From: an uncultured Chloroflexia bacterium
GTDB lineage: Bacteria > Chloroflexota > Limnocylindria > QHBO01
Length of the DNA stretch: 64,000 nt
NCBI GenBank assembly: GCA_963783725.1
Contig: CAWAOJ010000002.1
Location: 340,469-404,468 of the forward strand
Direction: 5' to 3'
Part shown: piece after piece, positions 1-64,000 of the stretch
Layout: each line of letters begins with the position of its first letter
How positions within the stretch are numbered: the stretch's first letter is position 1
Position numbers and translations under genes: made by a program
The notes under the pieces: generated by a model
Told to the model about the DNA's origin: nothing
Seen by the model: the letters and a program-made list of their open reading frames with translations, nothing else
Database searches by the model: none

Positions 1-53
1 CGAAGCGACGGCGGACGACGTGGCACCGCTCGTGCACCGCTAGGCCGCTCACC

Positions 54-1313
54 GTGCCAGCACATCCAGACACCGACGCGGCCGGCGACGCGCTGGTCGG
101 ACGCGTGCTCGGCGGCCGGTACCTGGTCGTCGCGGGGCTCGCCGTGGGCGGGATGTCGCGCGTGTACCGGGCGCGCGACAACCGCCTGGACCGCGACGTG
201 GCGGTGAAGGTGCTCGCCGAGCGGTACGCGGTCAGCGCCGAGTTCAGCCGGCGCTTCCTGGACGAGGGTCGCGCTGCCGCATCGGTCTCGCATCCGAACC
301 TCGTGCACGTGTACGACTCCGGGACGGACGGCTCCGCGCGCTACATCGTCATGGAGCTGCTGGAGGGGTACCGCTCGCTGCGCGAGGTGCTCGACGCCGA
401 GGCGCCACTCGGGGCGACGCAGAGCGTGGCCATCGCGCGTCAGCTCCTGGCGGGGCTACAGGCCGCGCACGCGCGCGGTCTCGTCCATTGCGACGTCAAG
501 GCCGGCAACGTGATGGTCGGGCCGGGGCCGCTCAAGCTGATCGACTTCGGCATCGCGCGCGTCCGCGACGCGGCGACGAACGAGGAGCGCTCCATCGGCT
601 CGCTGCACGCCATGGCGCCGGAGCAGCTCAGCGGCGGCCGGCTCACCGCTGCAACCGATGTCTTCGCGGTGGGCGTCGTGCTGCACCAGTGCCTGACCGG
701 CCGCGTCCCGTACGCTGGCGCGACCCCGGGTGCGGTCGCGAGCGCACAGCAGGATGGTCCGCCCCCCGCCACCGGGTTGCCGGTGACGTTCGCGACGCTG
801 CTGCGTCGCGCGCTGGATCCGGATCCGGCGCGGCGATACCAGACCGCGCACGAGATGCGCGTTGCCCTCGACGCCGCGGCGGCGACGCCGCCCGTGTCGC
901 GGCACGACACCACGCGCCAGGTTGCGGTGCCTCCCGCGCCGACGCCCCGTCGCCGCGCTCCCCGCGCCGGTTCGACCCTCGGCGTCATCCTCGTCTCCCT
1001 GGCCGCCGTGGCGATCGCTGCCGGTCTGCTCATCTGGAATGGAGCGCTGCTGCCCGGATCGGCGGACGTTTCGAGCCCCAGCACGGCTCCGACGCCCACG
1101 CTCGCGGCCGGGCAGGTGCGCGTCCCGAACACGATCGGCCTGAGCGAGAAGGAGGCCGAGGCCGCGGCCCGCGACGCCGGGCTGCGCTGGACGATCAGGT
1201 GGCAGAAGTCAGGGGACCATCCGGCGGGCATCTACGACCAGGAGCCGCCGGCAGGAGAGATCGTCGAGCGCGGCAGTCGCTTCACCATGTACTCGTACCG
1301 CAACAAGGACTGA
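54..1313 (+). CDS. Ser/Thr protein kinase with C-terminal TM segment and PASTA domain (PknB-like)
   Basis: GTG start after in-frame TAG. N-terminal kinase motifs GRYxL..GGMSRVYRARD..VAVKVL, catalytic HCDVKAGNVMV, DFGIAR, APE. Hydrophobic segment ILVSLAAVAIAAGLLIW is followed by a PASTA-like VRVPNTIGLSEKEAEAAARDAGL. Confidence 0.85.
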   Translation: MPAHPDTDAAGDALVGRVLGGRYLVVAGLAVGGMSRVYRARDNRLDRDVAVKVLAERYAVSAEFSRRFLDEGRAAASVSHPNLVHVYDSGTDGSARYIVMELLEGYRSLREVLDAEAPLGATQSVAIARQLLAGLQAAHARGLVHCDVKAGNVMVGPGPLKLIDFGIARVRDAATNEERSIGSLHAMAPEQLSGGRLTAATDVFAVGVVLHQCLTGRVPYAGATPGAVASAQQDGPPPATGLPVTFATLLRRALDPDPARRYQTAHEMRVALDAAAATPPVSRHDTTRQVAVPPAPTPRRRAPRAGSTLGVILVSLAAVAIAAGLLIWNGALLPGSADVSSPSTAPTPTLAAGQVRVPNTIGLSEKEAEAAARDAGLRWTIRWQKSGDHPAGIYDQEPPAGEIVERGSRFTMYSYRNKD

Positions 1314-1378
1314 CGGGCGCCTATACTCGACCCGGCGCCCCCGTCGGGCGCCTTACAGCGTAAGAGGAGATCCACTGC

Positions 1379-2854
1379 ATGCGCCTGCGCGCCGAATCCG
1401 CAAGCCCCGCATCGGTCAAGGCTGACGTGCTTGCCATCCCGATCTACAAGGACGATCGCCCGCTCGCCGACGACCTCGCGGAGCTCGACGCGGCATCCGG
1501 CGGCGTCATCAGCCGTGCCATCGAGTGGGGCGATTTCAACATCGCCGAGAACGCACATGCGCTCATCGAGGCCGGCACCCTGCCGTTCCAGCGGCTGCTG
1601 CTGGTGAACGGCGTGCGTCGTGGCCGGGGGGCCTGGCGCGCGCGGCGCATCGCGTCGACCGCCACGCGCCGGCTGCAGGGACGGGGGGCGGGAACGCTCG
1701 CGATCTGGCTGCGCGACGGTGAGGACGAGGACGGGTACGCCGCTGCCGCGGTCGGCGCGGTGCAGGGCACCTATCGGCCGATGGACATCTACGGCCGCAC
1801 GCGCGACACCGAGGCGATGAAGCGCACCGTGCAGGAGGTCGTCCTGCTCAACGCCCCCAGCCAGCAGCTCCTCGACGAGGCGCTGGTGATGGCCGAGGCG
1901 GTGGAGTGGGGACGCGATCTCGCCAACCGAGCCGCCAACGACCTCTACCCGGAGCGGATGGCCGAGCTGGCGCGCAGCCTCGAGGACGACGGCTGCACGG
2001 TCGAGGTGTTCGGGCCGGAGGAGATGGCGGAGCTCGGCATGAATGCGCTGCTCGGCGTCGGGCAGGGCGCGGCGCATGGGCCGCGGCTGATCGCGATCAA
2101 GCTGCCCGGCTGGGAGAAGGCGTCGGCCGACCGTCGGTTGGCGATCGTCGGCAAGGGCGTCTGCTTCGACTCCGGGGGCATCAGCATCAAGCCCTCCGCG
2201 AGCATGGAGGAGATGAAGCACGACAAGTCCGGCGCGGCGGCGGTGATCGCCGCCGCACGTGCCGTCGCCCGGCTGGCGCCGGACGCCCCGCTGATGGCGG
2301 TCGCGCCGATGGTCGAGAACATGCCGGGCGGCAATGCGCAGCGCCCGGGGGACGTCGTCAAGGCCATGAACGGCAAGACGGTGGAGATCACCAATACCGA
2401 TGCGGAGGGCAGGCTCATCCTGATCGATGCCCTTCACTGGGCGGAGCAGCAGGGCGCCACCCACCTGGTCGACATGGCGACCCTCACCGGCGCCTGTGCG
2501 GTGGCCTTCGGCGACCTGATCAGCGCCTACTTCAGCCGTCCGCGCGAGTGGGGAGTGGACGTGCAGAAGGCCGCCGACGCGACCGGCGAATGGTTCTGGG
2601 AGATGCCGCTGGCCACCGAGTACCGGCCGAGCCTCGATTCGCCGTACGCCGACATCGTCAACTCCGGATCACGCGACGGATCGCTGATCAAGAGCGCGAT
2701 CTTCCTGGCGGACTTCGTCACCAAGCCGTGGGTCCACGTCGATATCGCCGGTGCGGCGTACCTCAGCGCGGACAAGGCGTGGAATCCGAAGGGAGCGGTG
2801 GGGACCGGCGTCACCACCCTCGCGCGACTTGCCATCGACTACGCCCGCGGCTGA
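1379..2854 (+). CDS. pepA: Leucyl aminopeptidase, M17 family
   Basis: M17 signature NTDAEGRLIL and metal-binding region CFDSGGISIKP..MKHDKSGAAAV. AGGAG SD lies upstream of the ATG. Confidence 0.9.
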   Translation: MRLRAESASPASVKADVLAIPIYKDDRPLADDLAELDAASGGVISRAIEWGDFNIAENAHALIEAGTLPFQRLLLVNGVRRGRGAWRARRIASTATRRLQGRGAGTLAIWLRDGEDEDGYAAAAVGAVQGTYRPMDIYGRTRDTEAMKRTVQEVVLLNAPSQQLLDEALVMAEAVEWGRDLANRAANDLYPERMAELARSLEDDGCTVEVFGPEEMAELGMNALLGVGQGAAHGPRLIAIKLPGWEKASADRRLAIVGKGVCFDSGGISIKPSASMEEMKHDKSGAAAVIAAARAVARLAPDAPLMAVAPMVENMPGGNAQRPGDVVKAMNGKTVEITNTDAEGRLILIDALHWAEQQGATHLVDMATLTGACAVAFGDLISAYFSRPREWGVDVQKAADATGEWFWEMPLATEYRPSLDSPYADIVNSGSRDGSLIKSAIFLADFVTKPWVHVDIAGAAYLSADKAWNPKGAVGTGVTTLARLAIDYARG

Positions 2855-2882
2855 GCGCCGGCGAATCGCCGCCTGACACGCC

Positions 2883-2915
2883 GAACGGGCGACGGCACGC
2901 TGCCGTCGCCCGTTC
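2883..2915. terminator. Perfect 15-bp-stem hairpin between convergent pepA and the csbD-like gene (bidirectional terminator candidate)
   Basis: gaacgggcgacggca cgc tgccgtcgcccgttc read directly from the sequence. It is located between two convergent stop codons. Confidence 0.5.
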
Positions 2916-2933
2916 GTCACAGCCTTCGAGAAC

Positions 2934-3140
2934 TCAGACGTTGTCGTCCGCGTCCCCGTCGTTGTCCATCACGTCGCGGGCGGTGTCCTTGGTCTTGCCC
3001 CACTCCTGCTGGAGCTTGCCCTCGGCCTGGTCCCGCTCACCGGAGACCTGCGTGCTCGTGTCGTTCGTCATGTCGCCCCAGGCCTCCTTGGCCTTGCCGG
3101 CGCCTTCCTTGACGGTACCTTCGATGCGGTCCTTGTCCAT
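2934..3140 (-). CDS. CsbD-family general stress protein
   Basis: 68 aa. KEGAGKAKEAWGDMT...GKLQQEWGKTKD follows the CsbD repeat pattern. Confidence 0.8.
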   Translation of the reverse strand: MDKDRIEGTVKEGAGKAKEAWGDMTNDTSTQVSGERDQAEGKLQQEWGKTKDTARDVMDNDGDADDNV

Positions 3141-3309
3141 GGGATCTTCCTCCCGTTCGTGATCGGCCTGGCGGCCGTTGCACGCTCACCAAGGCATGAG
3201 GCGTGCCAGTGACGCCGGCGCAGGACGATCTGGCCATACACGCCCTCGCGGCCGCTGCGTACGATCCGCGGTGCAGCGGCGCACCGGCCGCGCTGAAGTT
3301 GGAGGAAGA

Positions 3310-4005
3310 GTGCCCTTCGTTCCGATGCTCGCCGCCGTCGCGCTCGCCGCGGTGGGCGTCGTCGCCGAGCGCCTCGCCAGCGTCTGGCCACCCGACGAGG
3401 CGAGCCGTCGCGCGATCGGTGTGCGAACCGTGCTCCTGGCCGCCGCCGCTGGCGCTGCCGGGGCGGCGATCACGGCGCGGGCACAGCTTCCGTGGTGGGC
3501 GACGCTCGTTCATCTCGCGGTGCTCGCCGACCTGGTGCTGCTGACCGCGACCGATCTCGAGCAGCGGCGCCTGCCGCACCTTCTTCTCGACCCACTGATC
3601 ATCGGTGTCGCCCTGTTCGTGCCGTTCAACCCTTCCGTGACGATCCTGGACGCGCTGATCGGCGCTGCGGCCGCGGTCGCCTTCCTTGGCGTGCTGGGAC
3701 TGGTCATTCCGGGCGGCGTGGCGCTGGGAGACCTCTATCTCATCGCGCCGCTCGGCCTGCTGCTGGGGTGGCCCTCCGTGTTCATCGCGATCTTCCTGGC
3801 GGCACTGCTCGCATCGGCCACCAGCCTCCTGCTTCTCGTCTCCCGGCGGGTCGGGATGAAGAGCTACATCCCGTTCGGGCCCTTCCTGGTGGCCGGCGCG
3901 GTGATCACCCTGCTGCGCGAGCCGCAGCTGCTCGGCGCGGCGGCGAAGGTCGCCGGCGCCACGTTCGGCGCACTGCTTGGGGTGGCTTCCATCGGCCCGG
4001 GGTGA
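3310..4005 (+). CDS. Type IV prepilin peptidase (A24 family), N-terminally short form
   Basis: Polytopic membrane protein with TDLEQRRLP, GDLYLIAPLGLLLGW and IPFGPFLVAGA motifs typical of A24 peptidases. GTG at 3310 is 4 nt after GGAGGA; the upstream part of the track ORF has no support. Confidence 0.75.
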   Translation: MPFVPMLAAVALAAVGVVAERLASVWPPDEASRRAIGVRTVLLAAAAGAAGAAITARAQLPWWATLVHLAVLADLVLLTATDLEQRRLPHLLLDPLIIGVALFVPFNPSVTILDALIGAAAAVAFLGVLGLVIPGGVALGDLYLIAPLGLLLGWPSVFIAIFLAALLASATSLLLLVSRRVGMKSYIPFGPFLVAGAVITLLREPQLLGAAAKVAGATFGALLGVASIGPG

Positions 4006-4136
4006 CCATCGATGGGTTGCAAAGGCGCAATGGTCCGGTATCCTGTCCGAGGACGCGCGGCCCTCGCCCGACGACACGGCGCCGTGATCCGACCATCAAG
4101 TTCACGCGGCACATCGCCGCACGTGCCCGGGAGCTC

Positions 4137-5441
4137 ATGTCGAAAGATCACCGTCGTCGCAGCCGCCTTCTCGTGCTCATCGTGGCGCTGCTCCTCAGCG
4201 GGCTGGTCCTGCCGGGGACCGATCGCCCGGTCCGCGCCGGCGACCCGAACGTCAACGACGCCATCGCGCAGCAGCAGCGCATGCAGGCGGCACTCGCCGC
4301 CAGCGCGGCGCAGCTGGCCGCGCTGCGCAGGAGCCAGTCCAGCCTGACCGTCAGCCTTGCGCGGCTGACCGACAACCTCCAGAAGGTCGGCGTCGAGATC
4401 CAGCGTGCCGAGGACGACCTCGCTCGCCTGACGGGCCAGCTGAACGCGGCGCGCGACGAGCTGAAGCAGTACGAGGAGCAGATCGCGAGCCTCGAAACGG
4501 ACCTGGCCGCCGTCGCCACCGGCATCGAGACCTCCAGGGTCGACCTCGTGCGCCGGCAGGCGCTGCTGCAGGATCACCTCCGCGCCGCCTACGAGCAGAG
4601 CCAGACCTCGGTGCTCGAGGTGATGCTCTCGACCAGCTCGCTCAGCGAGGCGACCAGCCAGCTCGGGTTCATGCTCACGCTCTCGGATGACGATGCGCGG
4701 CTGGCGGACGAGATCAAGCGCGAGCGCAAGCGGCTGGAGGTGCGGCAACAGACGCTGCGCGACGGCCGGACGACGCTCGGCCAGCTGCGTGACTCCGCGG
4801 CACAGCGAGCCAGCGCGCTGGACGAGCAGCAGGCGACGGTCGACGCCGCGAAGCGGACGCTGGACGCGAAGCGCAGGCAGCTCGAACAGCTGAAGCGTGC
4901 CCAGGAGTCGCAGCTGGCCAAGACCGCCGCGAACGCGCGCGAGCGCGCGCGCATCGTGGAGCAGCAGAAGCGTGCGCTGGCCGGTCAGCGCGCCCTCGTG
5001 GAGCGGCTCAAGGCGGCGGCACTCAAGCTCGACCTCGCCTTCCACGGCCGATTCGCCTGGCCCGAGCACGGCAACTTCATCGTCACCCAGGAGTTCGGCC
5101 ACACCTCCTTCGACACGGCGCACACCGGGATGGACATGGCCTACCTGTCGCCGCACTGTGGCGGACCGATCTACGCCGCCGCCGACGGCACCGTCCTGGC
5201 CGACGGCCGGCCGAATGCGGCGTACGGCGACACGGCGATCGGGGTCGTCCTGGGCCACTCGCAGCGGCTGCAGAGCTGGTACTGGCACATGTCGCGCGAG
5301 GTCGTCGCGGTTGGCCAGGCGATCAAGGCGGGCGACCTCATCGGCTACGAGGGAGCGACCGGCCAGGCCACCGGTTGCCACCTGCATTTCCAGGTCATGT
5401 TCGACGAGCAGCCGGTGAACCCGCGGCTCTACCTTCCCTGA
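4137..5441 (+). CDS. M23 family metallopeptidase with N-terminal signal/TM and long coiled-coil (EnvC-like murein hydrolase or activator)
   Basis: Basic N-terminus plus hydrophobic helix, then about 280 aa of heptad-rich Q/A/L/R sequence, then the M23 motifs HTGMDMA...GATGxxTGCHLHFQV. The first 215 codons of track ORF 3492..5441 overlap the prepilin peptidase in another frame and are rejected. Confidence 0.85.
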   Translation: MSKDHRRRSRLLVLIVALLLSGLVLPGTDRPVRAGDPNVNDAIAQQQRMQAALAASAAQLAALRRSQSSLTVSLARLTDNLQKVGVEIQRAEDDLARLTGQLNAARDELKQYEEQIASLETDLAAVATGIETSRVDLVRRQALLQDHLRAAYEQSQTSVLEVMLSTSSLSEATSQLGFMLTLSDDDARLADEIKRERKRLEVRQQTLRDGRTTLGQLRDSAAQRASALDEQQATVDAAKRTLDAKRRQLEQLKRAQESQLAKTAANARERARIVEQQKRALAGQRALVERLKAAALKLDLAFHGRFAWPEHGNFIVTQEFGHTSFDTAHTGMDMAYLSPHCGGPIYAAADGTVLADGRPNAAYGDTAIGVVLGHSQRLQSWYWHMSREVVAVGQAIKAGDLIGYEGATGQATGCHLHFQVMFDEQPVNPRLYLP

Positions 5442-5494
5442 GCACCCTGGCCTGATTCGACCGCTCGCCCCTCGACTGGTACCGTAGCGCGCGA

Positions 5495-8239
5495 ATGCAT
5501 CCAGCCATGCAACGGCGCCGCCATCGTCTGATGCTGCGGCGCACGACCAGGCGGCGCGCTCCGCGGCGGGGCCTGGCGACGTTCCTGCTCGGGCTCTTCG
5601 CCGCCATCGGCATCATGATCGGCGGGTCGCTGGTCGGCACCGCGGGCGGCATGCTGGCGGCCTACAACTACTTCGCCAGCGGCCTGCCCGATGCCCGAAT
5701 CCTCGACGACATCCAGCTTCCGCAGTCGACCTACGTCTACGACAGGACGGGGAAGGTGCTGCTGGCGCGGTTCGAATGCCAGAACCGCGAATCGGTCTCG
5801 TTCGCCGGCATCCCATCGGTCCTCGTCAACGCGACCGTCGCCAGCGAGGACCGCACCTTCTGGACGAACAACGGCGTGGACGTGCAGGCCGTCGGCCGAG
5901 CGGTCTTCGCCAACCTGAAGGCCGGGACCATCGTCCAGGGCGCCTCGACCATCACCCAGCAGGTGATCAAGTACGCCGGGTCGATCAAGGAGGCCGAGAA
6001 GAAGGCCGCGCCCGCAAGCGCGGCCGCGCGCCCCTCGGCCGAGCTCGACCCGAACGCGGCCGCGACCAACGAGAACGACGCCGACGTGTGCACGCCGCCA
6101 TCGCTCACCTTCCTGGAGGGGCGCACCTTCCAGGACAAGATTCGTGAGCAGATCATGGCCACCAAGGTCACGGAGGCCTATCCGGGGCGTGCCGGCAAGC
6201 AGAAGATCCTCGAGACCTACCTGAACCTGATCAACTACGGCAACGGCTCGTACGGGATCAAGGCGGCGGCGGCGAACTACTTCGGCGTCAGCAACCTGGC
6301 CGACCTGACGCTGGCGCAGGCGGCATTCCTGGCCGGCCTGCCACAGGCGCCCGGTGCGTACGACCCGTACCTCAACAACCACGGCCCGGCCAAGGCGATC
6401 GAGCGGCGCAACCAGGTCCTGGGCCGGATGCTCGACGACAAGTACATCACCCAGGCACAGCACGACGCCGCGGTCAAGGTCACCTGGGAGGAGATGGGCC
6501 CGAGCCGCATCTCGACGCCGCTCCGCGAGCCGCAGTTCAGCTTCCGCGTCCGCAAGGAGGCCGAGTCGATCCTCGCCTCGCTCGGCTACAAGCACCCGGA
6601 GCAGGCGGTCCGCACCGGCGGGTTCCGAATCGTCACCACAATCGACATGGGCCTCGAGAAGGTCGCTCACCAGCAGGTCAGCAAGTGGGTCAAGGCGCTC
6701 GGCGACAAGAACGTCCACAACGGCGCGCTGGTCTCGATCAACTCGGCGAACGGCGAGATCGTGGCCTATGTCGGCAGCGTCGACTACTACAACCGCGACG
6801 ACCCTCGCGTTGACGGCCAATTTGACGTCGCGGGGCTCGGGCGGCGGCAGCCCGGATCCGCGTTCAAGCCGATCACCTACAGCTCGGCGTTCGTGGCGCG
6901 CAAGGCGACGCCGGCGACCTTCTTCGTGGACGCCGTGACGCAGTTCGGAGCCGATCCCAAGACCGCCTACGTGCCGACCAACGCCGATGTCAAGGAGCAC
7001 GGACCTCTGCTCGCCACGGACGCGCTGCGCTACTCGCTGAACGTGCCGTCGGTGAAGATGCAGTACGTCGTCGGCCCGCAGACGACGGCGAAGTTCGCCG
7101 AGACGATGGGCGTCGCCAGCGCCTCGTACATCAACGACCTGCAGCCGAGCCTGACGCTGACCCTCGGATCGGTCCCGGTGAACCTGACCAACATGACGCA
7201 GGCCTACGGCGTCTTCGCCCAGCAGGGCGCGCTGCACGTGGCCACCACGGTGCGCGAGATCCGCGACCGGAACAACCGGATCGTCTACGCCCCCAAGACC
7301 AACGGCCCGCAGGTGACGCACCCCATGACGCCGGGCGAGTCGTATCTCATGCACTGGATCCTGCAGGGCAACACCGATCCCAAGACCAACGTGCTGTGGG
7401 GCTCGCGCGCCGAGCTCTTCGCCCCGAACGGGCAGCGACGCGAGGCGGGCTTCAAGACCGGCACCACCAACGACTTCCGCGACGTGTCCGGCTTCGGCTA
7501 CGTGCCGGGCAGCCTGGTCACCGGCGTCTGGATGGGGAACAACAACCAGGCGCCCATGTCCACGGTCCTCGGGCAGGGACTCTTCTCCGCCGACGGCCCG
7601 CTATACCTGTGGCATGACTTCATGGAGCTCGCCCTCAACAAGCCGTGGGACTGGAACGGCAAGAAGCCCGTCCCGGCCACCGGCATCAGCCGCCCGGGCG
7701 ACGTAGTGATGAAGACGGTCTGCAAGTTCAGCGGCATGCTCGCCACGCGAAGCTGCGGCGAGACGCGCGACATGCCGTTCCTGAAGGGCACGGAGCCGAA
7801 GCCCGACAACGTCCATTCCAAGGGCTGCTTCGACATCGTCCAGGAGGAACGGCAGAACGACCGGCCGAAGGAGTGGATCGAGGCCGCCCAGCGCTGGGCC
7901 AATCGCCAGGTGAACGGCGAGTACGCCGCGAAAGGCGACGCGAGCAAGATCAGCGAGAACATCACCGGGGTCCGGCTGGCCATCGCGCCGCTGCTGGGCA
8001 ACACCAGCTTCGGCGGCCCGATCTGCGGGCAACGTCGCGCGCCGACGCCCGCGCCCTCGACGCCGAAGCCGGAGCGCACCCCGGGGCCCGCGCCGTCGGC
8101 CACGCCGAGCGTCGGTCCGCTGCCGTCGTGCCGGGGCAACAAGTGCCCGTCAGCGTCGCCCACGCCGAACCCGGCCGGCCTGCCCGCCCTGGCCGCGGTC
8201 GCCATCGCGGCGGCCCTGGCTCGGCGGCGGCGACGCTGA
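5495..8239 (+). CDS. Class A penicillin-binding protein (GT51 transglycosylase + transpeptidase) with about 200-aa Cys-containing, Pro-rich C-terminal extension
   Basis: GT51 motifs EDRTFWTNNGVD and QGASTITQQ; transpeptidase region with SAFKP. The C-terminal extension ends ...NPAGLPALAAVAIAAALARRRRR. Confidence 0.9.
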   Translation: MHPAMQRRRHRLMLRRTTRRRAPRRGLATFLLGLFAAIGIMIGGSLVGTAGGMLAAYNYFASGLPDARILDDIQLPQSTYVYDRTGKVLLARFECQNRESVSFAGIPSVLVNATVASEDRTFWTNNGVDVQAVGRAVFANLKAGTIVQGASTITQQVIKYAGSIKEAEKKAAPASAAARPSAELDPNAAATNENDADVCTPPSLTFLEGRTFQDKIREQIMATKVTEAYPGRAGKQKILETYLNLINYGNGSYGIKAAAANYFGVSNLADLTLAQAAFLAGLPQAPGAYDPYLNNHGPAKAIERRNQVLGRMLDDKYITQAQHDAAVKVTWEEMGPSRISTPLREPQFSFRVRKEAESILASLGYKHPEQAVRTGGFRIVTTIDMGLEKVAHQQVSKWVKALGDKNVHNGALVSINSANGEIVAYVGSVDYYNRDDPRVDGQFDVAGLGRRQPGSAFKPITYSSAFVARKATPATFFVDAVTQFGADPKTAYVPTNADVKEHGPLLATDALRYSLNVPSVKMQYVVGPQTTAKFAETMGVASASYINDLQPSLTLTLGSVPVNLTNMTQAYGVFAQQGALHVATTVREIRDRNNRIVYAPKTNGPQVTHPMTPGESYLMHWILQGNTDPKTNVLWGSRAELFAPNGQRREAGFKTGTTNDFRDVSGFGYVPGSLVTGVWMGNNNQAPMSTVLGQGLFSADGPLYLWHDFMELALNKPWDWNGKKPVPATGISRPGDVVMKTVCKFSGMLATRSCGETRDMPFLKGTEPKPDNVHSKGCFDIVQEERQNDRPKEWIEAAQRWANRQVNGEYAAKGDASKISENITGVRLAIAPLLGNTSFGGPICGQRRAPTPAPSTPKPERTPGPAPSATPSVGPLPSCRGNKCPSASPTPNPAGLPALAAVAIAAALARRRRR

Positions 8240-8271
8240 CCACGCCCGCCGGCAGCGCGGACTAGCCTGAC

Positions 8272-9531
8272 GTGCCCGCATCGGTCCTGACCCTGATCCT
8301 GGCGGGCGGCGAGGGGGAGCGCCTCTCGATCCTCTCCCAGGTGCGCGCCAAGCCGGGCGTCCCGTTCGGCGGCAAGTACCGCATCATCGACTTCGCGCTG
8401 AGCAACGCGGTCAACTCCGGCCTCTCCGACGTCGGCATCCTGACCCAGTACGCGCCGCGCTCGCTGATGGACCACATCGGCGTCGGACGGCCGTGGGATC
8501 TTGACCGCAGCCGCGGCGGCGTCACGCTGCTGCAGCCGTACATCGGGCGCGGGCGCGCTCGCGACTGGTATCGCGGAACCGCCGACGCGGTGCTGCAGAA
8601 CCTGGAATTCGTCGACGACCGCGCGCCGGAGCTGGTGCTGGTGCTCGCCGGCGACCACGTGTACAAGATGGATTACCGCCCGTTCATCGACCTCCACCGC
8701 GCCAGCGGCGCCGAGGTCACCTGCGCGGTCCGCACCGTGCCGATCGAGGAGGCGCATCGGTTCGGGATCCTGGATGTCGCCGACGACGGACGCGTCACCG
8801 ATTTCGTGGAGAAGCCGGCGTCGCCTCGCTCCAACCTCGTCTCGATGGGCGTCTACGTCTTCAGCTGGCCGTTCCTGCGCGACGTGCTGACCGCCGAGCG
8901 CGTGGACTTCGGACGTGACCTGCTGCCGTGGCTGGTCGCGTCGGGCCGGCGGGTCTTCGCGTACCGCTTCGGCGGCTACTGGGAAGACGTCGGGACGGTG
9001 GAGACGTACTGGCGAGCCAATCTCGACCTCGTCAGCGAGGAGCCCGGCATCAACCTGTTCGATCGGGGCTGGCTGATCTACACGCGCAGCGAGGAGCGCG
9101 CCCCGGCACTCATCGCCGACGCCGCGCAGGTGCGGCGCAGCATGATCAGCCACGGCTGCGTCATCGAGGGCACCGTCGAGCGCAGCGTCCTGTCGCCGGG
9201 CGTGCACGTCGCGGCCGGCGCGGTGGTGCGCGACTCGATCGTGATGTTCGACACGCAGGTCGGACCGGGTGCCACCCTCGATCGCGCCATCGTGGACAAG
9301 GAGTGCGTCATCGGCGAGCGCGCGGAGATCGGCGTGGGCGACGACATGCGTCCCAATCGCTCGGAGCCCGAACGGCTGTACGCGGGGCTGACCCTGGTGG
9401 GAAAGCAGGCGCGCATCCCGCGCGGGGTGAGCATCGGTCGCAACTGTCGCATCGACCCCGGCGTCGTCGAGCGTGACTTCCGTCGCGCGCGACGCATCGC
9501 GTCCGGCGAGACGGTGATGCATGGGGTCTGA
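8272..9531 (+). CDS. glgC: Glucose-1-phosphate adenylyltransferase
   Basis: [14 protein letters not shown]...[15 protein letters not shown]; left-handed beta-helix C-terminal half. GTG start. Confidence 0.9.
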
Positions 9532-10102
9532 GGCCCCGCCGCCGATCGACGCCTGGCTGGCGTCGCTCGGCCTCGAGGTCGTCGGCGCCAGCGGCGGGGC
9601 GGGGGACGCCGCCTTCAGCCGGGACGTGATCCTGGACGGCGAGCGCCGCTTCGACCTCCGAACCACGGTGGCCTGGGTGAGCGGCATCGGCCTGGCGCTA
9701 TGGGCGTACTACGGCCTCGAGTCGATGGAGATGCCCAAGAGGACTTTCCTGCGCATGCTGCGGGCGAACTTCGACTATCCGTTCGTCAAGTTCGCGATGA
9801 CCGATGACGACCGACCGATGCTCATCACCGAGCTGCCGCCCGCCGCGGTCAGCCGCGACGAGCTCGGCCGTTCGCTGGCGCGCCTCGTCGTCGTCGCCGA
9901 CCGGCTGCTCGACGAGACGGCCGCCGCCGTCGCGGATCGCGGCGAGCTGCCGGACTGGAGCGACAGGGTTTCCCGCAACGGGCAGCTGCTGCTTGACTAT
10001 CGGGCCGATGTCGAGTCGACCATGCCCGCCTGGGAGCCGCCGCGACCGCGTCCCGCTCGACGCAGCCGACTTGGACGCCTCTTCGGCCTGAGCGCCCGAT
10101 GA
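9521..10102 (+). CDS. Hypothetical protein, possibly YbjN-like; translationally coupled to glgC
   Basis: The ATG overlaps the glgC stop by 11 nt. 193 aa with no catalytic motifs recognised; the YbjN assignment is only a weak impression. Confidence 0.5.
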   Translation: MGSEAPPPIDAWLASLGLEVVGASGGAGDAAFSRDVILDGERRFDLRTTVAWVSGIGLALWAYYGLESMEMPKRTFLRMLRANFDYPFVKFAMTDDDRPMLITELPPAAVSRDELGRSLARLVVVADRLLDETAAAVADRGELPDWSDRVSRNGQLLLDYRADVESTMPAWEPPRPRPARRSRLGRLFGLSAR

Positions 10103-12051
10103 GGCGCTTCGGCGCATTCCTGGCGCTGGCCGTGGTCGTGGCCGGTTCGGCGTCGCGCGCTGCTCAGCCGGTCCGAGCGGCCGAGCCCTACACCATGGCC
10201 ACCGCCGCGACGTACGACGTGCAGGCCGAGAAGCGGACGATCGCGGTCAGGATCGACGTGACCTTCACCAACCTGACGCCGAATCCCTCGGGGGCGATAT
10301 CCGTCTTCGAGAAGGTGCCGCTGGCAGTCCACGACGGCGCGGCGTCGGCGACGGCACGCGACGCGAAGGGACCGTTGAAGGTGGCGCTCGCGCGCCAGGG
10401 AGACGTGAACGTCGCGACGGTCACGCTGCGGACCGCGGTGGGCTACAAACGCCAGGCGCGCTTCACGCTCAGCTATCAGCTGCCCGACGGCAGGGATCCC
10501 AGCGTGCACGTCCGGCCGTCGGTCGCGATCTTCCCCGTCTGGAGCTTCGGGACCAGCAGCCGGGTCTCCGTCGCCATTCCCGCGAGCTTCGAGGTGCGGG
10601 CCGATGGAGACGCGCTCACGGCGACGCGCGACGGGACCAACAGCGTCCTGAGCAGCGGACCCATCCCGGATCCGGCGCACTGGCTGGCGATCGTGTCCGC
10701 GCAGCGCGAGACGGCCACCACCACCGCGACGCAGACGGTCGCCCTCGATGGAGGGACCGTCGACGTCCAGGTGCGGTCATGGGTCGGCGACGAGGCGTGG
10801 GGAAGGTCGACCCTGGCGCTGGTGGTGAGGGCGCTGCCGGCACTGGAGCGCGAGATCGGGATGCCCTACGACCGCGCCGGCCCGCTGGTGGTGAGTGAGG
10901 CGGTCTCGCAGGGCGAGCCCGCCGGGCCGCTGTCGGAGATGGACGCCGGCGCGCAGGACGTTCAGGTCGGCTTCGACCAGCCGCCGTTCACGGTCATCCA
11001 CCAGGCGGCGCACCTGTGGTTCGGCGTCGACCGCGTCTCGGAGCGCTGGCTGCGCGAGGGACTGGCATCGCACTTCGGCGCGGCGGTCGCACGGGAGCAG
11101 AAGGTCGCGGCGCCGTACGATCCGATCGCGCGCACGAAGGCGCTCCACAAGGACGCCTTTCCGCTGCAGGAATGGAAGGCGGGCGACAGCGACGCTCGTA
11201 CCGCCTACGGCTATGCGGCCTCGTGGAGCTTCGTCGATCGGCTGGCGGCGCAGGTCGGGAATCAGACGCTGCGCGCCGCGCTGAAGCGGGCATCGGCCGG
11301 CGTGAGCGCCTACGACCCGGCGCCTGCCGAGGCGCCTGCTCCGACACCATCGGCGGCCGCGCCGCCGCTCGACGCGCGATCCCTGCTCGATCAGCTGGAG
11401 ACGCTCAGCGGACAGGATCTCGCGGCGGACTTCCGGGACGTGGTGTTCGACGCGCCGACCGTGGCCCAGCTCTCCGCCCGCCGCGCCGCGCGGACGGCCT
11501 ACGCGGAGCTGCTGACCCAGGCGCGCGACTGGGGCGCGCCGCGGCGCGTCGTGGCAGCGCTGGCGGAGTGGCGCTTCGACGAGGCGGCTCCGGAGATGAC
11601 CGCCGCTCGCAGCTGGCTGGCGAGCCGGGACGAGCTGGTGCAGCAGATCGACGCCGCCGGCCTCTCCACGCCCGAGCGGCTGCGCGACGCGTACCTGGCC
11701 GACGGCGGCGGGTCCGCGGCGCGCTCGGAGCTGGAAGCGGAGCGGGTGGTGGTGACCGACTACGCCGCCGCCCTCGGCCGCTCGACCGCCTCGCGCTCCC
11801 TGTTCCAGCGCGTCGGCCTGCTCGGGGGGCCCGATCCGGATGCGCTGCTCGCCTCGGCGCACAGCCTCTTCGCCGATGGCGAGCTGCGCGGCGCCGCCGA
11901 CGCCGCCTCGCAGGCGACCGCGCGTCTGGACGGCGCCGAGAGCGCGGGCATCCTGCGCCTCGCCAGCGCGGTCGTGCTGGTCGTCTTCGCGCTGGCAGCC
12001 GTGCTATGGCTTGCCCGGCGGCGTCGTACACTGCCCGAACATGGCGTCTGA
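10099..12051 (+). CDS. Secreted protein with signal peptide and C-terminal hydrophobic anchor + RRRR tail; function unknown
   Basis: N-terminus MRRFGAFLALAVVVAGSASRAAQP is a signal peptide. 650 aa. C-terminus ILRLASAVVLVVFALAAVLWLARRRR. Start overlaps the upstream stop (ATGA). Confidence 0.6.
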   Translation: MRRFGAFLALAVVVAGSASRAAQPVRAAEPYTMATAATYDVQAEKRTIAVRIDVTFTNLTPNPSGAISVFEKVPLAVHDGAASATARDAKGPLKVALARQGDVNVATVTLRTAVGYKRQARFTLSYQLPDGRDPSVHVRPSVAIFPVWSFGTSSRVSVAIPASFEVRADGDALTATRDGTNSVLSSGPIPDPAHWLAIVSAQRETATTTATQTVALDGGTVDVQVRSWVGDEAWGRSTLALVVRALPALEREIGMPYDRAGPLVVSEAVSQGEPAGPLSEMDAGAQDVQVGFDQPPFTVIHQAAHLWFGVDRVSERWLREGLASHFGAAVAREQKVAAPYDPIARTKALHKDAFPLQEWKAGDSDARTAYGYAASWSFVDRLAAQVGNQTLRAALKRASAGVSAYDPAPAEAPAPTPSAAAPPLDARSLLDQLETLSGQDLAADFRDVVFDAPTVAQLSARRAARTAYAELLTQARDWGAPRRVVAALAEWRFDEAAPEMTAARSWLASRDELVQQIDAAGLSTPERLRDAYLADGGGSAARSELEAERVVVTDYAAALGRSTASRSLFQRVGLLGGPDPDALLASAHSLFADGELRGAADAASQATARLDGAESAGILRLASAVVLVVFALAAVLWLARRRRTLPEHGV

Positions 12052-13096
12052 CGACCGTCCGGCCGCGCCGAAGCCCGAACGACCCCGCTTCCAGCCCGCA
12101 GCCGACGTGCTGTCGGGCGACACCGCCGACGTCTATTTCGATCGCACCGCGGCGATCCTGACCGCGGAGCGACTCAACCCCACCGTGACGATGGAGATCT
12201 TCGCGCGCGCGGAGGCGGTGCTGTGCGGCGCCGAGGAGGCGCTCGCCTACCTGCGCGAGATCCTGGGCAACGGGAAGCGTTTCGACCCGGAGCCGGTGGT
12301 CGAGTCGTTGCACGACGGCGACCGTATCGCGCGTAAGGAGGTCGTGATGCGGATCCGCGCCCCGTACCTCTCGTTCGGGTTGTACGAGACGGCCATCCTC
12401 GGCATCCTCGCCCAGTGCACCGGCTGGGCGACCGCAGCGCGCGCGATCGTCGACGTGGCTGCGCCGATCCCCGTCATCGGCTTCGGCGCACGGCACGTGC
12501 ACCCCAGCGTCGCGGATCAGATGGACTACGCCAGCGTGGTGGGAGGCTGCATCGGCGCCTCCACGCCGGCCGGGGCACGGCTGGCCGGGCTGAGTCCGAC
12601 GGGCACCATGCCGCACGCCCTGATCCTCATCTTCGGCGACACGGTTCGCGCGGTCGAGGCATTCGACCGGCACGTCGATCCCGATGTGCCGCGCGTCGCC
12701 CTGGTGGACACCTTCAAGGACGAGGCGGAGGAGTCGGTGCGCGTTGCCGACGCCCTCGGCGAGCGGCTGTGGGGCGTCCGACTCGACACGCCTGCCGAGC
12801 GCGGCCGGGTCACGGCGGACCTGGTGAAGGAGGTCCGCGCCCGGCTCGATCTGGCGGGACACCCGCACGTCAAGATCGTCGTCTCGGGCGGGCTCGACGC
12901 GGAGAGGATCGCGTACTTCAAGGACGCCGGCGCGCCCGTGGATTCGTTCGCGGTCGGCTCCGCCATCTCCGATGCGAGCCCCATCGATTTCACCGGCGAC
13001 CTCAAGGAGATCGATGGCCGGCCCATCGCCAAGCGCGGTCGGATCCCGGGCATCACCGCCAACCCACGCCTCGAGCGCATCGACCTCCACGCCTGA
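12041..13096 (+). CDS. Nicotinate phosphoribosyltransferase family protein (archaeal/short type)
   Basis: Domain pattern of the NAPRTase/QAPRTase family: GTMPHALI, VALVDTF, GVRLDTP, VSGGLD. ATG at 12041 overlaps the upstream gene by 11 nt. Confidence 0.8.
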   Translation: MASDDRPAAPKPERPRFQPAADVLSGDTADVYFDRTAAILTAERLNPTVTMEIFARAEAVLCGAEEALAYLREILGNGKRFDPEPVVESLHDGDRIARKEVVMRIRAPYLSFGLYETAILGILAQCTGWATAARAIVDVAAPIPVIGFGARHVHPSVADQMDYASVVGGCIGASTPAGARLAGLSPTGTMPHALILIFGDTVRAVEAFDRHVDPDVPRVALVDTFKDEAEESVRVADALGERLWGVRLDTPAERGRVTADLVKEVRARLDLAGHPHVKIVVSGGLDAERIAYFKDAGAPVDSFAVGSAISDASPIDFTGDLKEIDGRPIAKRGRIPGITANPRLERIDLHA

Positions 13097-13133
13097 CGCG
13101 GCCGGCACGCGTCTGGCATAGACTCCGGGCGCG

Positions 13134-13511
13134 ATGCAGGAACAGACCAACGAGCGCGAATCCGCCTACGAGCTGTTTCGTCGCGGTTCGCGCCTGCTCG
13201 ACGAGCGCCATCCGGGTGCTGCGGCGGTGGTGCTCGAGCGCGCCTCGCGGCTGGAGCCCGGAAAGGCGTCGATCCTCGAGGCGCTCGGCCGCGCGTACTA
13301 CAACCAGGGCAAGCCGGCACTGGCCGCCGAGCGGTTTCGGCAGATCATCGATCGGGACCCTCTGGCGCACTACAGCCACTTCGGTCTGGGCCTTGCCTAT
13401 CGCCGGCTGGGCGAGACCGATGCGGCCCGTCGCCACCTGAAGCTGGCCGTCGCGCTCAGGCCGGAGAACGACGACTATCGTCGCGCGCTGGGGAGGGTCG
13501 AGGCGGCCTAG
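13134..13511 (+). CDS. TPR-repeat protein
   Basis: 125 aa with three TPR-like units (ALGRAYYNQGKPALAAERF..., HFGLGLAYRRLGETDAARRHL...). Confidence 0.7.
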   Translation: MQEQTNERESAYELFRRGSRLLDERHPGAAAVVLERASRLEPGKASILEALGRAYYNQGKPALAAERFRQIIDRDPLAHYSHFGLGLAYRRLGETDAARRHLKLAVALRPENDDYRRALGRVEAA

Positions 13512-14617
13512 GCCGCGCCCCGGGCCAGCTTCTCCTCGCGCACCAGCCGCTGGCGCAACAGGGCCAGCACGGCCGCCTCCTCGGGCTGCAGTCGCGACAG
13601 CGACGCGCTCAGCTCCTCGTCGGCGGCGCGACGCATGGCGCGCAGCAGATCGCCGTCGAGATACGCGTCGATCACGGCGGGGTGGACGTACGAGCGGCGG
13701 CACACCGCGGGGGTGTTGCCGAGCTTTTCGGCGACGCGCTCGATGGCGCGCACGATGTTCTTGTTGGCCTGCGCGTCGGTATCGACCTGCTCGAACTCCT
13801 GCAGGGCGTGGGCGGCCAGCACCGTGCCGGACCACGTCCGGAAGTCCTTGGCGCTGAAGTCGTCCCCCGAGATCTCGCGCAGATAGGCGTTGACGTCTCC
13901 GGAGTCGACGCTCTGCCGCCTGCCGTCGTCGTCGAGGTACTGGAAGAGCTCGCGTCCCGGCAGGTCCTGCGAGCGCGCCACCACCCGCGCCAGCCGTCGA
14001 TCGGTGACCGGGATCTCGTGTTCCTTGCCGGACTTTCCGCGGAAGTGGAACACGATCCGGTTGGAGCCGACCTCGGCGTGCTGGTCGCGCAGCGTCGTCA
14101 GCCCGTAGGAGCGGTTCGTTCGCGCGTACTCCTCGTTGCCGACCCGGATCCGGGTCTTCTCGAGCAGGCGCAGGATGGCGGCAAGCACCTTCTCCCTCGG
14201 CAGACCCGGGCGGCGCAGGTCCTCGTCGACGCGCTCGCGGATCTTGGGCAGCGCCTGCCCGAAGGCGATCATGCGCCCGTACTTCACCTCGTCGCGCACC
14301 TCGCGCCAGCGCGGATGATAGCGGTACACCTTGCGCCCGCGTGCGTCGCGACCGGTCGCCTGGATGTGGCCGCGCCGATCGGGGCAGATCCACACATCCT
14401 TCCATGCCGGCGGGATGGCGAGGCGGCGAAACCAGGCAAGACGCTGCTGATCGGTGATGCGTTCTCCGTCGGGGCCGATGTAGCTGAACCCCTTTCCGGC
14501 CCGTCGCCGATGCACGCCGGGAGTCGAATCGGAGACGTAGCGAAGGCCCGCCTCCTCGGCAGAGGCGATCGCGTCGAGCTGTTCCATCGGCCTCGCCCAT
14601 CGCACGAGCGATGCCAT
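13508..14617 (-). CDS. Type IB DNA topoisomerase (bacterial/poxvirus-like TopIB)
   Basis: RKVYRYHPRW, GLTTLRDQH, FHFRGKSGKEHE and TPAVCRRSYVHP (the catalytic Tyr region) match the TopIB fold. Start is ATG at 14617 (MASLVRW); the upstream 198 codons of the track ORF are Arg/Gly-rich non-coding-like sequence. Confidence 0.8.
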   Translation of the reverse strand: MASLVRWARPMEQLDAIASAEEAGLRYVSDSTPGVHRRRAGKGFSYIGPDGERITDQQRLAWFRRLAIPPAWKDVWICPDRRGHIQATGRDARGRKVYRYHPRWREVRDEVKYGRMIAFGQALPKIRERVDEDLRRPGLPREKVLAAILRLLEKTRIRVGNEEYARTNRSYGLTTLRDQHAEVGSNRIVFHFRGKSGKEHEIPVTDRRLARVVARSQDLPGRELFQYLDDDGRRQSVDSGDVNAYLREISGDDFSAKDFRTWSGTVLAAHALQEFEQVDTDAQANKNIVRAIERVAEKLGNTPAVCRRSYVHPAVIDAYLDGDLLRAMRRAADEELSASLSRLQPEEAAVLALLRQRLVREEKLARGAA

Positions 14618-14619
14618 GC

Positions 14620-15138
14620 TCAGAGGCGGTGCACCACCCGCACGACCGGTCGCCTGCGACGGACGCCGGTGGTGTGGTCGCGCGGGACGACGCTGATCGT
14701 CCCGTCGGCCTCGAGCACCGCCAGCTCGACCTGCGAGACATCGGCCACCCCGTGCTCGCGCAGCGCCATCTCGCAGTCGGCGACGTCCAGGTCCTCCGCC
14801 TCCAGTGCCGCGGCGATCCACTCCCCGTCGCGGGCGAGGGTGCGCGGTGCGGACTCGAGCAGGTTCCTGACCATCGGGACCCGCTTGCGCGCCACCGCGA
14901 CGGCGCGGTTGACGAGGACCAGCGTGGCGATGATCACCAGACCGCCGAAGAGGCTCGTGTCGGGACCGGTCATCGCCGGCTGCACGGCATTCGCGATGAG
15001 GAGGATCAGCACCAGGTCGAACAGCGTGAACTGGCCCACCTCGCGCTTGCCGAAGACGCGCAGCACCACGACCATCGCCACGTAGATCAGGGTCGAGCGC
15101 AGGACCAGCTCCCAGGGCGCGAGTTCGAAGCCCCACAT
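14620..15138 (-). CDS. DUF421 (YetF-like) membrane protein
   Basis: Two N-terminal TM helices plus a conserved C-terminal domain (FTLFDLVLILLIANAVQ...). Start MWGFELAPW at 15138. Confidence 0.7.
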   Translation of the reverse strand: MWGFELAPWELVLRSTLIYVAMVVVLRVFGKREVGQFTLFDLVLILLIANAVQPAMTGPDTSLFGGLVIIATLVLVNRAVAVARKRVPMVRNLLESAPRTLARDGEWIAAALEAEDLDVADCEMALREHGVADVSQVELAVLEADGTISVVPRDHTTGVRRRRPVVRVVHRL

Positions 15139-15674
15139 CAGTCGAGCCGCCGCAGCCGGCGGGCCAGCCACAGGATGCCGGCGATCGACTTGGCGTCCAC
15201 GACTTGCCCATCGTCGATCGCGGCCAGGGCCTCGTCGAGCGTCATCCAGCTCCGCTCGATCTGCTCGTCGTCGGCGGCATGCGCATCGTCCACCGCACTG
15301 AGGCCGGTGGCGAGGTAAAGCCACAGGCGCTCGGTCGAGAAGCCCGGCGCGGTGAAGAAGCTCGGCCCGGCGACCCAGTCCGCCGCCTCCACGTTCATCT
15401 CCTCGGCCAGCTCGCGGCGGGCCGTCGCGGACGGCGCCTCGTCGGCGTCGCGCGTACCCGCCGGGATCTCCAGCAGGTCGCCGCCCGCAGCACCGCGCCA
15501 CTGGCGCACCATCGCCAGGCGATCCCCGTCAAAGGCCAGGATGGCGACCGCGCCGGGATGCTCGACCACCTCGCGCGCGGTGCGGCGGCCGTCGTCCAGC
15601 TCGACCTCGTCGACCCGCAGCCGCAGCAGCCGGCCGTTGAAGGCCCGATGCGACGAAAGGACTCGCTCGCTCAC
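15138..15674 (-). CDS. NUDIX hydrolase (ADP-ribose pyrophosphatase-like)
   Basis: Nudix box GTRDADEAPSATARRELAEEMNVEA (GX5EX7REUXEEXGU). GTG start at 15674 chosen to leave a divergent promoter gap to the ABC gene; ATG at 15740 is the alternative. Confidence 0.8.
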   Translation of the reverse strand: MSERVLSSHRAFNGRLLRLRVDEVELDDGRRTAREVVEHPGAVAILAFDGDRLAMVRQWRGAAGGDLLEIPAGTRDADEAPSATARRELAEEMNVEAADWVAGPSFFTAPGFSTERLWLYLATGLSAVDDAHAADDEQIERSWMTLDEALAAIDDGQVVDAKSIAGILWLARRLRRLD

Positions 15675-15756
15675 CGCGCGATCGTAGCGCCTGGCGCTCG
15701 GCCCGCATCGGTCGGGAGCGCCTGCTACCCTGCGAACCAATCATGGTTGACGTGCG

Positions 15757-16676
<920 letters not shown>

Positions 16677-16677
<1 letters not shown>

Positions 16678-17468
16678 TGCGCCCGGGCTACGTCGCGGCC
16701 GTCTTCGGCAAGGAATGGCGCGACCTGATCAGCAATCGCCTGCTGCTGGGCGCGGTCTGGCTTCCGGCGCTCGTGTTTGCGGCCATACCGACCGGGCTGG
16801 TCGCCTTCATCCAGTCGCACGACCTCGATCCGAACCAGCTCAGCCAGATCAACCAGTACATCGCCAACTTCCCCGATCTCCCGGCGAAGCTGGCGGCGCA
16901 GGGCTTCATCGTCACCAACTTCATGGCTTACTTCCTCCTCATCCCGGCCATGGTGCCGATGGCGATCGCCACCCAGTCCGTCATCGGCGAGAAGGTGGCG
17001 CGCTCGCTGGAGCCGCAGCTGGCCACGCCGATGCGGGTCTCGGAGCTGCTCGCCGGCAAGACGCTCGCCGCCGCGCTGCCGGCGGTGACGGCCACCTGGG
17101 GCGTCTTCGTCATGTACGGCCTGGTCAACGGCGCCATCGCGGATCCACGCCTGACGCGGCTCGTCTTCAGCGAGGTGTGGCTGGTGGCGATGCTCACCCT
17201 CGTCCCGCTGATCTGCCTGTTCAGCGTGCTGCTGGGCATCGTCGTCAGCTCGCGCGTCAACGACCCCCGCACCGCGCAGCAGATCGGCGGCTTCGTGGTC
17301 ATCCCGATCATCGCCGTCGCGGTCGCGCAGTTCTTCGGCGGTCAGGCGACGTTCGACATGACCCAGGTGCTCATGGGCGACCTGCTGGTGGCAGGGCTCA
17401 TCGGCCTGGTGCTGGTGATCGGAGCCTGGGCCTTCGACCGCGAACAGATCCTGACTCGCCTCGGGTGA
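16677..17468 (+). CDS. ABC-2 type transporter permease
   Basis: Six predicted TM helices; start overlaps the ATPase stop (TGATG). Confidence 0.8.
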
Positions 17469-17486
17469 GGCGTCGGCAGCGCGCGG

Positions 17487-17717
17487 TCAGCCGGTGAAGA
17501 TGCGCGCCGCCTCGCCGTCCGGCTCGTCGTCCTCGCGCTCGACCTCGTCCGCGGTCGTTCCCTCGTGCTCCGCCTCGACCTCCGCCTCGTACGACGGCGC
17601 GTCGCCTTCGCCGGTGTAGCGGTTCTCGCTTCCGCCCGCGGCAGGGTCGGCGACGGTCGCGCCGTCCTGCCGCTGCTCCTCGGTCACGTGTCGCCGGTCA
17701 GGATCCTGGGTTGCCAT
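17487..17717 (-). CDS. Small acidic protein (76 aa), unknown function
   Basis: AGGAGG sits 6 nt upstream of the ATG. Codon third positions are strongly G/C-biased, as expected for a real gene in this genome. The sequence is very acidic (D+E about 30%) and ends RIFTG. Confidence 0.55.
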   Translation of the reverse strand: MATQDPDRRHVTEEQRQDGATVADPAAGGSENRYTGEGDAPSYEAEVEAEHEGTTADEVEREDDEPDGEAARIFTG

Positions 17718-17768
17718 GTGCCACCTCCTGCCAGCCGACGGAGCAGACGCCGGGCCAGCGTGCCTGGA

Positions 17769-18674
17769 TCAGCCCTTGACCGACCCTCCCACGATGCCGC
17801 GCACGAAGTAGCGCTGCAGGCTGAAGAAGACCACCAGCGGCAGTGCCATGCTGATGAAGGCCGCCGCTCCCAGGAACTGCCAGCCTCCGCCGAGCGAGTT
17901 CACCAGGTTCGCGATGGCGACGGTCAGCGGCAGGTTCTGCGAGTTCGAGGCGCCGAGGTAGATCAACGCCACCAGCAGGTCGTTCCAGACGAACAGGAAC
18001 TGGAAGATGGCGAGGGCCGCGATGGCGGGAACGCTCATCGGCAGCGCAAGCCGGAAGAACGCCGTCACCGGGCTGGCCCCGTCGATCGCCGCGGACTCGA
18101 ACACCTCGCGCGGCAGCGAGCCCATGAAGTTGCGCAGCAGGTAGATCGCGAACGGCAGTCCGTAACCGGTGTGCGCCAGCCAGACGGCCAGGAACTGGCC
18201 GTTGATCCCGAAGTCGGCGAACACCCGCAGAATCGGGATGAAGGTGGTCTGCAGCGGCACCACCAGCAGCCCGACGATGGCGACGAACAGGATGTTGCGA
18301 CCCGGGAAGTTCATCCAGCTGAAGGCATACGCCGCGAAAGCCGCCACGAAGATCGGGATGATGGTGGCCGGGATCGAGATGAACAGGCTGTTCACGAACG
18401 CGTCGCCGATGCCGCTCTGGCTGATGACGTGGACGTAGTTGTCGAACGACAGATCGTACGGCGGCAGAAGCCCGTTCCACCATCCGCTGCTCGCGACGGC
18501 CTGCGCCGGCCGGAACGAGTTGACGAAGAGGCCGATGGTCGGGACCAGCCAGACCACCATCAACACGATCAGCGCAAGGTGGACGCCCCAGCCGGTCCCC
18601 GACGGCTTGAGCCGGCTCGTCTTCGAGCCGCCCTCGAGCTTGCCCTCGATCGGAACGGGAGCGACGGCGGTCAT
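17769..18674 (-). CDS. Carbohydrate ABC transporter permease (MalG/UgpE-like)
   Basis: EAA-loop region AAIDGASPVTAFFRLALP; six TM helices. Start MTAVAPV at 18674 overlaps the upstream permease stop. Confidence 0.9.
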   Translation of the reverse strand: MTAVAPVPIEGKLEGGSKTSRLKPSGTGWGVHLALIVLMVVWLVPTIGLFVNSFRPAQAVASSGWWNGLLPPYDLSFDNYVHVISQSGIGDAFVNSLFISIPATIIPIFVAAFAAYAFSWMNFPGRNILFVAIVGLLVVPLQTTFIPILRVFADFGINGQFLAVWLAHTGYGLPFAIYLLRNFMGSLPREVFESAAIDGASPVTAFFRLALPMSVPAIAALAIFQFLFVWNDLLVALIYLGASNSQNLPLTVAIANLVNSLGGGWQFLGAAAFISMALPLVVFFSLQRYFVRGIVGGSVKG

Positions 18675-19666
18675 CGGACTGCCTCCTGTGCGCGGAAGCG
18701 GTTGACGTTGAAGGCCATCACCGGGATGACGGCGAGCAGCAGCACCACCGCGATCGCGCTGGCGCGCCCGAAGTCGAAGGTGCCGCTGAACATCTGCTTG
18801 TACATCAGGTTCGCGATCACCTCGGTGTCGAAGTTGCCGTTGGTGGTGGCGTAGACGATGTCGAACGCCTTCAGCGCCGTGATGACGATGGTGGTCGACA
18901 CCACCGCGATCGTGGGCAACAGGAGGGGGAAGATGATGCCGCGGAACACCTGCCACTCGGTGGCGCCGTCGACGCGCGCCGCCTCGAGCAGCTCGGTGTT
19001 GATGCCCTTCAGCGCCGCCGAGATGATGACCATGGCGAAGCCGGTCCACATCCAGGTCATGATGATGATCAGCGCGAAGGTGGTCAGGCTGAAGTCAGAG
19101 GTCTGCATCCACGGCACGGGCCCGAGTCCGACCCCGCCGATGACGCCGTTGATGGTGCCGATCTGCGGCTGCCCCGGTGGCTGGTAGTCATACATGAACT
19201 TCCAGATCACCGCCGCGGCCACCATGCTGATGGCGAGCGGCACGAAGATCACCGATTTGGCAGCGGACTCGTACTTCACCTTGTCGACCAGGATGGCGAT
19301 GAGCATGCCGAGCCCGACGGTGAGCAGGGTCAGGAAGACGAGCCACAGCACGTTGTTCTTCAGCGCGGAGAGCGATCGGTCGTCCTGGAAGAACCACGCG
19401 TAGTTGGCGAACCCGACGAACTTGGTGTTCGTCCCCAGGATGGTGCCCTTGCTCTGGAAGCTGCGGATGATGGTGCCGATGGTCGGGTAGACGAGGAACA
19501 CGGCGAGGAAGGCAAGCGCCGGCGCGAGCCAGAGCCACGGTCTGATTCGCGGCTTGAGCCGCTCGGGGATGAGCCGCAGCACCTGCTCGGTCCCCCAGAT
19601 GTAGCCGACGAGCACGGCCGGGACGCCGACGACCACGATGATCGCGGTCGTGAGCCGGGGATCCAT
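18671..19666 (-). CDS. Carbohydrate ABC transporter permease (MalF/UgpA-like)
   Basis: EAA motif LEAARVDGATEWQVFRGIIFPLL. GGAGGAAG SD upstream. Confidence 0.9.
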   Translation of the reverse strand: MDPRLTTAIIVVVGVPAVLVGYIWGTEQVLRLIPERLKPRIRPWLWLAPALAFLAVFLVYPTIGTIIRSFQSKGTILGTNTKFVGFANYAWFFQDDRSLSALKNNVLWLVFLTLLTVGLGMLIAILVDKVKYESAAKSVIFVPLAISMVAAAVIWKFMYDYQPPGQPQIGTINGVIGGVGLGPVPWMQTSDFSLTTFALIIIMTWMWTGFAMVIISAALKGINTELLEAARVDGATEWQVFRGIIFPLLLPTIAVVSTTIVITALKAFDIVYATTNGNFDTEVIANLMYKQMFSGTFDFGRASAIAVVLLLAVIPVMAFNVNRFRAQEAVR

Positions 19667-19751
19667 CGCGCTTCCTCCGTCCTCCGGATGGACAGAGGAG
19701 GGCCGCCGTGGTGGCGGCCCTCCTCAGACTGCGAGTTACATGCGCGAGCGG

Positions 19752-21068
19752 CTACTGGGCCGCGTACGCATCGGTCTGGGACTTGTCGAGGCTCGCCAGC
19801 AGCGAATCGAGCTGATCCGGATGCTGGGTGTAGGTGACCGTCGCCTTCCAGAAGGCGTCGTTCATGGCGGTCGGCATCAGGTCGGAGGCGTCGAAGACGA
19901 ATGTCTTCGCGCTCGTCAGCAGCTCAGCGGAGCGCTTGCTGATGTCGTCGGGATAGTTCGTCACCTTCTTGTTGGCCGATAGCGCGCCGCCGATGCCAAC
20001 CCAGATGCTCTGCGCCTCCGGCGTGACGAGGTACTTGATCAGGGCCTTGGCCTGCGGCGTGTCGTGGAACATGCCGAACAGGTCGCCGGCGCCTTCGACG
20101 GCACCGGAGTACTGCGAGTTGATGTCCGGGAAGGGGAAGAAGTCGTAGTCCGTGCCGGCCTTCTTGTCCTTGAACGCGCCGAGGCCGGTGATGAAGCTGG
20201 CCTGGTGCAGGAGCTGGCAGCCCGGAGGGCTCTTGAACAGCGGGTCGCCCGCGTTCGCGAAGTTGGTGCTCACGACGGTGTTCGCGCCGCCGTAGGACTT
20301 GGCGACGACCTCACCGTAGGTCTGGAACGCCTGCTTGATCTCGGGAGAGGTCCACTTGAGCTTCCCGTTGTACCAGTCGGCGTACTTCTCGGGTCCGGCC
20401 TGGCGCAGGACGAGGTCCTCGATCCAGTCGGTGGCCGGCCAGCCGGATGCGGCGCCCGACTCGATGCCGAGGCACCACTGCGCGGCGGCCTTGGAGGCAT
20501 TTGCCTGCAGCGCGGCCTTGAGGTCATCCCACGTCTTCGGCGGCGTGCTGAAGTCGGTGACCTTCGGGTTGTACCACATCAGGCCCTTGATGGCGGACTT
20601 GATGAAAACGCCCACGACCTGGTTGTTGACCGTGCCCAGCTGAACCAGCGCCGGAGCGGTCTGGTCCTTGTAGCTCGCGATGTCCAGCACGTCGTCGAGC
20701 GGCTTCAGCGCGCCCGCCTGGGCGAACTGCTGCATCTGGCCCGGGCCCGGAAGGCCGGCGAGGTCGGGGAGGACGCCGGAGGCGACTCCCGTGGTGAGAA
20801 CCGTGTTCAGGTCGCGGGTACCGGTGTACTTGACCTTGACGCCGGTCTGGTCCTCGAACGGCTTGACCATCTGCAGGAAGGCCTTCTCCTCATCGCCACC
20901 CCAGGTGCCGATGACGGTGACCTCTCCGCCGATCTGCCCGCCGGCGGGCTGCGACGCTCCGCTGCCGCCGACGCTCGGGGCCGTGGTGCCGCCGGGGTTG
21001 TTCGAGCAGGCGCCGAGCACCAGCGCGAGCACCAGCGACGGTACCGCGAGACGTTGCCAACGTGTCAT
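19752..21068 (-). CDS. Carbohydrate ABC transporter substrate-binding lipoprotein
   Basis: Lipobox LVLGAC followed by a G/S/T-rich linker, then a family-1 SBP fold. GGAGGAAA SD lies before the ATG at 21068. Confidence 0.85.
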   Translation of the reverse strand: MTRWQRLAVPSLVLALVLGACSNNPGGTTAPSVGGSGASQPAGGQIGGEVTVIGTWGGDEEKAFLQMVKPFEDQTGVKVKYTGTRDLNTVLTTGVASGVLPDLAGLPGPGQMQQFAQAGALKPLDDVLDIASYKDQTAPALVQLGTVNNQVVGVFIKSAIKGLMWYNPKVTDFSTPPKTWDDLKAALQANASKAAAQWCLGIESGAASGWPATDWIEDLVLRQAGPEKYADWYNGKLKWTSPEIKQAFQTYGEVVAKSYGGANTVVSTNFANAGDPLFKSPPGCQLLHQASFITGLGAFKDKKAGTDYDFFPFPDINSQYSGAVEGAGDLFGMFHDTPQAKALIKYLVTPEAQSIWVGIGGALSANKKVTNYPDDISKRSAELLTSAKTFVFDASDLMPTAMNDAFWKATVTYTQHPDQLDSLLASLDKSQTDAYAAQ

Positions 21069-21129
21069 CCAGTTTCCTCCAATTGCCGCTTCGTATCTGA
21101 TGAACGTACGTGCGAAGGGCACGCACCGT

Positions 21130-22224
21130 TCAGCGAGTGACGAGACTCTTCTCGCTCTCGGGATCGAACATGTGGAGCTTGTCGACCGGAATCGCGAACT
21201 CGACCGATTCCCCGACGCTCACCTTGCGTGCCGACGGGACGAGCGCCACCACTTCGTGGCCCTCGGACTCGGCGTGGATCAGCTCCTCGTTGCCGAGGAA
21301 CTCGACGACGTCGACGCGTGCCGGGAAGCGGACCGCGTCCGAGCCCTGGCCGTTTGCCAGCTCGAGGTGCTCCGGTCGGAACCCGATCAGGAGGTTCGAG
21401 CCCTTGGGGCGGTCGGCCGCCGCGCGGGCCGCCGCGCCGCTGAGCATGAGCTTCGTCTCGCCCAGCATGAGGCTCTCGCCCTCGGTGTGAGTCGTCGCGA
21501 AGTTCATCGACGGAGAACCGATGAACCCGGCCACGAAGACGTTGGCCGGGTTCTCGTACAGCTCCTCTGGCGACCCCACCTGCTGCAGCAGGCCGTCCCG
21601 CATGACCGCGATGCGGTCGCCCATGGTCATGGCCTCGACCTGGTCGTGCGTCACGTAGATGGTGGTCGTGCCGAGGCGCTGGTGGAGGCGTGCGATGTTG
21701 GCGCGCGTCTCGACCCGAAGCTTGGCATCGAGGTTCGAGAGCGGCTCGTCCATCAGGAAGACCGATGGCTCGCGCACGATGGCGCGCCCGAGCGCGACGC
21801 GCTGGCGCTGGCCGCCGGAGAGCGCCTTCGGCTTGCGGTCGAGCAGCTTCTCGAGTCCCAGGATCCCGGCCGCCTCGTCGACCCGGCGCCGGATGTCCGC
21901 CTTGGGCGTCTTGCGCAGCTTGAGCCCGAAGGCGAGGTTGTCGAACACGCTCATGTGCGGGTAGAGCGCGTACGACTGGAAGACCATGGCGATGTCGCGG
22001 TCCTTGGGAGCCACGTCGTTGACGACCCGGTCGCCGATGCGGAGCGTGCCGTCGCTGATCTCCTCCAGGCCCGCGACGCAGCGCAGCGCCGTCGTCTTGC
22101 CACAGCCCGACGGGCCGACGAGGACGAGGAACTCGCCGTCCGCGATCTCGAGGTTCAGATCGTTCACCGCGATCACGTCGGCGCTGTAGCGCTTGGTGAG
22201 GTGGTCGAACGTCACGGTCGCCAT
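21130..22224 (-). CDS. Sugar ABC transporter ATP-binding protein (MalK/MsiK-like)
   Basis: GPSGCGKTT, LSGGQRQRVALGRA, FLMDEPLSNLD, plus a C-terminal TOBE/MalK regulatory domain. Confidence 0.9.
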   Translation of the reverse strand: MATVTFDHLTKRYSADVIAVNDLNLEIADGEFLVLVGPSGCGKTTALRCVAGLEEISDGTLRIGDRVVNDVAPKDRDIAMVFQSYALYPHMSVFDNLAFGLKLRKTPKADIRRRVDEAAGILGLEKLLDRKPKALSGGQRQRVALGRAIVREPSVFLMDEPLSNLDAKLRVETRANIARLHQRLGTTTIYVTHDQVEAMTMGDRIAVMRDGLLQQVGSPEELYENPANVFVAGFIGSPSMNFATTHTEGESLMLGETKLMLSGAAARAAADRPKGSNLLIGFRPEHLELANGQGSDAVRFPARVDVVEFLGNEELIHAESEGHEVVALVPSARKVSVGESVEFAIPVDKLHMFDPESEKSLVTR

Positions 22225-22338
22225 CGGTCTCCTCCTGGCCCTGCCTGGGGACCGGAACGCACCACTGCGTCCGGCGCGATCTCAATGGGAATGAAGCATC
22301 ATAGTACGCGACACAATGGCTTCTGCAACGAGATTTCC
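22225..22338. promoter_or_regulatory. Divergent intergenic region (relatively AT-rich) between the sugar ABC operon and the ParB-like operon
   Basis: This is the only locally AT-enriched stretch (…atgaagcatcatagtacgcgacacaatggcttctgcaacgagatttcc…) between divergent starts. Promoter function is inferred, not observed. Confidence 0.3.
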
Positions 22339-22893
22339 ATGCGTTTTCTCTCCAAACGGCTTCGCTCGCTGGGGGCGCCCAGCGTCCTCCCCTCGCTCTA
22401 CGACCTGTATCCGCACGCCGGCTCGGCCACGCGACGCAACCGAGGGCTGCAGATCGTGCCGGTCGACCGCATCATCGGCACCACGCGGCATCCGTCGCAG
22501 GTAACCGAGGACTTCCTGCCGCTCCCAGAGCTGCGCGGACAGAACTGGCGCGCCCGGTCGCAGCGCATCCGGCGCGCCATCGACACGCTGCAGATCCTGC
22601 CTCCGGTCGACCTGCTCAAGGTCGGCGACGACTACTTCGTCAGCGATGGCCACAACCGCGTCGCGGCCGCTCGGGCGGCCGGAATGGTGGGGATCGACGC
22701 CGACGTGACCGAGCTGGTGCTGCCGGGCGTGTCGGCCGATCCGGTGACGCCCTCGCTGCCGTCGGTGCTCAGCGACGCGCAGGCGCTGCGCCAGGCGGGG
22801 GAGGGACGTCGCTCGCGCACCGTCGTGCAGCGGCCCGAGAGTGACCAGCTGACGCGCGAGGGACTGCTCGACGCACGCGGCGAGGACGCATGA
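22339..22893 (+). CDS. ParB/sulfiredoxin-like N-terminal domain protein
   Basis: IVPVDRIIGT ... LKVGDDYFVSDGHNRVAAARAAGMVGIDADV resembles the ParB-N fold (ParB box with DGHNR in place of GERR). Alternative starts exist at 22285 and 22291. Confidence 0.55.
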   Translation: MRFLSKRLRSLGAPSVLPSLYDLYPHAGSATRRNRGLQIVPVDRIIGTTRHPSQVTEDFLPLPELRGQNWRARSQRIRRAIDTLQILPPVDLLKVGDDYFVSDGHNRVAAARAAGMVGIDADVTELVLPGVSADPVTPSLPSVLSDAQALRQAGEGRRSRTVVQRPESDQLTREGLLDARGEDA

Positions 22894-23579
22894 CGCTCCG
22901 GCTTCGCGTCGCCTGGCCGGATCGGCGGCTGTTCGAGGAGCGCGGCAACCGGCCGATCCGGATCCTGGCCGTGTCCGATGAGCCCGAGCAGGCGCTCGAG
23001 TCGCCCGCCACCCGCGACGGGCTGCGTCCGATCGACATGATCATCGGCTGCGGCGACCTGCGCGCCGATTACCTCGCCTTCGTCGCCGACGCGTTCCCCG
23101 AGGTGCCGCTGCTCTACGTTCGCGGGAACCACGACGCCGGGGAGGCGTGGCTCGACCGCGAGCGGACGAGCCTGCCGTCTCCGCTCAGCGACGGCCGGGT
23201 GCATCTCGAAGCCGGGCTGCGCATCGTGGGGTTCTCCGGATCGCCGGAATACAGCGAGCCCGACAGCCACGTCCAGGTCGGTGCGACGACCATGTGGTGG
23301 CGGTCGCTGGCCGCCTGGCTGCGGACGCTGGGCCGCAGGCCGCTGCTGGTCGTCACCCACGCGCCGCCGCGCGGCCTCAACGACGCGCGCGACGAGACCC
23401 ATCGCGGGTTCAGCGCCTTCGCCTGGCTGCTCGCTCGGCTTCGGCCTCCGCTCTGGCTTCACGGCCACACCGCGCTTGTGCGGCGCGGCCTCGACGCCAG
23501 ATGCCTCGTCCACGAGGGGACGCTGCTCTACAACTGCACCGGCGCGACGCTCGTCGAGCTCGTGCCGCCCGGCGGCTGA
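22890..23579 (+). CDS. Calcineurin-like metallophosphoesterase
   Basis: GDLRADY, VRGNHD, GFSGSPEY, VTHAPPRG and HGHTA, the canonical MPE metal-ligand motifs in the canonical order. Start overlaps the upstream stop (ATGA). Confidence 0.8.
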   Translation: MTLRLRVAWPDRRLFEERGNRPIRILAVSDEPEQALESPATRDGLRPIDMIIGCGDLRADYLAFVADAFPEVPLLYVRGNHDAGEAWLDRERTSLPSPLSDGRVHLEAGLRIVGFSGSPEYSEPDSHVQVGATTMWWRSLAAWLRTLGRRPLLVVTHAPPRGLNDARDETHRGFSAFAWLLARLRPPLWLHGHTALVRRGLDARCLVHEGTLLYNCTGATLVELVPPGG

Positions 23580-23582
23580 CGC

Positions 23583-24050
23583 GTGCTGCTCGCGCGCTAC
23601 GCTGCCGCCGCCGTCGCCGGATTCGCCGTGCTGCTGCTGGTCATGCTGCTCGTGCGCCCGATCATCTTCTCCATGGCGCCGGCGCGGACCGATGCCAACT
23701 ACGCCGTTGCCGCCGTCGCGGACGTCAGCGGGCGTCCGGCGGTCAGGGACGTGTTGCTGGCGGATCCTCACGGCCTGCGCGGCGAGCGCCCGCAGGGAAT
23801 CCACGCCGCCATTCGCGTCGTCGTCTCGTCTTTGCCGGGCGGTGCTGCGGCCGTGGTCAACGCCTACAGCACGGCCAACCCGTGCGAGGTCGAGGTGGTC
23901 GGGGATCGGCTGCGTGACTGCGCCGGGGCGGAGTGGACACTGCGCGGCGTGGCGTCGCGGTCGGGGCAGCCCGGGCTGCAGGTGTTTCCGACCGAGGTGC
24001 GCCAGGGCGCGGTGATCGCCGATTTCACCAGGCCGCTGCTCGCCCGCTGA
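23583..24050 (+). CDS. Hypothetical N-terminally anchored protein
   Basis: GTG start 4 nt after the MPE stop; one N-terminal TM helix (AVAGFAVLLLVMLLV). Confidence 0.5.
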   Translation: MLLARYAAAAVAGFAVLLLVMLLVRPIIFSMAPARTDANYAVAAVADVSGRPAVRDVLLADPHGLRGERPQGIHAAIRVVVSSLPGGAAAVVNAYSTANPCEVEVVGDRLRDCAGAEWTLRGVASRSGQPGLQVFPTEVRQGAVIADFTRPLLAR

Positions 24051-24107
24051 TTCCGGCACACGACGTGCGTCATCCAGGCGCACCACACCGAAGCGGAGGT
24101 ATGTGAC

Positions 24108-24377
24108 GTGCCCGTGGGACTCGATTGGCTGGGGTGGATCATCATCGGTCTGCTGGCCGGCGCCATCGCCGGCTGGTTCGTGCCCGGCCGCGAGCGGTAC
24201 GGCTGCCTCGGAACGACGTTGATCGGAATCGTCGGAGGCCTGCTCGGCGGCTGGCTGTGGACCGGGCCGCTCAACCAGGAACGCGCCGGCGGGTTCCTGG
24301 GGGCGTTGGTGCTCGCCATCGTCGGCTCGGTGATCGTCCTGTTCGTCATTCGTGCCGTCGCCGGGCGTCACGACTGA
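24108..24377 (+). CDS. GlsB/YeaQ/YmgE family stress-response membrane protein
   Basis: 89 aa; WIIIGLLAGAIAGW...TLIGIVGGLLGGWLW, the characteristic G-rich TM helices. Confidence 0.8.
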   Translation: MPVGLDWLGWIIIGLLAGAIAGWFVPGRERYGCLGTTLIGIVGGLLGGWLWTGPLNQERAGGFLGALVLAIVGSVIVLFVIRAVAGRHD

Positions 24378-24438
24378 GGCGCCGGCCATCGCGCCCGCGC
24401 CGCGACGCGCGCCGAAGAAATCGCACACAATCGGATAG

Positions 24439-26673
24439 GTGAGCCAGCCTTCGTCCGAGAAGCGTCCCGAGCCGGAGACGACGCAGCACGCCCCGTTGCC
24501 TGCCGACGACATCCTGCAGGTCGCCGACAGGTACTACATCCTCGCCACCTCGTCGCTGGCCGACGAGCAGGATCGCGTCCTGAAGCAGGACGAGACGTTT
24601 GCCGTCTTCGACCGATACGGCGACATCAAGCCCGTCGGCCTCGGTGAGGAGGGGATCTACCAGGCAGGAACCCGCTACCTGTCCGGGCTGATGCTGCGCA
24701 TCGCTCGCCAGCGCCCCATGCTGCTGAGCTCGACCATCCGCGAGGACAACGCGCTGCTCGCGGTCGACCTCACCAACCCCGATATTCGCGTCGACGACCG
24801 CGACGAGCTCGCGGTCCCGCGCGGGCTGCTTCATGTCGCGCGGACGGCGTTCCTGTGGGAAGGCGTGTGCCACGAGCGCATCGCGCTGCGCAACTACGCG
24901 CTGCACGAGATCAGCGTGCCGATCGAGCTCAGCTTCGAGGCGGACTTCGCCGATATCTTCGAGGTTCGGGGCGCGCGCCGCGAGCACCGCGGCACCACGC
25001 ATCCGCCGCAGCTGGTCGATGGGGGCGTCGACCTGCGCTACGACGGGCTCGACGGCCGCACCCGCTGCACGCGGATGCGCTTCGCGCCGGCACCGGACGA
25101 GCTCGATGGCACCCACGCGCGCTACCGCATCCACCTCGCCCCGCAGGCAGAGACCGCGATCGAGATCGGGATCGCGTGCGAGGAGCCCGCGCGACGCGCG
25201 CGGCCGGTGGCTCTCGACGAGTCGCCAGACCTCACCGCCGACGATCTCGCGCGCATCCGGGAGCGCGGTGCCGACATCCAGACGAGCAACGAGCAGTTCA
25301 ACGAGTGGCTGCGCCGCAGCGATGCAGACCTGGCGATGATGGCCACCCGCACGTCCCACGGCGAGTATCCGTACGCCGGGGTGCCGTGGTACAGCACGAT
25401 CTTCGGTCGCGACGGGATCATCACCGCGCTGGAATGCCTGTGGCTCGAGCCGGACGTCGCGCGCGACGTGCTGCGCGTCCTCGCCGCGTACCAGGGCGAC
25501 GTCATCGATCCCCAGCGCGACGAGGAGCCGGGGAAGATCGTGCACGAGATGCGCCAGGGCGAGATGGCCTCCCTCGGCGAGGTCCCGTTCGGCCGCTACT
25601 ACGGCACCGCCGACGCGACTCCGCTCTATCTCCTGCTCGCAGGCGCGTACTACCGGCGCACCGGCGACGTCGACTTCATGCGCCAGCTGTGGCCGAACGT
25701 CGAGCGCGCCATGGAGTGGGTCGAGACCTACGGCGATCCCGATGGCGACGGCTTCATCGAGTATCAGCGCCATCGCGGCAGCGGCCTCGCCAACCAGGGC
25801 TGGAAGGACTCCACCGACTCGGTCTTCCATGCCGACGGCGCGCTTGCCGAAGGCCCCATCGCGCTCAGCGAGATCCAGGGCTATGCCTTCGCCGCGCGTC
25901 GCGAGATCGCGGTCGTGGCGCGGGCACTCGGAAAGGACGACGTCGGAGACCGGCTCGAACGTGACGCGGAGCTCCTTCGCAACCGCTTCGAGGAGGCGTT
26001 CTGGCTGGAGGACCTCGGCACGTACGCCGAGGCGCTCGACGGCGACAAGCGGCCATGCCGGGTGCGGACCTCGAATCCCGGCCACTGCCTGTACACCGGC
26101 ATCGTGACGCCCGAGCGCGCGGCCCTCGTGGTCGGGCAGCTGCTCTCGCCGGAGGGATTCTCGGGATGGGGGATCCGAACCGTCGCCACCGGTGAATCGC
26201 GCTACAACCCCATGTCGTACCACGACGGCTCGGTGTGGCCGCACGACAACGCCATCATCGCCGCCGGGATGGCCCGATACGGGATGACTGAATCGGCCCT
26301 GCGCGTGCTGGAGAGCCTGTTCGACGCGAGCCTCTACATCGATCTGCGCCGGTTGCCCGAGCTGTTCTGCGGCTTCGCTCGCCGTCACGGCGAGGGGCCG
26401 ACGGCCTACCCGGTCGCCTGCTCGCCGCAGGCGTGGTCAGCCGGCGCGGTCTTCCTGCTTCTGCAGGCGTGCCTCGGCATGGAGATCGACGCGCCGCAGC
26501 GAACCGTCCGCTTCACCAACGCGCGCCTGCCGGACATGCTCGACGAGCTCTGGATCAGCGGCCTGCAGGTGGGCGACGCGTCGCTCGACATCGCGCTCCA
26601 GCGCCGCACCATCGATGTCGGCATCGATGTGCTGCGCAAGCAGGGCGAGGTCCGCGTCGTCGCGGTGAAGTAG
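24439..26673 (+). CDS. Glycogen debranching enzyme, amylo-alpha-1,6-glucosidase (GDE) type
   Basis: N-terminal GDE_N-like domain followed by a six-hairpin glycosidase region (GVPWYSTIFGRDGIIT, DSTDSVFHADG, GWGIRT). GTG start. Confidence 0.85.
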   Translation: MSQPSSEKRPEPETTQHAPLPADDILQVADRYYILATSSLADEQDRVLKQDETFAVFDRYGDIKPVGLGEEGIYQAGTRYLSGLMLRIARQRPMLLSSTIREDNALLAVDLTNPDIRVDDRDELAVPRGLLHVARTAFLWEGVCHERIALRNYALHEISVPIELSFEADFADIFEVRGARREHRGTTHPPQLVDGGVDLRYDGLDGRTRCTRMRFAPAPDELDGTHARYRIHLAPQAETAIEIGIACEEPARRARPVALDESPDLTADDLARIRERGADIQTSNEQFNEWLRRSDADLAMMATRTSHGEYPYAGVPWYSTIFGRDGIITALECLWLEPDVARDVLRVLAAYQGDVIDPQRDEEPGKIVHEMRQGEMASLGEVPFGRYYGTADATPLYLLLAGAYYRRTGDVDFMRQLWPNVERAMEWVETYGDPDGDGFIEYQRHRGSGLANQGWKDSTDSVFHADGALAEGPIALSEIQGYAFAARREIAVVARALGKDDVGDRLERDAELLRNRFEEAFWLEDLGTYAEALDGDKRPCRVRTSNPGHCLYTGIVTPERAALVVGQLLSPEGFSGWGIRTVATGESRYNPMSYHDGSVWPHDNAIIAAGMARYGMTESALRVLESLFDASLYIDLRRLPELFCGFARRHGEGPTAYPVACSPQAWSAGAVFLLLQACLGMEIDAPQRTVRFTNARLPDMLDELWISGLQVGDASLDIALQRRTIDVGIDVLRKQGEVRVVAVK

Positions 26674-26676
26674 CGG

Positions 26677-27186
26677 CTAGCGCAGCCTCCGCGCGGCCGC
26701 GGCCCGCTCGTCGCGCCGCTCCATCAGCCCGGCAAGGGCGCCGAGCGTGCTTCCGAAGACGAGGTGGCCGACGACCATCGTCAACGTCCGACCCGGCCGG
26801 TCGCGCGTCGCGGGAGGGAGGACGTCCAGCGCCGGCAGCCAGCCCTGGTAGCTCACGAGGTAGACCGCCACGCCGTATGCCGTGCCGAGCGCCGTCGAGA
26901 GCCACATGCGGCGCAGGCCGGACGTCGCGAGGCCGAACAGCGCACCGAGCGCCGCCCCGAAGCCGAAGTGCGCCGCGATCGCGAGAACGTCGCGCTGCTC
27001 CTCGGTCGGCTGCTCACCCGGCGGAAGCTCCGCGGAGGCGCGATCGGCGATCGCGCGCGGAGGGAGGCGGCCGGTGAGCCCCGCGCGGCGTGCCGCGAGC
27101 ATCAGCAGGCTCATCGCCGCCGTGGCGACCAGGCCGGCGCGCGCGCCGGTGATGGTGTCGTGCAGTCGTTTGCCGATGCCGGTCAC
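26677..27186 (-). CDS. DUF1440-like membrane protein
   Basis: Four hydrophobic helices with Gly-rich packing (AAHFGFGAALGALFG, VVGHLVFGSTLGALAG). Confidence 0.6.
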   Translation of the reverse strand: MTGIGKRLHDTITGARAGLVATAAMSLLMLAARRAGLTGRLPPRAIADRASAELPPGEQPTEEQRDVLAIAAHFGFGAALGALFGLATSGLRRMWLSTALGTAYGVAVYLVSYQGWLPALDVLPPATRDRPGRTLTMVVGHLVFGSTLGALAGLMERRDERAAAARRLR

Positions 27187-27668
27187 CGGCGGGCGGCCTG
27201 CTTCCTGCGCCCGGGCTTGCGCCTGGCGGAGCCATCGCCGTTGCTGCTGCCCTCGACTTCGTCCTTCAGCGCCTCCACCTCCCGCTTCTCCTCGCGAAGC
27301 TGCTCCTCGTCCTCGTCCTCGGCGCCGATGAACCTATTCCGTGCACTGTCGATGGCGCGAATGAGCTCGTCGAGCTTCAGCTGCGTCGCCTTCGAGTCTC
27401 GGTTCTGGGTGTTCTGGATGACGAACACCATGAGGAAGGTGACGATGGTGGTGCCGGTGTTGATGACCAGCTGCCACGTGTCGCTAAATCGGAACGCGGG
27501 CCCGGTGATTCCCCAGACGACGATGATGAGAAGCGCCGCCAGGAACGCCCAGGCGGAGCCGAGCGCCTCCGACACGCGGGTCGCCACTCGCGCGAACTGG
27601 GCGGTCACGCCGCCCGACTCAGCCTGCGTGGCCTCGTCGCGTGCCTGGCGAACGCGCTCGCCATGCAC
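27183..27668 (-). CDS. Low-affinity iron permease family (PF04120-like) membrane protein
   Basis: FRFSDTWQLVINTGTTIVTFLMVFVIQNTQNRDSKATQLKLDELI is the family hallmark, followed by an acidic coiled tail. Start is uncertain: GTG 27668 is chosen because ATG 27839 would overlap the divergent SRPBCC gene. Confidence 0.6.
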   Translation of the reverse strand: MHGERVRQARDEATQAESGGVTAQFARVATRVSEALGSAWAFLAALLIIVVWGITGPAFRFSDTWQLVINTGTTIVTFLMVFVIQNTQNRDSKATQLKLDELIRAIDSARNRFIGAEDEDEEQLREEKREVEALKDEVEGSSNGDGSARRKPGRRKQAARR

Positions 27669-27817
27669 GGCGGCACTTGCTCGCCTCTGTCGTTCCACGC
27701 GGACCGCCAAAGCACGGGCTGTGCCAGCGCTTGCTCGATGCCCTTCATCAGCACCCACGCTGGCGCGCCGCTTGCACCCCATCACATCCGGCGCAACCAA
27801 CCAACAGGAGGAACCAG

Positions 27818-28282
27818 ATGGCTCACGTCGAGCAGTCAATTGAAATCAATGTCCCGGTTCGGACGGCGTACGACCAGTGGACCCAGTTCGAATCCTTCCC
27901 GCAGTTCATGGAGGGCGTCGAGCGCGTCGTCCAGCAGGACGACACGCACCTGGTGTGGACCGCCGAGGTCGGCGGGACGGAGCGCACGTGGACCGCGGAG
28001 ATCACCCGCCAGGAGCCGGATCGGCTCATCGCGTGGCGGTCGGTCGAGGGCAAGCAGAACGACGGCCGGGTGATGTTCGACCCGATCGCGGCCGACAGCT
28101 GCCGGGTCACCGCCGAGTTCGACATCGACACCGAGGGCTTCAAGGAGTCGATCGGCGAGGCACTCGGCTTCGTGGATCGTCGCGTGAAGGGCGATCTCGA
28201 GCGCTTCAAGGAGTTCATCGAGGGCCGCGGCCAGCCCACCGGCGCGTGGCGGGGCGAGGTCGAGCAGGGCCAGCCGCGCTGA
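27818..28282 (+). CDS. SRPBCC (polyketide cyclase/dehydrase-like) family protein
   Basis: AGGAGG sits 6 nt before the ATG. IEINVPVRTAYDQWTQFESFPQFMEGV...WTAE..., the typical N-terminal helix-grip pattern. Confidence 0.75.
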   Translation: MAHVEQSIEINVPVRTAYDQWTQFESFPQFMEGVERVVQQDDTHLVWTAEVGGTERTWTAEITRQEPDRLIAWRSVEGKQNDGRVMFDPIAADSCRVTAEFDIDTEGFKESIGEALGFVDRRVKGDLERFKEFIEGRGQPTGAWRGEVEQGQPR

Positions 28283-28370
28283 GCCTGCCCAAGCCGCCCA
28301 ATCCCGACCGGCGGCCCGTGCCGCCGGTCGGCTCGAACGCGGCCCGCCGCATGCAGTGGGCGCAGCGAGA

Positions 28371-28778
28371 ATGACCGAGGACGAGCGAGCGCGCGCCGAA
28401 GAGGCCGCCGGGCGGCCTGATCGGCCCGTCGACCAGCGGTGGCCGCGCGGGATGCCGTACACCGTCTACTTCCCCGACGGGAATGGCGGCACCCGCGCGG
28501 CCGACCTCGAGCATCCCGCACCGTTGCCGCGCGTCGGCGACACCGTCGAATACATCAACGAGCGCGGCACGCGCGAGCGCTTCGTGGTGCGTGAGGTCGT
28601 CCATACCCTCCAGACGTCGGCGGCCGCCCGTCCATCGGTCCGCGACGAGGCCGACAACGCCGCGACATCCGTCGCACGACGAGAGGATCAGCCCGCGGAG
28701 CAGCCAGGCGACGGCGGGGAGCTGCGCGCCGGTCTGCCCAAGGTATTCCTCGACCCGGCCAGCAAGGAGCAGCCATGA
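28371..28778 (+). CDS. Hypothetical protein
   Basis: 135 aa with no recognised domain; translationally coupled to the next ORF (ATGA). Confidence 0.45.
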   Translation: MTEDERARAEEAAGRPDRPVDQRWPRGMPYTVYFPDGNGGTRAADLEHPAPLPRVGDTVEYINERGTRERFVVREVVHTLQTSAAARPSVRDEADNAATSVARREDQPAEQPGDGGELRAGLPKVFLDPASKEQP

Positions 28779-29275
28779 CCGAGCGACCAACGACCCACGA
28801 CGATCCGTCGCCGCAGCCATCCGACGTGCCGACCGCCCCGGCGGAGCCGATCCAGCGCGGTGAGGCGACGGGCGGCGCGCTCACTGGCGAGACCGGCGTC
28901 CTGACGCCGGAGAGCGATCCCGAGCCGCTGGTGACCGGGGAGCGGCGCGACGTCGAGGACGCGCTGCACCGAGCGGAGGCGGCTCAGCTGCGACACCCGC
29001 CCGCGAGCGGCGTGAACGACATGACGCGCGGCTCGGCCGGCTCGCTGTCAGGACCGATCCAGACCGCGGCGGACAGCGGGCTGAGCGGCCTGCAGGGTGA
29101 TGCCACGATGGGGTTCGCAGCCACTCCGTCCGCCGGCACCGCTGCAGGAGCCGGCGCCACCGAGCTCTCCGAGCTGGAGGGCGGATACGGCAGCGAGGAG
29201 GGCCAGTCAGCGACCGACCCGGCCTACCGACGCGACTCGCATCTTCCTCCGAGCAAGCCGGAGAAGGCCCGCTAG
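28775..29275 (+). CDS. Hypothetical low-complexity (G/T/A/E-rich) protein
   Basis: 166 aa, compositionally biased; ends 80 nt before tRNA-His. Confidence 0.4.
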   Translation: MTERPTTHDDPSPQPSDVPTAPAEPIQRGEATGGALTGETGVLTPESDPEPLVTGERRDVEDALHRAEAAQLRHPPASGVNDMTRGSAGSLSGPIQTAADSGLSGLQGDATMGFAATPSAGTAAGAGATELSELEGGYGSEEGQSATDPAYRRDSHLPPSKPEKAR

Positions 29276-29355
29276 GTGCCTGTGCGCCCAAGTTGACCGG
29301 GTCGGGCGAATCGGCGACCATACGCCGGCCGCGCTGCGTCCACGCGCGGCGTCGT

Positions 29356-29432
29356 GGTGGCCTTAGCTCAATAGGCAGAGCATCGGATTGTGGCTCCGAA
29401 GGTTAGGGGTTCGAGACCCCTAGGCCACCCCA
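29356..29432 (+). tRNA. tRNA-His (anticodon GTG) with genomically encoded G-1 and CCA
   Basis: Cloverleaf folded by hand. Acceptor GTGGCCT/AGGCCAC; D-arm GCTC-AATAGGCA-GAGC; anticodon stem TCGGA/TCCGA; loop TTGTGGC (GTG at 29390-29392); T-arm AGGGG-TTCGAGA-CCCCT. The extra 5' G pairs with discriminator C73 and is followed by CCA. Confidence 0.9.
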
Positions 29433-29441
29433 GGTTCCTCT

Positions 29442-31520
29442 TCAGTTCGCGTGCGGTCCACGCAGGTGATACGGCACGTCGACGACGACCGTATTCGGCC
29501 GGAAGAAGAGCCGAAGCTTCAGGCGCAGCGCCGTCTGGTTGTGGAGCGGATACTCCCAAAAGTGCCGGGGCACGTATTCGGAGAGGACGACCGTCGTGCG
29601 TTGTGCAGGGTCGAGCGCCTCGGAGGCATCGAGGTAGGCAAGCAAGGGCGCCATCAGGGCCCGGTACGGGGACTCGAGGATGACAAGTCGCACGGGCCCG
29701 CCCCACGCTTCCCAGCGCTCCTTCATCGCGGCCAATTCTGCGCGGTCGTCGGATACGTGGACGGCGGTGACATTCGGAGAGAGCGAGCGGGCATACGCCA
29801 GCGCCTCGAGGGTCGGACGATCCATGCGGCTGATCGGCACGATGGCGCGCGTCCGGGGGCTCGGCAGAACGCCGGGCGGCCAGGCCGCCTCGAGTTCGCG
29901 TTCCAGGCTGTGATAGTGCCGGCCGATGGCCCACATCACACCAATGAGCGCAGGGATGAGCAGCAGGATCATCCACGCTCCGAGAGCGAACTTGGCGATC
30001 CCCACGATGATCGCGACGAGTGCGGTGGCGATCGCGCCAGCGCCGTTCAGCGCCGCACGCCAGCGCCAGCCGGCCTGCTCTTGCCGCAATCTCCACCAGT
30101 GGCGCACCATGCCCGACTGGCTCAGGGTGAATGCGACGAACACGCCCACCGTGTACAGCGGAATGAGGTTCGTGACGGAGCCCTGAAACGCCACGATCAG
30201 GGCACCCGCCAGGAGAGCGAGAGCCATGATCCCGACGGTGAAGGAGAGGCGGTCGCCGCGGAACTGGAACTGGCGTGGCATGAAGCGGTCTTTACCGAGG
30301 ATGCTCGCCAGGCGCGGGAAGTCGGCAAAGGCGGTGTTGGCGGCCAGTACCAGGAGCAGCGCTGTTGAGACCTGAACGAGGTAATGGAACGGCGTGTCCC
30401 GCCCGACCAGGGTGCGGGTGATCTGGCTGATGACCGTCTCCTGTTCGGTCGGGTCGGGGATTACGCCGAGTTGCGCCGCGAGGAAGCTGATGCCGATGAA
30501 AATTGTGGCGAAGAAGGTGCCCATCATGATCAGCACCGCGCCGGCGTTGCGCGATTCAGGCGGCTTGAATGCCGGCACGCCATTGGCGACGGCCTCTGTG
30601 CCGGTCAGGGCGACGGAACCCGAGGCGAAGGCGCGCAGCACCAGGAGGACGCTCAAACCCTCCACGCCGCCCTGTGCCAGCCAGGCCGGGGGTGCGCTGT
30701 AGTGCGGTAGCGTCCCGGTCGCGAAGCGGAACAGCCCGAACCCCAGCAGGCCATAGATCGCCACGAGGTACACGTACGTCGGGATCGCGAAAATGTTGGC
30801 GCTGTCCCGGATCCCGCGCAGGTTGCCGAGCCACAGCAGTCCGACGAAGCCCACTCCCAGGAACACCCTGACATCAAAGAGGCTCGGGAAGATGGACGTC
30901 AGGGCCGCCACGCCGGCAGCGATCGAAACGGCGACGGTCAGGACGTAGTCCGTCAGGAGCGCCGCCGCTGCGACCAACCCAGGCAGGCGACCCAGGTTAT
31001 CGCTGGCCACGATGTAGGACCCGCCGCCCGAGGGATAGGCTCGGATCGTCTGCTGATAGCTCGTGACGACGATCGCCAGAACCACCACGATGGCCGTCGT
31101 CAGCGGCATCGTCAGGGCGAGTGCCCCCGCGCCGGCGGCAACGACGACCCGCATGATCTCCTCGGTGGCATAGGCCGATGACGAGATGTTGTCCGAGGCG
31201 AAAACGGCCAGGCCCTTGATCGGACCGATGCGTTCGTGCATCTCGTGCTCGGTGGCGATCCGCCGGCCGACGAGAACCCGACGCGCTGCGTCCCACCCTC
31301 GACCGAAGGGGCTGCCGCGCCGGAGCACTTGCTCGGAAGCGACGAGGTGCCCGGGAGCCTGTCGTCGGAACTCCCTGGCGAAGGGCTCGACCACCGAGAC
31401 GTAGCGGTCGCCGACCCGGCTGCCCCGTTTGCCTCGCAGCTCCCGCAGGTCTGCGGGCGACGGTGCCTGGCCGTCTCCTCTCATCGATCGCTCATGCGAT
31501 CGACTCCACGACGACGTCAT
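29442..31520 (-). CDS. kimA: KimA-family (APC superfamily) K+ transporter with C-terminal cytoplasmic domain
   Basis: LAVFASDNISSSAYATEEI, AYPSGGGSYIV, LTDYVLTVAVSIAAG, SGSVALTGTEAVANGVPAFKPPESRNA and LVLAANTAFADFPRLASIL closely parallel B. subtilis KimA/YdaO. 12 TM helices plus about 180 aa C-terminal domain. The true start may be an internal Met. Confidence 0.8.
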   Translation of the reverse strand: MTSSWSRSHERSMRGDGQAPSPADLRELRGKRGSRVGDRYVSVVEPFAREFRRQAPGHLVASEQVLRRGSPFGRGWDAARRVLVGRRIATEHEMHERIGPIKGLAVFASDNISSSAYATEEIMRVVVAAGAGALALTMPLTTAIVVVLAIVVTSYQQTIRAYPSGGGSYIVASDNLGRLPGLVAAAALLTDYVLTVAVSIAAGVAALTSIFPSLFDVRVFLGVGFVGLLWLGNLRGIRDSANIFAIPTYVYLVAIYGLLGFGLFRFATGTLPHYSAPPAWLAQGGVEGLSVLLVLRAFASGSVALTGTEAVANGVPAFKPPESRNAGAVLIMMGTFFATIFIGISFLAAQLGVIPDPTEQETVISQITRTLVGRDTPFHYLVQVSTALLLVLAANTAFADFPRLASILGKDRFMPRQFQFRGDRLSFTVGIMALALLAGALIVAFQGSVTNLIPLYTVGVFVAFTLSQSGMVRHWWRLRQEQAGWRWRAALNGAGAIATALVAIIVGIAKFALGAWMILLLIPALIGVMWAIGRHYHSLERELEAAWPPGVLPSPRTRAIVPISRMDRPTLEALAYARSLSPNVTAVHVSDDRAELAAMKERWEAWGGPVRLVILESPYRALMAPLLAYLDASEALDPAQRTTVVLSEYVPRHFWEYPLHNQTALRLKLRLFFRPNTVVVDVPYHLRGPHAN

Positions 31521-31746
31521 AGCCGACCTGTGGCCCGTGCCACACCGTCCGGACGATCACTCCGGCGTCGTGACCAGCAGCCCGGGCGTTGCTCGCGACA
31601 GCCTCGGCGTTGCGGAGGCATATATGTGTGACCCGGAGGGCGGCCCCCTCCGCGACGACCGCGATCGACGCGCGCACCAGGTCCAGCTCGCGCTCGGCCG
31701 AGCTGTCAGCCTCGGTCGCGACGGGACGCTGCGCTATTGGTTCCAT
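31492..31746 (-). CDS. Hypothetical 84-aa ORF between kdpE-like and kimA-like genes
   Basis: An ORF only; no motif recognised. Confidence 0.3.
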   Translation of the reverse strand: MEPIAQRPVATEADSSAERELDLVRASIAVVAEGAALRVTHICLRNAEAVASNARAAGHDAGVIVRTVWHGPQVGYDVVVESIA

Positions 31747-31814
31747 GCCTCCAGCGTGGCGCGGACCCCCAAGAGAGGCGGCGCATGCGACGCGCGCCGC
31801 CGCTCAAGAAGTGC

Positions 31815-32528
31815 TCAAGACCACTCGGGATCAGGCGGCTCGTGGATCCGGTAGCCAACGCCCGGCTCGGCGGTGATGAGCTTCGCCGTCGCGCCGCTCG
31901 GATCGGCCGCCGCGAGCTTGTGGCGGAGAGAGGCCACGTGGACGTGCAGGTAGTGCGTCTCCTCGGCGTAGGCCTCCCCCCACACCGCGCGCAGCAGTCG
32001 GCCGCGCGTGACCACCCGCCCGACGTGGCTGAGCAACACCTTGAGCAATTCGTACTCATGCGGGGTGAGGTGGACCAGCGTGCCGGCAACCCTGGTTTCG
32101 CGGCGCACGGGGTCGAGCGTGACGGGGCCAACGGTGATCGAGCCTTCCACGTCAGCAGCCGGGTTGAGGCTTCGGCGAAGGGCCGCGCGTACTCGGGCGC
32201 CAAGCTCGGCCATCCCGATTGGCTTGGCGAGGTAATCGTCGGCTCCCCGGTCGAGCGCCTCGACCTTGTCTCGCTCCTGGTCATGCGCGGAGAGGACGAT
32301 GATCGGGGTCAGTGCCTCGCGGCGCATTCGGCGGATCACTGCCAGGCCGTCGATCCCCGGCAGACCGAGATCGAGCAGGACGACGTCCGGTCGCTGCGCC
32401 TCCCACTGCCTGAGCGCCTCCTCACCGCTCGGCGCGACGCGTACGACATAACCGTGACCTCGGAGGTTGGCAGCGACGAGGCGGCTCGTCGCTTCTTCGT
32501 CTTCGACGAGCAAGATGCTGGCACTCAC
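31815..32528 (-). CDS. kdpE: OmpR-family response regulator, KdpE-like
   Basis: Receiver domain (DEEATSRL..DLGLPGIDG..LSAHD) plus winged-helix trans_reg_C (TPHEYELLKVL...GYRI). Start overlaps the kinase stop. Confidence 0.85.
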   Translation of the reverse strand: MSASILLVEDEEATSRLVAANLRGHGYVVRVAPSGEEALRQWEAQRPDVVLLDLGLPGIDGLAVIRRMRREALTPIIVLSAHDQERDKVEALDRGADDYLAKPIGMAELGARVRAALRRSLNPAADVEGSITVGPVTLDPVRRETRVAGTLVHLTPHEYELLKVLLSHVGRVVTRGRLLRAVWGEAYAEETHYLHVHVASLRHKLAAADPSGATAKLITAEPGVGYRIHEPPDPEWS

Positions 32529-34114
32529 GTTGCTGCCGTTTCCTCCTTCTGCTCTTGCTCCGCGCCGCCGTCCGCGGGATTCCGCCGTCTTGCTGGCAGG
32601 CCGACCACGATTGCCAGTCCTCCGAGCGGACTCCGTTCGGCGTGAACCCGTCCGCCCATCGCCTCGACGAGTCCGCGAACGACCGCCAGACCCAATCCCG
32701 TGCCGCGCCGCGCAGCGCTCACCCCGGGCTCCCGATGAAACTTCTGGAAGAGTCGCTCATACCCCCCGGCGATTCCCGGCCCGGCGTCTTCTACTATCAG
32801 CGCCACGTACGAGTCCGCTTCGACGAGGCGCCCGCTGATGTGGACCGCGGCGGGCGTCGGAGCGTAACGCGATGCGTTCTCCAGGAGGTTGGTCAGCACC
32901 TGGTCGAGCATCATCGGGTCGGCCCAGACCGGGGGGAGAGCGACGGGCAGATCAATCTTGAGCGGGTGGTCGACGAGCAGGTCAGAGAGCCTCTCGACGA
33001 CCGCCTCGATGATAGGAGACAGCGGCACAAGCTCGAGGTCGGCACGAAGAGCGCCGCTGTCGATCCGGCTCATGTCGAGGAGGTTGGTCACCAGCCGATT
33101 GAGGCGCGCCGCCTCCGCATCGATCGTGGTTCCCAGGGCTATCCGTTCAGCATCAGGGATCACCAGATCCGGGTCAGCCAAGTTGCCCGCGGCGGCTCGG
33201 ATGGTGGACAGCGGCGTGCGCAGGTCGTGAGACACCGAGTCGAGGAGCGCGCTCTTCAAGCGATCACTGCGCCGCGCGACCTCGCCCTCGGCGGCGACCG
33301 CAGCGAGCTGCTGCCGGCGAACGGCCTGTGCGATCTGGTCGGCCGCTGCGGCGAGCAGGCGTGCGTCCTGGGGCCCTGACTCGGCGCGGCCGGCGGAAGC
33401 GAGCGCCCACAGCGATCCGAACAACTCGTCTCCAACCGCCAGCTTGACGCGATACAGCGCCTGTGATTCCGTTTCGCCGCGCTGCGGCGGGTGGATCCGG
33501 CGCCAGACAGCGGGACCGTCGGCATCGTTGCGGCGCAGGAGGCGGTAGGAGCGGAGACTCGGTGTCGGCTGATCGGGATCCGTGTCGGCCAATGGACGTT
33601 CCGGCGCGCCGTGAACCGCCACGCCGATCCAGATGCGCTGCATTCCGGTGTCGTGCGCCAAACGCTCGACGACCTGAGAGGCGGCGACGCCGACCCGGTC
33701 CGAGGTGTTGAGCGCACGGCTGACCGAGTACAGGGCTCGTGCCTCGCTTTCGCGCCGCTGCGCGTCGCGCTCCTGGTCCCGCTGGCGCCCGGCGAGTCGT
33801 GCGATAAGCACACCGACGATGAGAAACAGGACCAGATTGAGGAGCTGTTCAGGGTCCGCGACGGTGAAGGTATAGCGCGGATCGATAAAGAGGAAATTGT
33901 AGGTCAGGAAGGCGCCGGCGGCGGTGATGATGGCCGGCGTGCCTCCGGAGCGAATGGCGACCGCGGCGATGCCGAGCAGGTACACGGCCGACGCGTTGGA
34001 CAACCCGAGCAGGCCTTCCAGCACGTAGCTCGCTGCCGTACAGGCCGCAAGCGCGGCGGTGATTTCGCCGCTACGGCGTGCCAGGGTGCGCTCGATCGCG
34101 ACTCGCGGCGTCAC
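32525..34114 (-). CDS. kdpD: KdpD-like sensor histidine kinase lacking the N-terminal KdpD/Usp sensing module (DUF4118 TM + GAF + HisKA + HATPase only)
   Basis: Begins directly with the KdpD-type four-helix membrane region (…FLTYNFLFIDPRYTFTVADPEQLL…), then a GAF-like domain, HisKA (SHDLRTPL) and HATPase_c (GLGLAVVRGLVEAMGG). At 529 aa it is about 360 aa shorter than canonical KdpD. Confidence 0.85.
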   Translation of the reverse strand: MTPRVAIERTLARRSGEITAALAACTAASYVLEGLLGLSNASAVYLLGIAAVAIRSGGTPAIITAAGAFLTYNFLFIDPRYTFTVADPEQLLNLVLFLIVGVLIARLAGRQRDQERDAQRRESEARALYSVSRALNTSDRVGVAASQVVERLAHDTGMQRIWIGVAVHGAPERPLADTDPDQPTPSLRSYRLLRRNDADGPAVWRRIHPPQRGETESQALYRVKLAVGDELFGSLWALASAGRAESGPQDARLLAAAADQIAQAVRRQQLAAVAAEGEVARRSDRLKSALLDSVSHDLRTPLSTIRAAAGNLADPDLVIPDAERIALGTTIDAEAARLNRLVTNLLDMSRIDSGALRADLELVPLSPIIEAVVERLSDLLVDHPLKIDLPVALPPVWADPMMLDQVLTNLLENASRYAPTPAAVHISGRLVEADSYVALIVEDAGPGIAGGYERLFQKFHREPGVSAARRGTGLGLAVVRGLVEAMGGRVHAERSPLGGLAIVVGLPARRRNPADGGAEQEQKEETAAT

Positions 34115-34192
34115 AACATGATCCTACGTCGCATGCGCCGCCCGGCCGGATCTCGACTCCTGGCGCGCGCGAGCCGGCGCCGTCGATAGCCC

Positions 34193-34657
34193 TTACCCGG
34201 GCCGATTCCCGCGAGTGGGCAGCTCGGCGGATTGTGCCGAGGCGTCGCCTTGAGCCGGCCGCGGCGTGCCCAGGTACTCGGCCTCGCTCACCTGGTCGCC
34301 CCACTCCGTCTCCGGGCCGTCGGCCGGCGACTCCCAGATCGCCAGGTGGGTCATGAACCGATTCGGGGCGGCACCGTGCCAGTGCCACTCGCCGGGTGCG
34401 ATCTGCACCGTGTCGCCGGCGCGAATCTCGACGGCCTCCTCGCCTCGAGACTGGACCCGACCGACGCCCTCGGTGACGTGCAGCGTCTGCCCCATGGCGT
34501 GCGCGTGCCAGGCATTCCGTGCGCCCGGCGCGAACCGCACGACCGCGACGCGGACGCGAGAAGGCTCCTCGCCGCGGACGATGAAATCGAGCCACGCGTC
34601 ACCGGTGAAGGTAGCCGCATCGGCCTTGCTTGTGGGGTGCGGATCCACTCGTCTCAT
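34193..34657 (-). CDS. Cupin-domain protein
   Basis: Two-His-one-Glu beta-barrel pattern NAWHAHAMGQTLHVTEGVG...APGEWHWHGA. Confidence 0.75.
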   Translation of the reverse strand: MRRVDPHPTSKADAATFTGDAWLDFIVRGEEPSRVRVAVVRFAPGARNAWHAHAMGQTLHVTEGVGRVQSRGEEAVEIRAGDTVQIAPGEWHWHGAAPNRFMTHLAIWESPADGPETEWGDQVSEAEYLGTPRPAQGDASAQSAELPTRGNRPG

Positions 34658-35081
34658 CGGGCTCCCTCCTTGTCAGGCGTCGGTCGGTCGATTGGAGTCG
34701 CGTCGCCGCGGCGCGACGCGGACGAGCGCCTTGATGGCACGGCGCTCGTCCATCGCGGCGTACGCCTCGCCGATGTCGTGTGGCTCAGACTCAGGCGCGG
34801 TCGTCGCGGTCGCGAGTCTTCGACCCTCCCCGCGTGAGCGCGAGCGTCTGCAGGGTCAGGATGAACAGGAGCGCAAGCGTCGCCAGGAACGCGACGTCCC
34901 GCAGTTGGCCTTCCACCGAACCTCCCAGCGGGCACATCTGTCGTTGTGGCTCGCCGGCACTGGCGAGGCGGGTGTAACGGAGCGCCACTGTATCGTCCGT
35001 GTCAAGACACGCCGGCCGATGGAGATCGCTTGACCAACTCGCGAAGATGGGATTGGGCCGGCGTGGCCGACTGGGGAGGGG

Positions 35082-35960
35082 ATGATGGACGAGATGCAGC
35101 CCGAGACCGCTTGGCGTCAGTCGGCGCGCAAGATCCCTGCAGCTGCGTGGCTGCTGGCCGCGATCTCCGTAATCGAGGCTCTCGTCCTGGTCCTCATCCA
35201 GGGCCTGTTCGAGATGCAACCTTTCCCGTTCGGCGTTCTGGTGTGGGTCCTCATCTCAGCGACTCCCTTCCTCCTTGGGGCCGGCGTCGTCGCCGGCGCT
35301 CGCCGCTGGCCAGCCGCTCGGACCTGGTTCCTGGCGGCCGCAGTCGCGTTCGTCCTTCGCGGCCTGCTCGATGGCGGGCTTGCCGTGTGGCTGACCGCAT
35401 CGCTCCCGAACAACCCGCCGGCCGACGTCTCGACCTGGAACGCCTGGATGATGGCACGCGGGCTCGTGGTCGCCGCACTGGCCGTCGCCGCCCCGGCATT
35501 GGCAGCGATCGGCATCTGGGTGGCATCACCATCGGCTCCGCCTCTCTCCGGAGGGAGGCGATGGGCGGCCGTTTGGCTTGCCGCACTCGGCCTGCTTGCC
35601 ACTGCGGTCGGCTGGTTCCTCGCGGTCGCGCCCGGAACCTCGGGAGCGGACGCCATGCTTGTCGCCGCCTCCGCCCTCTACGTCGTCGCCCCGCAGGCTG
35701 CGCTTGCCTTCGCGGCGCTGGCGATCGCCGCGCTGCGTGCGATGCCGAACCGCGACCGGCTGCCGGAGTTGCTGATGGCCTGCGGCGTCGCCGTCGTGCT
35801 CGTCGCAACGGCCTGGCTCGACGTGGGATTGCAGCAGCTGCCGACGGCTGTGACGTCCGGCGGGTGGTGGGTGACGCTGCCGAACGCCCTGTTGCTGATC
35901 GGCTTGCTGGCCGTCGCCGCCGGTTTCACTGCCGGGGGCCTCACTGAAGCAGATCGGTAG
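35082..35960 (+). CDS. Hypothetical polytopic membrane protein
   Basis: 292 aa with 7-8 hydrophobic helices; no motif recognised. Confidence 0.55.
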   Translation: MMDEMQPETAWRQSARKIPAAAWLLAAISVIEALVLVLIQGLFEMQPFPFGVLVWVLISATPFLLGAGVVAGARRWPAARTWFLAAAVAFVLRGLLDGGLAVWLTASLPNNPPADVSTWNAWMMARGLVVAALAVAAPALAAIGIWVASPSAPPLSGGRRWAAVWLAALGLLATAVGWFLAVAPGTSGADAMLVAASALYVVAPQAALAFAALAIAALRAMPNRDRLPELLMACGVAVVLVATAWLDVGLQQLPTAVTSGGWWVTLPNALLLIGLLAVAAGFTAGGLTEADR

Positions 35961-36089
35961 CCCTCGCGGCAGTTCCGGCCGCGCCCTTGGCTCCTTTGAG
36001 CCGCCGCGGCTTGGCGGCTCGAGGACAGGTTGCGCCCGATCGCGACGCCCATACTGCGATCAAAGCGCCACTTCCGAGGTCCGTCGTTC

Positions 36090-36272
36090 ATGTCCAGGGT
36101 CGCTCGCCGAGTCGGGATAGCCTTCGGCTCGTTCGTTCTTGCGTGGCTGGCTGTCACGCTTGTGGCCCGATGGCTGTTCGGCTCCGGCAACATCCTCGTC
36201 TGGGTGATCGCCGCGATCGTCGGTACCTGCGCCTATCTCGTGCTCCTGTGGCGAGAGCAGCGCGCAGGCTGA
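36090..36272 (+). CDS. Small (60 aa) two-helix membrane protein, hypothetical
   Basis: ORF with two hydrophobic helices (IAFGSFVLAWLAVTLVA, ILVWVIAAIVGTCAYLVLLW). The ATG choice is uncertain. Confidence 0.35.
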   Translation: MSRVARRVGIAFGSFVLAWLAVTLVARWLFGSGNILVWVIAAIVGTCAYLVLLWREQRAG

Positions 36273-36307
36273 GCCGAGCCTGACCATCACCGCTCATCTC
36301 GCCTTGC

Positions 36308-36868
36308 CTACGCCGGTGCGTACCCCAGGTAGATCGCGCCCGAGCGGAAGCGCCTCGTCTCCGTCTGCCTGAGCCGAAGTGCGCCGTCGAGCGCGGGGAA
36401 GAATGGCGTTCCCGCGCCGAGGACCACCGGGTGCACCACGAGGCCGTAGGCGTCGACGAGGCCGCGCCGGATGAACTGAGCGGCCAGCGTCGGGCCGCCG
36501 AGGTCGAGGTCGCCATCGAACTCGGCTCGCAGTCGTGCCAGCTCCTCGCCGACGTCGCCGTTCACCAGTCGGCTGTTCCATGCGACGCTCTTCAGCGAAG
36601 ATGAGAAGACGACCTTCGGCTTGGGGTTCCAGACGCGGGCGAACTCGAGCATGTACTCGGTCGCCGATGGGTCCGCCTCCGCGGTCGGCCAGTACGCCGC
36701 CATGGTCTCGTACAGCCGTCGGCCGTAGATGAACGCGTCGGCCTCGCGCGAGCGCTCGGTCCACCACGTGTGCAGCTCCTCGTCGATAGTCGTCCAGTCC
36801 AGCGAGTGGTCGAGCGTCTCGACGTATCCGTCGAGCGAGACGTTCATGGAGTAGACGAGCCTGCCCAT
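36308..36868 (-). CDS. Dihydrofolate reductase-like (RibD C-terminal domain) protein
   Basis: MGRLVYSMNVSLDGY...VVHPVVLGAGTPFF, the YyaP/RibD_C pattern. Confidence 0.75.
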   Translation of the reverse strand: MGRLVYSMNVSLDGYVETLDHSLDWTTIDEELHTWWTERSREADAFIYGRRLYETMAAYWPTAEADPSATEYMLEFARVWNPKPKVVFSSSLKSVAWNSRLVNGDVGEELARLRAEFDGDLDLGGPTLAAQFIRRGLVDAYGLVVHPVVLGAGTPFFPALDGALRLRQTETRRFRSGAIYLGYAPA

Positions 36869-37021
36869 TCGGAACCTCGAACTGCGTGGTTTCATGAGGA
36901 TGACCGCTGCCGCGACGAAGACTCATCGCTCCGCCTGAGAATCGCCCGACGCGGGGGCGCCATCCGGCAGCAGCCTATAATCGCGCCGCCGTCTGGTCGA
37001 CGCAGCCGCTGGAGACTCCGA

Positions 37022-39814
37022 ATGGCGACCCTTCCGCAGGGAACGGTCACGTTTCTGTTCACCGATATCGAGGGCTCGACCAGGCTCGTCCAGGCCTTCG
37101 GTGACCGATACGCGGAGCTGCTCGAAACGCACCAGCAGCTGCTCCGCGCGTCCTTCGCTGGCGGCGTCGAGATCTCGACCGAGGGCGACTCCTTCTTCGT
37201 CGCATTCGGCAGCGCGACGGCGGCGGTCGAGGCGGCCGTGGCGGCGCAACGAGCGGTCGCCGGCCACCAGTGGCCGGCTGGCGCATCGGTCCGGGTGCGC
37301 ATGGGGCTGCACACCGGCCAGCCGAGCCTGGGCGGAGACAACTACGTCGGGTTCGACGTCCACCGCGCAGCACGCATCGCCGCTGCCGGGCGCGGGGGAC
37401 AGGTGCTGCTATCCGAATCGACGCACGGGTTGGTGAGGCGCGACCTGCCGGAGGGCGTCACGGAGCGAGACCTGGGCGAGCATCGGCTCAAGGACCTCTC
37501 GCTGCCCGAACACCTCTTCCAGCTCGTGATCCCGGGCCTTCCGGCAGATTTCCCGCCGCTGCGAGCGCTCGATCCCGCGCGCACGAACCTTCCTCCGCAG
37601 CTCACCAGCTTCATCGGACGCGAGCGCGACCTGGCCGCCCTTCGCGAGCTGTGCCTCACCCATCGGCTCGTCACCGTCATCGGCACCGGAGGCACCGGCA
37701 AGACCCGACTGATGCTGCACGCGGCCGCCGAGCTCAACGACGAGTACACGGACGGCGTGTGGCTGGTGGAGCTTGCGCCGATCGGCGATGCGGCGCTCGT
37801 CCCCCAGGCGGTGTCACGTGCGCTGGGGGCGATCGACGAACCGGGACGCGACACGGTGGATGTGCTGGTGGACTTCCTGCGTGCCAAGTCGCTGCTGCTG
37901 CTGATCGACAACTGCGAGCACGTGATCGGGGAGGTGGCCGCACTCGTGCATCGGTTGGTCACGAGCTGCCCCGGACTCGTGGTCCTTGCCTCGAGCCGCG
38001 AAGCGTTGGCGGTGCCGGGCGAGAGCGTCTACCAGCTTGCCTCCCTCGGGATCCCCGCACGCATCGCGGACGTGCACGAAGATCAGGGTGCGACCTGGCT
38101 CGCGGAGGCCGCCGCCTCGGACGCGGTGCGTCTGTTCGTGGATCGAGCGACGGCGATCATGCCGACCTTTGCGCTCACGCCACCCGACGCGAGAGCGGTG
38201 GTCGAGGTCTGTCGCCGCCTCGACGGCATTCCGCTGGCCATCGAGCTCGCGGCGGCACGCGTGACGCTGCTCTCGGTGCAGGAGATCGCCTCACGGCTGG
38301 GCGATCGCTTCCGGTTGCTGACCGGCGGCCGGCGCACCGCCCTGCCACGACAACAGACCCTTGAGGCGCTCATCGACTGGAGCTGGCAGCTCCTCGACCA
38401 ACCCCAGCAACGCCTGTTGCGCCGCCTGTCCGTCTTCGCCGGAGGCTGGACGCTCGAGGCCGCCAGTGCCGTCACTCGCCTGCCCGACGAGCCGGACGCC
38501 GACGACGAGCTGGAGACGCTCGACATGCTCGGTCATCTCGTCGATCGATCGCTGGTGCTGGTCGACCGGGCGGCGCGGTCGAGATACCGCCTGCTCGAGA
38601 CGATCCGGGCGTTCGCCCGTGAACGCCTCGTGGAGGCGCAGGAAGTCACTGAAATCCACGGCACACATCTCGCCTTCTTCCTGCGACTCGCCGAGGAGGC
38701 GGAGCCCGACCTTCGCGGCCCCCAGATGGCACCGGCACTCGCGCGGCTCGATGCCGACGCCGACAACCTTCGGACCGCGCAGGAGTGGGCTTTCGAGGCC
38801 GATCCGGAGCGCGCGCTGCGCCTGTCGCTCGCCCTCTCGACGCTGTGGCGCTCGCGCGACATGGCGGAGGGGCAGCAATGGCTGAGCCGCGCCGCGGCGC
38901 TCGTAAAGTCGATGCCGGCGCCGGCACCGGAGGCGGCGAGGGAACGGGACATGCTCGTCGCGCGCGTGCTCGCGGCGGCCGCGACGGCGTCGTGGCTGAA
39001 CGGTTCGGGAGCGGTTGGGCTGCCCTGGGCGCGCGAGGCGGTGGAGGTCGCCCAGCGCACCGACGATGTCAGGGCGCGGTACGAGGCGCTCGGCTCACTG
39101 GTCATGTCGACGGTCTTTTCGGGGGGCGAGGCGGGGATCATGGAGCGAGCCAACGAGGTCGTTCGTCTCGCCGAGTCGGTCGGTGACTGGTGGACGATCG
39201 GCTTCACACGTGCCGGTCTGGCGCAGTGGGCGATCGAACGAGGCGACGTGGCGGAGGGCGAGGCCATGCTTGCGTCCGCCATGGCGGCCGCCGACCGCAC
39301 GCAGAACCCGACGGTGATCGCATTCGCGGCATTGGCGCACGCGAGGGTGAGCGGCTTCGCCGGCCGCCTTGCCGAGGCACGGGAGTGGTTCGAGCGGACG
39401 ATCGGCGCGTACCGATCGGTGGGCGATGCGGGACTCGCCCTGGTGGCGAGGAGCGACCTTGCCCACGTGCTGCGCCGCGCCGGTTCGATCGACGAGGCCG
39501 AGGCGATCTATCGCGAGACGCTCCACGAGTGGCTGCATGCCGGGAATCGGGGCGCCATCGCCAATCAGCTGGAGTCGTTCGCCTTCATCTTCGTGAAGCG
39601 GGGGGAGCTCGAGCGTGCGGCGCGGCTCTTCGGCGCCGCGGAGGCGATTCGCGAGGTCGCACAGTCGGTGATGCTGTACTCCGAGCGCGAGGAATACGAC
39701 CAGTCGGTCGGCGCCCTGCGGGCCACGCTCGACCGAACATCGCTCGACGCCGCGTGGGCGGAGGGGCGCCGGCTGTCGACCGATGAAGCCGCATCCCTCG
39801 CCATCTCACGCTAG
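37022..39814 (+). CDS. Class III adenylyl/guanylyl cyclase domain fused to STAND-type P-loop NTPase and C-terminal TPR array
   Basis: CHD motifs VTFLFTDIEGST...GDSFFVAF...GLHTG...VGFDVHRAARI; Walker A GTGGTGKTR; long TPR/helical C-terminus. There is no C-terminal LuxR HTH. Confidence 0.85.
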   Translation: MATLPQGTVTFLFTDIEGSTRLVQAFGDRYAELLETHQQLLRASFAGGVEISTEGDSFFVAFGSATAAVEAAVAAQRAVAGHQWPAGASVRVRMGLHTGQPSLGGDNYVGFDVHRAARIAAAGRGGQVLLSESTHGLVRRDLPEGVTERDLGEHRLKDLSLPEHLFQLVIPGLPADFPPLRALDPARTNLPPQLTSFIGRERDLAALRELCLTHRLVTVIGTGGTGKTRLMLHAAAELNDEYTDGVWLVELAPIGDAALVPQAVSRALGAIDEPGRDTVDVLVDFLRAKSLLLLIDNCEHVIGEVAALVHRLVTSCPGLVVLASSREALAVPGESVYQLASLGIPARIADVHEDQGATWLAEAAASDAVRLFVDRATAIMPTFALTPPDARAVVEVCRRLDGIPLAIELAAARVTLLSVQEIASRLGDRFRLLTGGRRTALPRQQTLEALIDWSWQLLDQPQQRLLRRLSVFAGGWTLEAASAVTRLPDEPDADDELETLDMLGHLVDRSLVLVDRAARSRYRLLETIRAFARERLVEAQEVTEIHGTHLAFFLRLAEEAEPDLRGPQMAPALARLDADADNLRTAQEWAFEADPERALRLSLALSTLWRSRDMAEGQQWLSRAAALVKSMPAPAPEAARERDMLVARVLAAAATASWLNGSGAVGLPWAREAVEVAQRTDDVRARYEALGSLVMSTVFSGGEAGIMERANEVVRLAESVGDWWTIGFTRAGLAQWAIERGDVAEGEAMLASAMAAADRTQNPTVIAFAALAHARVSGFAGRLAEAREWFERTIGAYRSVGDAGLALVARSDLAHVLRRAGSIDEAEAIYRETLHEWLHAGNRGAIANQLESFAFIFVKRGELERAARLFGAAEAIREVAQSVMLYSEREEYDQSVGALRATLDRTSLDAAWAEGRRLSTDEAASLAISR

Positions 39815-40125
39815 GCCGGCGGTGTGGACTCTCGGTGGACGGGCCGCCCGCGGCGCGTCAACTTCGTGGACAAACCGGGTTGGCGGCGAGGCAGTGCCGC
39901 CGTAGGGTGTCTGTGGCACCCACGGAGGGGCCACTCGACGGGTCACCGGAGGTGACACCGGACGGGGCACTCGATTCGACGCTCGACCGATCACTCGATC
40001 CATTTCGGTAACGTCAGGGATGCGGGAGTCGGCGCGGGACCGAACGCGGGACCTTGCACCGGATCATTCACCGGAGCGCGCGCGGGAGTTCCTCCGAAGG
40101 TGCCGTTTTCGTGCGGGCGCGCGGG

Positions 40126-41184
40126 TCACCCGTCGCAGTCGAGCAGTCCCGCCGCCTCCTTCGCGCGCAGGACGTGCCATGCCGCGTTCTCGACGCGTGC
40201 ACGGAACCACTGCTTCACCGACGCCTCGACCTGAATCGCTCGCGCCATCTCGATGGCATCGTCCAGCTGGTTGAGCACGATCATGTCCCCGCCGGCGTTC
40301 AAGAAGTCGCGCGCGCGGGTCGATGCGGGCATGCCCGCGACGGCGGTCGATCCCAGGCTGTCGGAGATGACCACGCCGCGGAAGCCAAGGTCGCCGCGCA
40401 GCATGCCGTTGATGACGGTGTTGGAAAAGACGGCCAGGTGCTGCGGGTCGATCAGCGTGTAGGTCGCCTCCGAGATCATGACGAAGCGTGCGCCCGCGGC
40501 GATGGCGGCGGCAAACGGCGAGAGGTACGGGTCGCCGCGCGTCGTCACGGCATCGGTCACGTCGGCGCTGAAGTCGGTGTTGCCGATCACGCGGCCAAGC
40601 CCTGGAAAGTGCTTGGCGGTCACGCTCACGCCGCTGGCGCCCAGGCCGGCGACGAAGGCCGCGACGTGCGAGGCGGCAGTGGCGGGGTCGTGCGCGTACT
40701 CGCGCGCCCAGTGGCCGATCGGTGCGTTCTGCTCATCGGTCCCGCTTGGAACGACGTCCGCAACGGGCGCGAGATCCAGGTTCACGCCCGCGGCGCGCAG
40801 CTGCGCGCCCCATCGGGCGGCGAGTGACGTCAGCCGAGCGACGGACATGGCGCCCTGCGCCAGCGCGCTCGGCATCACGTCGAAGCCTGGTCCAGTCAGC
40901 GCCTGGATGTCGCCGCCCTCCTGGTTGGCGGCCACGAAGAAGGGCACTCCGTAGGTGGCTGCCCGCGTGGCCTGTGCCTGGACGAGGTTCGACACGCCAC
41001 GTATCGCGGCCACGCCATCGCTCGACCGATGGGCGAACATCACCGAGCCGAAGTGCCACGTCGCGATCGCCTGCTGGCGGGCGGCATCCAGGCGGTCGCT
41101 GGTGAGCCCGATCATGAACAGCTGCCCGATGCGCTGAGCCTCGCTCATGGAGGCGAGCGTTCGGAGTGCGCAGCTGGGCGGCAC
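40126..41184 (-). CDS. Glycoside hydrolase family 3 N-terminal domain protein (NagZ/LpqI-like beta-N-acetylhexosaminidase)
   Basis: AQRIGQLFMIGL...NQEGGDIQAL...VTAKHFPGLG...VVISDSLG. Frame-intact only from GTG 41184; the upstream lipoprotein signal is in another frame (see next feature). Confidence 0.8.
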   Translation of the reverse strand: MPPSCALRTLASMSEAQRIGQLFMIGLTSDRLDAARQQAIATWHFGSVMFAHRSSDGVAAIRGVSNLVQAQATRAATYGVPFFVAANQEGGDIQALTGPGFDVMPSALAQGAMSVARLTSLAARWGAQLRAAGVNLDLAPVADVVPSGTDEQNAPIGHWAREYAHDPATAASHVAAFVAGLGASGVSVTAKHFPGLGRVIGNTDFSADVTDAVTTRGDPYLSPFAAAIAAGARFVMISEATYTLIDPQHLAVFSNTVINGMLRGDLGFRGVVISDSLGSTAVAGMPASTRARDFLNAGGDMIVLNQLDDAIEMARAIQVEASVKQWFRARVENAAWHVLRAKEAAGLLDCDG

Positions 41185-41479
41185 GGCCCGGCGTGGGTGA
41201 CGGCGAGGGCGTCGCGGACGGCCGGGGCGTCGCGGACCGCGGGGGGATCGGCGTTGACGCTGGCGTGGGCACAGCGGTGGGCGCTGGGGCGGAGGCGCTC
41301 GCAGTTGCGGATGAGACCGGCGTGCCGGTGGCGATGCCGACGACAGCGAGGGTCGGCAGCGGCGTCGGCGGCGGGGGAGCGGCGCTGAGCTGCGCGCACG
41401 CGGTCAGGACGAGGATCAGCGGCGCGGCGGCGAGGCGGAGGCGAAGGTGAGGCATGCGTCTCCCGAACCTGCGTGGCAC
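41185..41479 (-). CDS. Lipoprotein signal peptide + Pro/Thr-rich linker ORF, probable 5' part of the GH3 gene displaced by a 1-nt indel
   Basis: MPRRFGRRMPHLRLRLAAAPLILVLTAC (lipobox LTAC), then about 75 aa of PT-rich linker. Beyond about 41185 this frame turns into Arg-rich nonsense while the other frame becomes ...PPSCALRTLASMSEAQRIGQ (GH3). Confidence 0.5.
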
Positions 41480-41555
41480 CCGGCGGGTGCGGATCGGGGC
41501 GCTGACGCATCAGCCTCGAAAGTTGCTACGCCTGCGCCGGCGTAAAGTTGGCAGC

Positions 41556-41906
41556 GTGAACGACAGCGAATCCCCGATCGACCCCGGCGTGCCGCCCAGC
41601 GGCACTGGCTGCGTCGAGTGCCTTGCGTCCGGCGGCTGGTGGTTCCATCTGCGTCGCTGCGCGCAGTGCGGGCACATCGGGTGCTGCGACACGTCGCCCT
41701 CGCAGCACGCCACCCGGCACGCCGAGTCGGCGCGGCACCCGGTGGTGCAGAGCTACGAGCCGGGTGAGGACTGGTTCTGGGACTACGCGCACCTCGAGTA
41801 CGTGGACGGACCGATGCTCGCCGCGCCGCAGCACCGTCCCCTCGACCAGCCGGTGCCCGGGCCGGCCGGCCGCGTTCCGCCGGACTGGGAGAGCCAGCTC
41901 AACTAG
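41556..41906 (+). CDS. UBP-type zinc-finger (zf-UBP) domain protein
   Basis: CVECLASGGWWFHLRRCAQCGHIGCCDTSPSQHATRHAESARHPV is the zf-UBP Cys/His ligand pattern. Start unsure (GTG 41556; track ATG 41454). Confidence 0.65.
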   Translation: MNDSESPIDPGVPPSGTGCVECLASGGWWFHLRRCAQCGHIGCCDTSPSQHATRHAESARHPVVQSYEPGEDWFWDYAHLEYVDGPMLAAPQHRPLDQPVPGPAGRVPPDWESQLN

Positions 41907-41994
41907 TCCGCGTCATTCGACCTCTCACCCGATTCGGCCTACACTTGCGCGCCACGCCTCGCGCCCCGCTCGGGCCGCCGCACGAGACCGCTGC

Positions 41995-43824
41995 ATGACC
42001 TCCGCCCTCACTCCCGCTGCCCTCGGCGTGCGCGACGACATCCGCAACGTCGCGATCGTCGCGCATGTCGACCACGGCAAGACGACCCTGGTCGACGCCC
42101 TGCTGCGCCAGACCGGGACCTTCCGCGCCAACCAGACGCTGGTGGACCGCGTCCTCGACTCGGGAGAGCTGGAGCGCGAAAAGGGGATCACCATCCTCGC
42201 CAAGCAGACGACCGTCGAGTATCGAGGCGTCCACCTCAACATCATCGACACGCCCGGCCACGTCGACTTCGGCGGCGAGGTCGAGCGGGGGCTGGTGATG
42301 GTGGACGCGGTCCTGCTCCTCGTGGACGCCGCTGAGGGCCCGCTGCCCCAGACGCGCTACGTGCTCAAGAAGGCGATGGCGCGCGGCCTGCCGGTGATCG
42401 TCGCGGTCAACAAGATCGACCGATCCGACGCGCGGGCGCCCGAGGTGCTCGACGCGATCTACGACCTGTTCATCAGCCTCGGCGCCGACGACGCGCAGAT
42501 CGACTTTCCGGTGGTCTACACGGTCGGGACCCAGGGAACCGCCTCGCTGTCCCTGACGGAGCCCGGCACCGACCTCGCGCCGCTGCTCGATCTGCTGCTC
42601 GCCGTCACTCCTGCGCCGACCTTCGTGCCCGGACATCCGCTGCAGCTGCTGGTCTCGAACCTCGCCGCATCGGACTACCTCGGTCGCATGGCCGTCGGTC
42701 GCGTGTGGAACGGCACCCTGCGCATCGGCCAGCGGATCTCGATCGTGCGCGAGGATGCGACGATCAGCGGAACCGTCAGCGCGCTGCAGACTGCCCACGG
42801 GATCGACCGCATCGACATGGCGGAGGCGGGTCCGGGCGACATCGTCGCGGTGGCCGGCATCCCCGAGGTGACCATCGGCGACACGATCACCGACCCCGCC
42901 GATCCCCGACCCTTGCCGAGGCTCGACGTCGACGCGCCGACGGTTCGGATGACGTTCGGCGTCAACAGCAGCCCGCTCGTCGGGCGCGAGGGGAAGTTCC
43001 TCACCACGCGGCAGATCAGGGCGCGGCTGGAGCGCGAGGTGCTGGGCAACGTCTCGATCGAGGTCCGTCCGATCGAGGGCACCGATGCGTACGAGGTGCG
43101 CGGCCGCGGTGAGCTCCAGCTCGCCGTCCTGATCGAGCAGATGCGACGCGAGGGCTTCGAGCTCACCGTCAGCCGTCCCGAGGTCATCGAGCGCACCGTG
43201 GACGGCATGCGCCAGGAGCCGTACGAGCGCATCACCATCGACGTGCCGCCGGAGTACATCGGCGCCGTGCAGCAGGGCCTCGCGCCGCGCAAGGCGAGGC
43301 TCGAGCAGCTGACCGCCACCGCCGACGGCCGCGCGCTGCTGGAGTTCACCATCCCGACGCGCGGGTTGATCGGCTACCGCGGCCAGCTGCTGTCGGACAC
43401 ACGCGGCACCGCGCTGCTGCACCAGTTCGGCGAAGGCTACGGCCCCTGGGCCGGCGACGTGGTGCATCGCACCAGCGGCGTGCTGGTGGCCGATCGGAGC
43501 GGGGAGAGTCGCGCCTACGCGCTCTCGAGCCTGATCGAGCGCGGCGAGCTGTTCATCGGTCCGTCCGTCGAAGTCTACGAGGGCATGATCATCGGCGAGA
43601 GCGCGCGACCCGGCGACATGAACGTGAACCCGACCAAGTCAAAGAAGCTGTCGAAGATGCGCACCCAGGCCACCGACGGCGACTACCGCATCCCGACCCC
43701 GCCCCGAGTGCACACCCTGGAAACGGCCATCGAGTTCATCGACGCCGATGAGCTGGTGGAGGTGACCCCAGGCGCGATCCGGCTCCGCAAGCGCGTGCTC
43801 GACGCGCACGGCCGGCGGGATTGA
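41995..43824 (+). CDS. typA: Translational GTPase TypA/BipA
   Basis: [20 protein letters not shown] and NKIDR; 610 aa EF-G-like domain order. Confidence 0.95.
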
Positions 43825-43830
43825 ATCCGA

Positions 43831-44406
43831 TCAGGGACGTCCGGCCAGGAAATCCGCGCTCAGGTGCCCCACCCAGAAGGCGGTGAGGGCCAGCGCCACC
43901 AGCAGCACCACCACGGGCAGGCGGCGCGGCCGAACGACGAGCGCCAGGCGCAGCGCGCCATCCTCGAGGCCGGCGCTCCCGGAGAGCATCGAGACGACGC
44001 TCAGCACCACGGCGACCGCCGGCGCGGTGATCAGGAACAGGTCGACGATCCTCGACCGGGCCCAGCCCTGCAGCGCGCCGTTGAGCGCCGCTGAGAAGTC
44101 CGGCGACCCGACGGCGCTCGCCGCCGCCAGGAGCGAGATGACGATCAAGGTCGGCGCGGTGACGAGCAGCGCCAGCAGCGCGATCGAGGTCGAATGACGC
44201 TGCGGCCAGTCGAAGGACATCGGAGGACCTCCCGTGGTCTGCGATCGGCGAATCGCCTGGATGGTGCGGAGGTGGGCGCCGACGGCGCCGCGGGCGAGGT
44301 CGAGCGCCGTTGATGGGGTGGCCGGGGCCCCGTCGAGCAGCTCCTCGACCTCGGCGCCGTAGCGCTCGCGCCACGCCCGTGGGTACAGGGCCAGCAGCCG
44401 CTTCAT
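43831..44406 (-). CDS. Hypothetical membrane protein downstream of the PadR regulator
   Basis: MKRLLALYPRAWRERYG... followed by several TM helices. ATG at 44406 overlaps the PadR gene end; the upstream part of the track ORF is rejected. Confidence 0.5.
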   Translation of the reverse strand: MKRLLALYPRAWRERYGAEVEELLDGAPATPSTALDLARGAVGAHLRTIQAIRRSQTTGGPPMSFDWPQRHSTSIALLALLVTAPTLIVISLLAAASAVGSPDFSAALNGALQGWARSRIVDLFLITAPAVAVVLSVVSMLSGSAGLEDGALRLALVVRPRRLPVVVLLVALALTAFWVGHLSADFLAGRP

Positions 44407-44804
44407 GTTCCCGCGACCCTCTGCCGCGCGGTCGTCAGCAGCGGATCGAGCCGTGCCAGGCGGGCGCGGAGCGCGGTGCTGCCCGCATCGGTCAGGCGAT
44501 ACGGTCGCCGCCGGCCTTCGGCGGGGAGCGGCGCGAGCAGGCCGTCGGCCTCGAGCCGCGAGATGGCACCGTAGAGCGTGCCGGGACCGAGGCGCACGCC
44601 GGCGAACGCCTGTACGTCGAGCATGATGCCGTGCCCGTGGCGCGGCCCGGAGGCCAGGCTGATCATCACCAGCAGGCCGGGCTCGGTGGGTGGGTTGGGA
44701 GTGGCCAGGATCTCGCCTCCTGCTACGCGCCGCGATACTACGTCGCACGTAGTATCAATCGAGCAGCGCGGGCTGTCAACCACGATTGCCGGCACACCTG
44801 CCAT
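44403..44804 (-). CDS. PadR-family transcriptional regulator
   Basis: LLVMISLASGPRHGHGIMLDV...GTLYGAISRLEADGLL matches the PadR winged helix. The true start is probably internal to this ORF. Confidence 0.7.
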   Translation of the reverse strand: MAGVPAIVVDSPRCSIDTTCDVVSRRVAGGEILATPNPPTEPGLLVMISLASGPRHGHGIMLDVQAFAGVRLGPGTLYGAISRLEADGLLAPLPAEGRRRPYRLTDAGSTALRARLARLDPLLTTARQRVAGT

Positions 44805-44847
44805 GCTGGTGGCGGACGCCCCCGTAAACGCAGGGAGCCGGTGCCGG

Positions 44848-45795
44848 ATGCAGTCGAAGCTCGGGGTTCTGCTATGGAGCCAGTCGACGGACTGGCCGTC
44901 GTTCGAACGCGCCGCGTTGCGCGTGGAGGAGCTCGGCTACGACCACCTGTGGACCTGGGATCACCTGTACGCCATCTTCGGCGACCCGTACCAGCCCATC
45001 TTCGAGGGCTACGCCGCGCTGGCCGCGTGGGCGGCGGCCACCTCGCGCATCCGTCTCGGTCTGCTGGTCGGGGCGAATCCGCTGCGCAACCCGGGGCTGG
45101 TGGCCAAGCTGGTGACCACCATCGATCACATCAGCGGCGGCCGCGCGGTGGCGGGCATCGGTGGCGCCTGGTTCGAGCTGGAGCACCAGGCGCACGGGAT
45201 CGACTTCGGCACGGGCCACGGCCAGCGGCTCGACTGGCTGGACGAGGCCGCTGCCGCGCTGCGCGCGCTGTTCGACGGCGAGACCGTGTCGTCGCCGCCC
45301 GGTGGCCGCTACGCCTTCGACCAGCTGCGACTCCTGCCGCGGCCCGTGCAGCGGCACCTGCCGATCATGATCGGCGGCTCTGGGGAGAAGAAGACCCTCC
45401 GCACCGTCGCTCGCTATGCCGACATGTGGAACGCCATGGGCGACGTCGAGTTCCTGCGCCGCAAGGTCGAGGTGCTGCGGCGCCATTGCGATGCCGTCGG
45501 GCGCGATCCCGCCGAGATCCGCTTCACCGTCGGATGCAAGCCCCTCATCCGCGACAGCGAGCGCGAGGCGCGTCGCGTCTGGGCCTCGCAGATGGAGCAC
45601 AACCGCACCCCGATGAGCGAGGTCGAGGGTGACGACACGTTCTGGGTCGGCACGCCGGAGCAGCTCGCCGAGCGGATGCGCGAGCGGCGTACGCTCGGGT
45701 TCGACTCGTTCATCGGCGAGATGGCCGCGCCGTACGATGACGAGACGCTCGAGCGCTGGATCGGCGAGGTGCGGCCGATGGTGGACTCCGCCTAG
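44848..45795 (+). CDS. LLM-class (luciferase-like) flavin/F420-dependent oxidoreductase
   Basis: TIM-barrel LLM pattern: LGYDHLWTWDHL, RIRLGLLVGANPLRNP, PIMIGGSGEKKTLR. Confidence 0.85.
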   Translation: MQSKLGVLLWSQSTDWPSFERAALRVEELGYDHLWTWDHLYAIFGDPYQPIFEGYAALAAWAAATSRIRLGLLVGANPLRNPGLVAKLVTTIDHISGGRAVAGIGGAWFELEHQAHGIDFGTGHGQRLDWLDEAAAALRALFDGETVSSPPGGRYAFDQLRLLPRPVQRHLPIMIGGSGEKKTLRTVARYADMWNAMGDVEFLRRKVEVLRRHCDAVGRDPAEIRFTVGCKPLIRDSEREARRVWASQMEHNRTPMSEVEGDDTFWVGTPEQLAERMRERRTLGFDSFIGEMAAPYDDETLERWIGEVRPMVDSA

Positions 45796-45830
45796 GCGCT
45801 GACATTCGCGCGCGGTGGTGGCATGCTGCA

Positions 45831-46523
45831 GTGGTGACCGAACCGAGCGAGCGCTCCTGCTGCGCCTCGTCGGCTGATGGGCGCATCGCGCGGCGCTTCG
45901 ACTGTCGTGCGTCGCGCTGGGTGGACGCGCCGGCGTTGCCGCCGATGGTGGACGTCTCGGCCCATCTCCTCCGGGCGCTCGCCGATGTTGAGCAGCTGCG
46001 GCCGTCCATCCTCGAGCTGGGCTGCGGCACCGGTGGGCTCAGCATCGCGCTGCTCGAGCGGGGTGCCTCGCGACTGTCCGGCGTCGACCTGTCGGAGACG
46101 AGCGTGCGCGTCGCGCGCCGGCGCGCCGAGGCCGCTGCGCTGGCCGATGTGGCGTCGTTCAGCGTGGGCGACGCGTCCGTGGCGACGCTTGAGGCTCACG
46201 ACTGGGTGGTCCTCGACCGAGTGCTGTGCTGCTTCGCCGATGCGGACCGCCTCGTCGCCGCGGCGGTCGGCGCCGCGGAACAGCGCATCGCCCTCAGCAT
46301 CCCGGAATCGCGCGGCTGGCGAGGACTGCTGAACCGACCGCTGTGGGCGATGGAGAACCTGTGGGACGTCGTGCGGGGCGGCTGTCGCGGGTTCGTTCAC
46401 GACGTCGGAGCCGTCGAGGCGCGGCTCGCGGCGGACGGGTTCCGTCCCGTCGCCGGACGCCAGGATCACGCGGGTCTGTGGTTCGTGGGCGTGTACGAGC
46501 GCCAGCCGCGGATCAGCGGATGA
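45831..46523 (+). CDS. Class I SAM-dependent methyltransferase with N-terminal Cys pair
   Basis: Motif I ILELGCGTGG. N-terminal CCASS...C, reminiscent of ArsM/UbiE-like methyltransferases. Confidence 0.7.
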   Translation: MVTEPSERSCCASSADGRIARRFDCRASRWVDAPALPPMVDVSAHLLRALADVEQLRPSILELGCGTGGLSIALLERGASRLSGVDLSETSVRVARRRAEAAALADVASFSVGDASVATLEAHDWVVLDRVLCCFADADRLVAAAVGAAEQRIALSIPESRGWRGLLNRPLWAMENLWDVVRGGCRGFVHDVGAVEARLAADGFRPVAGRQDHAGLWFVGVYERQPRISG

Positions 46524-46872
46524 GCAGCGCGCTGACCAGCAGCACGGTGAGCACCACGCCACTCACCGCGACGTAGACGCGATCGCCTTCCAGGGCGAAC
46601 CCGACCAGCGAGGTGACCACGCGCAGGATCGGCGTGGCGACCAGCACCAGCAGCCCCAGCTGACCGATGGCCTGCGGCCGCAAGCGCATCAGCCCCTCGA
46701 CGATCCCGCCGAAATCGGTGACCGCGCCCTCGGCGTTCGGCGCCCCGACCAGGGAACCCGGCCAGCCGACCGCGAACGAACCGACGAAGCCGATCGCGAT
46801 CAGCGCCGCGCTGAGGGTCACACCGCTCAGCAGCACCGTGCTGACGATGCCCCGAAGGCGCTCGGGCGTCAT
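46513..46872 (-). CDS. DUF1634 membrane protein
   Basis: 119 aa, three TM helices; conserved partner of TauE/SafE exporters. Confidence 0.7.
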   Translation of the reverse strand: MTPERLRGIVSTVLLSGVTLSAALIAIGFVGSFAVGWPGSLVGAPNAEGAVTDFGGIVEGLMRLRPQAIGQLGLLVLVATPILRVVTSLVGFALEGDRVYVAVSGVVLTVLLVSALLIR

Positions 46873-47762
46873 ATTCCGACCCCCAGGCCACGCAGGATGG
46901 TCTCGATCCCGATCACGGCCAGCACCGGCACGAAGATGCGCCGGACGGTGGTGTTCGCCAGCCGGCCGAGCAGCCGCGCTCCCATGAACGCGCCTGCCAG
47001 CACGCCGAGCGCGACCGGCGACGCGATCTGGACGTCGACGTCGCCGCGACCGATGTAGATCCCGGCCGACGCCGCGGCCGTGACGCCGATCATGAAGTTG
47101 CTGGTCGCGGACGACACCTTCATCGGCAGCCGCATGGCGCTGTCCATGGCGATCACCTTGAGCACGCCTGAGCCGATGCCAAGCAGGCCCGAGACGACGC
47201 CGGCGAGCGCCATGACGGCGAAGCCGAGCGGGATCCGGCGCGGCGTATAGCGCACCTCCCGGCCGGTGCGGCGATCCGGGTAGGTGTCGGAAAGCTCGAG
47301 CCGCACGGCGAGCGGGGACGGCTCCCGCTCCGGCGGCAGCTCCTCGCCCAGTCGAGCGATCTGCGCCCCGGCCGACAGGAGGAGGACGATTCCCAGCAGC
47401 ACGTACAGCAGGGTGGGAGCGACGATGGCGGTCAGCAGCGCTCCCGCCACTGCGCCCGTCGTGGTGGCCAGCTCGAGGAACATGCCGATCCGCAGATTGG
47501 TGAGGCGGTCACGCACGTATGCGGCCGCCGCGCCCGAGCTGGTCGCGATGACGGACACGATGCTGGCGCCGATGGCGAGGCGGATGTCGATGCCGAACAG
47601 GATGGTGAGCGCCGGGATGACGAGGATGCCGCCGCCGACGCCGGCCAGCGCGCCGAGCAGTCCCGCCGCCACGCTGACCAGGAAGATGGCGACGTCGGTG
47701 CCCACGCTCATGCCGCGCATGATGCACCGAGCGAGCCATGCGACCCGCCGCTTGGGTGCCAT
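46869..47762 (-). CDS. TauE/SafE family sulfite/anion exporter
   Basis: Duplicated 4-TM halves with the G-rich motifs GALAGVGGGILVIPAL and GLLGIGSGVLKV. The start is probably internal (MRGMSVG...). Confidence 0.8.
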   Translation of the reverse strand: MAPKRRVAWLARCIMRGMSVGTDVAIFLVSVAAGLLGALAGVGGGILVIPALTILFGIDIRLAIGASIVSVIATSSGAAAAYVRDRLTNLRIGMFLELATTTGAVAGALLTAIVAPTLLYVLLGIVLLLSAGAQIARLGEELPPEREPSPLAVRLELSDTYPDRRTGREVRYTPRRIPLGFAVMALAGVVSGLLGIGSGVLKVIAMDSAMRLPMKVSSATSNFMIGVTAAASAGIYIGRGDVDVQIASPVALGVLAGAFMGARLLGRLANTTVRRIFVPVLAVIGIETILRGLGVGI

Positions 47763-47805
47763 TCGGCAGATTCAGGCCCACCGCCGGGCCTGAGACCCTT
47801 GACCC

Positions 47806-48192
47806 ATGACGGTCGCCGACACGCCGTTGGCGTGCGAACCCGCGTTCGACCTGACGCCGCCCGACGTGATGGGCGCGGTGCTGGTCGGCGCGGTCCTCGG
47901 GGACCGCACGCGCGCATCGATCCTGCGCGTGCTTCGCGGCGGGCCGCATTGCGTGTGCGAGCTGGCCGCGATGCTCGGCGTGCGAGACGCCAACGTCAGC
48001 AGCCAGCTCGCCAAGCTGCGCGAGGCGGGTTTCGTTCACGCTCGGCGCCACGCCTCCAATCCGCGCTACCTGTACTACGAGCGCGACGAGGCCGGCTGCG
48101 CGGCAGCTCTGGCGAGAGTCCGCGAGGTGATGGTACCGGCCGCCGCGGCAGGCATGGGGGAACGGATCATGCGGCATGCCACTCGGCCCTAG
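47806..48192 (+). CDS. ArsR/SmtB-family metalloregulator
   Basis: wHTH with the CVC metal(loid)-sensing triad position (HCVCELAAML). Confidence 0.8.
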   Translation: MTVADTPLACEPAFDLTPPDVMGAVLVGAVLGDRTRASILRVLRGGPHCVCELAAMLGVRDANVSSQLAKLREAGFVHARRHASNPRYLYYERDEAGCAAALARVREVMVPAAAAGMGERIMRHATRP

Positions 48193-48248
48193 CCGGTGAG
48201 GCGCCCGGCCGCGACAGTACCCTCACGAATCAGCACAGGAGCAGGGCG

Positions 48249-48665
48249 ATGACCCCCGACGCAATCGAGCTGCAGGTGGCGGAGCTGATGACGATCGATC
48301 CGGTCACGGTTCGCTCCGACGCGCTGGTCGAGGAGGCCGAGGAGCTGCTGCGCCGCTATCACGTGACCGGCCTGCCGGTCGTCTCCGAAAACGGCGACCT
48401 GGTCGGCGTGATCAGCCAGACGGACCTGCTCTTCCTCGCCGCTCCATCGGTCTCCGCGCTGATTCGCGGCCGCAGCCAGGGCGTTCGCGTGGGCGAGGTG
48501 ATGAGCGCCCCGCCGGTGACGATCGACGGCGGGGCATCGATCCGCGACGCGGCGCGAGTGATGCACGAGCGGCAGCTGCACCGGCTGGTGGTGGTCGACG
48601 AGCGGGGACGAGCGGTGGGCGTGCTGGCGGCGATGGACTTCGTGGGACTCGTCGCGGAGAGCTGA
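48249..48665 (+). CDS. CBS-pair domain protein
   Basis: Two CBS motifs (VTGLPVVSENGDLVGVIS; HRLVVVDERGRAVGVLA). Confidence 0.8.
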   Translation: MTPDAIELQVAELMTIDPVTVRSDALVEEAEELLRRYHVTGLPVVSENGDLVGVISQTDLLFLAAPSVSALIRGRSQGVRVGEVMSAPPVTIDGGASIRDAARVMHERQLHRLVVVDERGRAVGVLAAMDFVGLVAES

Positions 48666-48734
48666 GCCCCGGGGCGCGGGTGGGGCGCTGCTTCGACCGT
48701 TGCCAATATTGACATCGGTCGATATACTGGCTGT

Positions 48735-49028
48735 GTGATGAGACGAGACGACCCCGACGTTGTCCTCCTGGCCGCCCTCGCCGATCCGGTGCGGCTGTCG
48801 ATCGTGCGGCAGCTCGCCGAGCAGACCGCCGTCTGCGCGTGCGACTTCACCGAATGCTGCAACGTGAGCCAGCCGACCATCAGCCACCACCTGAGGGTGC
48901 TGCGAGAGGGCGGCGTGCTGGTCAGCGAGCGGCAGGGGACGAACATCGTCTACTCGCTGGCCACCGATTTCCCGCAGCGCTGGGCGCGACTGGGCGCCGG
49001 CCTGGCGGGCCTCGTCACGGTCGACTGA
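48735..49028 (+). CDS. ArsR-family regulator (Cys-rich)
   Basis: LSIVRQLAEQTAVCACDFTECCNVSQPTISHHLRVLREGG, the ArsR HTH with CxC...CC. Confidence 0.8.
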   Translation: MMRRDDPDVVLLAALADPVRLSIVRQLAEQTAVCACDFTECCNVSQPTISHHLRVLREGGVLVSERQGTNIVYSLATDFPQRWARLGAGLAGLVTVD

Positions 49029-49048
49029 AGCAGGAAGGAGCGCCTCCA

Positions 49049-49855
49049 ATGTCCGAGCAGGTTCACGACGTGGTGCGGGAGCGGTATGCGGCCGCCGCGG
49101 TCCGTGCCGGTGCCGGCAGCGTCTGCTGCGATCCCGAGGAGGGCATCGGGGCCGGGCTGTATGACGCCGGCGAGCGCGCAAGCCTGCCCGAGACGGCGGT
49201 GCTTGCCTCGCTGGGCTGCGGCAATCCGACCGCGGTGGCAGAGCTGCGAGAGGGCGAGCGCGTGCTCGACCTTGGGTCGGGGGGAGGCATCGACGTCCTG
49301 CTCTCCGCCAGGCGGGTGGGCCAGACCGGGCGCGCCATCGGGCTCGACATGACCGATGAGATGCTCGCGCTCGCGCAGCGAAACGCCGCCGAGGCCGGCG
49401 CCACCAACGTCGAATTCCTGAAGGGGCACATCGAAGCCATCCCGCTGCCCGCCGAGTCGGTCGACGTGGTGATCAGCAACTGCGTGGTGAACCTCGCCGC
49501 CGACAAGCCGGCCGTCTTCCGCGAGATCGCCCGCGTCCTGCGACCGGGCGGTCGCATCGGGGTCACCGACATCGTGGCCGAGGACCGGTTGAGCGCCGCG
49601 GATCGCGCCGAGCGTGGTTCGTACGTGGGCTGCATCGCGGGAGCGCTGTCGTTCTCGGAGTTCGAGCGCGGCCTGCGAGAGGTGGGCCTGGCCGATGTCT
49701 CCCTCACGCCGACGCACAGCGTTGCCGACGGCATGCACAGCGTCATCGTCAGAGCCGTGAAGCCGACCGATGCGGGGCCCACGACCCCCCTCGAGGACCG
49801 CGAGCTGAACCTCGCCGCCACCGGGTGCGGATGCGGCGCCGGCGGGTGCTGCTAG
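49049..49855 (+). CDS. arsM: Arsenite S-adenosylmethionine methyltransferase
   Basis: GGAAGGAG SD upstream. Conserved Cys set (VCCD, SLGCGNP, GCIAG), SAM motif VLDLGSGGG, C-terminal CGCGAGGCC. Confidence 0.85.
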   Translation: MSEQVHDVVRERYAAAAVRAGAGSVCCDPEEGIGAGLYDAGERASLPETAVLASLGCGNPTAVAELREGERVLDLGSGGGIDVLLSARRVGQTGRAIGLDMTDEMLALAQRNAAEAGATNVEFLKGHIEAIPLPAESVDVVISNCVVNLAADKPAVFREIARVLRPGGRIGVTDIVAEDRLSAADRAERGSYVGCIAGALSFSEFERGLREVGLADVSLTPTHSVADGMHSVIVRAVKPTDAGPTTPLEDRELNLAATGCGCGAGGCC

Positions 49856-50664
49856 CGGCGTGACCTCGCCGCGAGGGCGACCAGGAAGATGGCGGTCTCG
49901 ACCAGCACGATGGTCGCGCCGCTGGCGGCGTTGGCCCAGTAGCTGACGTACAGGCCGATCGCCGGGGCGAGCAGGCCGATGCCGACCGCCACGCCCAGCA
50001 GGCGCCCGAAGCTGTGCGTCAGCAGCTGGGCCGTGGCGGCCGGTGTGACCAGCATGGCGACCACCAGGATGATGCCGACCGCCTGCAGACTGACCACGAT
50101 CGTGATGGCGATCAGCGCCAGCAGGAGGTAGTCGAGCCAGGCCACCGGCAGTCCCGAGGCCGCCGCGCCGAGCGGGTCGAAGGTGGTGTAGAGCAGCTCC
50201 TTCCACAGGATCGCAACCACCGCCAGCACGACCGCGGCGAGCACCACCAGCGCGATCAGGTCGCCGCTGCCGATGCCGAGCACCTCCCCGAAGAGGAAGC
50301 CGAACAGGTCGCCGACGTAGTTCGGGATGAGGCTGAACAGGAACACGCCAAGGGCGAACATCCCGGCGAACAACACGCCGATGGTGGTATCGGTGCGCAG
50401 GCCGCCGCGCCGTCCGGTCCAGCCGATGGCGAGCGCGGTACCGACCGCGGCCACCGCGGCGCCCAGGTAGAACGGGCCGTGCAGCAGGTAGGCGACCACG
50501 ATGCCCGGGAAGGCGGAGTGGCTGAGCGCGTCGCCCATGAAGGCGAGCCCGCGGAGGACCATGTACGAGCCGATGACGGCGCACACCACGCCGACCACCG
50601 CGGAGGCGAGCAGCGCCCGAAGGAAGAAGTCGTAGGCGAGCGGCTCCAGAACGGGCGACAGCAT
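49852..50664 (-). CDS. Metal (Zn/Mn) ABC transporter permease (ABC-3, ZnuB/MntB-like)
   Basis: 8-TM ABC-3 fold; conserved GDALSHSAFPG. Confidence 0.9.
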   Translation of the reverse strand: MLSPVLEPLAYDFFLRALLASAVVGVVCAVIGSYMVLRGLAFMGDALSHSAFPGIVVAYLLHGPFYLGAAVAAVGTALAIGWTGRRGGLRTDTTIGVLFAGMFALGVFLFSLIPNYVGDLFGFLFGEVLGIGSGDLIALVVLAAVVLAVVAILWKELLYTTFDPLGAAASGLPVAWLDYLLLALIAITIVVSLQAVGIILVVAMLVTPAATAQLLTHSFGRLLGVAVGIGLLAPAIGLYVSYWANAASGATIVLVETAIFLVALAARSRR

Positions 50665-51479
50665 CAGCGCCCCTTCTCGCGTTCGTGGTAATGCTGGTCG
50701 TGGCCGCTCGCCGCGTCGTGGTGATGGGCGTCGTCGATGATCACCGCGCGGTCGGTGAGCATCAGCAGGTGTCCGCCGTAGGTCGCCGACAGGACGTCTG
50801 GGTCAAGCACCAGCGACGAGGGCCCGACGGCGATGACGCGCCGGTTGAGCGCCACCACCGTGGCGAAATGCTCGGCGGCGGCGGCAAGGTCGTGCGTCGT
50901 GGCGATCGCGGTGCGGCCCGCTGCGGTCTCGGCGGCCAGGAGGGCCATGAGGTCCTCCTGCGTGGTGACGTCGACGCCGGTCACCGGCTCGTCGAGCAGG
51001 TACAGGTCCGGCGCCGCGGCGATCGCCCGTGCCAGGAAGGCGCGTCTGCGCTGCCCGCCGGACAGCGCGCCGATCTGCGTCGAGCGGCGGTCCGCCATTC
51101 CGACCCGTTCCAGCGCCGCGCCGACCGCCTCGCGGTCCTCGGCAGCCGGCCGTCGCCACGGGCCGAGGCGCGGGTAGCGACCCATCATCGCCACGTCCCA
51201 CACGCTCACCGGGAACGACCAGTCGACCAGCTCCGCCTGCGGGACGTACGCGACCCGCTTCGCCTCGCGGCCAGCTGCGGCGCCGAGAACCTCGACAGTC
51301 CCGGCCGACGGCTCGAGCAGCCCGGCGATGAGCTTGAGCAGGGTCGACTTCCCGCCGCCGTTGGGGCCGAATATGGCGACCAGCCCGCCGCGCTCGATGG
51401 CGAGCGTGACCTCCTCCAGCGCGGGCCGGCCGTCGTAGCCGGCGCTCGCCTCCGTGATGCGGACCGCCTCGTCGCTCAT
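50664..51479 (-). CDS. Metal ABC transporter ATP-binding protein with His-rich tail
   Basis: GPNGGGKST, LSGGQRRRAFLARA, YLLDEP. C-terminal HHHDAASGHDQHYHE. Confidence 0.9.
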   Translation of the reverse strand: MSDEAVRITEASAGYDGRPALEEVTLAIERGGLVAIFGPNGGGKSTLLKLIAGLLEPSAGTVEVLGAAAGREAKRVAYVPQAELVDWSFPVSVWDVAMMGRYPRLGPWRRPAAEDREAVGAALERVGMADRRSTQIGALSGGQRRRAFLARAIAAAPDLYLLDEPVTGVDVTTQEDLMALLAAETAAGRTAIATTHDLAAAAEHFATVVALNRRVIAVGPSSLVLDPDVLSATYGGHLLMLTDRAVIIDDAHHHDAASGHDQHYHEREKGR

Positions 51480-52372
51480 CGAAGCGCCTCGCTGATCCGT
51501 TGGGTGTCCCAGCGGATCAGCGCCTCGTAGCTGGTGACGGGCGGATCGCCCACGCTGTCGTCGTAGAGATCGGCGACGACGGTCGCCCCTGTCTCGGCCG
51601 CTAGCTGCGCGACCAGCTTGGCCGGGAACTGCCGCTCGCTGAATATGGCCTTCACGCCGTTGGCCCTGATCGCCTGCACCAGCGCAGCGGTGTAGCCCGC
51701 GCTGGGGTCCTGCCCCGGCGCGGGCACCGCGACGCCGACCACGGTGAGCCCGTATTCGCGCGCGTAGTAGGCGAAGGCATCATGGAACGTCACGATCCTG
51801 CGGTTCGACTCCGGGACGCTCGCGACCTGCTGGCGCACCCAGCGGTCGAGCTCGGCAAGGCGGGCGTCATAGCGCGATGCCCGGCCATCGTAGTCGGCGG
51901 CGTGCGCCGGGTCGACCTCGGCGAGCGCGACGCGGATGCGCTCGACGTACGCCTGCGCGTAGCGGACGTCGAGCCACAGGTGCGGGTTCCTGGTCGCCGG
52001 CTCGTCACCGGGGAGCAGCGTCGCGCCCGGAAGGTCCTCCGCCAGCCTCAGCACCGGCGTGGTCGGCCGGGCGGCATTGCGCATCGTCTTCACCAGCCAA
52101 TCGTCGAGTCCGACGCCGTTCATCACCAGCAGCTGTGCATCGGCGACCGCTCGGATGTCGGCCGGCTTGGGCGCGAAGGTGTGCACGTCGCCGTTCTTCG
52201 GCACCAGGTTGCTCACGGCCACGTGGCTGCCCCCGACCTGCCTGACAAGGTCCGCGAAGACCGATGTGGTGGTGACGACCCGCACCGGGTCGTTGCCCGT
52301 TGGCGTAGCAGGCGGCCGGGAGACGCAGCCGACCAGGATGGTCGCCAGCAGAAGCGGCCCGATGCGCGACAC
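51476..52372 (-). CDS. Metal ABC transporter substrate-binding lipoprotein (cluster A-I, ZnuA/MntC-like)
   Basis: Lipobox LVGC; the HTFAPKP...DPHLWLD metal-ligand pattern. Confidence 0.9.
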   Translation of the reverse strand: MSRIGPLLLATILVGCVSRPPATPTGNDPVRVVTTTSVFADLVRQVGGSHVAVSNLVPKNGDVHTFAPKPADIRAVADAQLLVMNGVGLDDWLVKTMRNAARPTTPVLRLAEDLPGATLLPGDEPATRNPHLWLDVRYAQAYVERIRVALAEVDPAHAADYDGRASRYDARLAELDRWVRQQVASVPESNRRIVTFHDAFAYYAREYGLTVVGVAVPAPGQDPSAGYTAALVQAIRANGVKAIFSERQFPAKLVAQLAAETGATVVADLYDDSVGDPPVTSYEALIRWDTQRISEALR

Positions 52373-53152
52373 TCAGCGAAGCTGAATCGAGCGCTTTGCC
52401 AGCCCGTACCAGTAGCCGTCGATGCGCGTCTCGGGCGACCGGTCGGGGAGTGCCGCGGCGCCCAGCGCCACGAACAGCGGCGCGAAGTGCTCGGTGGTGG
52501 GATGCGCGTACGGCATCCCCGGCGCCTTCTCGCGGAACGCGAACAGCTCGTCGAGGTCGCCGCGGGCGAGCGCCTCGGCGGCCCATCGGTCGAACTCGAC
52601 GGACCATGCCGGCGCACCCGGCTTGCCCATGAAGTAGTCGTGGATGAACGGCAGACCGTGGGTCATGAAGCCGCTGCCGATGACCAGCACTCCCTGGTCG
52701 CGCAGCGGGGCGAGACGCCGGCCCAGCGCGAACAGGTGCTCCGGGTCGAGGTCGGGCATCGACATCTGCAGGACGGGGATGTCCGCCGCGGGATACATGG
52801 CCTTGAGCGGTACCCATGCCCCGTGGTCCAGCCCGCGCATCGGCTGCTGCAGCAGCGGCTCGCCTGCCGGCAGCAACGCGCGCACCTGCGCGGCGAGGTC
52901 GGGCGAGCCCGGCGCGTCATAGCGCATGCGGTAGTAGTGCTCAGGGAAGCCGTAGAAGTCGTAGACCAGCGGCACCGGCTCCGTCGCGCTGATCGTCACC
53001 GGCGCGGACTCCCAGTGCGCGCTGACGATGAGGATCGCCTTGGGGCGCGGCAGACCGGAGGCCCATTCGGACAGCTCCGACATCCAGGTCTCGTCCTCGA
53101 GCAGCGGCGGCGCGCCGTGGCCCATGTAGATGGCCGGCATCGGCTCGCTCAT
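52373..53152 (-). CDS. Class III extradiol ring-cleavage dioxygenase (LigB/4,5-DOPA dioxygenase-like)
   Basis: IYMGHGAPP, VSAHWE, DHGAWVPL and VIGSGFMTHG, the YgiD/LigB pattern. Confidence 0.85.
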   Translation of the reverse strand: MSEPMPAIYMGHGAPPLLEDETWMSELSEWASGLPRPKAILIVSAHWESAPVTISATEPVPLVYDFYGFPEHYYRMRYDAPGSPDLAAQVRALLPAGEPLLQQPMRGLDHGAWVPLKAMYPAADIPVLQMSMPDLDPEHLFALGRRLAPLRDQGVLVIGSGFMTHGLPFIHDYFMGKPGAPAWSVEFDRWAAEALARGDLDELFAFREKAPGMPYAHPTTEHFAPLFVALGAAALPDRSPETRIDGYWYGLAKRSIQLR

Positions 53153-54369
53153 TGGTCCTCCCGTGGCGGCGCGGCCGGAATCCAGATGCGGAAGGTCGAC
53201 CCGGCGCCGGGTCCCTGACTGTGGGCGTCGATCCGCCCGTGGTGACGCTCGACGATTCCCCTGGCGATGTAGAGGCCGAGGCCCATCCCCTCGACGTGGC
53301 CGACGTTGTCGCCGCGCGCGAACGGCTCGAACACGCCGGTCAGATCGCGCGTGACGAGGCCGATACCTTCGTCCTCGACCTCGATTGCCACGCCATCCTC
53401 GGCCTCGGCGACCCTGATGCCGACCGCACCGGTCGAGTACTTGAGCGCGTTCTCGACCACGTTGCTGATGACCTGGTCGAGCCGGTCCGCATCCGCCAGT
53501 ACCGGACGGGCGGGAGCGAGATCCACGTGCAGCCGCGCCTCGTCAGGCCCTCCGGCCCGGCGATCCGCCACCTCACGCACGAGGGCGCCGACGTCGGTCG
53601 GGTGGCGAGTGAGCGGCATCGGCGAGCTGGCGCTAAGGCGCGCGACGTCGAGGAGCTCGCTGAGCAGCACGCCGAGGCGGTGCGTGGCGCTCGCGATGCG
53701 CGACAGCCCGGCCACCAATGCTCGCCCGTCGAGGCGCCCCTCGCTGCTGGCGCGGAGGAGCAGCTCCGTGGACAGCTGCAGCGTCGTCACCGGCGTCTTC
53801 AGCTCGTGCGAGGCGATGCTCAGGAAGCGGTCGCGGGCGCGCAGCGCCTCCTCGGCCGCCTCGCGCGCCTTCTGTTCGGCGAGCAGCTCGCGTTCCCGCT
53901 GCTCGTTCGCGCGCCGCTCGGTCAGGTCGCGGGTGACCTTCGCGAAGCCCCACAGCTCGCCGGAATCGTCGCGCAGCGCGGTGATCACCACGTCGGCCCA
54001 GAATCGCGAGCCGTCCTTTCGGACGCGCCAGTCCTCGATCTCCACGCGCCCGTCGGTGCGGGCCATGTTGAGAAGCACGGACGGGCGTCCCGAGGCGCGA
54101 TCCTTCTCCACGTAGAAGGTGGACACGTTGCGGCCCACGATCTCGGCTTCGGCGTAGCCCTTGATGCGCTGAGCGCCGCGATTCCAGGTGAGGATGGTGC
54201 CGTCAGGGGCGAGCAGGAAGATCGCATAGTCCAGGATGTCGTGGACCAGCGCACGGAACACCTCCTCGCGCCCCTCCATCGGCGGCGGCTGTGGCGCGAG
54301 CCGCGGCTGGCGCGGCGGCTGGTTCGGCATCGCTTGCGAGGGGCTCCTTGAGAGACGAGGTTCGCACAC
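53149..54369 (-). CDS. Cytoplasmic PAS-domain sensor histidine kinase
   Basis: PAS (ILTWNRGAQRIKGYAEAEIVG...RKDGSRFWADV), HisKA (ASHELKTP), HATPase_c (GLGLYIARGIV). The stop overlaps the dioxygenase start. Confidence 0.85.
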   Translation of the reverse strand: MCEPRLSRSPSQAMPNQPPRQPRLAPQPPPMEGREEVFRALVHDILDYAIFLLAPDGTILTWNRGAQRIKGYAEAEIVGRNVSTFYVEKDRASGRPSVLLNMARTDGRVEIEDWRVRKDGSRFWADVVITALRDDSGELWGFAKVTRDLTERRANEQRERELLAEQKAREAAEEALRARDRFLSIASHELKTPVTTLQLSTELLLRASSEGRLDGRALVAGLSRIASATHRLGVLLSELLDVARLSASSPMPLTRHPTDVGALVREVADRRAGGPDEARLHVDLAPARPVLADADRLDQVISNVVENALKYSTGAVGIRVAEAEDGVAIEVEDEGIGLVTRDLTGVFEPFARGDNVGHVEGMGLGLYIARGIVERHHGRIDAHSQGPGAGSTFRIWIPAAPPREDQ

Positions 54370-54474
54370 GGCGGGGGTGAGTCGTCGCTCGCAGGATAGC
54401 GCGAACAGTTCGCGACGGCCGAGCCGCAGCCGGGTCCGCAGCGTGGCCGATTTCGTGCAGTCCCGCCGCTCCTC

Positions 54475-54870
54475 ATGGAGCTGACGCCTGCCGCAGCTGC
54501 GGTCGATTCATCGCGGGCGATCCTCGTCGTCGACGACAGCGAAGCGATTCGCGAGACGTTGGCCGAGGCGCTGGTCGCCGAGGGCTATCGCGTCGTCACC
54601 GCGACCGATGGCGTGGATGCCGTACACAAGCTGAGCGACACGTCCGCGCGGCCGTGCCTCATCCTGATGGACCTCATGATGCCGCGCATGGACGGGATGG
54701 AGCTCGCCGGCAGATTGAAGGCGCATCCGGAGTGGGGGACAATCCCGATCGTAGTGCTCTCCGCGTACTGGCGCGCGCCGGTCGTGCCGGAGGCGGTGGC
54801 CGTCATCTCCAAGCCGTTCCAGATGGAGGAGCTGCTCGGGGCCGTGCGTATGCACTGCCTCGGGACGTGA
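54475..54870 (+). CDS. Single-domain response regulator (CheY-like receiver)
   Basis: ILVVDDSE...LMDLMMPRMDG...VLSAY; no output domain. Confidence 0.8.
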   Translation: MELTPAAAAVDSSRAILVVDDSEAIRETLAEALVAEGYRVVTATDGVDAVHKLSDTSARPCLILMDLMMPRMDGMELAGRLKAHPEWGTIPIVVLSAYWRAPVVPEAVAVISKPFQMEELLGAVRMHCLGT

Positions 54871-54910
54871 CGTACACTCGCCGCCGATCGCATCTCTGCC
54901 CAGGAGCACA

Positions 54911-55324
54911 ATGCCCGAGCGCAGCCGTCCGGCGCGGATCACCGTCGTCAACGACCAGCCGGAGTTCCTCGAGCTGATCAGCGAGGTCCTCGACGGGAAC
55001 GGCTACGAGGTCACGCCGCTCGACGGCGAGGCGACCTCCATCGAGCACATCGCGGACACGCGGCCCGACCTGCTCATCTGCGACCTGCGGCTCGCTCCGG
55101 AGAAGGGTCGGCTGACAGGCTGGGAGATCGTGACCCTGTGCCGCGTCCACGAGGACCTGCGCGACGTGCCGCTGATCGTCTGCTCGGCCGACGCGCGCTC
55201 CCTGCGCCAGCACGCGGACGAGATGTCGGCGCTCGGCGACGTGCACGCGCTCGAGAAGCCGTTCCAGCTCGCAATGCTCGAGGATCTCGTGCAGCGGCTG
55301 CTGCATCGCCAGCCGCTCGACTAG
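54911..55324 (+). CDS. Single-domain response regulator (receiver) #2
   Basis: ITVVNDQ...LLICDLRL...IVCSAD; no output domain. Confidence 0.8.
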   Translation: MPERSRPARITVVNDQPEFLELISEVLDGNGYEVTPLDGEATSIEHIADTRPDLLICDLRLAPEKGRLTGWEIVTLCRVHEDLRDVPLIVCSADARSLRQHADEMSALGDVHALEKPFQLAMLEDLVQRLLHRQPLD

Positions 55325-55454
55325 CTCGTGGATCGCGACTTCGAGATCGAAGAGGTCGTCGGCGCCGACGGTCGGTACGTCCTCTACTACCGCTGGCCGC
55401 GCGACGGGACCGATGAGGAGGCTGACGAGCCGGAGGAATCGCCGACCGAGACCG

Positions 55455-56408
55455 ATGTCTGAGCTGCGCTGGAATCCCGTCCTCGGGGAGTGGACGATCG
55501 TGGCCACCCATCGCCAGGAGCGGACCTTCCTGCCGCCGACCGACGAGTGTCCGCTCTGCCCGCGCGCCGGCGACGACGCGGGCGGCGAGATCCATCGGCC
55601 GGATTTCGAGGTGGCGGTGTTCGAGAACCGGTTCCCGTCGCTCGCGCGGCTGCCGTCGCGCCCCGCCGTCGATGGGACGCCGCTGACCCCCGTCGCGCCT
55701 GCGGTTGGCGCCTGCGAGGTCGTGGTGTACACGCCCCGGCACGATGGCAGCCTGGCGGACGCCAGCCTGCGCCACCTGCGCCGCCTGGTGAGCGTCTGGG
55801 CGCACCGCACCCTGGTGCTCGGCAGCCGTCCGGAGGTGGAGTACGTCTACATCTTCGAGAACCGCGGCCAGGCGATCGGCGTCACGCTGCACCATCCGCA
55901 TGGGCAGATCTACGCCTATCCGATGCTGCCACCGGTCGTGCTGCGCGAGATTGAAGCCGCGGCGGGATCGACCCGATGCGTGTGGTGCGTCCTGCGCGAC
56001 CAGGAGCTGAGCGACGGCCGCCGGGTGGTGGCCGAGTCGGGCGAATGGGTGGCGGTGGTGCCGTTCTTCGCTCGGTGGCCGTACGAGGTCCACCTCCTGC
56101 CTCGGCGGCACGTCGGGTGGCTGCACGAGCTGGACGCGGTCGAGACGCGAAACCTCGCCGAACTGCTGAAGGACGTCGTCGGCCGGCTGGATCGGCTCTT
56201 CGGCTTCGCCATGCCATACGTCATGGCGGTTCATCAACGGCCGACCGATGGCGGCGATCACACGGGCTATCACCTGCACCTCGAGTTCTACCCGCCGCAC
56301 CGCAGCGCCGACAAGCTCAAGTACCTCGCCGGCTCCGAGGCCGGCGCGGGCGTGTTCATCAACGACACGCTTCCCGAGGAGAGCGCCGCTCGGCTGCGGA
56401 ACGCCTGA
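55455..56408 (+). CDS. galT: Galactose-1-phosphate uridylyltransferase
   Basis: CPLCPRAG (Zn site), FENRG and HHPHGQIYAYP (HxHxQ active site). ATG MSELRWNPVLGEW chosen over track start 55413. Confidence 0.85.
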   Translation: MSELRWNPVLGEWTIVATHRQERTFLPPTDECPLCPRAGDDAGGEIHRPDFEVAVFENRFPSLARLPSRPAVDGTPLTPVAPAVGACEVVVYTPRHDGSLADASLRHLRRLVSVWAHRTLVLGSRPEVEYVYIFENRGQAIGVTLHHPHGQIYAYPMLPPVVLREIEAAAGSTRCVWCVLRDQELSDGRRVVAESGEWVAVVPFFARWPYEVHLLPRRHVGWLHELDAVETRNLAELLKDVVGRLDRLFGFAMPYVMAVHQRPTDGGDHTGYHLHLEFYPPHRSADKLKYLAGSEAGAGVFINDTLPEESAARLRNA

Positions 56409-56409
56409 C

Positions 56410-57588
56410 ATGCCCGACCTGCTGGAGCCGGCGCGCCTGCGCGCCCGACTCGCCACCCTCGTGCCGCAGCGGGCGCAGGACGCCGCGCGCGCGGCGATCG
56501 TGCGCGCGCCGGGACGCGTCAACCTGATCGGCGAGCACACCGATTACAACGACGGACACGTTCTGCCCGTGGCGATCGGGCTCGAGACGCGGATCGCGTT
56601 CCTGCCCGCATCGAACGGCACGGTGACGCTGCGACTCGACGCGACCGGGGAGGTGCGACGCTTCGACCTGGCGTCTCCGCCGCCGCGGAGCGGCGACTGG
56701 ATCGATTACATCGTCGGCGTTGCGGGTGAGCTGCACCGTCGCGGCGTGCCGCTGCACGGAATCGATGGCGTGGTCGCCAGCACCATCCCGCTCTCGGCAG
56801 GGCTCTCGTCGTCCGCGGCGCTGGAGATTGCCGCGGCGTGGGCCGTCGCCGCGACGTGGCCGCCGCTGCCCCCGATGGAGCTGGCGCGTGCCGCGCAGCG
56901 CGCGGAGAACGACTTCGTCGGCGTGCGGTGCGGGTTGATGGACCAGTTCGCCTCCGCCTTCGGCCGGCCCGGGGCGGCGCTGCTGCTCGATTGCCGCAGC
57001 GGCGAGCATCGGCCGGTGCCGCTGCCGCTGGCCGAGCACTGCCTCGTCGTGTGCGATTCGGGGATGCCACGAGCGTTGGCCGAGGTGGAGTACAACCGGC
57101 GCCGCGACGAGTGCGAGCGCGCGACGCGAATCCTCGCCCGGGCCGATCCGGCCATCGGCGCGCTGCGCGACGCGACGCCACAGCTCGTGGAGCGATCCGC
57201 TGCGGCGCTGGGCGCGCTTCTCACCCGTCGCGCGCGGCACGTCGTCAGCGAGGAGCGACGCGTCCTCGACGCGGTCGCCGCGCTCGATGCCGGCGATCTG
57301 GCCCGGGTCGGTGAGCTGATGGCGCAGAGCCATCGCTCGCTGCGCGACGATTACGAGGTCAGCTCCCCGCAGCTCGACGCGCTGGTCGAGATCGCAGCCG
57401 CGGTCCCTGGAGTCGTCGGGACCAGGATGACGGGTGCGGGCTTCGGCGGCTGCACCGTGACGCTGGTCCGGCGCGATGCCGTCGACGACCTCAGAGCGGC
57501 GATCGAGCGTCGCTACCGCCCACGCACCGGGCTCGAGCCGCGCCTCTTGGTCGTGGAGCCGGTGGCAGGCGCGGGTGCCGTGGCATAG
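56410..57588 (+). CDS. galK: Galactokinase
   Basis: GRVNLIGEHTDYNDG signature and GHMP kinase motif PLSAGLSSSAALE. Start is 2 nt after the galT stop. Confidence 0.9.
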   Translation: MPDLLEPARLRARLATLVPQRAQDAARAAIVRAPGRVNLIGEHTDYNDGHVLPVAIGLETRIAFLPASNGTVTLRLDATGEVRRFDLASPPPRSGDWIDYIVGVAGELHRRGVPLHGIDGVVASTIPLSAGLSSSAALEIAAAWAVAATWPPLPPMELARAAQRAENDFVGVRCGLMDQFASAFGRPGAALLLDCRSGEHRPVPLPLAEHCLVVCDSGMPRALAEVEYNRRRDECERATRILARADPAIGALRDATPQLVERSAAALGALLTRRARHVVSEERRVLDAVAALDAGDLARVGELMAQSHRSLRDDYEVSSPQLDALVEIAAAVPGVVGTRMTGAGFGGCTVTLVRRDAVDDLRAAIERRYRPRTGLEPRLLVVEPVAGAGAVA

Positions 57589-57844
57589 CGCGGGTGGTGC
57601 GGGGCGACACCGCTCGGATCGGGCCCGGCACGCGCCGTGCTTTGGGAAGCCGCGATGACATATTTCGAGAAGGTCGCCGTCGCCGTGGTGCTGATGCCGC
57701 TCGCGTTGGGCTGCGTCCTGTTCCTCTGGGCCTGACCGGCACCATGGTCCTGCTCCGACCCCTGACCTGACCCGCCCATGGTCATCCCCCTGACGGGACG
57801 ACCGCACTACAGACTCCCTCCAACCGCCGCCGTACCGTCGGGGC

Positions 57845-58756
57845 ATGTCGTCCTCTTGCGGCCGGGGGCGTGTCCTCACGCGGGCCATCGGCCTCGCAGC
57901 CACCTGTCTCCTCAGCGCGGCGCTGCTGATCGGCACACCCGCCGTCGCGTCCGGCTGGAACCAAAGTGCCGCCGAATCCACCCTGTGGCAGCTCATGAAC
58001 GGGGCGCGCGTGAACAACGGACTCCGTCCTGTGCAGCAGAACTCGACGCTCGTCAGCCTCGCACGCTGGAGGAGCAGGGACCAGGTCCAGCGCAGCTACT
58101 TCGACCACGTGGTGCTCGGAACCAGCTGGCAGGTCTACCACTGGATGGACCTCAACGGCCTGCGCTACAAGTGGGGAGGCGAAAACATCGGCTGGAACAA
58201 CGGCTATTCGGACGCCGATTCGCCGGTCGCGGTGCACAACGCCTTCATGAGCTCACCCGGTCATCGGGCCAACATCCTCGAGCCCTCGTGGACCCACGGC
58301 GGCGTCGGGGCGTACGCGGCGGACAACGTCAGCTTCCTCGGCACGACGCGAAGCCCTCGCTTCTACACCGAGCTGTTCATGCAGGCCCTCACGTCGTCGA
58401 CGCCCTCCACGCCGCCACCGCCGCCGGCAGGACCGACCGCGACGCCCCGCCCGCCCGCGACCACGGTGGCGGCACATGTCTCCTCCAAGCCCGCCGCGCC
58501 TGAACGTCGCCCCGTGAACGTCCGGTCCATGGTGCGGCCCACCTCGACCGCGGCGTTTGATGGCGAGACCGTGCTCGTCAGCGCCCGGCCGTCGCGCCAG
58601 GCACTGCGCTCGCTCGCGTTCATGGACCCGTGGCACGGTCCGTTGGCGGCTCCGTCGGCCGAGGTCGCCGGGCTGCGCATCGAGGCCGCCCGGCCCGCGG
58701 ATCAGGGGTTCTTCCAGAACGTCCTCGGGTCGCTGCTGGGCATCTTCCTCGGCTGA
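57845..58756 (+). CDS. Secreted CAP/SCP/PR-1 (YkwD-like) domain protein with Pro/Thr-rich C-terminal region
   Basis: Signal peptide; NxARxxxGLxPV...AFMSSPGHRANIL is the CAP core; then a PSTPPPPPAGPTATPRPP linker plus about 90-aa tail. Confidence 0.75.
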   Translation: MSSSCGRGRVLTRAIGLAATCLLSAALLIGTPAVASGWNQSAAESTLWQLMNGARVNNGLRPVQQNSTLVSLARWRSRDQVQRSYFDHVVLGTSWQVYHWMDLNGLRYKWGGENIGWNNGYSDADSPVAVHNAFMSSPGHRANILEPSWTHGGVGAYAADNVSFLGTTRSPRFYTELFMQALTSSTPSTPPPPPAGPTATPRPPATTVAAHVSSKPAAPERRPVNVRSMVRPTSTAAFDGETVLVSARPSRQALRSLAFMDPWHGPLAAPSAEVAGLRIEAARPADQGFFQNVLGSLLGIFLG

Positions 58757-58793
58757 GGCGAGGACCGTCGCCGGTCCTCTATCCTTGCCTTCG

Positions 58794-59540
58794 ATGTCGG
58801 TCATCCTCGAGGCACGCCAGCTCGTCAAGCACTATCCGCTCGCCGACGGCGTGGTCGAGGCGGTGAACGGGGTCTCGCTCTCCGTCGAACGCGGCGAGTT
58901 CGTGGCGCTGATGGGAGCGTCGGGCTCGGGCAAGTCGACCATCCTCCAGCTGCTCGGCGCGCTGGACCGCCCGACGAGCGGCGAGGTCCTGATCGACGGC
59001 GCGGTGGTGAGCGTCCTGGACGACGAGCAGGCGACGCTCACCAGGCGTCGCAAAACCGGCTTCGTCTTTCAGTTCTTCAACCTCATCCCGCTCCTGTCGG
59101 TGGCCCAGAACGTCGCCCTGCCGTTCCTCATCGCGGGCGACTCGCTGGCTGAGCACGCCGACCGGGTGGCAGAGCTGCTGGAGCTCGTGGGCCTGCCCCA
59201 CAAGGCCGCCCAGCGTCCCGATCAGCTGTCCGCCGGCGAGCAGCAGCGGGTTGCGCTTGCGCGCGCGCTTGCCACGGCTCCCGCGATCCTGCTCGCGGAC
59301 GAGCCCACGGGCAATCTCGACTACACCACCGGGTCGGAGATCCTCGACCTGCTGTGGGACTCCTGCGAGCGCCTTGGCCAGACGATTGTGCTGGTGACCC
59401 ACGACGCGCGAGCGGCGGCGTACGCCGATCGGGTGCTCGTCGTACGGGACGGAGAGCTGCGAGACGAGATCGTCCTCGGCCGACGGCAGGACCACGGCGC
59501 CGCGCAGCTCATCCGCCGCCTCGCCGCTCTCGGGCTGTAG
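58794..59540 (+). CDS. ABC transporter ATP-binding protein (MacB/LolD-type)
   Basis: GASGSGKST, LSAGEQQRVALARA, LLADEPTGNLD. Confidence 0.9.
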   Translation: MSVILEARQLVKHYPLADGVVEAVNGVSLSVERGEFVALMGASGSGKSTILQLLGALDRPTSGEVLIDGAVVSVLDDEQATLTRRRKTGFVFQFFNLIPLLSVAQNVALPFLIAGDSLAEHADRVAELLELVGLPHKAAQRPDQLSAGEQQRVALARALATAPAILLADEPTGNLDYTTGSEILDLLWDSCERLGQTIVLVTHDARAAAYADRVLVVRDGELRDEIVLGRRQDHGAAQLIRRLAALGL

Positions 59541-59546
59541 CCAACA

Positions 59547-62084
59547 ATGCGCCTCGCGGCCATCGCCTGGCGCGGACTCCAGGCTCGCCCGGCACGCACC
59601 GCCCTGACCGTCGCCGGCATTGCCATGGGGGTCGCGCTGCTCGTAGCCGCGCTGGTGAGCAACCAGGCCGCGACCGAGGCGGTGCAGCGGGCAGCGGACG
59701 AGGTGTTCGGACGCGCGTCACTTCGCGTGCGGGCCTTCGACGAGGGCGGCCTGACCCCGCGGGGACTGACCAACCTTGGGCGCACCGCGGGTGTCGTCGC
59801 GGTGGCGCCGGTGGCGGAGCGCCAGATCACGGTGAACACCGCGCCCGGTCCAAAGGAGGCGGTGTTCAGCCTGCTCGCCCTGGGCGTGGACCCGTCCACG
59901 GAGCGCCGCGTGCGTAGCTACGAGCTCGTGGCCGGGAGGTTCCTGGACCCGTCTCGCGCGACCGATGTGCTCGTCAATGCCGCCTGGGCGGCGGAGCACG
60001 ACCTGCACGTCGGCGACGAGCTTCAGCTCACCGGCGCCGACCCGGGTCAGCCGCCGCTGCGCATCTCCGGATTGATGGACGAGGCGGGGTTCGGCACCCT
60101 GGCCCAGGGCGCGATCGCCGTGATGGACCGCGCCACGCTCGACGCGGCGTTCCTCGCCCCCGCACCCATCCGCTACGCCGACCTGGTCGTCGGTGCCGGT
60201 CGCCAGGCTGAAGTCGAACGCGCCCTGCCGAGCGCGCTCAGCGAACCGTTCGTGGTCCAGACGCGCGCCGACCTGGCCGAGCAGCTCGGACGCGCCCAGG
60301 GCAGCTTCGCCGGCATGGCTTTTGGATTCGGCCTCGTGGCGCTGCTGGTCGGCAGCTTCCTGGTCGCCAACACGCTGGCCATGACGGTCGGCGAGCGCAC
60401 GCGCGAGATCGGCCTCCTGCGCGCCGCCGGAGCGACGTCGCAGCAGGTTCTCGGCCTCTTCATTCGCCAGGCGCTGGCGCTCGGACTGGTCGGTTCGGCG
60501 CTCGGCCTCTTGATCGGTCTGGCGCTGGCCGCCACGGTCGTCGGCTTCCTGCGCGGCACGCGCGCGGTGCTGATCGAGGGGCTGCCGCTGAATCCCGCTG
60601 GCCTCGCGCTCGGCTTCGGCGTGGGTGTGCTGGTCACGCTGGTCGCCGCGGCGGTGCCGTCCGTCCAGGCAGCGCGCCTCGCCCCGGTCGAAGCGCTGCG
60701 GCCATTTCAGCGGCCCGCACGGGCGCTTGGATCACGAATCTGGTGGCTGATCGTCCTCGAGCTGGCGGTCGTTGCCCTGGTCGCTGTGCTCTACCCGCTC
60801 GGGCGCGGCAATGCCGGCATCGGTCCGGCGCTGCTCGCGCCGCTGGTGCTTCTCGCGGGCGCGGGAATGGCCGCGTACGCGCTCGAGCCGCTGAGCCGGA
60901 TCATCGGCCGCCCGTTCGAGTGGTTCTTCGGTGCTCGCGGGCTCCTGGGACGCGCCAACCTGGGTCGCAACAGGGTCCGCTCCGGACTCACCGTCGGGGC
61001 GTTGATGGTGGGCCTCGCGTCGGTCATCACGCTCGGGAGCGTCGCGGCGACGGCTCGCGCCACGGCGGACCGATGGGTGGACAGCATCCTTCCCGGCGGC
61101 AATGCCATCCAGCTCGGGCTACCGGTCGATCAGCAGCAGTTCCAGCCCACCTTCGACGCGATCGCCGGCGTGCGCAGCGCGTCGCCGATCGCGCAGTTCG
61201 CGGCGGTGCGCAGCGAGAGCGGCGGCCGCGTGACCGAGGTCAGCATGGCCGGCGTCGATCCCTCGTTGTTCCAGGACGCCGGCTCGCTGATCTTCAGCGC
61301 CGGCAACCGGGCGCGAGCGTTCGAGGCGCTGCGAGACGGCGGCGCGGCCCTGGTCCCCGAGGCGATCGCCGGCCGCGACGGCCTGGCGGTGGGTTCGACG
61401 CTCGACCTCGCGCTTCCCGGGCGGCAGCCGGTCGCGTTCACCGTCGCCGGCGTGGTGGCCTATTCGCTTCCCGGCCGCTCGTCGGACGGCGCGGTCCTGA
61501 TCAGCCTGGCCGACGCGCGCCAGCACTTCGATGTCTCGACCGCGGCGCTGTGGGTCGTCGAGCGACAGCCGGATGTCACGCCCGCCGCGTTCGAGGACGC
61601 GGTGGCGGGGACGGCGCACCAGCTGGCAGGCGAGCCGGTGAGCGCCCATCAGCTCGCCGACGACCTGTCACGCTCCCTCGACCGGCTGGTGGGCCTCTTC
61701 GACGTGCTTGCCCTGGTCTCGGTGGTCATCGGCGCGCTCGGGATCGTCAACACGCTCAGCATGGGCGTCCTGGAGCGGGTGCGGGAGATCGCCATCCTGC
61801 GTGCGCACGGGATGACGTCGGACGAGGTGCAGGCGATGGTGGTGGCGGAGGCCGCGATCATGGGGCTCGTCGCGGGCGTGCTCGCCGCCGCCGTCGGTGT
61901 GCTGGCCGCCTGGGCGCTCATCGCCGCGGCGGGACCCGGCGCCGGCGCGGGGGTGGTGGTTCCCTGGCCGCTGCTCATCAGCGTCGTGCTTCTCGGAACG
62001 GCAATTGCGATCATCGCCTCTATCTACCCTGCACGCGTGGCGGCATCGCGTCCGATGCTGCCCGCGTTCACGCGTTACGAGTGA
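59547..62084 (+). CDS. FtsX/MacB-like ABC permease with two FtsX 4-TM modules (845 aa)
   Basis: Two repeats of large extracytoplasmic domain + 3 TM with conserved GERTREIGLLRAAGAT / LERVREIAILRAHGMT. Confidence 0.85.
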   Translation: MRLAAIAWRGLQARPARTALTVAGIAMGVALLVAALVSNQAATEAVQRAADEVFGRASLRVRAFDEGGLTPRGLTNLGRTAGVVAVAPVAERQITVNTAPGPKEAVFSLLALGVDPSTERRVRSYELVAGRFLDPSRATDVLVNAAWAAEHDLHVGDELQLTGADPGQPPLRISGLMDEAGFGTLAQGAIAVMDRATLDAAFLAPAPIRYADLVVGAGRQAEVERALPSALSEPFVVQTRADLAEQLGRAQGSFAGMAFGFGLVALLVGSFLVANTLAMTVGERTREIGLLRAAGATSQQVLGLFIRQALALGLVGSALGLLIGLALAATVVGFLRGTRAVLIEGLPLNPAGLALGFGVGVLVTLVAAAVPSVQAARLAPVEALRPFQRPARALGSRIWWLIVLELAVVALVAVLYPLGRGNAGIGPALLAPLVLLAGAGMAAYALEPLSRIIGRPFEWFFGARGLLGRANLGRNRVRSGLTVGALMVGLASVITLGSVAATARATADRWVDSILPGGNAIQLGLPVDQQQFQPTFDAIAGVRSASPIAQFAAVRSESGGRVTEVSMAGVDPSLFQDAGSLIFSAGNRARAFEALRDGGAALVPEAIAGRDGLAVGSTLDLALPGRQPVAFTVAGVVAYSLPGRSSDGAVLISLADARQHFDVSTAALWVVERQPDVTPAAFEDAVAGTAHQLAGEPVSAHQLADDLSRSLDRLVGLFDVLALVSVVIGALGIVNTLSMGVLERVREIAILRAHGMTSDEVQAMVVAEAAIMGLVAGVLAAAVGVLAAWALIAAAGPGAGAGVVVPWPLLISVVLLGTAIAIIASIYPARVAASRPMLPAFTRYE

Positions 62085-62106
62085 AAGGTCTGGGCCGAAG
62101 CAGCAC

Positions 62107-62532
62107 ATGAACAGCATTCGCCAGGCGGCCCGCGGCCGCATCTTCATCGGTCGACTGTCGACGGGCAGCGACCTGGTCCACGAGATCGAGCACTACTGCG
62201 CCGAGCAGTCGATCGTGGCGGCGACGGTCAGCCTCGTCGGCGCGGTGCGGCGAGCGCGATATGCCTACTACGAGCAGCGCGAGCAGCGCTACGTCGAGCT
62301 CGAGTCAACCGGCCACCACGAGATCAGCGGCTTCGTCGGCAACATCAGCCTGCGCGACGATCGGCCGTTCCTGCACGCGCACGCCACGTTCGCCGACCAC
62401 AGCGGTGCGACCGTCGGTGGCCACCTCATCGCCGGCATCGAGGTCTTCGTCGCCGAGGTCGAGATCAGCGAGCTCGCCGACGTGTCGCTGGTCAGGTCCC
62501 ACGACGAGGAGACCGGACTGGCCCTCTGGTAG
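62107..62532 (+). CDS. PPC/DUF296 domain protein
   Basis: 141 aa; IFIGRLSTGSDLVHEIEHYC...ISGFVGNIS...HAHATFADHSGATVGGHL fits the PPC (plants-prokaryotes conserved) domain pattern. Confidence 0.7.
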   Translation: MNSIRQAARGRIFIGRLSTGSDLVHEIEHYCAEQSIVAATVSLVGAVRRARYAYYEQREQRYVELESTGHHEISGFVGNISLRDDRPFLHAHATFADHSGATVGGHLIAGIEVFVAEVEISELADVSLVRSHDEETGLALW

Positions 62533-62847
62533 CCATCGAGCGCCGGGAGTCCGGGCCGCGGGACCCGATCGGACCATGGCACGCTCACCGGCGCCCGGCG
62601 AGCATCCAGGCAAGGCCGCCGACACTGCCCGTCGGCGGCCGTCCACGTCCCCGATGAGACTTCATGCCAACGATCGTCTGACCATGGAGATCATCTGCAC
62701 GGCAAGCCAGGCCAATTGAGCTGAGCGCGCTGCTCTTCCTGAGCATGGACGGCGTGTACCCGGGGTCGGGCCGACAGGACGAGGATCGCCGTGGCGATTT
62801 CCGCGTATGCACGCGGCGTGCTTGCGCCCTGGCCTCACCATGGAGCG

Positions 62848-63693
62848 ATGGGTGCTATCAGACGCAAGAGCCTCAATGACCCCGACGCCCTGCGCGACCT
62901 TCCGCTCGCCGAGATTCGGATCGCGCGCATCGGCCCGCACACCATCGGGTATGGCGTCGAGCAGCCCGGATGGCGGTGGTCGACGCACATGGGCCCGAGG
63001 ACGGGGGCGAGTTCGTGCCCGGTGCACCATGTGCAGGTCTTCCTTTCGGGCCGATTCGCGGTGCGCATGGATGACGGCGAAGAGGTCGAGTTCGGGCCGC
63101 TCGACGTGGGCGACATTCCGCCGGGCCACGATGCCTGGGTGCTCGGCGACGAGCCGGTGCACATCCTCGATTTTGCCGGCAACAGCGATGCGATCGGCAT
63201 GCCCCGCGAGCACGAACGGATCGTCACGACCCTGCTGATGACCGATGTCGTCGACTCGACCCGGATCGCGCAGCGCCTGGGTGACGGGCCCTGGAAGCAG
63301 ATCCTCTCCGATCACAACGCGCTTGTCCGCGCCCAACTGCTGCGGTTCGGCGGCTTGGAGATCAACACGACGGGCGACGGCTTCCTGGCCACCTTCCGAA
63401 GCGCAGTGGCCGCGCTTCGATGTGCCGCCGCCATCGTTGCCGCCCTCCACGATATCGCGATCGAGACGAGGATCGGCATCCACACGGGGGAGATCGAGCC
63501 GATGGGCCGCGACGTCGGCGGCGTGGCGGTCCACGTGGTGGCGCGGGTCATGGCGCTGGCAGGTCCGTCGGAGGTGTTCACCACCTCAGTCACCGTCGGC
63601 CTTGCCGATGGAAGCGGCCTTGCCTTCGAGGGCCAGGGCCTCCGGCAGGTCAAGGGACTCGATCGCCCCGTCCAGGTCTATCGGCTCCTCTAG
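62848..63693 (+). CDS. Cupin domain fused to class III adenylyl/guanylyl cyclase catalytic domain
   Basis: C-terminal CHD: VTTLLMTDVVDSTRIAQ...GDGFLATF...GIHTGE...VGGVAVHVVARV; N-terminal about 130 aa beta-barrel (cupin-like). Start 62791 or 62848. Confidence 0.7.
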   Translation: MGAIRRKSLNDPDALRDLPLAEIRIARIGPHTIGYGVEQPGWRWSTHMGPRTGASSCPVHHVQVFLSGRFAVRMDDGEEVEFGPLDVGDIPPGHDAWVLGDEPVHILDFAGNSDAIGMPREHERIVTTLLMTDVVDSTRIAQRLGDGPWKQILSDHNALVRAQLLRFGGLEINTTGDGFLATFRSAVAALRCAAAIVAALHDIAIETRIGIHTGEIEPMGRDVGGVAVHVVARVMALAGPSEVFTTSVTVGLADGSGLAFEGQGLRQVKGLDRPVQVYRLL

Positions 63694-64000
63694 TCGCCCG
63701 CGGTCTGCCAACCTCGGCCGTCCGTCCCGCGGTCGATCGAGCGCTCTCGTCGTTCGACCCGAGTACGTAGAATCACTCGCAAGGCGCCCGTAGCTCAGTG
63801 GATCAGAGCAGCTGACTTCGGACTAGTCCCGCGCATGCGCTGTAGCGTCATTCGTGCGGCGCTCTCCAAAAGCGGCCGAATTATCTGCTGTCTTCGATGA
63901 CGCGGCGCGGTCCGTTCCGGCGCCGCGACCGCATCGGCCGTTCGATGGGGGTCATTGGGTTCTACGCCTCCAGGATCTCCTTCACGCGCTCCAGCGAGCG

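Follow-up and report, generated by a model that had tools for sequence, protein, structure and literature searches.

A translationally coupled gene pair encoding a predicted ParB/sulfiredoxin-fold protein and a divergent metallophosphoesterase in Limnocylindria

The window analyzed here is a 64,000-nucleotide stretch of DNA from an uncultured bacterium of the Limnocylindria (Chloroflexota). Three consecutive genes, designated P1, P2, and P3, lie within it, together with a conserved intergenic element and two conserved neighbors (Table 1). All three are real genes. A word-indexed search gave 416 homologues of P1, and 3125 cluster representatives matched it at E ≤ 1e-3; P2 had 1884 homologues, and P3 had orthologues in 66 related loci. 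The start of P1 is in line with the N-termini of its close homologues. The three-gene layout was as the sequence-only reading had placed it: P1 and P2 overlap by 4 nt in an ATGA junction, and the GTG start codon of P3 follows the P2 stop codon after a spacer of 3 nt.

Table 1 Features of the P1–P2 locus (positions are those of the window)
Feature	Coordinates	Strand	Description
MalK/MsiK/UgpC-type sugar ABC-transporter ATPase	21130..22224	-	ABC_tran + OB_MalK + TOBE_2; divergently transcribed neighbor of P1
Conserved GCATCATAGTAC element	22296..22307	+	About 31 nt upstream of P1 start
P1	22339..22893	+	ATG start, TGA stop; 184 aa; stand-alone predicted ParB/sulfiredoxin-fold protein
P2	22890..23579	+	ATG start, TGA stop; 229 aa; divergent metallophosphoesterase, translationally coupled to P1
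P3	23583..24050	+	GTG start, TGA stop; 155 aa; N-terminal membrane helix + Rieske-fold beta domain
Small membrane protein, Transglycosylase-associated (GlsB/YeaQ/YmgE) family	24108..24377	+	PF04226, E 8e-9

P1 and P2 were direct neighbors in over 150 loci of Chloroflexota and other high-GC DNA. P2 was the next gene after P1 in 79 of 80 Limnocylindria loci, the lone exception being a locus that stops at a contig edge, and a 4-nt NTGA overlap joined the two genes in 74 of those 79. A second, taxonomically unassigned clade of high-GC DNA, possibly actinobacterial (Actinomycetota), gave the same picture, with P2 adjoining P1 in all 79 loci that had room for it and the overlap present in 75, and its flanking genes were quite unlike those of Limnocylindria. 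This coupling is far beyond chance. In Tsukamurella the pair is reordered, the metallophosphoesterase gene preceding that of the ParB-like protein (37% identity and E 3e-31 for P2; 46% identity and E 2e-21 for P1). P2 was not seen beside relatives of P1 that read DGHHR or DGHKR at its DGHNR motif in any of the six loci examined (P0383, P0391, P0388, P0345, and P0340 are among these relatives), several of the contigs being too short to exclude it. Two further kinds of candidate were set aside. A Rubrobacter plasmid relative has an unrelated metallophosphoesterase 2.7 kb away inside an arsenic island, which was treated as coincidence, and open reading frames that fuse P1 and P2, with or without P3 (P0351, P0358, and P0374), matched P2 in pieces only and look like frameshifted assemblies rather than evidence of fusion. 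The three genes had been proposed to form a coupled triplet. The P1–P2 part of that proposal withstood the linkage check in related genomes, whereas P3 is missing from about 10 Limnocylindria loci with room for it and from every second-clade locus, and is a lineage-specific accessory that is sometimes lost.

P1 gave no Pfam match at E ≤ 1, and neither P1 nor P3 matched Pfam, NCBIfam, or PADLOC models. The sole PDB match of a narrow P1 sequence profile was flagellin, which was rejected as a chance hit. The ParB-like fold first proposed for P1 was borne out by structure search rather than by Pfam: the AlphaFold2 model is confident and its matches were ParB N-domains, sulfiredoxin, PadC, SbnI, and serine kinase, which places P1 in the ParB/Srx superfamily at the level of the ParB N-terminal/sulfiredoxin alpha-beta fold. 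As modeled, P1 is a minimal ParB/Srx fold. The core spans residues ~11–130 and carries the motif D103-G-H105-N-R107, and beyond residue ~130 the AlphaFold2 model contains only a low-confidence, disordered tail. Within this tail is a conserved motif, LRQAGxGRxSRT, present in 174 of 230 DGHNR proteins and in none of the nine DGHHR/DGHKR relatives tested. P1 contains no cysteine. By a simple hydropathy test an N-terminal hydrophobic segment was present in only 17 of 120 close homologues, and thus membrane anchoring of P1 is not general.

P2 passes the Pfam PF00149 model (E 1.9e-7; 32.1 bits against a gathering cut-off of 21.5), as do most of its homologues. It is a calcineurin-like phosphoesterase as first read, but the accompanying claim that it carries all of the canonical metal ligands failed, since the whole family is without the His of motif I and the second His of motif V. 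Across 25 aligned homologues the invariant residues are D30 E31, G55 D56, N80 H81 D82, H157, and H191 G192 H193. Motifs II (G55-D56), III (G79-N80-H81-D82), and IV (H157) are present and invariant. In contrast, motif I reads S-D30-E31-x rather than DxH, the position of the His being occupied by P, L, T, A, E, R, or V, and motif V reads H191-G-H193-T-A195 rather than GHxH, with only the first His kept and G192-H193-T194-A195 invariant. The Tsukamurella homologue, with HGHVH at this position, fixes the register of motif V. The invariant E31 and H191 may replace the missing motif I and motif V His residues, and with two classical ligands lost P2 might have only weak activity or act by another chemistry. 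Profile and single-sequence searches of the PDB with P2 returned no phosphoesterase, and hence no solved relative was detectable by sequence.

Hydropathy and an alignment of 67 orthologues gave P3 an N-terminal hydrophobic membrane helix, in agreement with the original description of a GTG-initiated membrane protein. The AF2 model of P3 (pLDDT 84.7) matched Rieske ferredoxins and Rieske ISP in Foldseek with a probability of 1.00, and the Foldseek E values against BphA3, the Chlorobaculum Rieske ISP, and NirD-like proteins were 1.7e-4 to 1e-3. P3 thus resembles Rieske proteins in its layout, a membrane helix at the N-terminus and then a beta domain of the Rieske fold, but lacks their CxH ... 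CxxH cluster ligands. Only C101 and C113 are conserved, and the residues that follow them are V and A/G in place of His. As there are only two conserved Cys residues and no conserved His, a 2Fe-2S centre in P3 is unlikely, and NirD, a Rieske-fold protein without the cluster, provides a comparison. The GlsB/YeaQ/YmgE-family gene is a conserved downstream neighbor that comes immediately after P3, or after P2, in the majority of the 80 Limnocylindria loci.

The surroundings of the pair in the window are transporters and glycoside hydrolases. The divergently transcribed MalK-type ATPase heads a sugar ABC operon (SBP, 19752–21122; permeases, 18671–19666 and 17769–18680) and adjoins the pair in the 80 Limnocylindria loci, with 77–91% identity in nearly all and lower values in two that are likely frameshifted. 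A 57%-identical UgpC directly precedes the pair in Tsukamurella. In the second clade an adenosine deaminase gene lies directly upstream of P1 on the same strand in 20 of 37 loci, and in one case is read as a single open reading frame with P1. Because the genes beside the pair vary from clade to clade (MalK-type ATPase, adenosine deaminase, or ArsA-like ATPase), no single pathway is indicated. The intergenic GCATCATAGTAC element is nearly invariant in an alignment of 15 intergenic regions with little conservation elsewhere, and probably serves the P1 operon as a -10-type promoter element. A simple sigma-70 promoter/terminator scan gave nothing, and an Rfam scan of 21900–24600 found no riboswitch or other RNA family.

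The explanation we favor, although tentatively and at somewhat less than an even chance, is that P1 and P2 make up an obligate cytoplasmic enzyme of two subunits, one binding an NTP and the other being a phosphoesterase. The overlapping stop and start codons would provide the two proteins in matched amounts. P2 would be the catalytic metallophosphoesterase, with its second metal site intact and its first remodeled, whereas P1 would bind a nucleoside triphosphate or a related nucleotide and either gate P2 or present substrate to it, the Arg/Gly-rich conserved tail of P1 being the likely contact peptide. We infer both complex formation and nucleotide binding. The case for NTP binding is made from the fold only, because the GERR arginines and Box III of ParB are missing from P1. 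Owing to the adenosine deaminase linkage, the substrate is most likely a nucleotide-type phosphoester. The nucleotide-processing role first suggested for the locus is plausible. The pair would be a vertically inherited housekeeping function of Limnocylindria and the second clade, to which P3 and the GlsB/YeaQ-like protein would be lineage-specific membrane add-ons. A bolder form of this reading, which we consider somewhat unlikely, is that the pair represents a new class of nucleotide-gated phosphoesterase and the first minimal ParB/Srx-fold NTP switch controlling a separate metallophosphoesterase subunit. If so, such gating could connect the nucleotide status of the cell either with the turnover of purine nucleotides, in keeping with the adenosine deaminase linkage, or with MalK/MsiK-type sugar import, in keeping with the linkage in Limnocylindria and Tsukamurella.

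The leading alternative, which we judge unlikely, is a kinase/phosphatase pair acting on a small molecule of sugar or compatible-solute metabolism and functionally tied to a MalK/MsiK-type importer. Here P1 would transfer phosphate from ATP in the manner of serine kinase, SbnI, or sulfiredoxin, and P2 would remove or cleave a phosphate in the same pathway. The nearest minimal relatives of P1 (Srx, SerK, and SbnI) are phosphotransferases rather than switches, which favors this alternative, and H105 of P1 occupies the position of the Srx catalytic Cys. The importer link is consistent with it, since the MalK-type ATPase adjoins the pair throughout the Limnocylindria set, the Tsukamurella MalK-type gene is in the same operon as the pair beside an alpha-amylase-family hydrolase and a LacI regulator, and a GDE/MGH1-like hydrolase lies downstream in the window. 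However, the linkage in Limnocylindria may reflect a gene order inherited within a single class, and the second clade has no MalK-type gene within 6 kb, where only generic ABC matches of 28–34% were found. Moreover, the C-terminal substrate domain that SerK and SbnI possess is missing from P1, and futile cycling would be a danger if a kinase were locked together with a phosphatase.

A nucleic-acid processing complex acting on DNA or RNA ends, with P2 as an Mre11/SbcD-like or Pnkp-like phosphoesterase and P1 as a ParB-like nuclease or NTP-gated partner, seems decidedly unlikely. In its favor, the metallophosphoesterases take in the nucleases Mre11/SbcD as well as Pnkp, a phosphatase that heals ends, a nuclease annotation is common for ParB N-domains, and the strict 1:1 pairing of P1 with P2 resembles that of SbcCD. 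Nevertheless, no DNA- or RNA-binding domain and no HTH was detectable in P1 or P2, no repair, ligase, or helicase genes were found nearby, and by sequence P2 resembled none of the solved Mre11 and SbcD proteins.

An anti-phage defence or toxin-antitoxin-like role is very improbable. ParB-like domains found in several defence systems (PMC12704722; PMC4619093) count in its favor, as does a weak PADLOC match of P2 to the candidate model PDC-S10 (E 9e-5; 19.8 bits). The defence-like reading first offered for the locus fell, however, against a single fixed syntenic chromosomal position in every Limnocylindria locus retrieved rather than a variable island-type context, the absence of a PADLOC match for P1, the lack of any copy in the viral contigs and phage genomes searched, and neighbors that are transporters and glycoside hydrolases, with no integrase, restriction, or other defence genes found nearby. 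Partition, with P1 as an orphan ParB of a chromosome or plasmid, is effectively refuted, since beyond the fold and the RefSeq name of the Tsukamurella relative ('chromosome partitioning protein ParB') it faces a protein with no HTH or dimerisation domain and with DGHNR in place of GERR, no ParA-type gene among the annotated neighbors, and no sequence in the 64 kb window that comes within 3 mismatches of parS, and the original view that this is not a standard partition locus stands.

Our literature search gave no paper in which ParB-like proteins are connected to MsiK or have a metallophosphoesterase as their partner, and the P1–P2 pair appears to be undescribed. [quoted passage not shown] If the two-subunit reading is right, the pair adds to this fold a large family (more than 1,000 protein clusters at E ≤ 1e-10) that is invisible to PF02195, and a new kind of partner, a metallophosphoesterase with a remodeled metal site. 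Two widespread 'hypothetical proteins' of the soil-abundant Limnocylindria would gain names, and as a related pair is present in the cultivable Tsukamurella tyrosinosolvens, function is directly testable.

Among known phosphoesterases P2 is closest in its motifs to the calcineurin-like metallophosphoesterases of the Icc/CpdA type, from which it keeps the GD, the GNHD, and the first motif V His. Its motif IV His lies in T-H-A-P-P, resembling the HHPP of Icc-type enzymes, but P2 differs from this type in an extra conserved N-terminal 'RLxVxWPD' segment. For P1 the comparisons are with other proteins of the ParB/Srx fold. Canonical ParB has a GERRxR phosphate-binding motif with a catalytic Glu, where P1 reads DGHNR, H105 aligning with E93 and N106 with R94 of Myxococcus ParB. 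Canonical ParB also has Box III, a central HTH (for which P1 has no Pfam match), and a C-terminal dimerisation domain, and is accompanied by a parA partner and parS sites, none of which was found for P1 or at its locus. Sulfiredoxin is likewise a stand-alone fold of roughly 100 residues and has 'LPPVDL...GDxYF..xGxxR' in common with P1 (hhalign). Its catalytic Cys-His (the GCHR motif), however, is matched by His105-Asn106 in P1, which cannot carry out Srx chemistry because it lacks cysteine altogether, and P1 differs further in its apparently obligate phosphoesterase partner and long conserved tail. Relatives of P1 bear a DGHHR version of its motif. The small-molecule kinases SerK and SbnI share the fold but possess an additional domain of about 130 residues at the C-terminus, which is absent from P1.

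PadC and the orphan ParB-like proteins covered by a recent large survey (PMC12704722), which have the ParB-CTPase fold but no role in DNA segregation, share their N-terminal fold with P1. Like them, P1 would use the fold on its own to bind NTPs in concert with the activity of a partner. Members of the ParB/Srx fold bind CTP, ATP, or GTP (PMC12704722). The Fig. 4 legend of that survey names PF02195 for its domain analysis, and P1 is not detected by PF02195 and is also without GERRxR and Box III. Phosphoesterases are absent from the main text of the survey (PMC12704722), whereas the partner of P1 is a separate metallophosphoesterase.

P1, a ParB/sulfiredoxin-fold protein, and P2, a metallophosphoesterase (MPE), form an evolutionarily stable unit. 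A one-genome-per-species scan gave 186 stretches with P1 relatives. In the best 80 of these 186, nearly all from Limnocylindria or unclassified Chloroflexota, the gene order was a divergent MalK-type ATPase, P1, P2, the membrane protein P3 and a GlsB/YeaQ-like protein. P2 adjoined P1 in 79 of the 80 best loci, the sole exception ending at a contig edge, and an NTGA overlap of the two genes was retained in 74/79 (the five others look like frameshifted assemblies). The three-gene linkage proposed in the sequence-only reading was thus upheld for P1-P2 but not for P3, which was missing from about 10 Limnocylindria loci, where the GlsB/YeaQ-like gene begins ~100 nt past P2, and was absent from a second clade of high-GC metagenome loci.

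Features of the P1-P2-P3 region of the window, with example loci from the second clade
Feature	Position	Strand	Remarks
MalK/MsiK-type ATPase	21130-22224	-	divergent, upstream of P1; heads sugar ABC operon
Solute-binding protein and two permeases	operon span 17769-22224		rest of sugar ABC operon behind ATPase
P1	22339-22893	+	ATG start, TGA stop, 184 aa
P2	22890-23579	+	ATG start, TGA stop, 229 aa; ATGA overlap with P1
P3	23583-24050	+	GTG start, TGA stop, 155 aa; 3 nt past P2 stop
Small GlsB/YeaQ-type membrane protein	24108-24377		downstream of P3
GDE_N_bis/MGH1-like glycoside hydrolase	24439-26673		downstream
Second-clade examples	L121:3874-5490, L152:5628-6911, L089:6001-7908		adenosine deaminase or ArsA/Get3-like neighbours; L091-L170

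In the window the ORF coordinates bear out the ATGA junction of P1 and P2, and the P1 start agrees with the N-termini of its nearest homologues. Identical or near-identical proteins are encoded by metagenome-assembled genomes of Candidatus Limnocylindria (Chloroflexota). Because the window is 70% G+C, long spurious ORFs are common; two very long ones, 20680-22893 (+) and 22632-24512 (-), overlap the real genes in other frames or on the other strand and were rejected as G+C artefacts. Among 15 aligned malK/P1 intergenic regions, which are poorly conserved elsewhere, GCATCATAGTAC at 22296-22307, ~31 nt upstream of the P1 ATG, was nearly invariant and is probably a -10-type promoter element. The ATPase beside P1 shows 77-91% identity in nearly all Limnocylindria loci (L005-L084), but in many of them the operon's solute-binding protein drops to ~30%; this suggests that the conserved ATPase serves different transporters. 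A GT4 glycosyltransferase gene precedes the glycoside hydrolase in the closest relatives (L001:7752-11121, L003:7796-11108) and is missing from the window.

The pairing extends beyond Limnocylindria. For the second clade 80 metagenome loci were collected (median G+C 69% over all 86 loci, L085-L170), and P2 followed P1 in 79/79 loci with room, five of them added via contig look-ups, with the same 4-nt overlap in 75/79. The gene content of the clade looks actinobacterial. The flanking genes are quite different from those of Limnocylindria: in 20 of the 37 loci with room, the gene immediately upstream of P1, in the same orientation, encodes adenosine deaminase, and in 11/39 an ArsA/Get3-like ATPase lies directly downstream of P2. 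Adenosine deaminase and P1 were once called as one ORF.

Tsukamurella tyrosinosolvens, a cultured member of the Mycobacteriales, has sugar ABC permeases, UgpC, an MPE and a RefSeq 'ParB' in one operon (NZ_LR134459.1; L172, 35591-41866), which adjoins an alpha-amylase-family hydrolase and a LacI regulator. Its UgpC is 57% identical to the window ATPase, its MPE 37% identical to P2 (E 3e-31) and its 'ParB' 46% identical to P1 over 114 residues (E 2e-21), the last carrying a C-terminal extension and a DGHHR variant of the P1 motif D103-G-H105-N-R107 (DGHNR). RefSeq labels it 'chromosome partitioning protein ParB', very probably in error. Beyond Limnocylindria the MalK link is seen in this one genome. 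Distant DGHHR/DGHKR relatives showed no adjoining P2, several contigs being too short to exclude one. Strict adjacency, the conserved stop/start overlap and independence from the flanks together make the pattern expected of two subunits that would act in a single complex.

P1 gave no match to Pfam, NCBIfam or PADLOC even at E<=1; of 39 homologues, 14 gave weak DUF1015 matches and one a weak ParBc_2 match. An AlphaFold2 model built from the 39-sequence alignment was confident for residues ~11-130 (block pLDDT 83-97), the C-terminal third being poorly predicted. Foldseek searches of the PDB returned ParB-type N-domains (ParB, Noc, KorB), sulfiredoxins, PadC, SbnI and free serine kinase, almost all with probability >0.85 (best E-value 2e-4), and a broader family profile gave seven weak PDB matches, all ParB or sulfiredoxin chains. 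In the profile alignment P1 YFVSDGHNRVAAA falls on ParB YRIIAGERRWRAS; relative to Myxococcus ParB, His105 takes the place of the catalytic Glu, Asn106 that of the first Arg and Arg107 that of the second. An hhalign comparison with human sulfiredoxin matched His105 to the catalytic Cys. Model and profile alignment thus agree on the ParB-like fold originally proposed.

The disordered tail contains a conserved LRQAGxGRxSRT. Its motif [RKQ]xA[GA]xGR (residues ~148-161, ~43 residues past DGHNR) occurs in 174/230 DGHNR proteins versus 0/9 DGHHR/DGHKR proteins, the distant relatives lacking it, and was seen only in the P2-paired DGHNR clade. An exhaustive profile search placed 3125 cluster representatives in the wider family at E<=1e-3 and 1392 at E<=1e-10. 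Many members have a long Ala/Gly/Val-rich N-terminal extension, and some are ORFs fused to GNAT, adenosine deaminase, universal stress protein or MFS domains. Fusions of P1 relatives with universal stress protein, MFS transporter and GNAT domains (P0383, P0389, P0362 and P0297) hint at general regulatory or nucleotide-sensing use of the sub-family.

P2 passes PF00149 (32.1 bits against a cut-off of 21.5), and no sequence-related solved structure was found in PDB searches. Invariant in 25 homologues are D30-E31, G55-D56, G79-N80-H81-D82, H157 and H191-G192-H193-T194-A195; D56, N80, H157 and H193 thus supply all four second-metal-site ligands, together with catalytic His81. P2 had been credited with all canonical metal ligands, which is incorrect, since two first-site His residues, that of DxH and the last of GHxH, are missing family-wide. 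The Tsukamurella homologue reads HGHVH at motif V, which fixes the alignment register there. Invariant E31 and H191 may replace the missing residues. By sequence, then, P2 is a metallophosphoesterase that has diverged and whose first metal site is remodelled.

P3 did prove to be a GTG-initiated membrane protein closely following P2. Common to 67 orthologues are a hydrophobic helix at the N-terminus, the conserved stretch LLVRPxIFSxAPPRDD and a beta domain in which two Cys (C101, C113) but no His are conserved. The AF2 model (pLDDT 84.7) matches Rieske ferredoxins, a Rieske iron-sulfur protein and NirD-type proteins. The Rieske CxH/CxxH ligands are not present in P3, so a 2Fe-2S centre is unlikely. 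P3 is a membrane-anchored Rieske-fold protein, predicted to be cluster-less; with both His ligands gone and just two Cys left, it looks like a QcrA/PetC-type Rieske protein that has degenerated.

By its modelled fold P1 would be an NTP-binding or phosphotransfer module. Proteins with this fold bind CTP, ATP or GTP, and sequence does not predict specificity, as stated in a fold survey (PMC12704722). As P2 is a phosphoesterase, we tentatively favor an obligate two-subunit enzyme, although with somewhat less than even confidence: P1 would bind a nucleotide and would gate or feed P2. Linkage with adenosine deaminase points towards a substrate of nucleotide type. A sugar-related role stays open given the link to MalK/UgpC in Limnocylindria and Tsukamurella. 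Ranked second, though we consider it unlikely, is a kinase and phosphatase acting as a pair in the metabolism of sugars or solutes. A nucleic-acid end-processing complex is more doubtful again. The defence-like module suggested by the sequence-only reading, or a toxin system, is very improbable because the genes occupy one syntenic chromosomal site across the class Limnocylindria in the loci retrieved, no phage or viral copies were found, PADLOC gave no convincing match and the adjacent genes encode transporters and glycoside hydrolases. Partition is the least credible; as had been noted, none of the neighbouring genes is of ParA type, and the whole 64 kb has no parS-like site at <=3 mismatches.

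The main text of the survey gives no account of the pair, and its domain analysis names PF02195 (Fig. 4 legend, PMC12704722), which fails to detect P1; our literature search found no paper tying ParB-like proteins to a partner metallophosphoesterase, and neither protein has a name in Pfam or NCBIfam. The P1-P2 unit carries a strong evolutionary signal, and its function can be tested in a cultivable host. The tail motif loosely resembles ParB's Arg-containing ParA-stimulating peptide. P1 shares the fold of ParB, sulfiredoxin and the two-domain kinases but, having no Cys, HTH or Box III, fails the defining features of each. Rather than a ParB, it is a minimal protein of the ParB/sulfiredoxin fold, and what is new is a stand-alone module of this fold paired with a new dedicated enzymatic partner.

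Follow-up and report, generated by a model that had tools for sequence, protein, structure and literature searches.

A KdpD-like sensor kinase, a KdpE-like response regulator, a soluble protein of ~84 aa and a KimA transporter probably form a conserved four-gene K+-uptake module of Chloroflexota, in which the kinase would sense K+ and the regulator, through a direct repeat, would activate the small ORF and kimA; we put the probability of module and mechanism together at roughly 60%. c-di-AMP is known to control KimA in two ways, through a riboswitch and by direct binding, with kimA of Bacillus lying under the RNA switch, and KdpDE is known as the system dedicated to control of the Kdp pump. 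The module recombines these two known controls, and a KdpDE-like pair adjoining KimA is an arrangement absent from the literature that was searched.

In the 64-kb stretch of soil Chloroflexota DNA analysed here (the window), the genes follow each other on the minus strand as kinase, regulator, 84-aa ORF and KimA, and all four ORFs were found where the initial annotation had placed them (Table 1). The regulator start overlaps the kinase stop by 4 nt, 68 nt separate regulator and small ORF, and the small-ORF stop lies 7 nt ahead of an alternative kimA start at 31484, which may be the annotated one (the longest kimA ORF is overlapped by 29 nt). As a point against the main reading, four such genes could be one operon and the repeat could have another role.

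Table 1. Features of the kimA locus, in window coordinates.
Feature	Position	Strand	Basis
KimA-family (KUP) K+/H+ symporter with C-terminal cytoplasmic domain and N-terminal extension	29442..31520	-	PDB 6S3K homology
kimA segment for the N-terminal cytoplasmic extension	31290..31484	-	motif RPGDRYVxVVxPFAxEFRRxAPGHLVASE
Conserved 84-aa soluble protein	31492..31746	-	conservation, coding-like composition
Conserved non-coding block CCTCTCTTGG	31769..31778	-	between repeat and small-ORF start
Candidate regulator operator TTGAGC-ACTTC-TTGAGC	31802..31818	-	unique repeat, conserved across relatives
OmpR/PhoB-family response regulator, 237 aa, closest to KdpE	31815..32528	-	Pfam, NCBIfam, PDB
KdpD-like sensor histidine kinase, 529 aa	32525..34114	-	Pfam, NCBIfam, PDB matches

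The kinase carries DUF4118 (residues 19–121, 7.8e-28), with four hydrophobic segments within about residues 20–111, followed by HisKA (287–354, 3.8e-13) and HATPase_c (399–509, 1.4e-19). Neither the KdpD N-terminal domain (PF02702, with Walker A/B) nor the Usp domain was found by Pfam, and the NCBIfam KdpD model (NF007793) aligned only over positions 406–884 of 895, scoring 214.6 bits (cutoff 1123); the initial annotation, too, has the kinase begin directly at the DUF4118 helices. Because an in-frame TAG stands 4 codons 5' of the GTG start and the gene upstream, 78 nt away, is a cupin, the truncation is genuine and the start not miscalled. The best PDB match is the DHp-CA chain of KdpD (6lgq_C, 2e-30), with which the H-box SHDLRTPL aligns, and the catalytic motifs are present. 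A GAF domain (PF01590) is below threshold (E 0.0058, 17.6 bits, cutoff 22.4), with profile positions 6–133 of 133 covered and the KdpD model alignment running unbroken across this GAF-like linker. The best 120 homologues are 491–590 aa long and have the same three domains without the KdpD N-terminal or Usp domains.

The N-terminal module had been described as the missing K+ sensor; its absence stands, the sensor role does not, as the KdpD/Usp module of KdpD is an atypical serine kinase with KdpB as its substrate, and the sites proposed for K+ sensing in E. coli KdpD lie in the TM/GAF part (PMC11018627). The kinase most likely retains this TM/GAF region, the seat of the proposed sensing sites, and from our analysis the truncation is one that would cost the Kdp-pump-specific output and leave the input.

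The regulator contains Response_reg (REC, 6.3e-31) and a Trans_reg_C winged helix (2.7e-21), and KdpE came out on top in NCBIfam (NF007820, 186.8 bits, cutoff 325; MtrA and PhoB 178) as well as in the PDB (E. coli KdpE 4kny, 7e-49), in line with the KdpE-type regulator of the initial annotation. Among the DNA-contact residues R193, R200 and T215 named for KdpE (PMC3264566), R200 and T215 are kept and R193 is replaced by His. Since the regulator scores barely above MtrA/PhoB, the kinase far below the KdpD cutoff and the GAF domain below threshold, K+ as the signal is an extrapolation.

The transporter aligns with B. subtilis KimA (6S3K) at E 9.7e-139, residues 78–687 against 4–606, C-terminal cytoplasmic domain included, and has a Pfam match to AA_permease_2 (1e-27). 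With residue lists from sources including PMC10284832, we found the K+-coordinating and gating residues D36, Y43, D117, T121, S125, T230, E233 and Y377 to be identical in the window KimA and 7 relatives, in line with the earlier call of a KimA-like importer with its C-terminal domain. In the c-di-AMP pocket, R337, P479, V506, H579, N580 and Q581 are identical and S582 is replaced by T, a substitution also reported for S. aureus KimA (PMC10284832); as the pocket is conserved, inhibition by c-di-AMP is probably retained. The N-terminal extension, conserved in an alignment of KimA relatives, is missing from B. subtilis KimA and has no Pfam match. Homologues from Chloroflexota match from query residue about 6–31 and those from Rokubacteria and Acidobacteria from about 80, and on these alignments the extension is clade-specific.

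The module could be real and its kinase sense a cue other than K+, such as osmolarity or turgor, pH or another cation, with KimA tuned to a different stress. We consider this unlikely, although it is the best placed of the alternatives: not every DUF4118 kinase senses K+, the relatives of this kinase form a large separate family of short kinases, and the low KdpD score and the barely detectable GAF domain fit with such a reading. However, KdpD and KdpE lead the PDB and NCBIfam matches of the two partners, the gene putatively controlled encodes a K+ importer whose K+ site is intact, and the sensing sites suggested for E. coli lie in the part of KdpD that was kept.

In an Rfam scan of the window only one tRNA reached threshold, without any ydaO (RF00379) riboswitch, and no ydaO-like match was found in 31300–34500 at E<=10, which bears out the initial annotation on the region upstream of the transporter. 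The c-di-AMP riboswitch is likewise absent from 8 module-bearing loci, and the same model detects a true case 5' of KimA in a locus without a two-component system (L050; Acidobacteriota, Vicinamibacteria). As for the Kdp pump, KdpA or KdpB was found in 0 of 10 large coding-like ORFs (292–1014 aa) scanned in the window, which include every ORF of at least 446 aa outside the module. The earlier statement that kdpFABC is absent from the window thus agrees with the lack of any kdpA/kdpB-sized gene among these large ORFs, and the wording that the pair stands upstream of kimA "instead of kdpFABC" is valid for the 64-kb window and limited to it. No kdp genes were noticed in related module loci either. 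KdpB, the known target of the serine-kinase/Usp module of KdpD, is not part of the kimA module.

The 84-aa ORF, which the initial annotation mentions only as standing between regulator and transporter, is no interruption but a real conserved small protein and a module member, its stop abutting or overlapping the kimA start. GGAGG precedes its ATG by 5 nt, its codon-position GC is coding-like, and the source annotation lists it as a gene (P0241). At least 13 distinct loci have a homologue in the corresponding place, and the family comprises about 50 representative clusters of 75–102 aa, standalone save for one 2461-aa repetitive match, with a dN/dS of 0.33–0.55. No Pfam or NCBIfam match was obtained. 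The AlphaFold2 model (pLDDT 77.5) has a helix-strand-helix-strand-strand topology, for which a Foldseek search of the PDB gave nothing significant (top match an R3H domain, E 0.18).

Conservation of the neighbourhood was seen from both sides. Starting from KimA, a DUF4118 kinase and a regulator stand beside it in 12/12 genome loci at >=63% KimA identity, in 5/24 informative loci at 50–62% and in 8/25 loci below 50%; by phylum, the two-component system adjoins KimA in 23/62 Chloroflexota loci versus 2/18 in other phyla, and many more distant Chloroflexota KimA loci are without it. Starting from the kinase, all three of the ~50% identical homologues on long contigs have a regulator and then one or two KimA genes after them, two of the three with an 82–83-aa ORF between regulator and KimA. 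The flanking genes of these three loci are unrelated, and because the adjacency of kinase, regulator and KimA recurs in relatives with differing flanking genes, it goes beyond chance.

TTGAGC-N5-TTGAGC has a single exact match in the 64-kb window. It begins one base ahead of the regulator stop codon, with about 56 nt between its end and the small-ORF ATG. Its geometry, a pair of 6-bp direct repeats that each start with TT and lie 5 bp apart, makes it a candidate site with the 6-5-6 layout of E. coli KdpE half-sites, which also start with TT (PMC3264566). The exact repeat was found in 15 listed loci, always on the KimA strand and directly 5' of the small ORF, KimA or kinase; allowing up to one mismatch gives 34 sites in 1.1 Mb, of which 33 lie on the KimA strand, typically 56–57 nt from the small-ORF start. 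Its core columns are invariant in an alignment of 17 upstream regions. It also occurs 5' of KimA/small-ORF copies without a directly preceding regulator gene (L004a in L004, L005a, L012, L078) and 5' of KimA in two loci that have no kinase within 3 kb (L048, L061). An exact 19-mer version marks about 15 further metagenome junctions of regulator, small ORF and KimA, mostly with the same 57-nt spacing, and lies 5' of unrelated predicted secreted-protein genes on other high-GC metagenome contigs; kimA is therefore not the only gene with this site in front of it, and paralogous regulators may use it. Between the repeat and the small ORF, the block CCTCTCTTGG may be a promoter or leader element: in the same 17 upstream regions it follows the consensus TCCCTCTTGG at a fixed distance, with nearly invariant T and G columns. 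No sigma-70-like promoter was recognised by a promoter scan.

A kinase-regulator-KimA block behind a conserved regulator-type site suggests that KimA is here under two-component control. The initial annotation had placed kimA under a stripped-down Kdp-type system and not under ydaO, and synteny from both sides, a repeat of KdpE geometry and the missing riboswitch all point the same way, with regulation as the inferred part. A different main target for the two-component system, for example kdpFABC with a separate KdpD/Usp protein, would reduce kimA to a neighbour or secondary target. Split KdpD proteins are documented in kdp-bearing species, and three metagenome contigs (L109, L114, L126) have the 19-mer beside a KdpE-like regulator fragment, in L114 also with an apparent KdpA fragment, judged by eye. 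We regard this as quite improbable, considering that kinase, regulator and KimA stay together as their flanks change, that the candidate operator keeps a fixed distance 5' of the small ORF and kimA, and that kdp genes were missing from the scanned window ORFs and that none was noticed in the module loci. Just as improbable is a single constitutive operon, with the repeat as another factor's site or a transcript-level element and KimA controlled mainly post-translationally by c-di-AMP: the tiny gaps, the unrecognised promoter, the conserved pocket of KimA and the motif in unrelated contexts would suit it, but in its 11-bp periodicity and its orientation specificity the repeat resembles typical OmpR-family sites, it is found together with the two-component system, and it precedes KimA/small-ORF copies that have no regulator gene before them.

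Under the preferred reading of a K+-responsive module, the kinase would read K+ status via the TM/GAF region that it has in common with KdpD and would phosphorylate the regulator, an activity for which its catalytic motifs are suggestive. The phosphorylated regulator would then bind TTGAGC-N5-TTGAGC and activate the promoter of the small ORF and kimA, and KimA, with its conserved K+ site, would bring in K+ while probably still being open to inhibition by c-di-AMP at the protein level. Beyond this, we tentatively consider a self-contained, Kdp-independent form of K+ acquisition, doubtful at present, in which the TM/GAF region is a portable K+ input moved onto a secondary transporter and the ~84-aa protein a new dedicated partner, serving perhaps KimA as a regulatory subunit or the kinase as a co-sensor. 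On this reading, the TTGAGC operator may also draw further genes, such as secreted-protein genes, into a K+-responsive regulon of soil Chloroflexota.

The module is a natural experiment on the published proposal for KdpD (PMC11018627), as here, where the predicted target is not Kdp, TM/GAF is kept and the N-terminal domain has been lost. For the abundant and little-studied soil Chloroflexota (Limnocylindria and relatives), it adds a predicted operator, a clade-specific N-terminal extension of KimA, and a new family of small proteins whose genes run up to or into the start of a K+ transporter gene.

Compared with E. coli KdpD/KdpE, the kinase corresponds by homology to the C-terminal half of KdpD (four TM segments, GAF-like, DHp and CA), the regulator has KdpE as its best match, the candidate operator consists of 6-5-6 direct repeats starting with TT, and the predicted target is an inducible K+ uptake system. 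Unlike E. coli KdpD, the kinase is without the N-terminal (Walker A/B serine kinase) and Usp domains; the predicted target is a KimA/KUP secondary transporter and not a P-type ATPase; the genes run kinase, regulator, target, whereas those of E. coli Kdp run target, kinase, regulator; and the half-site is TTGAGC in place of TTTATA/TTTACA, with His at KdpE R193. In split KdpD systems, a KdpD/Usp protein and a separate TM/GAF/DHpCA kinase occur in kdpFABC-bearing species and are assumed to regulate kdpFABC (Silberberg et al. 2024, PMC11018627). The kinase described here likewise has TM, GAF and DHpCA without the N-terminal module, but it is tied to kimA physically and, by the candidate operator, would be so in regulation, and a partner KdpD/Usp gene is not in the window. 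Another split KdpD is the Hik20/Rre19 pair of cyanobacteria. With ydaO-controlled kimA of B. subtilis, the locus shares an orthologous-type transporter with the same C-terminal domain, identical K+-site residues and an identical pocket save for S582; unlike it, the locus has no riboswitch and instead an upstream two-component system, a candidate operator, a co-encoded small protein and an additional conserved N-terminal extension of KimA.

On the minus strand of the window, whose G+C content is ~70%, four ORFs follow in succession at 29442-34114 and encode a kinase, a regulator, a small protein and a transporter. By scanning with a KimA alignment, we found that the closest relatives of the window are metagenome-assembled Chloroflexota (Limnocylindria and 'Chloroflexia' MAGs). 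The initial annotation had described the block as a truncated KdpD-like kinase and a KdpE-type regulator placed upstream of a KimA-family K+ importer instead of kdpFABC, and this observation was borne out in every checkable detail (ORFs, domains, homology and absences within the window). As it had stated for kdpFABC and the ydaO element, neither KdpA nor KdpB was found among the scanned large coding-like ORFs of the 64-kb window, and Rfam models detected no c-di-AMP riboswitch there; in the leader region, a permissive Rfam threshold yielded nothing beyond chance-level matches to unrelated families. A scan for sigma-70 promoters and terminators was negative for promoters and, on the module strand, also for terminators. 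Among the neighbours, the cupin reaches 163.6 bits and so exceeds the 140-bit NCBIfam cutoff for (R)-mandelonitrile lyase, and six other loci (L004, L005, L007, L016, L021 and L027) likewise have tRNA genes close to the module.

Features of the module and of its surroundings in the window
Feature	Position	Strand	Remarks
Protein with adenylate/guanylate cyclase domain, then STAND-type NTPase region	36770-39814	+	1014 aa; unrelated to the module
Cupin gene	34193-34657	-	immediately upstream of the kinase; not kept next to the module in relatives
Kinase	32525-34114	-	529 aa
Regulator	31815-32528	-	237 aa; 4-nt overlap with the kinase
Direct repeat TTGAGC-N5-TTGAGC	31802-31818	-	first base 1 nt before the regulator stop codon
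GC-rich inverted repeat GGCGGCGCG...CGCGCCGCC	31775-31806	-	inside the regulator/small-ORF gap
Small ORF	31492-31746	-	84 aa
Transporter (KimA)	29442-31520	-	692 aa
KimA N-terminal cytoplasmic extension	31290-31484	-	~50 aa; conserved in the Chloroflexota clade
tRNA-His (GTG)	29357-29432	+	convergent to kimA; 10 nt between its end and the kimA stop

Pfam domains of the kinase were DUF4118, HisKA and HATPase_c, with no match to the KdpD N-terminal domain or to Usp, in line with the proposed truncation. The NCBIfam KdpD model aligned in a single stretch covering only model positions 406-884 of 895 (214.6 bits, cutoff 1123), and GAF matched only below threshold (E 0.0058), in the stretch linking the membrane part to DHp. 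Overlapping hydrophobic windows over residues 20-111 were read as four closely spaced, KdpD-like hydrophobic segments. An in-frame stop lies 4 codons before the GTG start, and the gene that precedes the kinase is the cupin, so the kinase is genuinely short; each of its 120 best homologues, which share 49-100% identity, is likewise 491-590 aa long and carries the same three domains. On these sequence grounds, the kinase is a homologue of the sensor-transmitter half of KdpD and is predicted to work like that half. The assumption that the missing N-terminal part is the K+ sensor did not hold up, as the suggested K+-sensing sites of E. coli KdpD lie in its TM/GAF part, while the N-terminal domain acts as an atypical serine kinase on Ser162 of KdpB (PMC11018627). 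Under the model proposed below, losing this module would be understandable, since the gene block does not include its target.

The regulator belongs to the OmpR/PhoB family. KdpE was its top NCBIfam match, just above MtrA and PhoB, and its top PDB match (4kny, E 7e-49), which agrees with the initial assignment; by these sequence comparisons it is KdpE-like, yet under the equivalog cutoff (186.8 versus 325 bits). The transporter, previously called a KimA-like K+ importer with a C-terminal cytoplasmic domain, is unambiguously a KimA homologue, matching 6s3k over its full length including that domain (E 9.7e-139), and every sequence test for KimA membership gave the same result. All eight K+-site residues are kept, as are the c-di-AMP-pocket residues of B. 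subtilis KimA (residue list from PMC10284832), except for S582, which is Thr. The N-terminal extension of the Chloroflexota proteins (motif RPGDRYVxVVxPFAxEFRRxAPGHLVASE), which has no Pfam family, is missing from B. subtilis KimA and from Rokubacteria and Acidobacteria homologues. In twelve loci (L006, L008, L010, L012, L017, L019, L036, L042, L047, L078, L085 and L087), KimA is present as two or three paralogues, side by side or at most ~2 kb apart; a separate TTGAGC repeat precedes the second copy in L012 and L078.

The small ORF is a real, conserved component of the module. Its ATG is preceded at 5 nt by GGAGG, and it ends 7 nt before an alternative kimA start at 31484 that is used by the public annotation (P0001, a KimA record of 680 aa with 100% identity); in relatives it abuts kimA or overlaps it by a few bases. 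At least 13 distinct loci have a homologue at this place; within the loci sampled, homologues are restricted to those with the two-component system. Pairwise dN/dS is 0.33-0.55. An exhaustive profile search returned ~50 representative clusters, standalone and 75-102 aa long except for one spurious repetitive match (2461 aa), and a word-indexed homologue search gave 3 matches only. Neither Pfam nor NCBIfam contains a matching family. Its AlphaFold2 model is moderately confident (pLDDT 77.5), with a helix-strand-helix-strand-strand order and no significant match in the PDB; the top hit, an R3H domain, was not significant (E 0.18), and this fold was not assigned. In a relative (L014), the regulator and KimA are separated by 355 nt (7628-7982) that hold an ORF (MISLVNGAAAAHTISSLRAACEMLDAANGRVSAVSVSG...) missed by the small-protein HMM; by eye its sequence suggests the same secondary-structure pattern, so the family may be wider than counted.

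Recurrence of the block was followed from both of its ends. For KimA, the alignment scan covered one genome per species, the best 80 loci were kept, and their ORFs were queried with KimA, the small ORF, the regulator and the N-terminal and C-terminal halves of the kinase, all from the window. Where KimA was at least 63% identical to that of the window, all 12 loci had a DUF4118 kinase and a regulator beside it; the same held for 5 of 24 informative loci at 50-62% identity and for 8 of 25 informative loci below 50%. Nearly all of the 12 closest loci have the two genes just ahead of KimA, in the same orientation. By phylum, the arrangement was present in 23/62 Chloroflexota loci versus 2/18 from others. 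From the kinase side, three ~50%-identical kinases on long contigs were each followed by a regulator and then by one or two KimA-type permeases (3/3), with an 82-83-aa ORF in between in two of the three and unrelated flanks. A relative with an 82%-identical KimA likewise keeps the four genes among different neighbours. This recurrence from both sides, amid differing flanks, indicates a conserved module and not a chance neighbourhood.

The distance from regulator stop to small-ORF start is 66-69 nt in 10 of 11 loci, and the gap begins with the direct repeat TTGAGC-N5-TTGAGC, a candidate operator. The exact repeat occurs once in the 64-kb window, where matches with up to two mismatches are at chance number and the other two lie elsewhere. 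In the fetched loci, every exact repeat shares the strand of KimA, and the gene that it immediately precedes is the small ORF or KimA, apart from a single repeat ahead of the kinase. When both strands of 1.1 Mb were searched with up to one mismatch allowed, 34 sites emerged, of which 33 share the KimA strand; ~30 sit at a module-gene start or up to 350 nt before one, and the modal distance to the small-ORF start is 56-57 nt. The repeat also precedes KimA or small-ORF copies without a directly preceding regulator gene (L004, L005, L012 and L078) and occurs in loci without a kinase within 3 kb (L048, from Ktedonobacteria, and L061). In L048, which belongs to Ktedonobacteria bacterium brp13, the sites ahead of KimA are repeat-like and differ from the repeat by one mismatch each. 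In an alignment of 17 upstream regions the repeat core is invariant and is followed by a second conserved block (consensus TCCCTCTTGG) and by a conserved ACGCTGG ahead of the start codon. A GC-rich hairpin in the same gap was rejected as a feature, its sequence not being conserved among relatives; the whole 74-nt gap folds at -33.5 kcal/mol (RNAfold), and most relatives' gaps also fold stably.

Searching metagenomes for an exact 19-mer of the operator (TCTTGAGCGCTTCTTGAGC) retrieved 54 contigs, of which ~15 are additional regulator/small-ORF/KimA junctions, again with 57-nt spacing in most. The low-GC contigs look unrelated. In a dozen high-GC contigs, the 19-mer lies 40-76 nt upstream of predicted secreted-protein genes or beside KdpE-like regulator fragments, and the site is thus not exclusive to kimA. 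In the high-GC contigs L094, L096, L103, L107, L111, L119 and L136 it precedes other genes by 14-76 nt; most of their products are predicted to be secreted (TolB-like PD40 repeats, subtilisin-like protease), and that of L107 is a 1051-aa membrane protein. Such sites may belong to a larger regulon or be shared by paralogous regulators. Three contigs of 56-57% GC (L092:6083-6489, L113:3014-3420 and L127:2542-2948) hold two inverted copies 388 nt apart, each extended by more TTCTTGAG units, in a context unrelated to KimA. The 19-mer adjoins KdpE-like regulator fragments in L109 and L114, the latter with a segment that looks KdpA-like by eye and several reverse-strand GCTCAAGA units upstream; L109, L114 and L126 may represent a decayed or rearranged kdp-type locus using the same site.

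The observed domain architectures, the conserved gene block, catalytic and ligand-site residues that are all intact, the oriented and conserved KdpE-type repeat and the absence of a riboswitch form the basis of a model in which the kinase would report K+ status and phosphorylate the regulator, which would bind the repeat and activate the small ORF and kimA; direct inhibition of KimA by c-di-AMP may persist. On this model, a transcription start repressed by K+ would lie between 31746 and 31802. The signal of the kinase may be other than K+. The two-component system may also chiefly serve a kdp operon elsewhere in the genome, against which both the synteny and the placement of the site argue. 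The same two observations speak against the repeat not being the site of the regulator and the genes forming one constitutive operon. Full-text literature searches found no description of two-component control of kimA or of this module, and no prior description was found in the literature on DUF4118 kinases and potassium or on Chloroflexi KdpE regulons. The proposed control of kimA by the kinase and regulator yields concrete, testable predictions, and the module is of moderate to good interest for research on K+ homeostasis and two-component systems.

Different regulatory solutions for KimA coexist in nature, as indicated by a Vicinamibacteria MAG (L050) with a KimA lacking an adjacent two-component system. 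Immediately ahead of this KimA gene is a c-di-AMP (ydaO) riboswitch (7813-7974, plus strand; 52 bits against a cutoff of 38), the only one among 19 scanned loci without the two-component system. Kinases consisting of just TM/GAF/DHpCA are known as halves of split KdpDs (PMC11018627), and the kinase of the module differs from canonical KdpD in having neither the N-terminal nor the Usp domain, in its score far under the family cutoff and in its lack of kdp linkage within the window. The site bound by E. coli KdpE consists of two direct repeats of 6 bp (TTTATA and TTTACA) 5 bp apart, with an invariant T at the first two bases of each, and three KdpE residues (R193, R200 and T215) are necessary for DNA binding (PMC3264566). 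The predicted operator of the module has the same layout of 6 bp, 5-bp spacer and 6 bp, and its regulator keeps R200 and T215 while R193 is replaced by His, which fits a half-site sequence unlike that of KdpE.

Follow-up and report, generated by a model that had tools for sequence, protein, structure and literature searches.

The window, the whole 64 000-nucleotide stretch of DNA analysed, contains a complete coding sequence for a cyclase–STAND NTPase–TPR protein (Table 1). It encodes 930 amino acids plus a stop codon, within a reading frame that is open over 36770..39814. The ATG at 37022 is the start, at a position common to all homologues, and the protein begins MATLPQGTVTFLFTDIEGST; a likely ribosome-binding site, read from the sequence, is found 7 nt before this ATG. 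A GTG start upstream, at 36770, was dropped because the homologues begin at the ATG and the extension would run into the RibD_C gene. An identical protein is on record, and there are more than 8000 homologues of the same architecture, therefore the gene is real; the cluster representatives with E<=1e-30 number 65,111. The gene is preceded by a divergent RibD_C (DHFR-fold) gene and, after a gap of 311 bp, followed by a convergent GH3 gene, which agrees with the description of a lone gene between a DHFR-like gene and a convergent gap of about 310 bp in the sequence-only reading. Searches around the gene for a regulatory RNA, promoter, or terminator found none.

Table 1. Features of the cyclase–STAND NTPase–TPR locus. 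Positions are those of the window; aa, residues of the 930 aa protein.
Feature	Position	Strand	Evidence
RibD_C (DHFR-fold) gene, divergent	36308..36868	-	
GGAG, likely ribosome-binding site	37011..37014	+	Read from sequence
Complete CDS, cyclase–STAND NTPase–TPR protein	37022..39814	+	ORF call, Pfam, homologue alignment
Class III cyclase homology domain (CHD), aa 1-170	37022..37531	+	Pfam, Ma1120 alignment, family statistics, Foldseek
P-loop nucleotide-binding domain of NOD, aa 196-345	37607..38056	+	Pfam, family alignment
Walker A, GTGGTGKTR, aa 221-229	37682..37708	+	
Walker B, LLLIDNCEH, aa 292-300	37895..37921	+	
Helical domain with GxP motif GIPLAIELAAAR (aa 402-413), then winged-helix domain ending RYRLLETIR	38057..38641	+	Homologues, AF2 model
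All-helical arm and TPR-like sensor region, aa 541-930, 26 helices	38642..39811	+	Pfam, AF2 model, Foldseek
Convergent intergenic gap, 311 bp	39815..40125	.	No LuxR remnant, Rfam match, or terminator-like site
GH3 gene, convergent	40126..41184	-	

The cyclase, P-loop NTPase, and TPR domains that had been proposed from the letters alone are all present, based on Pfam, the AF2 model, and Foldseek. The Pfam matches are Guanylate_cyc (PF00211), which scores 40.1 bits (cut-off 21.9) over residues 6-139; nSTAND_NTPase5, AAA_22, and AAA_16, all of them weak P-loop/STAND matches, over residues 197-327; and TPR_12 and TPR_MalT over residues 732-881. There is no match to GerE/LuxR in the 930 aa protein. 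NB-ARC (PF00931) has no match above threshold on the window protein, and is present in several homologues (P0013, P0030, and P0049 among them) and in a protein from Mycobacterium asiaticum (38.1 bits, cut-off 23.5). The top NCBIfam match is to the LipJ/Rv1900c cyclase (E 3e-18), with a further match to AfsR (E 4e-16). In the AF2 model (pLDDT 86.9), a nucleotide-binding domain is followed by a helical domain and a winged helix, and then by the repeat sensor. The best Foldseek matches among solved structures are autoinhibited STAND-TPR PH0952 (6mfv, E 7e-13), ADP-bound Apaf-1 (1z6t), plant NLR resistosomes, and Ma1120, and the model also matches CED-4.

Of the motifs of STAND NTPases of the NB-ARC/AP-ATPase clade, Walker A, Walker B, the sensor-1 Arg, and the GxP motif are intact in the NOD. 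Within Walker B, DNCEH is formed by residues 296-300, and sensor-1 reads SRE (residues 325-327). In an alignment of 350 relatives, K227, D296, E299, and P404 are found in every sequence that has a residue at these positions, and R326 is found in 349 out of 350, the exception being one R326Q. The His of the MHD type in the winged helix appears to be missing; aligned by eye, RYRLLETIR has Leu where the plant NLRs have His. Towards the C-terminus, the sensor region forms about 13 TPR-like hairpins and closes with a cap, ...AWAEGRRLSTDEAASLAISR, which is common to the whole family. Pairwise identity across the family is 47-51 % in the TPR region versus 54 % in the cyclase. By this measure the sensor is not hypervariable, being nearly as conserved as the cyclase.

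In the cyclase domain, alignment with Ma1120 shows that the metal-binding Asp15 and Asp56 are kept, as are Arg93 and Arg118. These four residues are present in 335-342 of the 350 relatives, gaps included (D15 in 336, D56 in 335, and R118 in 342; at both aspartates the remainder are mostly gaps), and are about 98-100 % conserved among the relatives with a residue there. Conservation of the key residues of both the cyclase and the NTPase across the 350 relatives indicates that both enzymatic modules are under purifying selection. The residues for substrate recognition are different: Ser52 and Asn107 occupy the substrate Lys and Asp positions, a pair that is neither the canonical adenylyl cyclase (Lys/Asp) nor the canonical guanylyl cyclase (Glu/Cys-type) signature, and His114 occupies the position of the catalytic Asn, so that the transition-state NxxxR reads HxxxR (H114, R118). 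Rv0386 likewise has non-canonical substrate residues, reportedly a Gln/Asn pair. Of the loss of metal and substrate residues that had been suggested as grounds against a working cyclase, the metal part is thus not seen, and the substrate part amounts to non-canonical residues of the kind found in Rv0386.

Among the 350 relatives, His is the most common residue at position 114 (186 sequences), followed by Asn (128) and Ala (17), and its presence goes with the loss of the substrate Lys: Lys is combined with Asn 92 times and with His only twice. Judged by these residue counts, the family has two classes, one with the canonical Lys/Asp/Asn and one, the His class, where Lys loss is tightly coupled to the change from Asn to His. 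Positions 52 (G/D/S) and 107 (G/D/S/N) drift among close relatives. Since the Lys, Asp, and Asn positions are all non-canonical and positions 52 and 107 vary in this way, both the activity and its product are uncertain.

The absence of a LuxR-type HTH after the TPRs, which had been remarked on as a departure from the mycobacterial proteins, is real, and it is what most relatives show. Family members are typically 930-960 aa, have the same C-terminus, and are spread over more than 10 phyla. A LuxR tail is present in just 12 out of 349 relatives, mostly from Actinomycetota genomes, and is lacking in the other 337. A mycobacterial LuxR tail had no tblastn match in the window, and no HTH is encoded in three frames of the 311 bp gap. 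A truncated LuxR-containing orthologue, which the sequence-only reading had raised as a counter-explanation, was therefore dropped, there being no remnant in the window and the C-terminus being common family-wide; the protein is not a truncation. The cyclase/LuxR combination has been described as 'nearly mycobacterial-exclusive' (PMC4452763). In contrast to that description, the widespread form is the HTH-less one, and the tail seems to have been added in a minority, mainly among the Actinomycetota. The gene is thus less unusual than had been assumed, its architecture being among the commonest multidomain cyclase types. The family already carries the database label 'predicted ATPase/class 3 adenylate cyclase' and is biochemically almost unstudied; to our knowledge, no full-length cyclase–NB-ARC–TPR protein has been assayed or reconstituted.

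The protein is probably a stand-alone, ligand-gated nucleotidyl cyclase that is activated by oligomerisation on an NLR-like switch and serves ordinary second-messenger signalling. At rest, the NB-ARC-type NOD would keep it as a closed monomer. Binding of a conserved ligand to the C-terminal TPR sensor would allow the NOD to exchange its nucleotide and to oligomerise in an ATP-dependent manner, and this oligomerisation would gather the N-terminal cyclase domains. The active sites of class III cyclases arise only across a dimer interface, therefore induced proximity would turn on cNMP synthesis. The most likely product is cAMP, and there may be a side activity that yields cGMP. The product would be sensed by cNMP receptors whose genes lie at other sites in the genome.

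It is less likely that the cyclase domain is dead or badly impaired and acts as a nucleotide-binding or dimerisation module, in which case the protein would be a scaffold that senses ATP/NTP and would not synthesise a second messenger. The replacement of all three canonical adenylyl cyclase residues by Ser52, Asn107, and His114 would fit this, as would the drift at positions 52 and 107, which is expected where base recognition is unconstrained, and an allosteric regulatory role has been proposed for some Mclx paralogues that are said to lack canonical residues (PMC4452763). However, the near-complete retention of the metal aspartates and the arginines is hard to explain without catalysis, the tight coupling of His to Lys loss speaks for a distinct, alternative class of active site more than for decay, and cyclases without the canonical Asn are active, both with His (Rv1900c; PMC4886424) and with Ala164 (Ma1120; PMC4215837). 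A role as a transcription factor is very improbable. It would have DNA bound through the winged helix recognised by PF25872 (HTH_77), a precomputed Pfam match on the window protein and nearly all of its relatives. However, this match probably falls on the winged helix inside the NOD (about aa 440-535 in the AF2 model), which would be the counterpart of the ARC2/WHD of Apaf-1 and the NLRs. The winged helix in STAND proteins packs on the nucleotide-binding domain and binds no DNA, and the actinobacterial relatives that regulate transcription have an additional LuxR domain for the purpose.

The sequence-only reading had also remarked that STAND proteins with enzymatic N-termini recur in defence and abortive infection. 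An NLR-like anti-phage sensor of this kind, in which the TPRs recognise a phage protein and the cyclase makes an alarm nucleotide that activates a separate, Pycsar-like effector, is improbable here. Such N-terminal enzymatic effectors are indeed a recurrent defence theme, fusions of a cyclase domain to a NOD and repeats appear in a list of NLR-like 'all-in-one' architectures of bacteria (bioRxiv 10.1101/2020.01.06.895854), and conflict systems include cNMP cyclases (PMC7159879). However, the PADLOC defence-system models gave only noise (mad8, E 0.014; PycC, E 0.02 over 70 residues), with no match to anti-phage STANDs of the Avs/bNACHT type, and no cNMP-binding effector adjoins the gene, either in the window or at any of 84 related loci. 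When the ORFs within 5 kb of these 84 loci were clustered, no conserved neighbour emerged, so there is no fixed partner gene; the largest cluster (12 of the 84 loci) consists of other cyclase–ATPase paralogues, followed by an ABC transporter, a histidine kinase, and an SDR. The flanking genes are housekeeping genes, and contexts differ between close homologues. Two homologues that are 62 % identical do share a thymidine-kinase/shikimate-dehydrogenase context, which suggests vertical descent. Together with a sensor that is not hypervariable, these results leave the defence remark without support. A tblastn search with E. coli CRP, a weak test for a cNMP receptor, had no match in the 64 kb window.

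By itself the gene alters little, as a single copy within a family of tens of thousands of sequence clusters. Of more general value, the His class with its coupled Lys loss makes a testable prediction of an alternative active site, and a soluble, stand-alone member is a reasonable model for the control of a dimeric enzyme by a STAND switch. There is a slim chance that the His-class cyclases carried on NB-ARC–TPR proteins make something other than cAMP, for instance cGMP, a pyrimidine cNMP, or several products promiscuously. In that case, members of this very abundant family would act as NLR-like receptors of bacteria with a small-molecule second-messenger output, parallel to TIR-NLR signalling in plants and responding to a conserved endogenous or environmental ligand.

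Among known systems, the nearest are the Mclx proteins (Rv0386, Rv1358, and Rv2488c; CHD–NB-ARC–TPR–LuxR), which have their domains in the same order and show homology from end to end. What was noted from the sequence as a likeness to the Rv0386/Rv1358 type is true homology. It is supported by an M. asiaticum Mclx-type protein (Guanylate_cyc, NB-ARC, and GerE), standing in for Rv0386. Identity to this protein is 43 % over residues 4-621 (E 2e-136), and there is a second match over the final 80 residues ahead of its LuxR domain, with 39 % identity in the C-terminal cap; BLASTP gives no alignment for the central TPR region. On this evidence, the idea of a different NOD (AAA_16/COG3899) in Rv0386-type proteins was dropped, both belonging to the same family. 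The NTPase motifs LDNCEH, LDGIPLAIELAAAR, and RYRLLET are identical. Both have Asn at the second substrate position, whereas the first is Ser52 here and Gln in all nine LuxR-tailed genome loci (Q52/N107), the Asn position is His here, and the window protein lacks the C-terminal LuxR/GerE HTH. Adenylyl and guanylyl activities of the Rv0386 CHD are mentioned in a passage of PMC4452763 that cites Castro 2005.

Rv1900c (LipJ; 1YBT/1YBU) resembles the window protein in lacking the substrate Lys and in having His at the catalytic Asn position, an equivalence based on the NxxxR register and on published work. Its cyclase domain matches in PDB sequence (E 4e-12) and in structure (Foldseek TM 0.84-0.89), and the enzyme is reported to have a guanylyl side activity (PMC4886424); it carries an N-terminal alpha/beta-hydrolase, whereas the window protein carries the STAND–TPR module. 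The closest solved cyclase domain is Ma1120 from M. avium (4WP3; E 1.6e-19, 33-34 % identity, TM ~0.9, rmsd 1.5-2 Å). Unlike the window protein, it retains the canonical Lys101/Asp157 and is a small single-domain enzyme. Cyclase–ATPase–TPR proteins without a DNA-binding domain have already been described in Leptospira (LA_4008) and the Myxococcales (MXAN_4545-type; PMC3789758); compared by description, these have two tandem CHDs and an ATPase that may be of the AAA_16 type. Finally, the switch of a NOD with helical repeats is shared with AfsR and other bacterial NB-ARC–TPR proteins, PH0952, Apaf-1, and the plant NLRs. The effector here is a cyclase, in place of a SARP DNA-binding domain, CARD, CC, or TIR. 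By analogy, the same logic is expected to apply, with ligand- and nucleotide-dependent oligomerisation activating the N-terminal effector.

The sequence-only reading had described a cyclase, a P-loop NTPase (GTGGTGKTR) and TPRs in one protein of 930 aa, and each element was borne out by the open reading frame, the Pfam matches and the motif position. The open frame on the + strand spans 36770..39814, and the start is placed at 37022 because the frame 5′ of this position, rejected as coding, overlaps the divergent RibD_C gene. In the alignment homologue N-termini coincide with this ATG, and GGAG lies 7 nt 5′ of it. The described location, between a DHFR-like gene and a convergent gap of about 310 bp, likewise holds. 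The G+C content is ~70 % along the whole window, the surrounding genes encode a DUF4118 histidine kinase, cupin, RibD_C, GH3 glycosidase and TypA/BipA, and searches around the cyclase gene gave no RNA family and no promoter-like or terminator-like site. At E≤0.001, Pfam matches neither of the candidate ORFs between the cupin and RibD_C genes.

Features of the window and of the 930 aa protein (canonical residues are those of class III cyclases)
Feature	Position	Strand	Description
Cyclase–STAND–TPR gene	37022..39814	+	930 aa from ATG at 37022, N-terminus MATLPQGTVTFLFTDIEGST
RibD_C (DHFR-fold) gene	36308..36868	-	Upstream neighbour
GH3 glycosidase gene	40126..41184	-	Convergent, 3′ of 311-bp gap
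Small class III cyclase gene	62845..63693	+	282 aa
Candidate ORF	34946..35960	+	292-333 aa
Candidate ORF	35678..36193	-	171 aa
tRNA-His (GTG) gene	29357..29432	+	Sole RNA gene detected in the window
Amino-acid permease gene	29442..31520	-	Adjoins tRNA-His gene
Guanylate_cyc	residues 6-139		Pfam, 40.1 bits (cut-off 21.9)
P-loop/STAND (nSTAND_NTPase5, AAA_22, AAA_16)	residues 197-327		Pfam, sub-threshold
TPR_12 and TPR_MalT	residues 732-881		Pfam
Walker A GTGGTGKTR	residues 221-229		G221-R229
Walker B/hhhhDNCEH	residues 292-300
SRE motif	residues 325-327
GIPLAIELAAAR motif	residues 402-413
α/β cyclase domain (short linker follows)	~aa 1-170		AlphaFold2 model
P-loop α/β domain	~aa 196-345		AlphaFold2 model
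Helical domain and winged helix with β-hairpin	~aa 346-540		AlphaFold2 model
Arm and TPR-like solenoid	to C-terminus		AlphaFold2 model, 26 helices
Metal binding	Asp15, Asp56		Canonical Asp, Asp
First substrate position	Ser52		Canonical Lys
Second substrate position	Asn107		Canonical Asp
Transition state	His114		Canonical Asn
Transition state	Arg118		Canonical Arg

The domain architecture, conservation and structural analogies were shown by the analyses. The four motifs of the nucleotide-binding/helical/winged-helix switch (NOD) are identical across all 30 aligned relatives; K227, D296, E299 and P404 are kept in every residue-bearing sequence among 350 relatives, and R326 in 349. An AlphaFold2 model from the 30-sequence alignment was confident (pLDDT 86.9, pTM 0.73), and its closest counterparts in Foldseek searches of the PDB include the autoinhibited STAND–TPR protein PH0952 (6mfv, E 7e-13). 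The middle part matched ADP-bound Apaf-1 (1z6t), CED-4 and several plant NLR resistosomes, and the N-terminus matched Ma1120, Rv1900c and other class III cyclases (TM to target ~0.9).

The active site was mapped by alignment to the solved Ma1120 cyclase, with K101, D157, A164 and R168 as the assigned positions (PMC4215837). Loss of the metal and substrate residues, raised beforehand as grounds against a working cyclase, is found in part only: the metal-binding aspartates are kept, and both substrate positions are non-canonical. Among 350 relatives D15, D56, R93 and R118 are essentially invariant, while the residue varies at position 114 (186 His, 128 Asn, 17 Ala, 10 Ser) and at position 52 (96 Lys, 85 Gly, 61 Asp, 32 Gln, 17 Ser). 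These two positions covary strongly (Lys with Asn 92 times, Lys with His twice; Gly, Asp or Ser with His 158 times), and the family therefore comprises two classes, canonical Lys/Asp/Asn/Arg and a Lys-less 'His class', to which the window protein is assigned by its residues. A second, smaller cyclase gene near the end of the window encodes a protein 33 % identical to the cyclase homology domain (CHD) of the 930 aa protein, with Guanylate_cyc over residues 129-276 (E 1.5e-5) and no Pfam match in the N-terminal ~125 residues. Its catalytic Asn is replaced by His (VAVHVVARV) and the substrate Lys is missing (EINTTGD), and therefore the genome has at least two putative His-class cyclases within 26 kb.

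It is unlikely that the CHD is non-catalytic. With its metal and phosphate ligands constant across the 350 relatives, the site does not look decayed. The top NCBIfam match is the LipJ/Rv1900c cyclase (E 3e-18), whose non-canonical Asn342 and His402 reportedly, from work by Sinha et al. in 2005, make no substrate contact. Some enzymes that lack the catalytic Asn are active, among them Ma1120, which has Ala164 instead (PMC4215837), and Rv1900c, which has His and is reported to produce cAMP with cGMP side activity (PMC4886424). The domain is thus probably competent, and its base specificity cannot be predicted. The defence or abortive-infection theme raised from the sequence is not supported, and an NLR-like anti-phage sensor acting through a remote effector is quite improbable. 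PADLOC gave no meaningful match to the protein. Conflict-system sensors are typically hypervariable; in this family, by contrast, pairwise identity in the TPR region (47-51 %) lies only a little below that in the cyclase (54 %) and NOD (60-65 %). Gene contexts also differ between related genomes: P0002, a 70 % identical homologue, has a branched-chain ABC transporter on one side and an inositol phosphatase on the other, and two 62 % identical homologues (P0018 and P0033) share synteny between thymidine kinase and shikimate dehydrogenase. When every ORF lying up to 5 kb from the family gene was clustered for 84 loci, no conserved partner was present in more than 12. The largest cluster (12/84) holds other, differently built cyclase–ATPase–TPR proteins, a hint that in some genomes multidomain cyclases cluster or duplicate locally; one such gene (L050:13249-17427, - strand) encodes BTAD/SARP, Guanylate_cyc, AAA_16 and TPR in 1393 aa. 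Least probable is DNA binding through the winged helix, since HTH_77, a precomputed Pfam family given for the protein without coordinates, is by inference the NOD's own winged helix and no output DNA-binding domain.

The best-supported reading, which we consider reasonably probable, is a ligand-gated cyclase serving general second-messenger signalling. Class III cyclases require a dimer for catalysis. The TPR sensor would release the NB-ARC switch, which would oligomerise on ATP and so assemble the CHDs into a catalytic dimer, and the resulting cNMP would feed the signalling. We infer this order of events, the ligand and the product from STAND proteins (MalT, Apaf-1, NLRs and PH0952) and class III cyclases. 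To our knowledge, the biochemistry of the family is known only through the isolated CHD of Rv0386.

At least 8000 homologue matches were found by a word-indexed search. Nearly all of the best 120 measure 900-990 aa and have the same Pfam set, a few being truncated or extended, and the organism-named entries among these 120 are Chloroflexota or Candidatus Limnocylindria MAGs. One database match is identical to the window protein and the next best is 70 % identical. An exhaustive search of 50 %-identity representatives gave 162,840 clusters at E≤1e-3, of which 65,111 reach E≤1e-30. Most of the best 150 representatives measure 900-1000 aa and have the cyclase at their very N-terminus; the 269 proteins collected have a median length of 940 aa. 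Among GTDB representative genomes, family members are present in Chloroflexota, Armatimonadota, Ignavibacteria, Betaproteobacteria, Verrucomicrobiota, Planctomycetota, Gemmatimonadota, Eremiobacterota, Dormibacterota and Actinomycetota, including Mycobacterium. Two homologues (P0062 and P0082) have aberrant low-complexity Arg/Ser-rich C-termini departing from the family alignment, which look like frameshifted gene calls or assemblies and not real variants.

The missing output HTH is genuine: the Pfam search found no GerE/LuxR domain, and a truncated LuxR gene was rejected, as no LuxR remnant was found within or 3′ of the gene. This absence is the family norm and no oddity. A Mycobacterium asiaticum homologue (L078) contains Guanylate_cyc, NB-ARC (38.1 bits, above threshold), TPR and GerE, the 'Mclx' architecture of Rv0386, Rv1358 and Rv2488c (PMC4452763, PMC3466318). 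Its identity to the window protein is 43 % over residues 4-621 (E 2e-136) and 39 % over residues 846-927, a stretch aligned to the segment that immediately precedes the LuxR domain of the homologue; therefore the noted likeness to Rv0386/Rv1358 reflects full-length homology, and the LuxR domain appears to have been appended behind a C-terminal cap common to both. LuxR-like tails occur in 3 of the 269 database proteins and in 9 of 80 genome loci. These nine loci all bear Actinomycetota lineage labels and have Gln/Asn as substrate pair, as reported for Rv0386. On grounds of parsimony, the HTH was acquired by an ancestrally tail-less form. This minority add-on, mainly of Actinomycetota, and the coupled 'no-Lys/His' active-site class are the two modest points here. 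The window protein is otherwise an ordinary and complete member of a very large, already annotated and literature-noted family: Leptospira LA_4008 and myxobacterial proteins have been described with an HTH-less cyclase–ATPase–TPR architecture (PMC3789758), and a survey of bacterial NLR-like proteins mentions 'all-in-one' cyclase–NOD–repeat proteins (bioRxiv 10.1101/2020.01.06.895854).

Follow-up and report, generated by a model that had tools for sequence, protein, structure and literature searches.

We propose that a GH3 gene on the minus strand of the window, the 64-kb stretch of DNA analysed here, is a single lipoprotein gene interrupted by one extra nucleotide, and that the interruption is a consensus error; we give this reading a probability of about 0.6. 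The locus is read as one gene because its relatives carry the same parts in one ORF, and because a 1-nt correction restores an end-to-end protein. The extra base is most likely an indel left in the consensus of a long-read (nanopore-type) metagenome assembly and not a property of the organism, since frameshifts in this gene track with the nanopore-only Microflora Danica (MFD) MAGs and with an ENA assembly with Flye-style contig names. The window's contig is presumably itself of long-read origin.

Two reading frames share the gene. According to the ORF list and its translation, frame A is the minus-strand ORF 41479..40733, which opens with MPRRFGRRMPHLRLRLAAAPLILVLTAC and continues into a 70-aa linker. 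Frame B is the minus-strand ORF 41184..40126, which encodes a 352-aa protein and lies +1 relative to frame A. In frame B, the conserved PPSCALRTLASM precedes the first Met; a complete GH3 domain follows and ends at the stop at 40126. Frame B stays open as far upstream as 41403 and frame A as far downstream as 40733, and neither meets a stop across the junction at 41176-41191. This is the layout given by a sequence-only reading of the same DNA, with the lipoprotein signal and Pro/Thr-rich linker in one frame and GH3 in the adjacent one. Since the window is 70% GC with many overlapping ORFs (26 of at least 50 aa in the 2.7 kb around the gene), open overlapping frames alone mean little; the split is more than chance because both halves have homology to relatives. 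The features are as follows.

41460 to 41464, minus strand: Shine-Dalgarno-like GGGAG, read from the sequence, 4 nt upstream of ATG 41455.
41396 to 41455, minus strand: lipoprotein signal peptide MPHLRLRLAAAPLILVLTAC in frame A, with lipobox L-T-A-C and its Cys codon at 41398-41396.
41186 to 41395, minus strand: Pro/Ala/Thr/Ser-rich linker in frame A, 70 aa (P20 A14 T11 S10), 79.5% GC.
41179 to 41194, minus strand: interval of the change from frame A to frame B (+1), about 16 nt, which reads ACGCCGGGCCGTGCCG.
41149 to 41181, minus strand: PPSCALRTLAS in frame B, a conserved segment at the N-terminus of the mature domain that precedes the deposited start.
40126 to 41148, minus strand: GH3 catalytic domain as deposited, 340 aa from ATG 41148, 100% identical to P0001.

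The sequence-only reading had begun the upstream frame at 41479. The ORF does extend to that position, but the homologous start of the lipoprotein is ATG 41455, behind GGGAG, and not GTG 41479. Frame A matched the N-termini of full-length relatives, aligning residue 1 to residue 1 (P0003, E 9e-5; P0004, E 3e-6), and frame B matched their GH3 part. The signal (LILVLTAC) has the positively charged n-region, the hydrophobic h-region and the lipobox ([LVI][ASTVI][GAS]C, here MPHLRLRLAAAPLILVL-TAC) expected for SPase II, and the lipobox Cys column is kept in 59 of the 60 full-length homologs aligned. Linkers of equal composition and length are found at the same place in the homologs. The family consensus contains SCAxxTLAxM, and the column of the Cys in PPSCALRTLAS (41172-41170) is kept in 60 of 60 homologs. 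Further landmarks are KHFPGLGRVIGNTD at 40614-40573, the invariant C-terminal Cys at 40137-40135 and the stop codon at 40128-40126. A promoter and terminator scan of 39900-41750 found neither, and an exact look-up of the upstream frame-A ORF in the protein collection gave no match.

The GH3 N-terminal domain (Pfam PF00933) was matched with an E value of 9.3e-39 and 134 bits (cutoff 27), with residues 17-340 covering profile positions 4-315 of 316. The KHFPGLGRVxxNTD motif is present, K190 through D203 being invariant in alignment A1. The putative nucleophile, assigned from the family, is the Asp in GVVISDSL (40377-40354), where S273 and D274 are invariant in the same alignment. At the position of the Asp-His dyad that NagZ and LpqI carry after KHFPGxG (D-[ST/P]-H), the window has G-N-T-D, whereas the aligned structures 6K5J and 7VI6 have E-D-S-H and A-D-P-H, respectively. 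NTD was found at this position in 94 of 120 homologs and HTD in 13, while the remaining 13 did not match the pattern. The replacement of the canonical NagZ dyad by N/H-T-D thus extends through a large GH3 lipoprotein family of Chloroflexota and Actinomycetota. The best NCBIfam match, NF003740 (E 5e-33), reached 114.5 bits, below its equivalog cutoff of 207. The label LpqI-like or NagZ-like, which the sequence-only reading had used, is imprecise: the subgroup is that of single-domain GH3 lipoproteins resembling PDB 5BU9. The window gene aligns end to end with these proteins and has their motif, but not their single ORF. Such proteins occur in Limnocylindria and other Chloroflexota and in Actinomycetota. 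The name 'Beta-N-acetylhexosaminidase' in JGI and PDB entries is annotation only.

In the proposed gene, translation would start at ATG 41455, and the product would be exported and probably lipidated at Cys20 of the L-T-A-C lipobox, with the Pro/Thr-rich linker of about 70 residues holding the enzyme off the membrane. The C-terminal part would be a single-domain GH3 in which the invariant Cys after the linker is probably disulfide-bonded to the invariant C-terminal Cys; this Cys pair and the signal peptide of the family point to an exported enzyme. Judged by family resemblance, the enzyme would act outside the cytoplasm on fragments of the cell wall or of other glycans, cleaving off a terminal beta-linked sugar that is probably GlcNAc. 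In the window, its ORF is broken by one extra nucleotide, in GC-rich sequence composed of short G and C runs.

The lesion lies in 41194-41179 and amounts to one extra base (or two missing): frame A reads linker-like ...SPSPTPG up to the break, and PPSCA, a segment that relatives conserve, must already be read in frame B. The affected stretch is CCGGGCCGTGCCG, and the k-mers flanking the junction are GCCGTCACCCACGCC and CCCAGCTGCGCACTCCGAACGCTCGCC. With one base fewer, the junction reads ACGCCGGCCGTGCCG or ACGCCGGGCGTGCCG; removing one G from the GGG run, for example, gives TPAVPPSCALRT. Splicing the frames with a 1-nt correction produced an end-to-end alignment, with 100% query coverage for P0003, P0004, P0010 and P0021. 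Together with the single ORF of the relatives, this supported the earlier proposal of one gene broken by a 1-nt indel. At the break itself, G and C runs span just 2-3 bases, and the longest homopolymer nearby is a G6 at 41241-41246, 50 nt away. A near-tandem repeat in the linker had been suggested as a slippage site. The repeat is real, a 13-nt direct repeat GGGCGTCGCGGAC at 41207-41219 and 41225-41237 with a period of 18 nt, but it ends 13 nt or more upstream of the break and was rejected as the site. The codon model, which is unreliable within the PT linker, favoured a third frame at 41290-41230; that frame (…NADPPAVRDAPAVRDALAVTHAG…, stop at 41145) has no counterpart in relatives and was rejected, frame A being PT-rich as they are.

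Both halves of the gene look undecayed, with the Shine-Dalgarno-like GGGAG, an intact lipobox, a linker-like composition and the conserved columns in place. Among the 102 columns conserved in at least 97% of homologs, 101 are kept, and the single change, M to L, is conservative; such a count is typical of intact homologs. Decay would be expected to leave multiple lesions or lost conserved residues, and here there is a single lesion. A codon-likelihood frame scan detected no second frame break elsewhere in the 64-kb window, and two candidates, at about 12003 and at 44430-44750, were normal gene boundaries. The latter boundary likely separates a PadR-type regulator and a membrane protein.

Most of the 120 best matches are proteins that combine lipobox, PT linker, SCA motif and GH3 and measure about 360-464 aa, and identity to the metagenomic relatives is 63-75%. 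The uninterrupted ORF sought at orthologous loci was found: 16 of 19 species-representative genomes encode the signal, linker, SCA motif and GH3 as one ORF, and the closest of these loci, L001 from a Limnocylindria MAG (74% identity), is intact. An in-frame lipobox was present in 69 of 72 evaluable short-read metagenome loci, none of which was frameshifted. In this count the automatic classifier had left 30 loci as 'none', and manual reading gave an in-frame lipobox in 27 of them.

Frameshifts at this gene were found in three of nine MFD loci (L008, L010 and L017) and in none of the 82 loci outside the MFD set (Fisher p about 7e-4, computed from the counts). A fourth frameshifted copy, L024, belongs to the ENA assembly with Flye-style contig names, and the four breaks sit at different positions. 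Long-read assembly is a known source of such lesions, as nanopore consensus indels cause frameshifts (PMC9262707) and the MFD MAGs were built from nanopore reads only, by Flye assembly with one round of Medaka polishing (PMC12313526). The indels in the MFD copies are one nucleotide in size and lie at the edges of short G/C runs, e.g., GGGC to GGGCC and CCCCCG to CCCCCGG, and the window junction CCGGGCCGTG presents the same kind of context. The deposited protein P0001, 340 aa from the internal ATG, lies on a 2,238,515-bp MAG contig (sources ncbi+ena); P0105 and P0017 share its source signature and, like L024, belong to the ENA 'contig_N' assembly series. The window thus resembles nanopore-only assembly artefacts in that a single-base indel in a GC-rich stretch splits an intact conserved ORF, and nanopore-only MAGs have the same gene split, but at other positions.

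Several observations weigh against a consensus error. Nanopore errors concentrate in long homopolymers, whereas this break has only short runs beside it. In L010 and L017, genes flanking the locus contain several additional frame splits within 7 kb, whereas the rest of the 64 kb has no frame break, so the window's assembly is far cleaner than either. At no more than about one indel per 64 kb, a hit in a 1.3-kb gene has an a priori chance of a few percent, comparable with that of a true lesion. Real lesions also occur in the family: in the short-read soil contig L060, an in-frame stop codon interrupts the gene shortly ahead of the conserved Cys, very close to the position of the window's break. 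Although the window differs from typical nanopore artefacts in its short runs and clean surroundings, an artefact is probable.

The same observations favour a genuine recent frameshift, which would leave the lipoprotein GH3 gene as a young pseudogene or null allele. We consider this possible, at odds clearly below even. The break is present in the sequence as given, it lies outside any long homopolymer, and a window otherwise free of frame breaks suggests a locally accurate assembly. Low-complexity GC-rich repeats are also mutational hot spots, frameshift pseudogenes are normal in bacteria at roughly 1% per gene, and the nonsense codon of L060 indicates that the gene can be lost. The product from ATG 41455 would then carry, behind signal and linker, an Arg-rich out-of-frame tail of about 150 residues ending at the 40733 stop, with little or no GH3 domain being made. 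However, none of the 82 non-MFD loci is frameshifted here, all four other frameshifted copies come from MFD nanopore MAGs or the Flye-style ENA assembly, and two of these MAGs have many other breaks. With no second lesion and no lost conserved residue, a real event could only be very recent.

Two functional genes, a small PT-rich lipoprotein and a separate cytoplasmic NagZ-like GH3 started from GTG 41184 or ATG 41148, would agree with the 340-aa form of P0001 and with the database, where about a third of the relatives are listed at about 340 aa. However, these entries do not show a conserved split: three of the four 340-aa relatives examined (L020-L023) are miscalled starts with signal and linker in frame, and the fourth, L024, is frameshifted. 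Inspection of the sequence before GTG 41184 and ATG 41148 revealed neither a Shine-Dalgarno-like sequence nor a purine run comparable with GGGAG. The form from ATG 41148 would lack the Cys invariant in the homologs, and this N-terminal Cys pairs in conservation with the C-terminal one, which suggests an extracytoplasmic disulfide. Moreover, no stop closes frame A near the junction, and the frame stays open over about 150 codons of the GH3 gene. Orthologs that also occur as two separate genes were looked for, and the arrangement was seen in no relative examined. A functional cytoplasmic enzyme from GTG 41184, raised in the sequence-only reading, is therefore improbable on account of the missing Shine-Dalgarno-like sequence, the Cys pair and the family signal peptide, and the two-gene explanation as a whole is very unlikely and largely refuted.

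A programmed +1 ribosomal frameshift, transcriptional slippage or a phase-variable switch controlling GH3 synthesis or export is hardly credible: the break does lie between two functional modules, near a 13-nt direct repeat, and L017 breaks just before the same SRSCA motif, but the break is not shared by relatives, of which the closest are in frame, the other breaks lie at different positions in error-rich MAGs, frame A offers neither a stop nor a recognisable slippery or hungry-codon site at the junction, and there is no A/T homopolymer for slippage or long simple repeat for phase variation, the longest run being the distant G6. Low-level +1 recoding or reversible linker indels acting as a genuine switch between lipoprotein export and a cytoplasmic NagZ-like form, in which GH3 from ATG 41148 would serve muropeptide recycling, are likewise extremely doubtful.

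Under the preferred reading of one gene with a consensus error, the deposited entry of 340 aa is cut short: removing one base gives the correct product, an exported lipoprotein glycosidase of about 443 aa. The problem is widespread in the family. The 340-aa entries in the short-read assemblies checked start at an internal Met despite an in-frame signal and linker, and several nanopore-only MAGs carry frameshifts in this gene, so using such entries to decide between a cytoplasmic NagZ and a surface enzyme would give the wrong localisation. Nothing biologically unusual is demonstrated at the break, and the main value of the result is for annotation.

Among structures, 5BU9 ('Beta-N-acetylhexosaminidase', 340 aa) is a close relative, with an E value of 3e-74 over residues 11-343 of the window's GH3. 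Its activity was not described in the searchable literature, where the only paper naming '5BU9' is a metagenomics survey (PMC6956184). Both proteins have a single GH3 N-terminal (TIM-barrel) domain and share the KHFPGLGRV..NTD motif and the (V)SD nucleophile region, but the solved chain of 5BU9 starts at the internal-Met position and lacks signal, linker and N-terminal Cys. NagZ is the cytoplasmic GH3 beta-N-acetylglucosaminidase of Gram-negative muropeptide recycling, and LpqI is a NagZ-type beta-N-acetylglucosaminidase of peptidoglycan recycling. The window's enzyme resembles NagZ in its GH3 fold, its domain of about 340 aa and its KHFPG motif; however, the dyad is not conserved in its family, which is exported and lipid-anchored instead of cytoplasmic. 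Mycobacterial LpqI (Rv0237; PDB 6GFV) is much more distant from the window's GH3 (E 1.8e-15) than 5BU9. It is an N-terminal lipobox lipoprotein with a single GH3 domain on the outward-facing side of the membrane, and like all known NagZ enzymes it uses the Asp-His dyad (PMC6572805). The window gene shares with LpqI the design of a lipobox and a single GH3 domain, whereas the window gene and its family, unlike LpqI, have N-T-D (or H-T-D) at the dyad position, a long PT linker and an invariant Cys pair.

The GH3 gene is spread over two minus-strand reading frames, called frame A and frame B here, with the following features.

41479-40733, minus strand: open frame A, beginning MPRRFGRRMPHLRLRLAAAPLILVLTAC
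41464-41460, minus strand: SD-like GGGAG, 4 nt ahead of ATG 41455
41184-40126, minus strand: open frame B, 352 aa, +1 relative to frame A
41172-41170, minus strand: Cys directly after the linker (SCA), invariant across all 60 full-length homologs compared
40581-40573, minus strand: N-T-D in place of the D-x-H of NagZ and LpqI, within KHFPGLGRVIGNTD (40614-40573)
40137-40135, minus strand: Cys four residues from the C-terminus (…LLDCDG), likewise invariant in 60 of 60

The signal in frame A is followed by a linker of 70 residues, nearly all Pro (20), Ala (14), Thr (11) and Ser (10), and frame B matches the GH3 N-terminal domain (PF00933; residues 17-340, E = 9e-39 in a Pfam search). Both frames are open across the proposed junction (41176-41191), as the sequence-only reading had it; the open stretch of frame B reaches upstream as far as 41403, that of frame A downstream as far as 40733. 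Since overlapping open frames are common at the 70% GC of the window (26 ORFs of at least 50 aa within 2.7 kb), this openness is not evidence in itself. The evidence that points to a split gene is the homology on both sides of the junction. The frame-A peptide from ATG 41455 aligned from its first residue with the first residue of full-length relatives in the protein collection, including P0003 (MPQLR-RILAVSLVPILSACSQLS…, E = 9e-5) and P0004 (E = 3e-6). Upstream of its first Met, frame B encodes PPSCALRTLASM, a segment conserved across the family. Both halves therefore match relatives encoded by one ORF, which supports the earlier proposal of a single lipoprotein gene split across frames by 1 nt. 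The corrected gene model would run from 41455 to 40126 minus one base within 41194-41179, with a product of ~443 aa.

Frame A is still linker-like (…SPSPTPG) at 41188-41186 and, by 41181, where PPSCA opens with its first Pro, frame B has to be in register, which places the indel, either one extra base or two missing, within 41194-41179 (minus strand, ACGCCGGGCCGTGCCG). Deleting one G from the GGG run gives …TPAVPPSCALRT… and deleting one C instead gives …TPGVPPSCALRT…, both of which fit the family pattern. The near-tandem repeat noticed previously is present as 13 nt at 41207-41219 and 41225-41237, encoding SATP-RP-SATP, and is located upstream of this interval. The longest homopolymer near the break is G6 (41241-41246).

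A search with the spliced protein found 3,829 relatives; those with an organism named in the source are Chloroflexota (Limnocylindria), and a GTDB genome search added Actinomycetota. The best 120 of the 3,829 are mostly ~360-464 aa, and most have the order lipobox, PT-rich linker, [ST]CAxxTLAxM[ST]E.QRIGQLF and GH3. About one third of these 120 are listed at 336-350 aa, starting at or slightly ahead of an internal Met. Four such short (~340-aa) entries were inspected on their contigs (L020, L021, L022/L023 and L024). At the first three, signal and linker share the frame of GH3 upstream of the internal Met (~2180-2500 in L020, ~2200-2500 in L021, ~2190-2500 in L022 and L023), and these entries are gene-caller start errors. 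At L024, signal and linker are in a frame other than that of GH3, with the break within the linker but elsewhere than in the window. Beginning such ~340-aa entries at the internal Met is a systematic error in the choice of start codon, probably caused by the PT linker scoring poorly as coding, and the many truncated database entries of this GH3 family call for caution.

The gene is uninterrupted in 16 of 19 species-representative loci, including the closest one (L001, a Limnocylindria MAG, 74% identity). A metagenome survey covered 80 loci on JGI-style short-read contigs, 72 of them with sufficient upstream sequence to judge; lipobox, linker and GH3 are in frame in 69, and the other three are single cases of a plain signal peptide (L099), a missing N-terminal extension (L066) and an in-frame stop right in front of the conserved Cys (L060). 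No frameshift in this gene was found in the 72. The stop in L060, at ~505-509 of a soil metagenome contig, falls between …TPTPTATA and CAGRVLAPMTEEQ… of an otherwise one-frame lipoprotein-linker-GH3 ORF, and may be a true null allele in this gene family.

All species-representative loci with an interrupted gene, three in number (L008, L010 and L017), belong to the Microflora Danica (MFD) MAG set. Frameshifts were found in 3 of 9 MFD loci versus 0 of 82 others (p ~7e-4, our own Fisher calculation from the counts). The MFD MAGs were built from nanopore reads alone, with Flye as the assembler and a single round of Medaka polishing (PMC12313526), and gene-fragmenting consensus indels are a known weakness of nanopore-only assemblies, above all at low coverage (PMC9262707). 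When ORFs from syntenic loci were compared by tblastn, L010 and L017 each showed several further frame splits in flanking genes within 7 kb (e.g., ~1060, 4797 and 5190; ~236, 3332 and 4625), and L008 at least one (~6640). These three MFD genomes carry a heavy indel load, which over the whole 7-kb loci of L010 and L017 is roughly one frame split per 1.5-2 kb. Their indels in the GH3 gene are single-base and at the edges of short G/C runs (GGGC to GGGCC, CCCCCG to CCCCCGG, and one C lost beside a C run), a context of the same kind as CCGGGCCGTG in the window.

The only form of the window's protein in the collection is the deposited 340-aa P0001, on one 2,238,515-bp contig with NCBI and ENA as sources. 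For a MAG contig, we read this length as a sign of long reads and infer a long-read platform. Two relatives sharing the source signature (P0105 and P0017) are from ENA assemblies ERZ25039594 and ERZ25039483, where contigs carry Flye-style 'contig_N' names; another assembly of this series (ERZ25039511) contains L024.

The window's GH3 gene is not decayed: of the 102 alignment columns for which conservation among 119 homologs reaches 97% or more, it keeps 101 (the one deviation is M to L; 0-1 mismatches are usual for intact homologs), and its lipobox, SD-like sequence and linker composition are all intact, as would be expected of an artefact and of a very recent mutation alike. We favor an assembly artefact (probability about 0.6), because frameshifts in this gene are exclusive to MFD nanopore MAGs and Flye-style ENA assemblies, the sequence context of the break matches, and the gene shows no decay. 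The locus itself is an ordinary member of a populous GH3 family, with a one-base split.

A genuine recent frameshift, i.e., a young null allele, is the less probable but serious alternative. A six-frame codon-likelihood scan of the 64-kb window found no other passage of coding signal between frames without a stop; two other candidates were resolved as ordinary boundaries between genes. This caps the local indel rate at about one per 64 kb, a much cleaner sequence than L010 or L017, and leaves an a priori chance of only a few percent for an error within this 1.3-kb gene. Yet genuine lesions outside MFD are as rare, with the L060 stop in 1 of 82 loci and no frameshift, so that the two prior odds are similar and the cleanliness of the window cuts both ways.

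Two functional genes, a small PT lipoprotein and the cytoplasmic GH3 enzyme from GTG 41184 suggested previously, can be rejected, as no relative is so organised. Neither GTG 41184 nor ATG 41148 is preceded by an SD-like sequence comparable to GGGAG, frame A would continue out of frame over GH3 for ~150 codons with no stop nearby, and the ATG-initiated form, like the deposited 340-aa model, lacks the invariant post-linker Cys. Programmed frameshifting, transcriptional slippage and phase variation were rejected because the break is not conserved, and no slippery, stop or hungry-codon context, A/T run or long simple repeat was found at the break.

The GH3 gene stands alone on the minus strand, and no functional linkage to its neighbors is evident.

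36770-39814, plus strand: adenylate/guanylate cyclase catalytic domain, STAND/AAA NTPase and TPR (MalT-like) gene, 1014 aa, convergent with the GH3 gene
41454-41906, plus strand: UBP-type zinc finger (zf-UBP) gene (PF02148, E = 5e-13), divergent from the GH3 gene
~42019 to 43824, plus strand: coding signal of a large translational-GTPase-like ORF
44804-44403, minus strand: small gene resembling a PadR-type regulator by the look of its sequence
start near 44436, minus strand: membrane-protein gene, overlapping the PadR-like gene by ~30 nt in another frame (pair, 44804-43831)

The mechanical zf-UBP start, ATG 41454, adjoins ATG 41455 on the opposite strand. Since its coding signal begins only at ~41700 and its Pfam match at ~41610, the true start is probably further downstream. 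The PadR-like and membrane-protein genes, flagged by the codon scan as a second frame break, are a normal gene pair.

The third conserved Cys is that of the lipobox. The invariant Cys pair together with the signal peptide suggests an extracytoplasmic enzyme in which a disulfide would staple the N- and C-termini. Judged from its sequence, the protein is a GH3 enzyme whose probable targets are extracellular beta-linked sugars. Among solved structures 5BU9 comes nearest (E = 3e-74 over residues 11-343), an entry deposited under the name 'Beta-N-acetylhexosaminidase', and the NCBIfam NagZ equivalog model scored 114.5 against a cutoff of 207. The GVVISDSL nucleophile region is conserved. Enzymes of the NagZ and LpqI type rely on an Asp-His dyad (PMC6572805), whereas in the alignments N-T-D of the window's KHFPGLGRVIGNTDFS stands where 6K5J has D-S-H and 7VI6 has D-P-H, so the protein falls outside the defining feature of that subfamily. 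Among the best 120 homologs, 94 have NTD and 13 HTD, the remaining 13 being unmatched by the search pattern. The large Chloroflexota and Actinomycetota GH3 lipoprotein family may thus use a different acid/base arrangement, and 'beta-N-acetylhexosaminidase' is a putative label for it. The earlier comparison with LpqI holds for the build, a lipoprotein with a single GH3 domain, but LpqI itself (6GFV, E = 1.8e-15) is far more distant than 5BU9, which has N-T-D as in the window.
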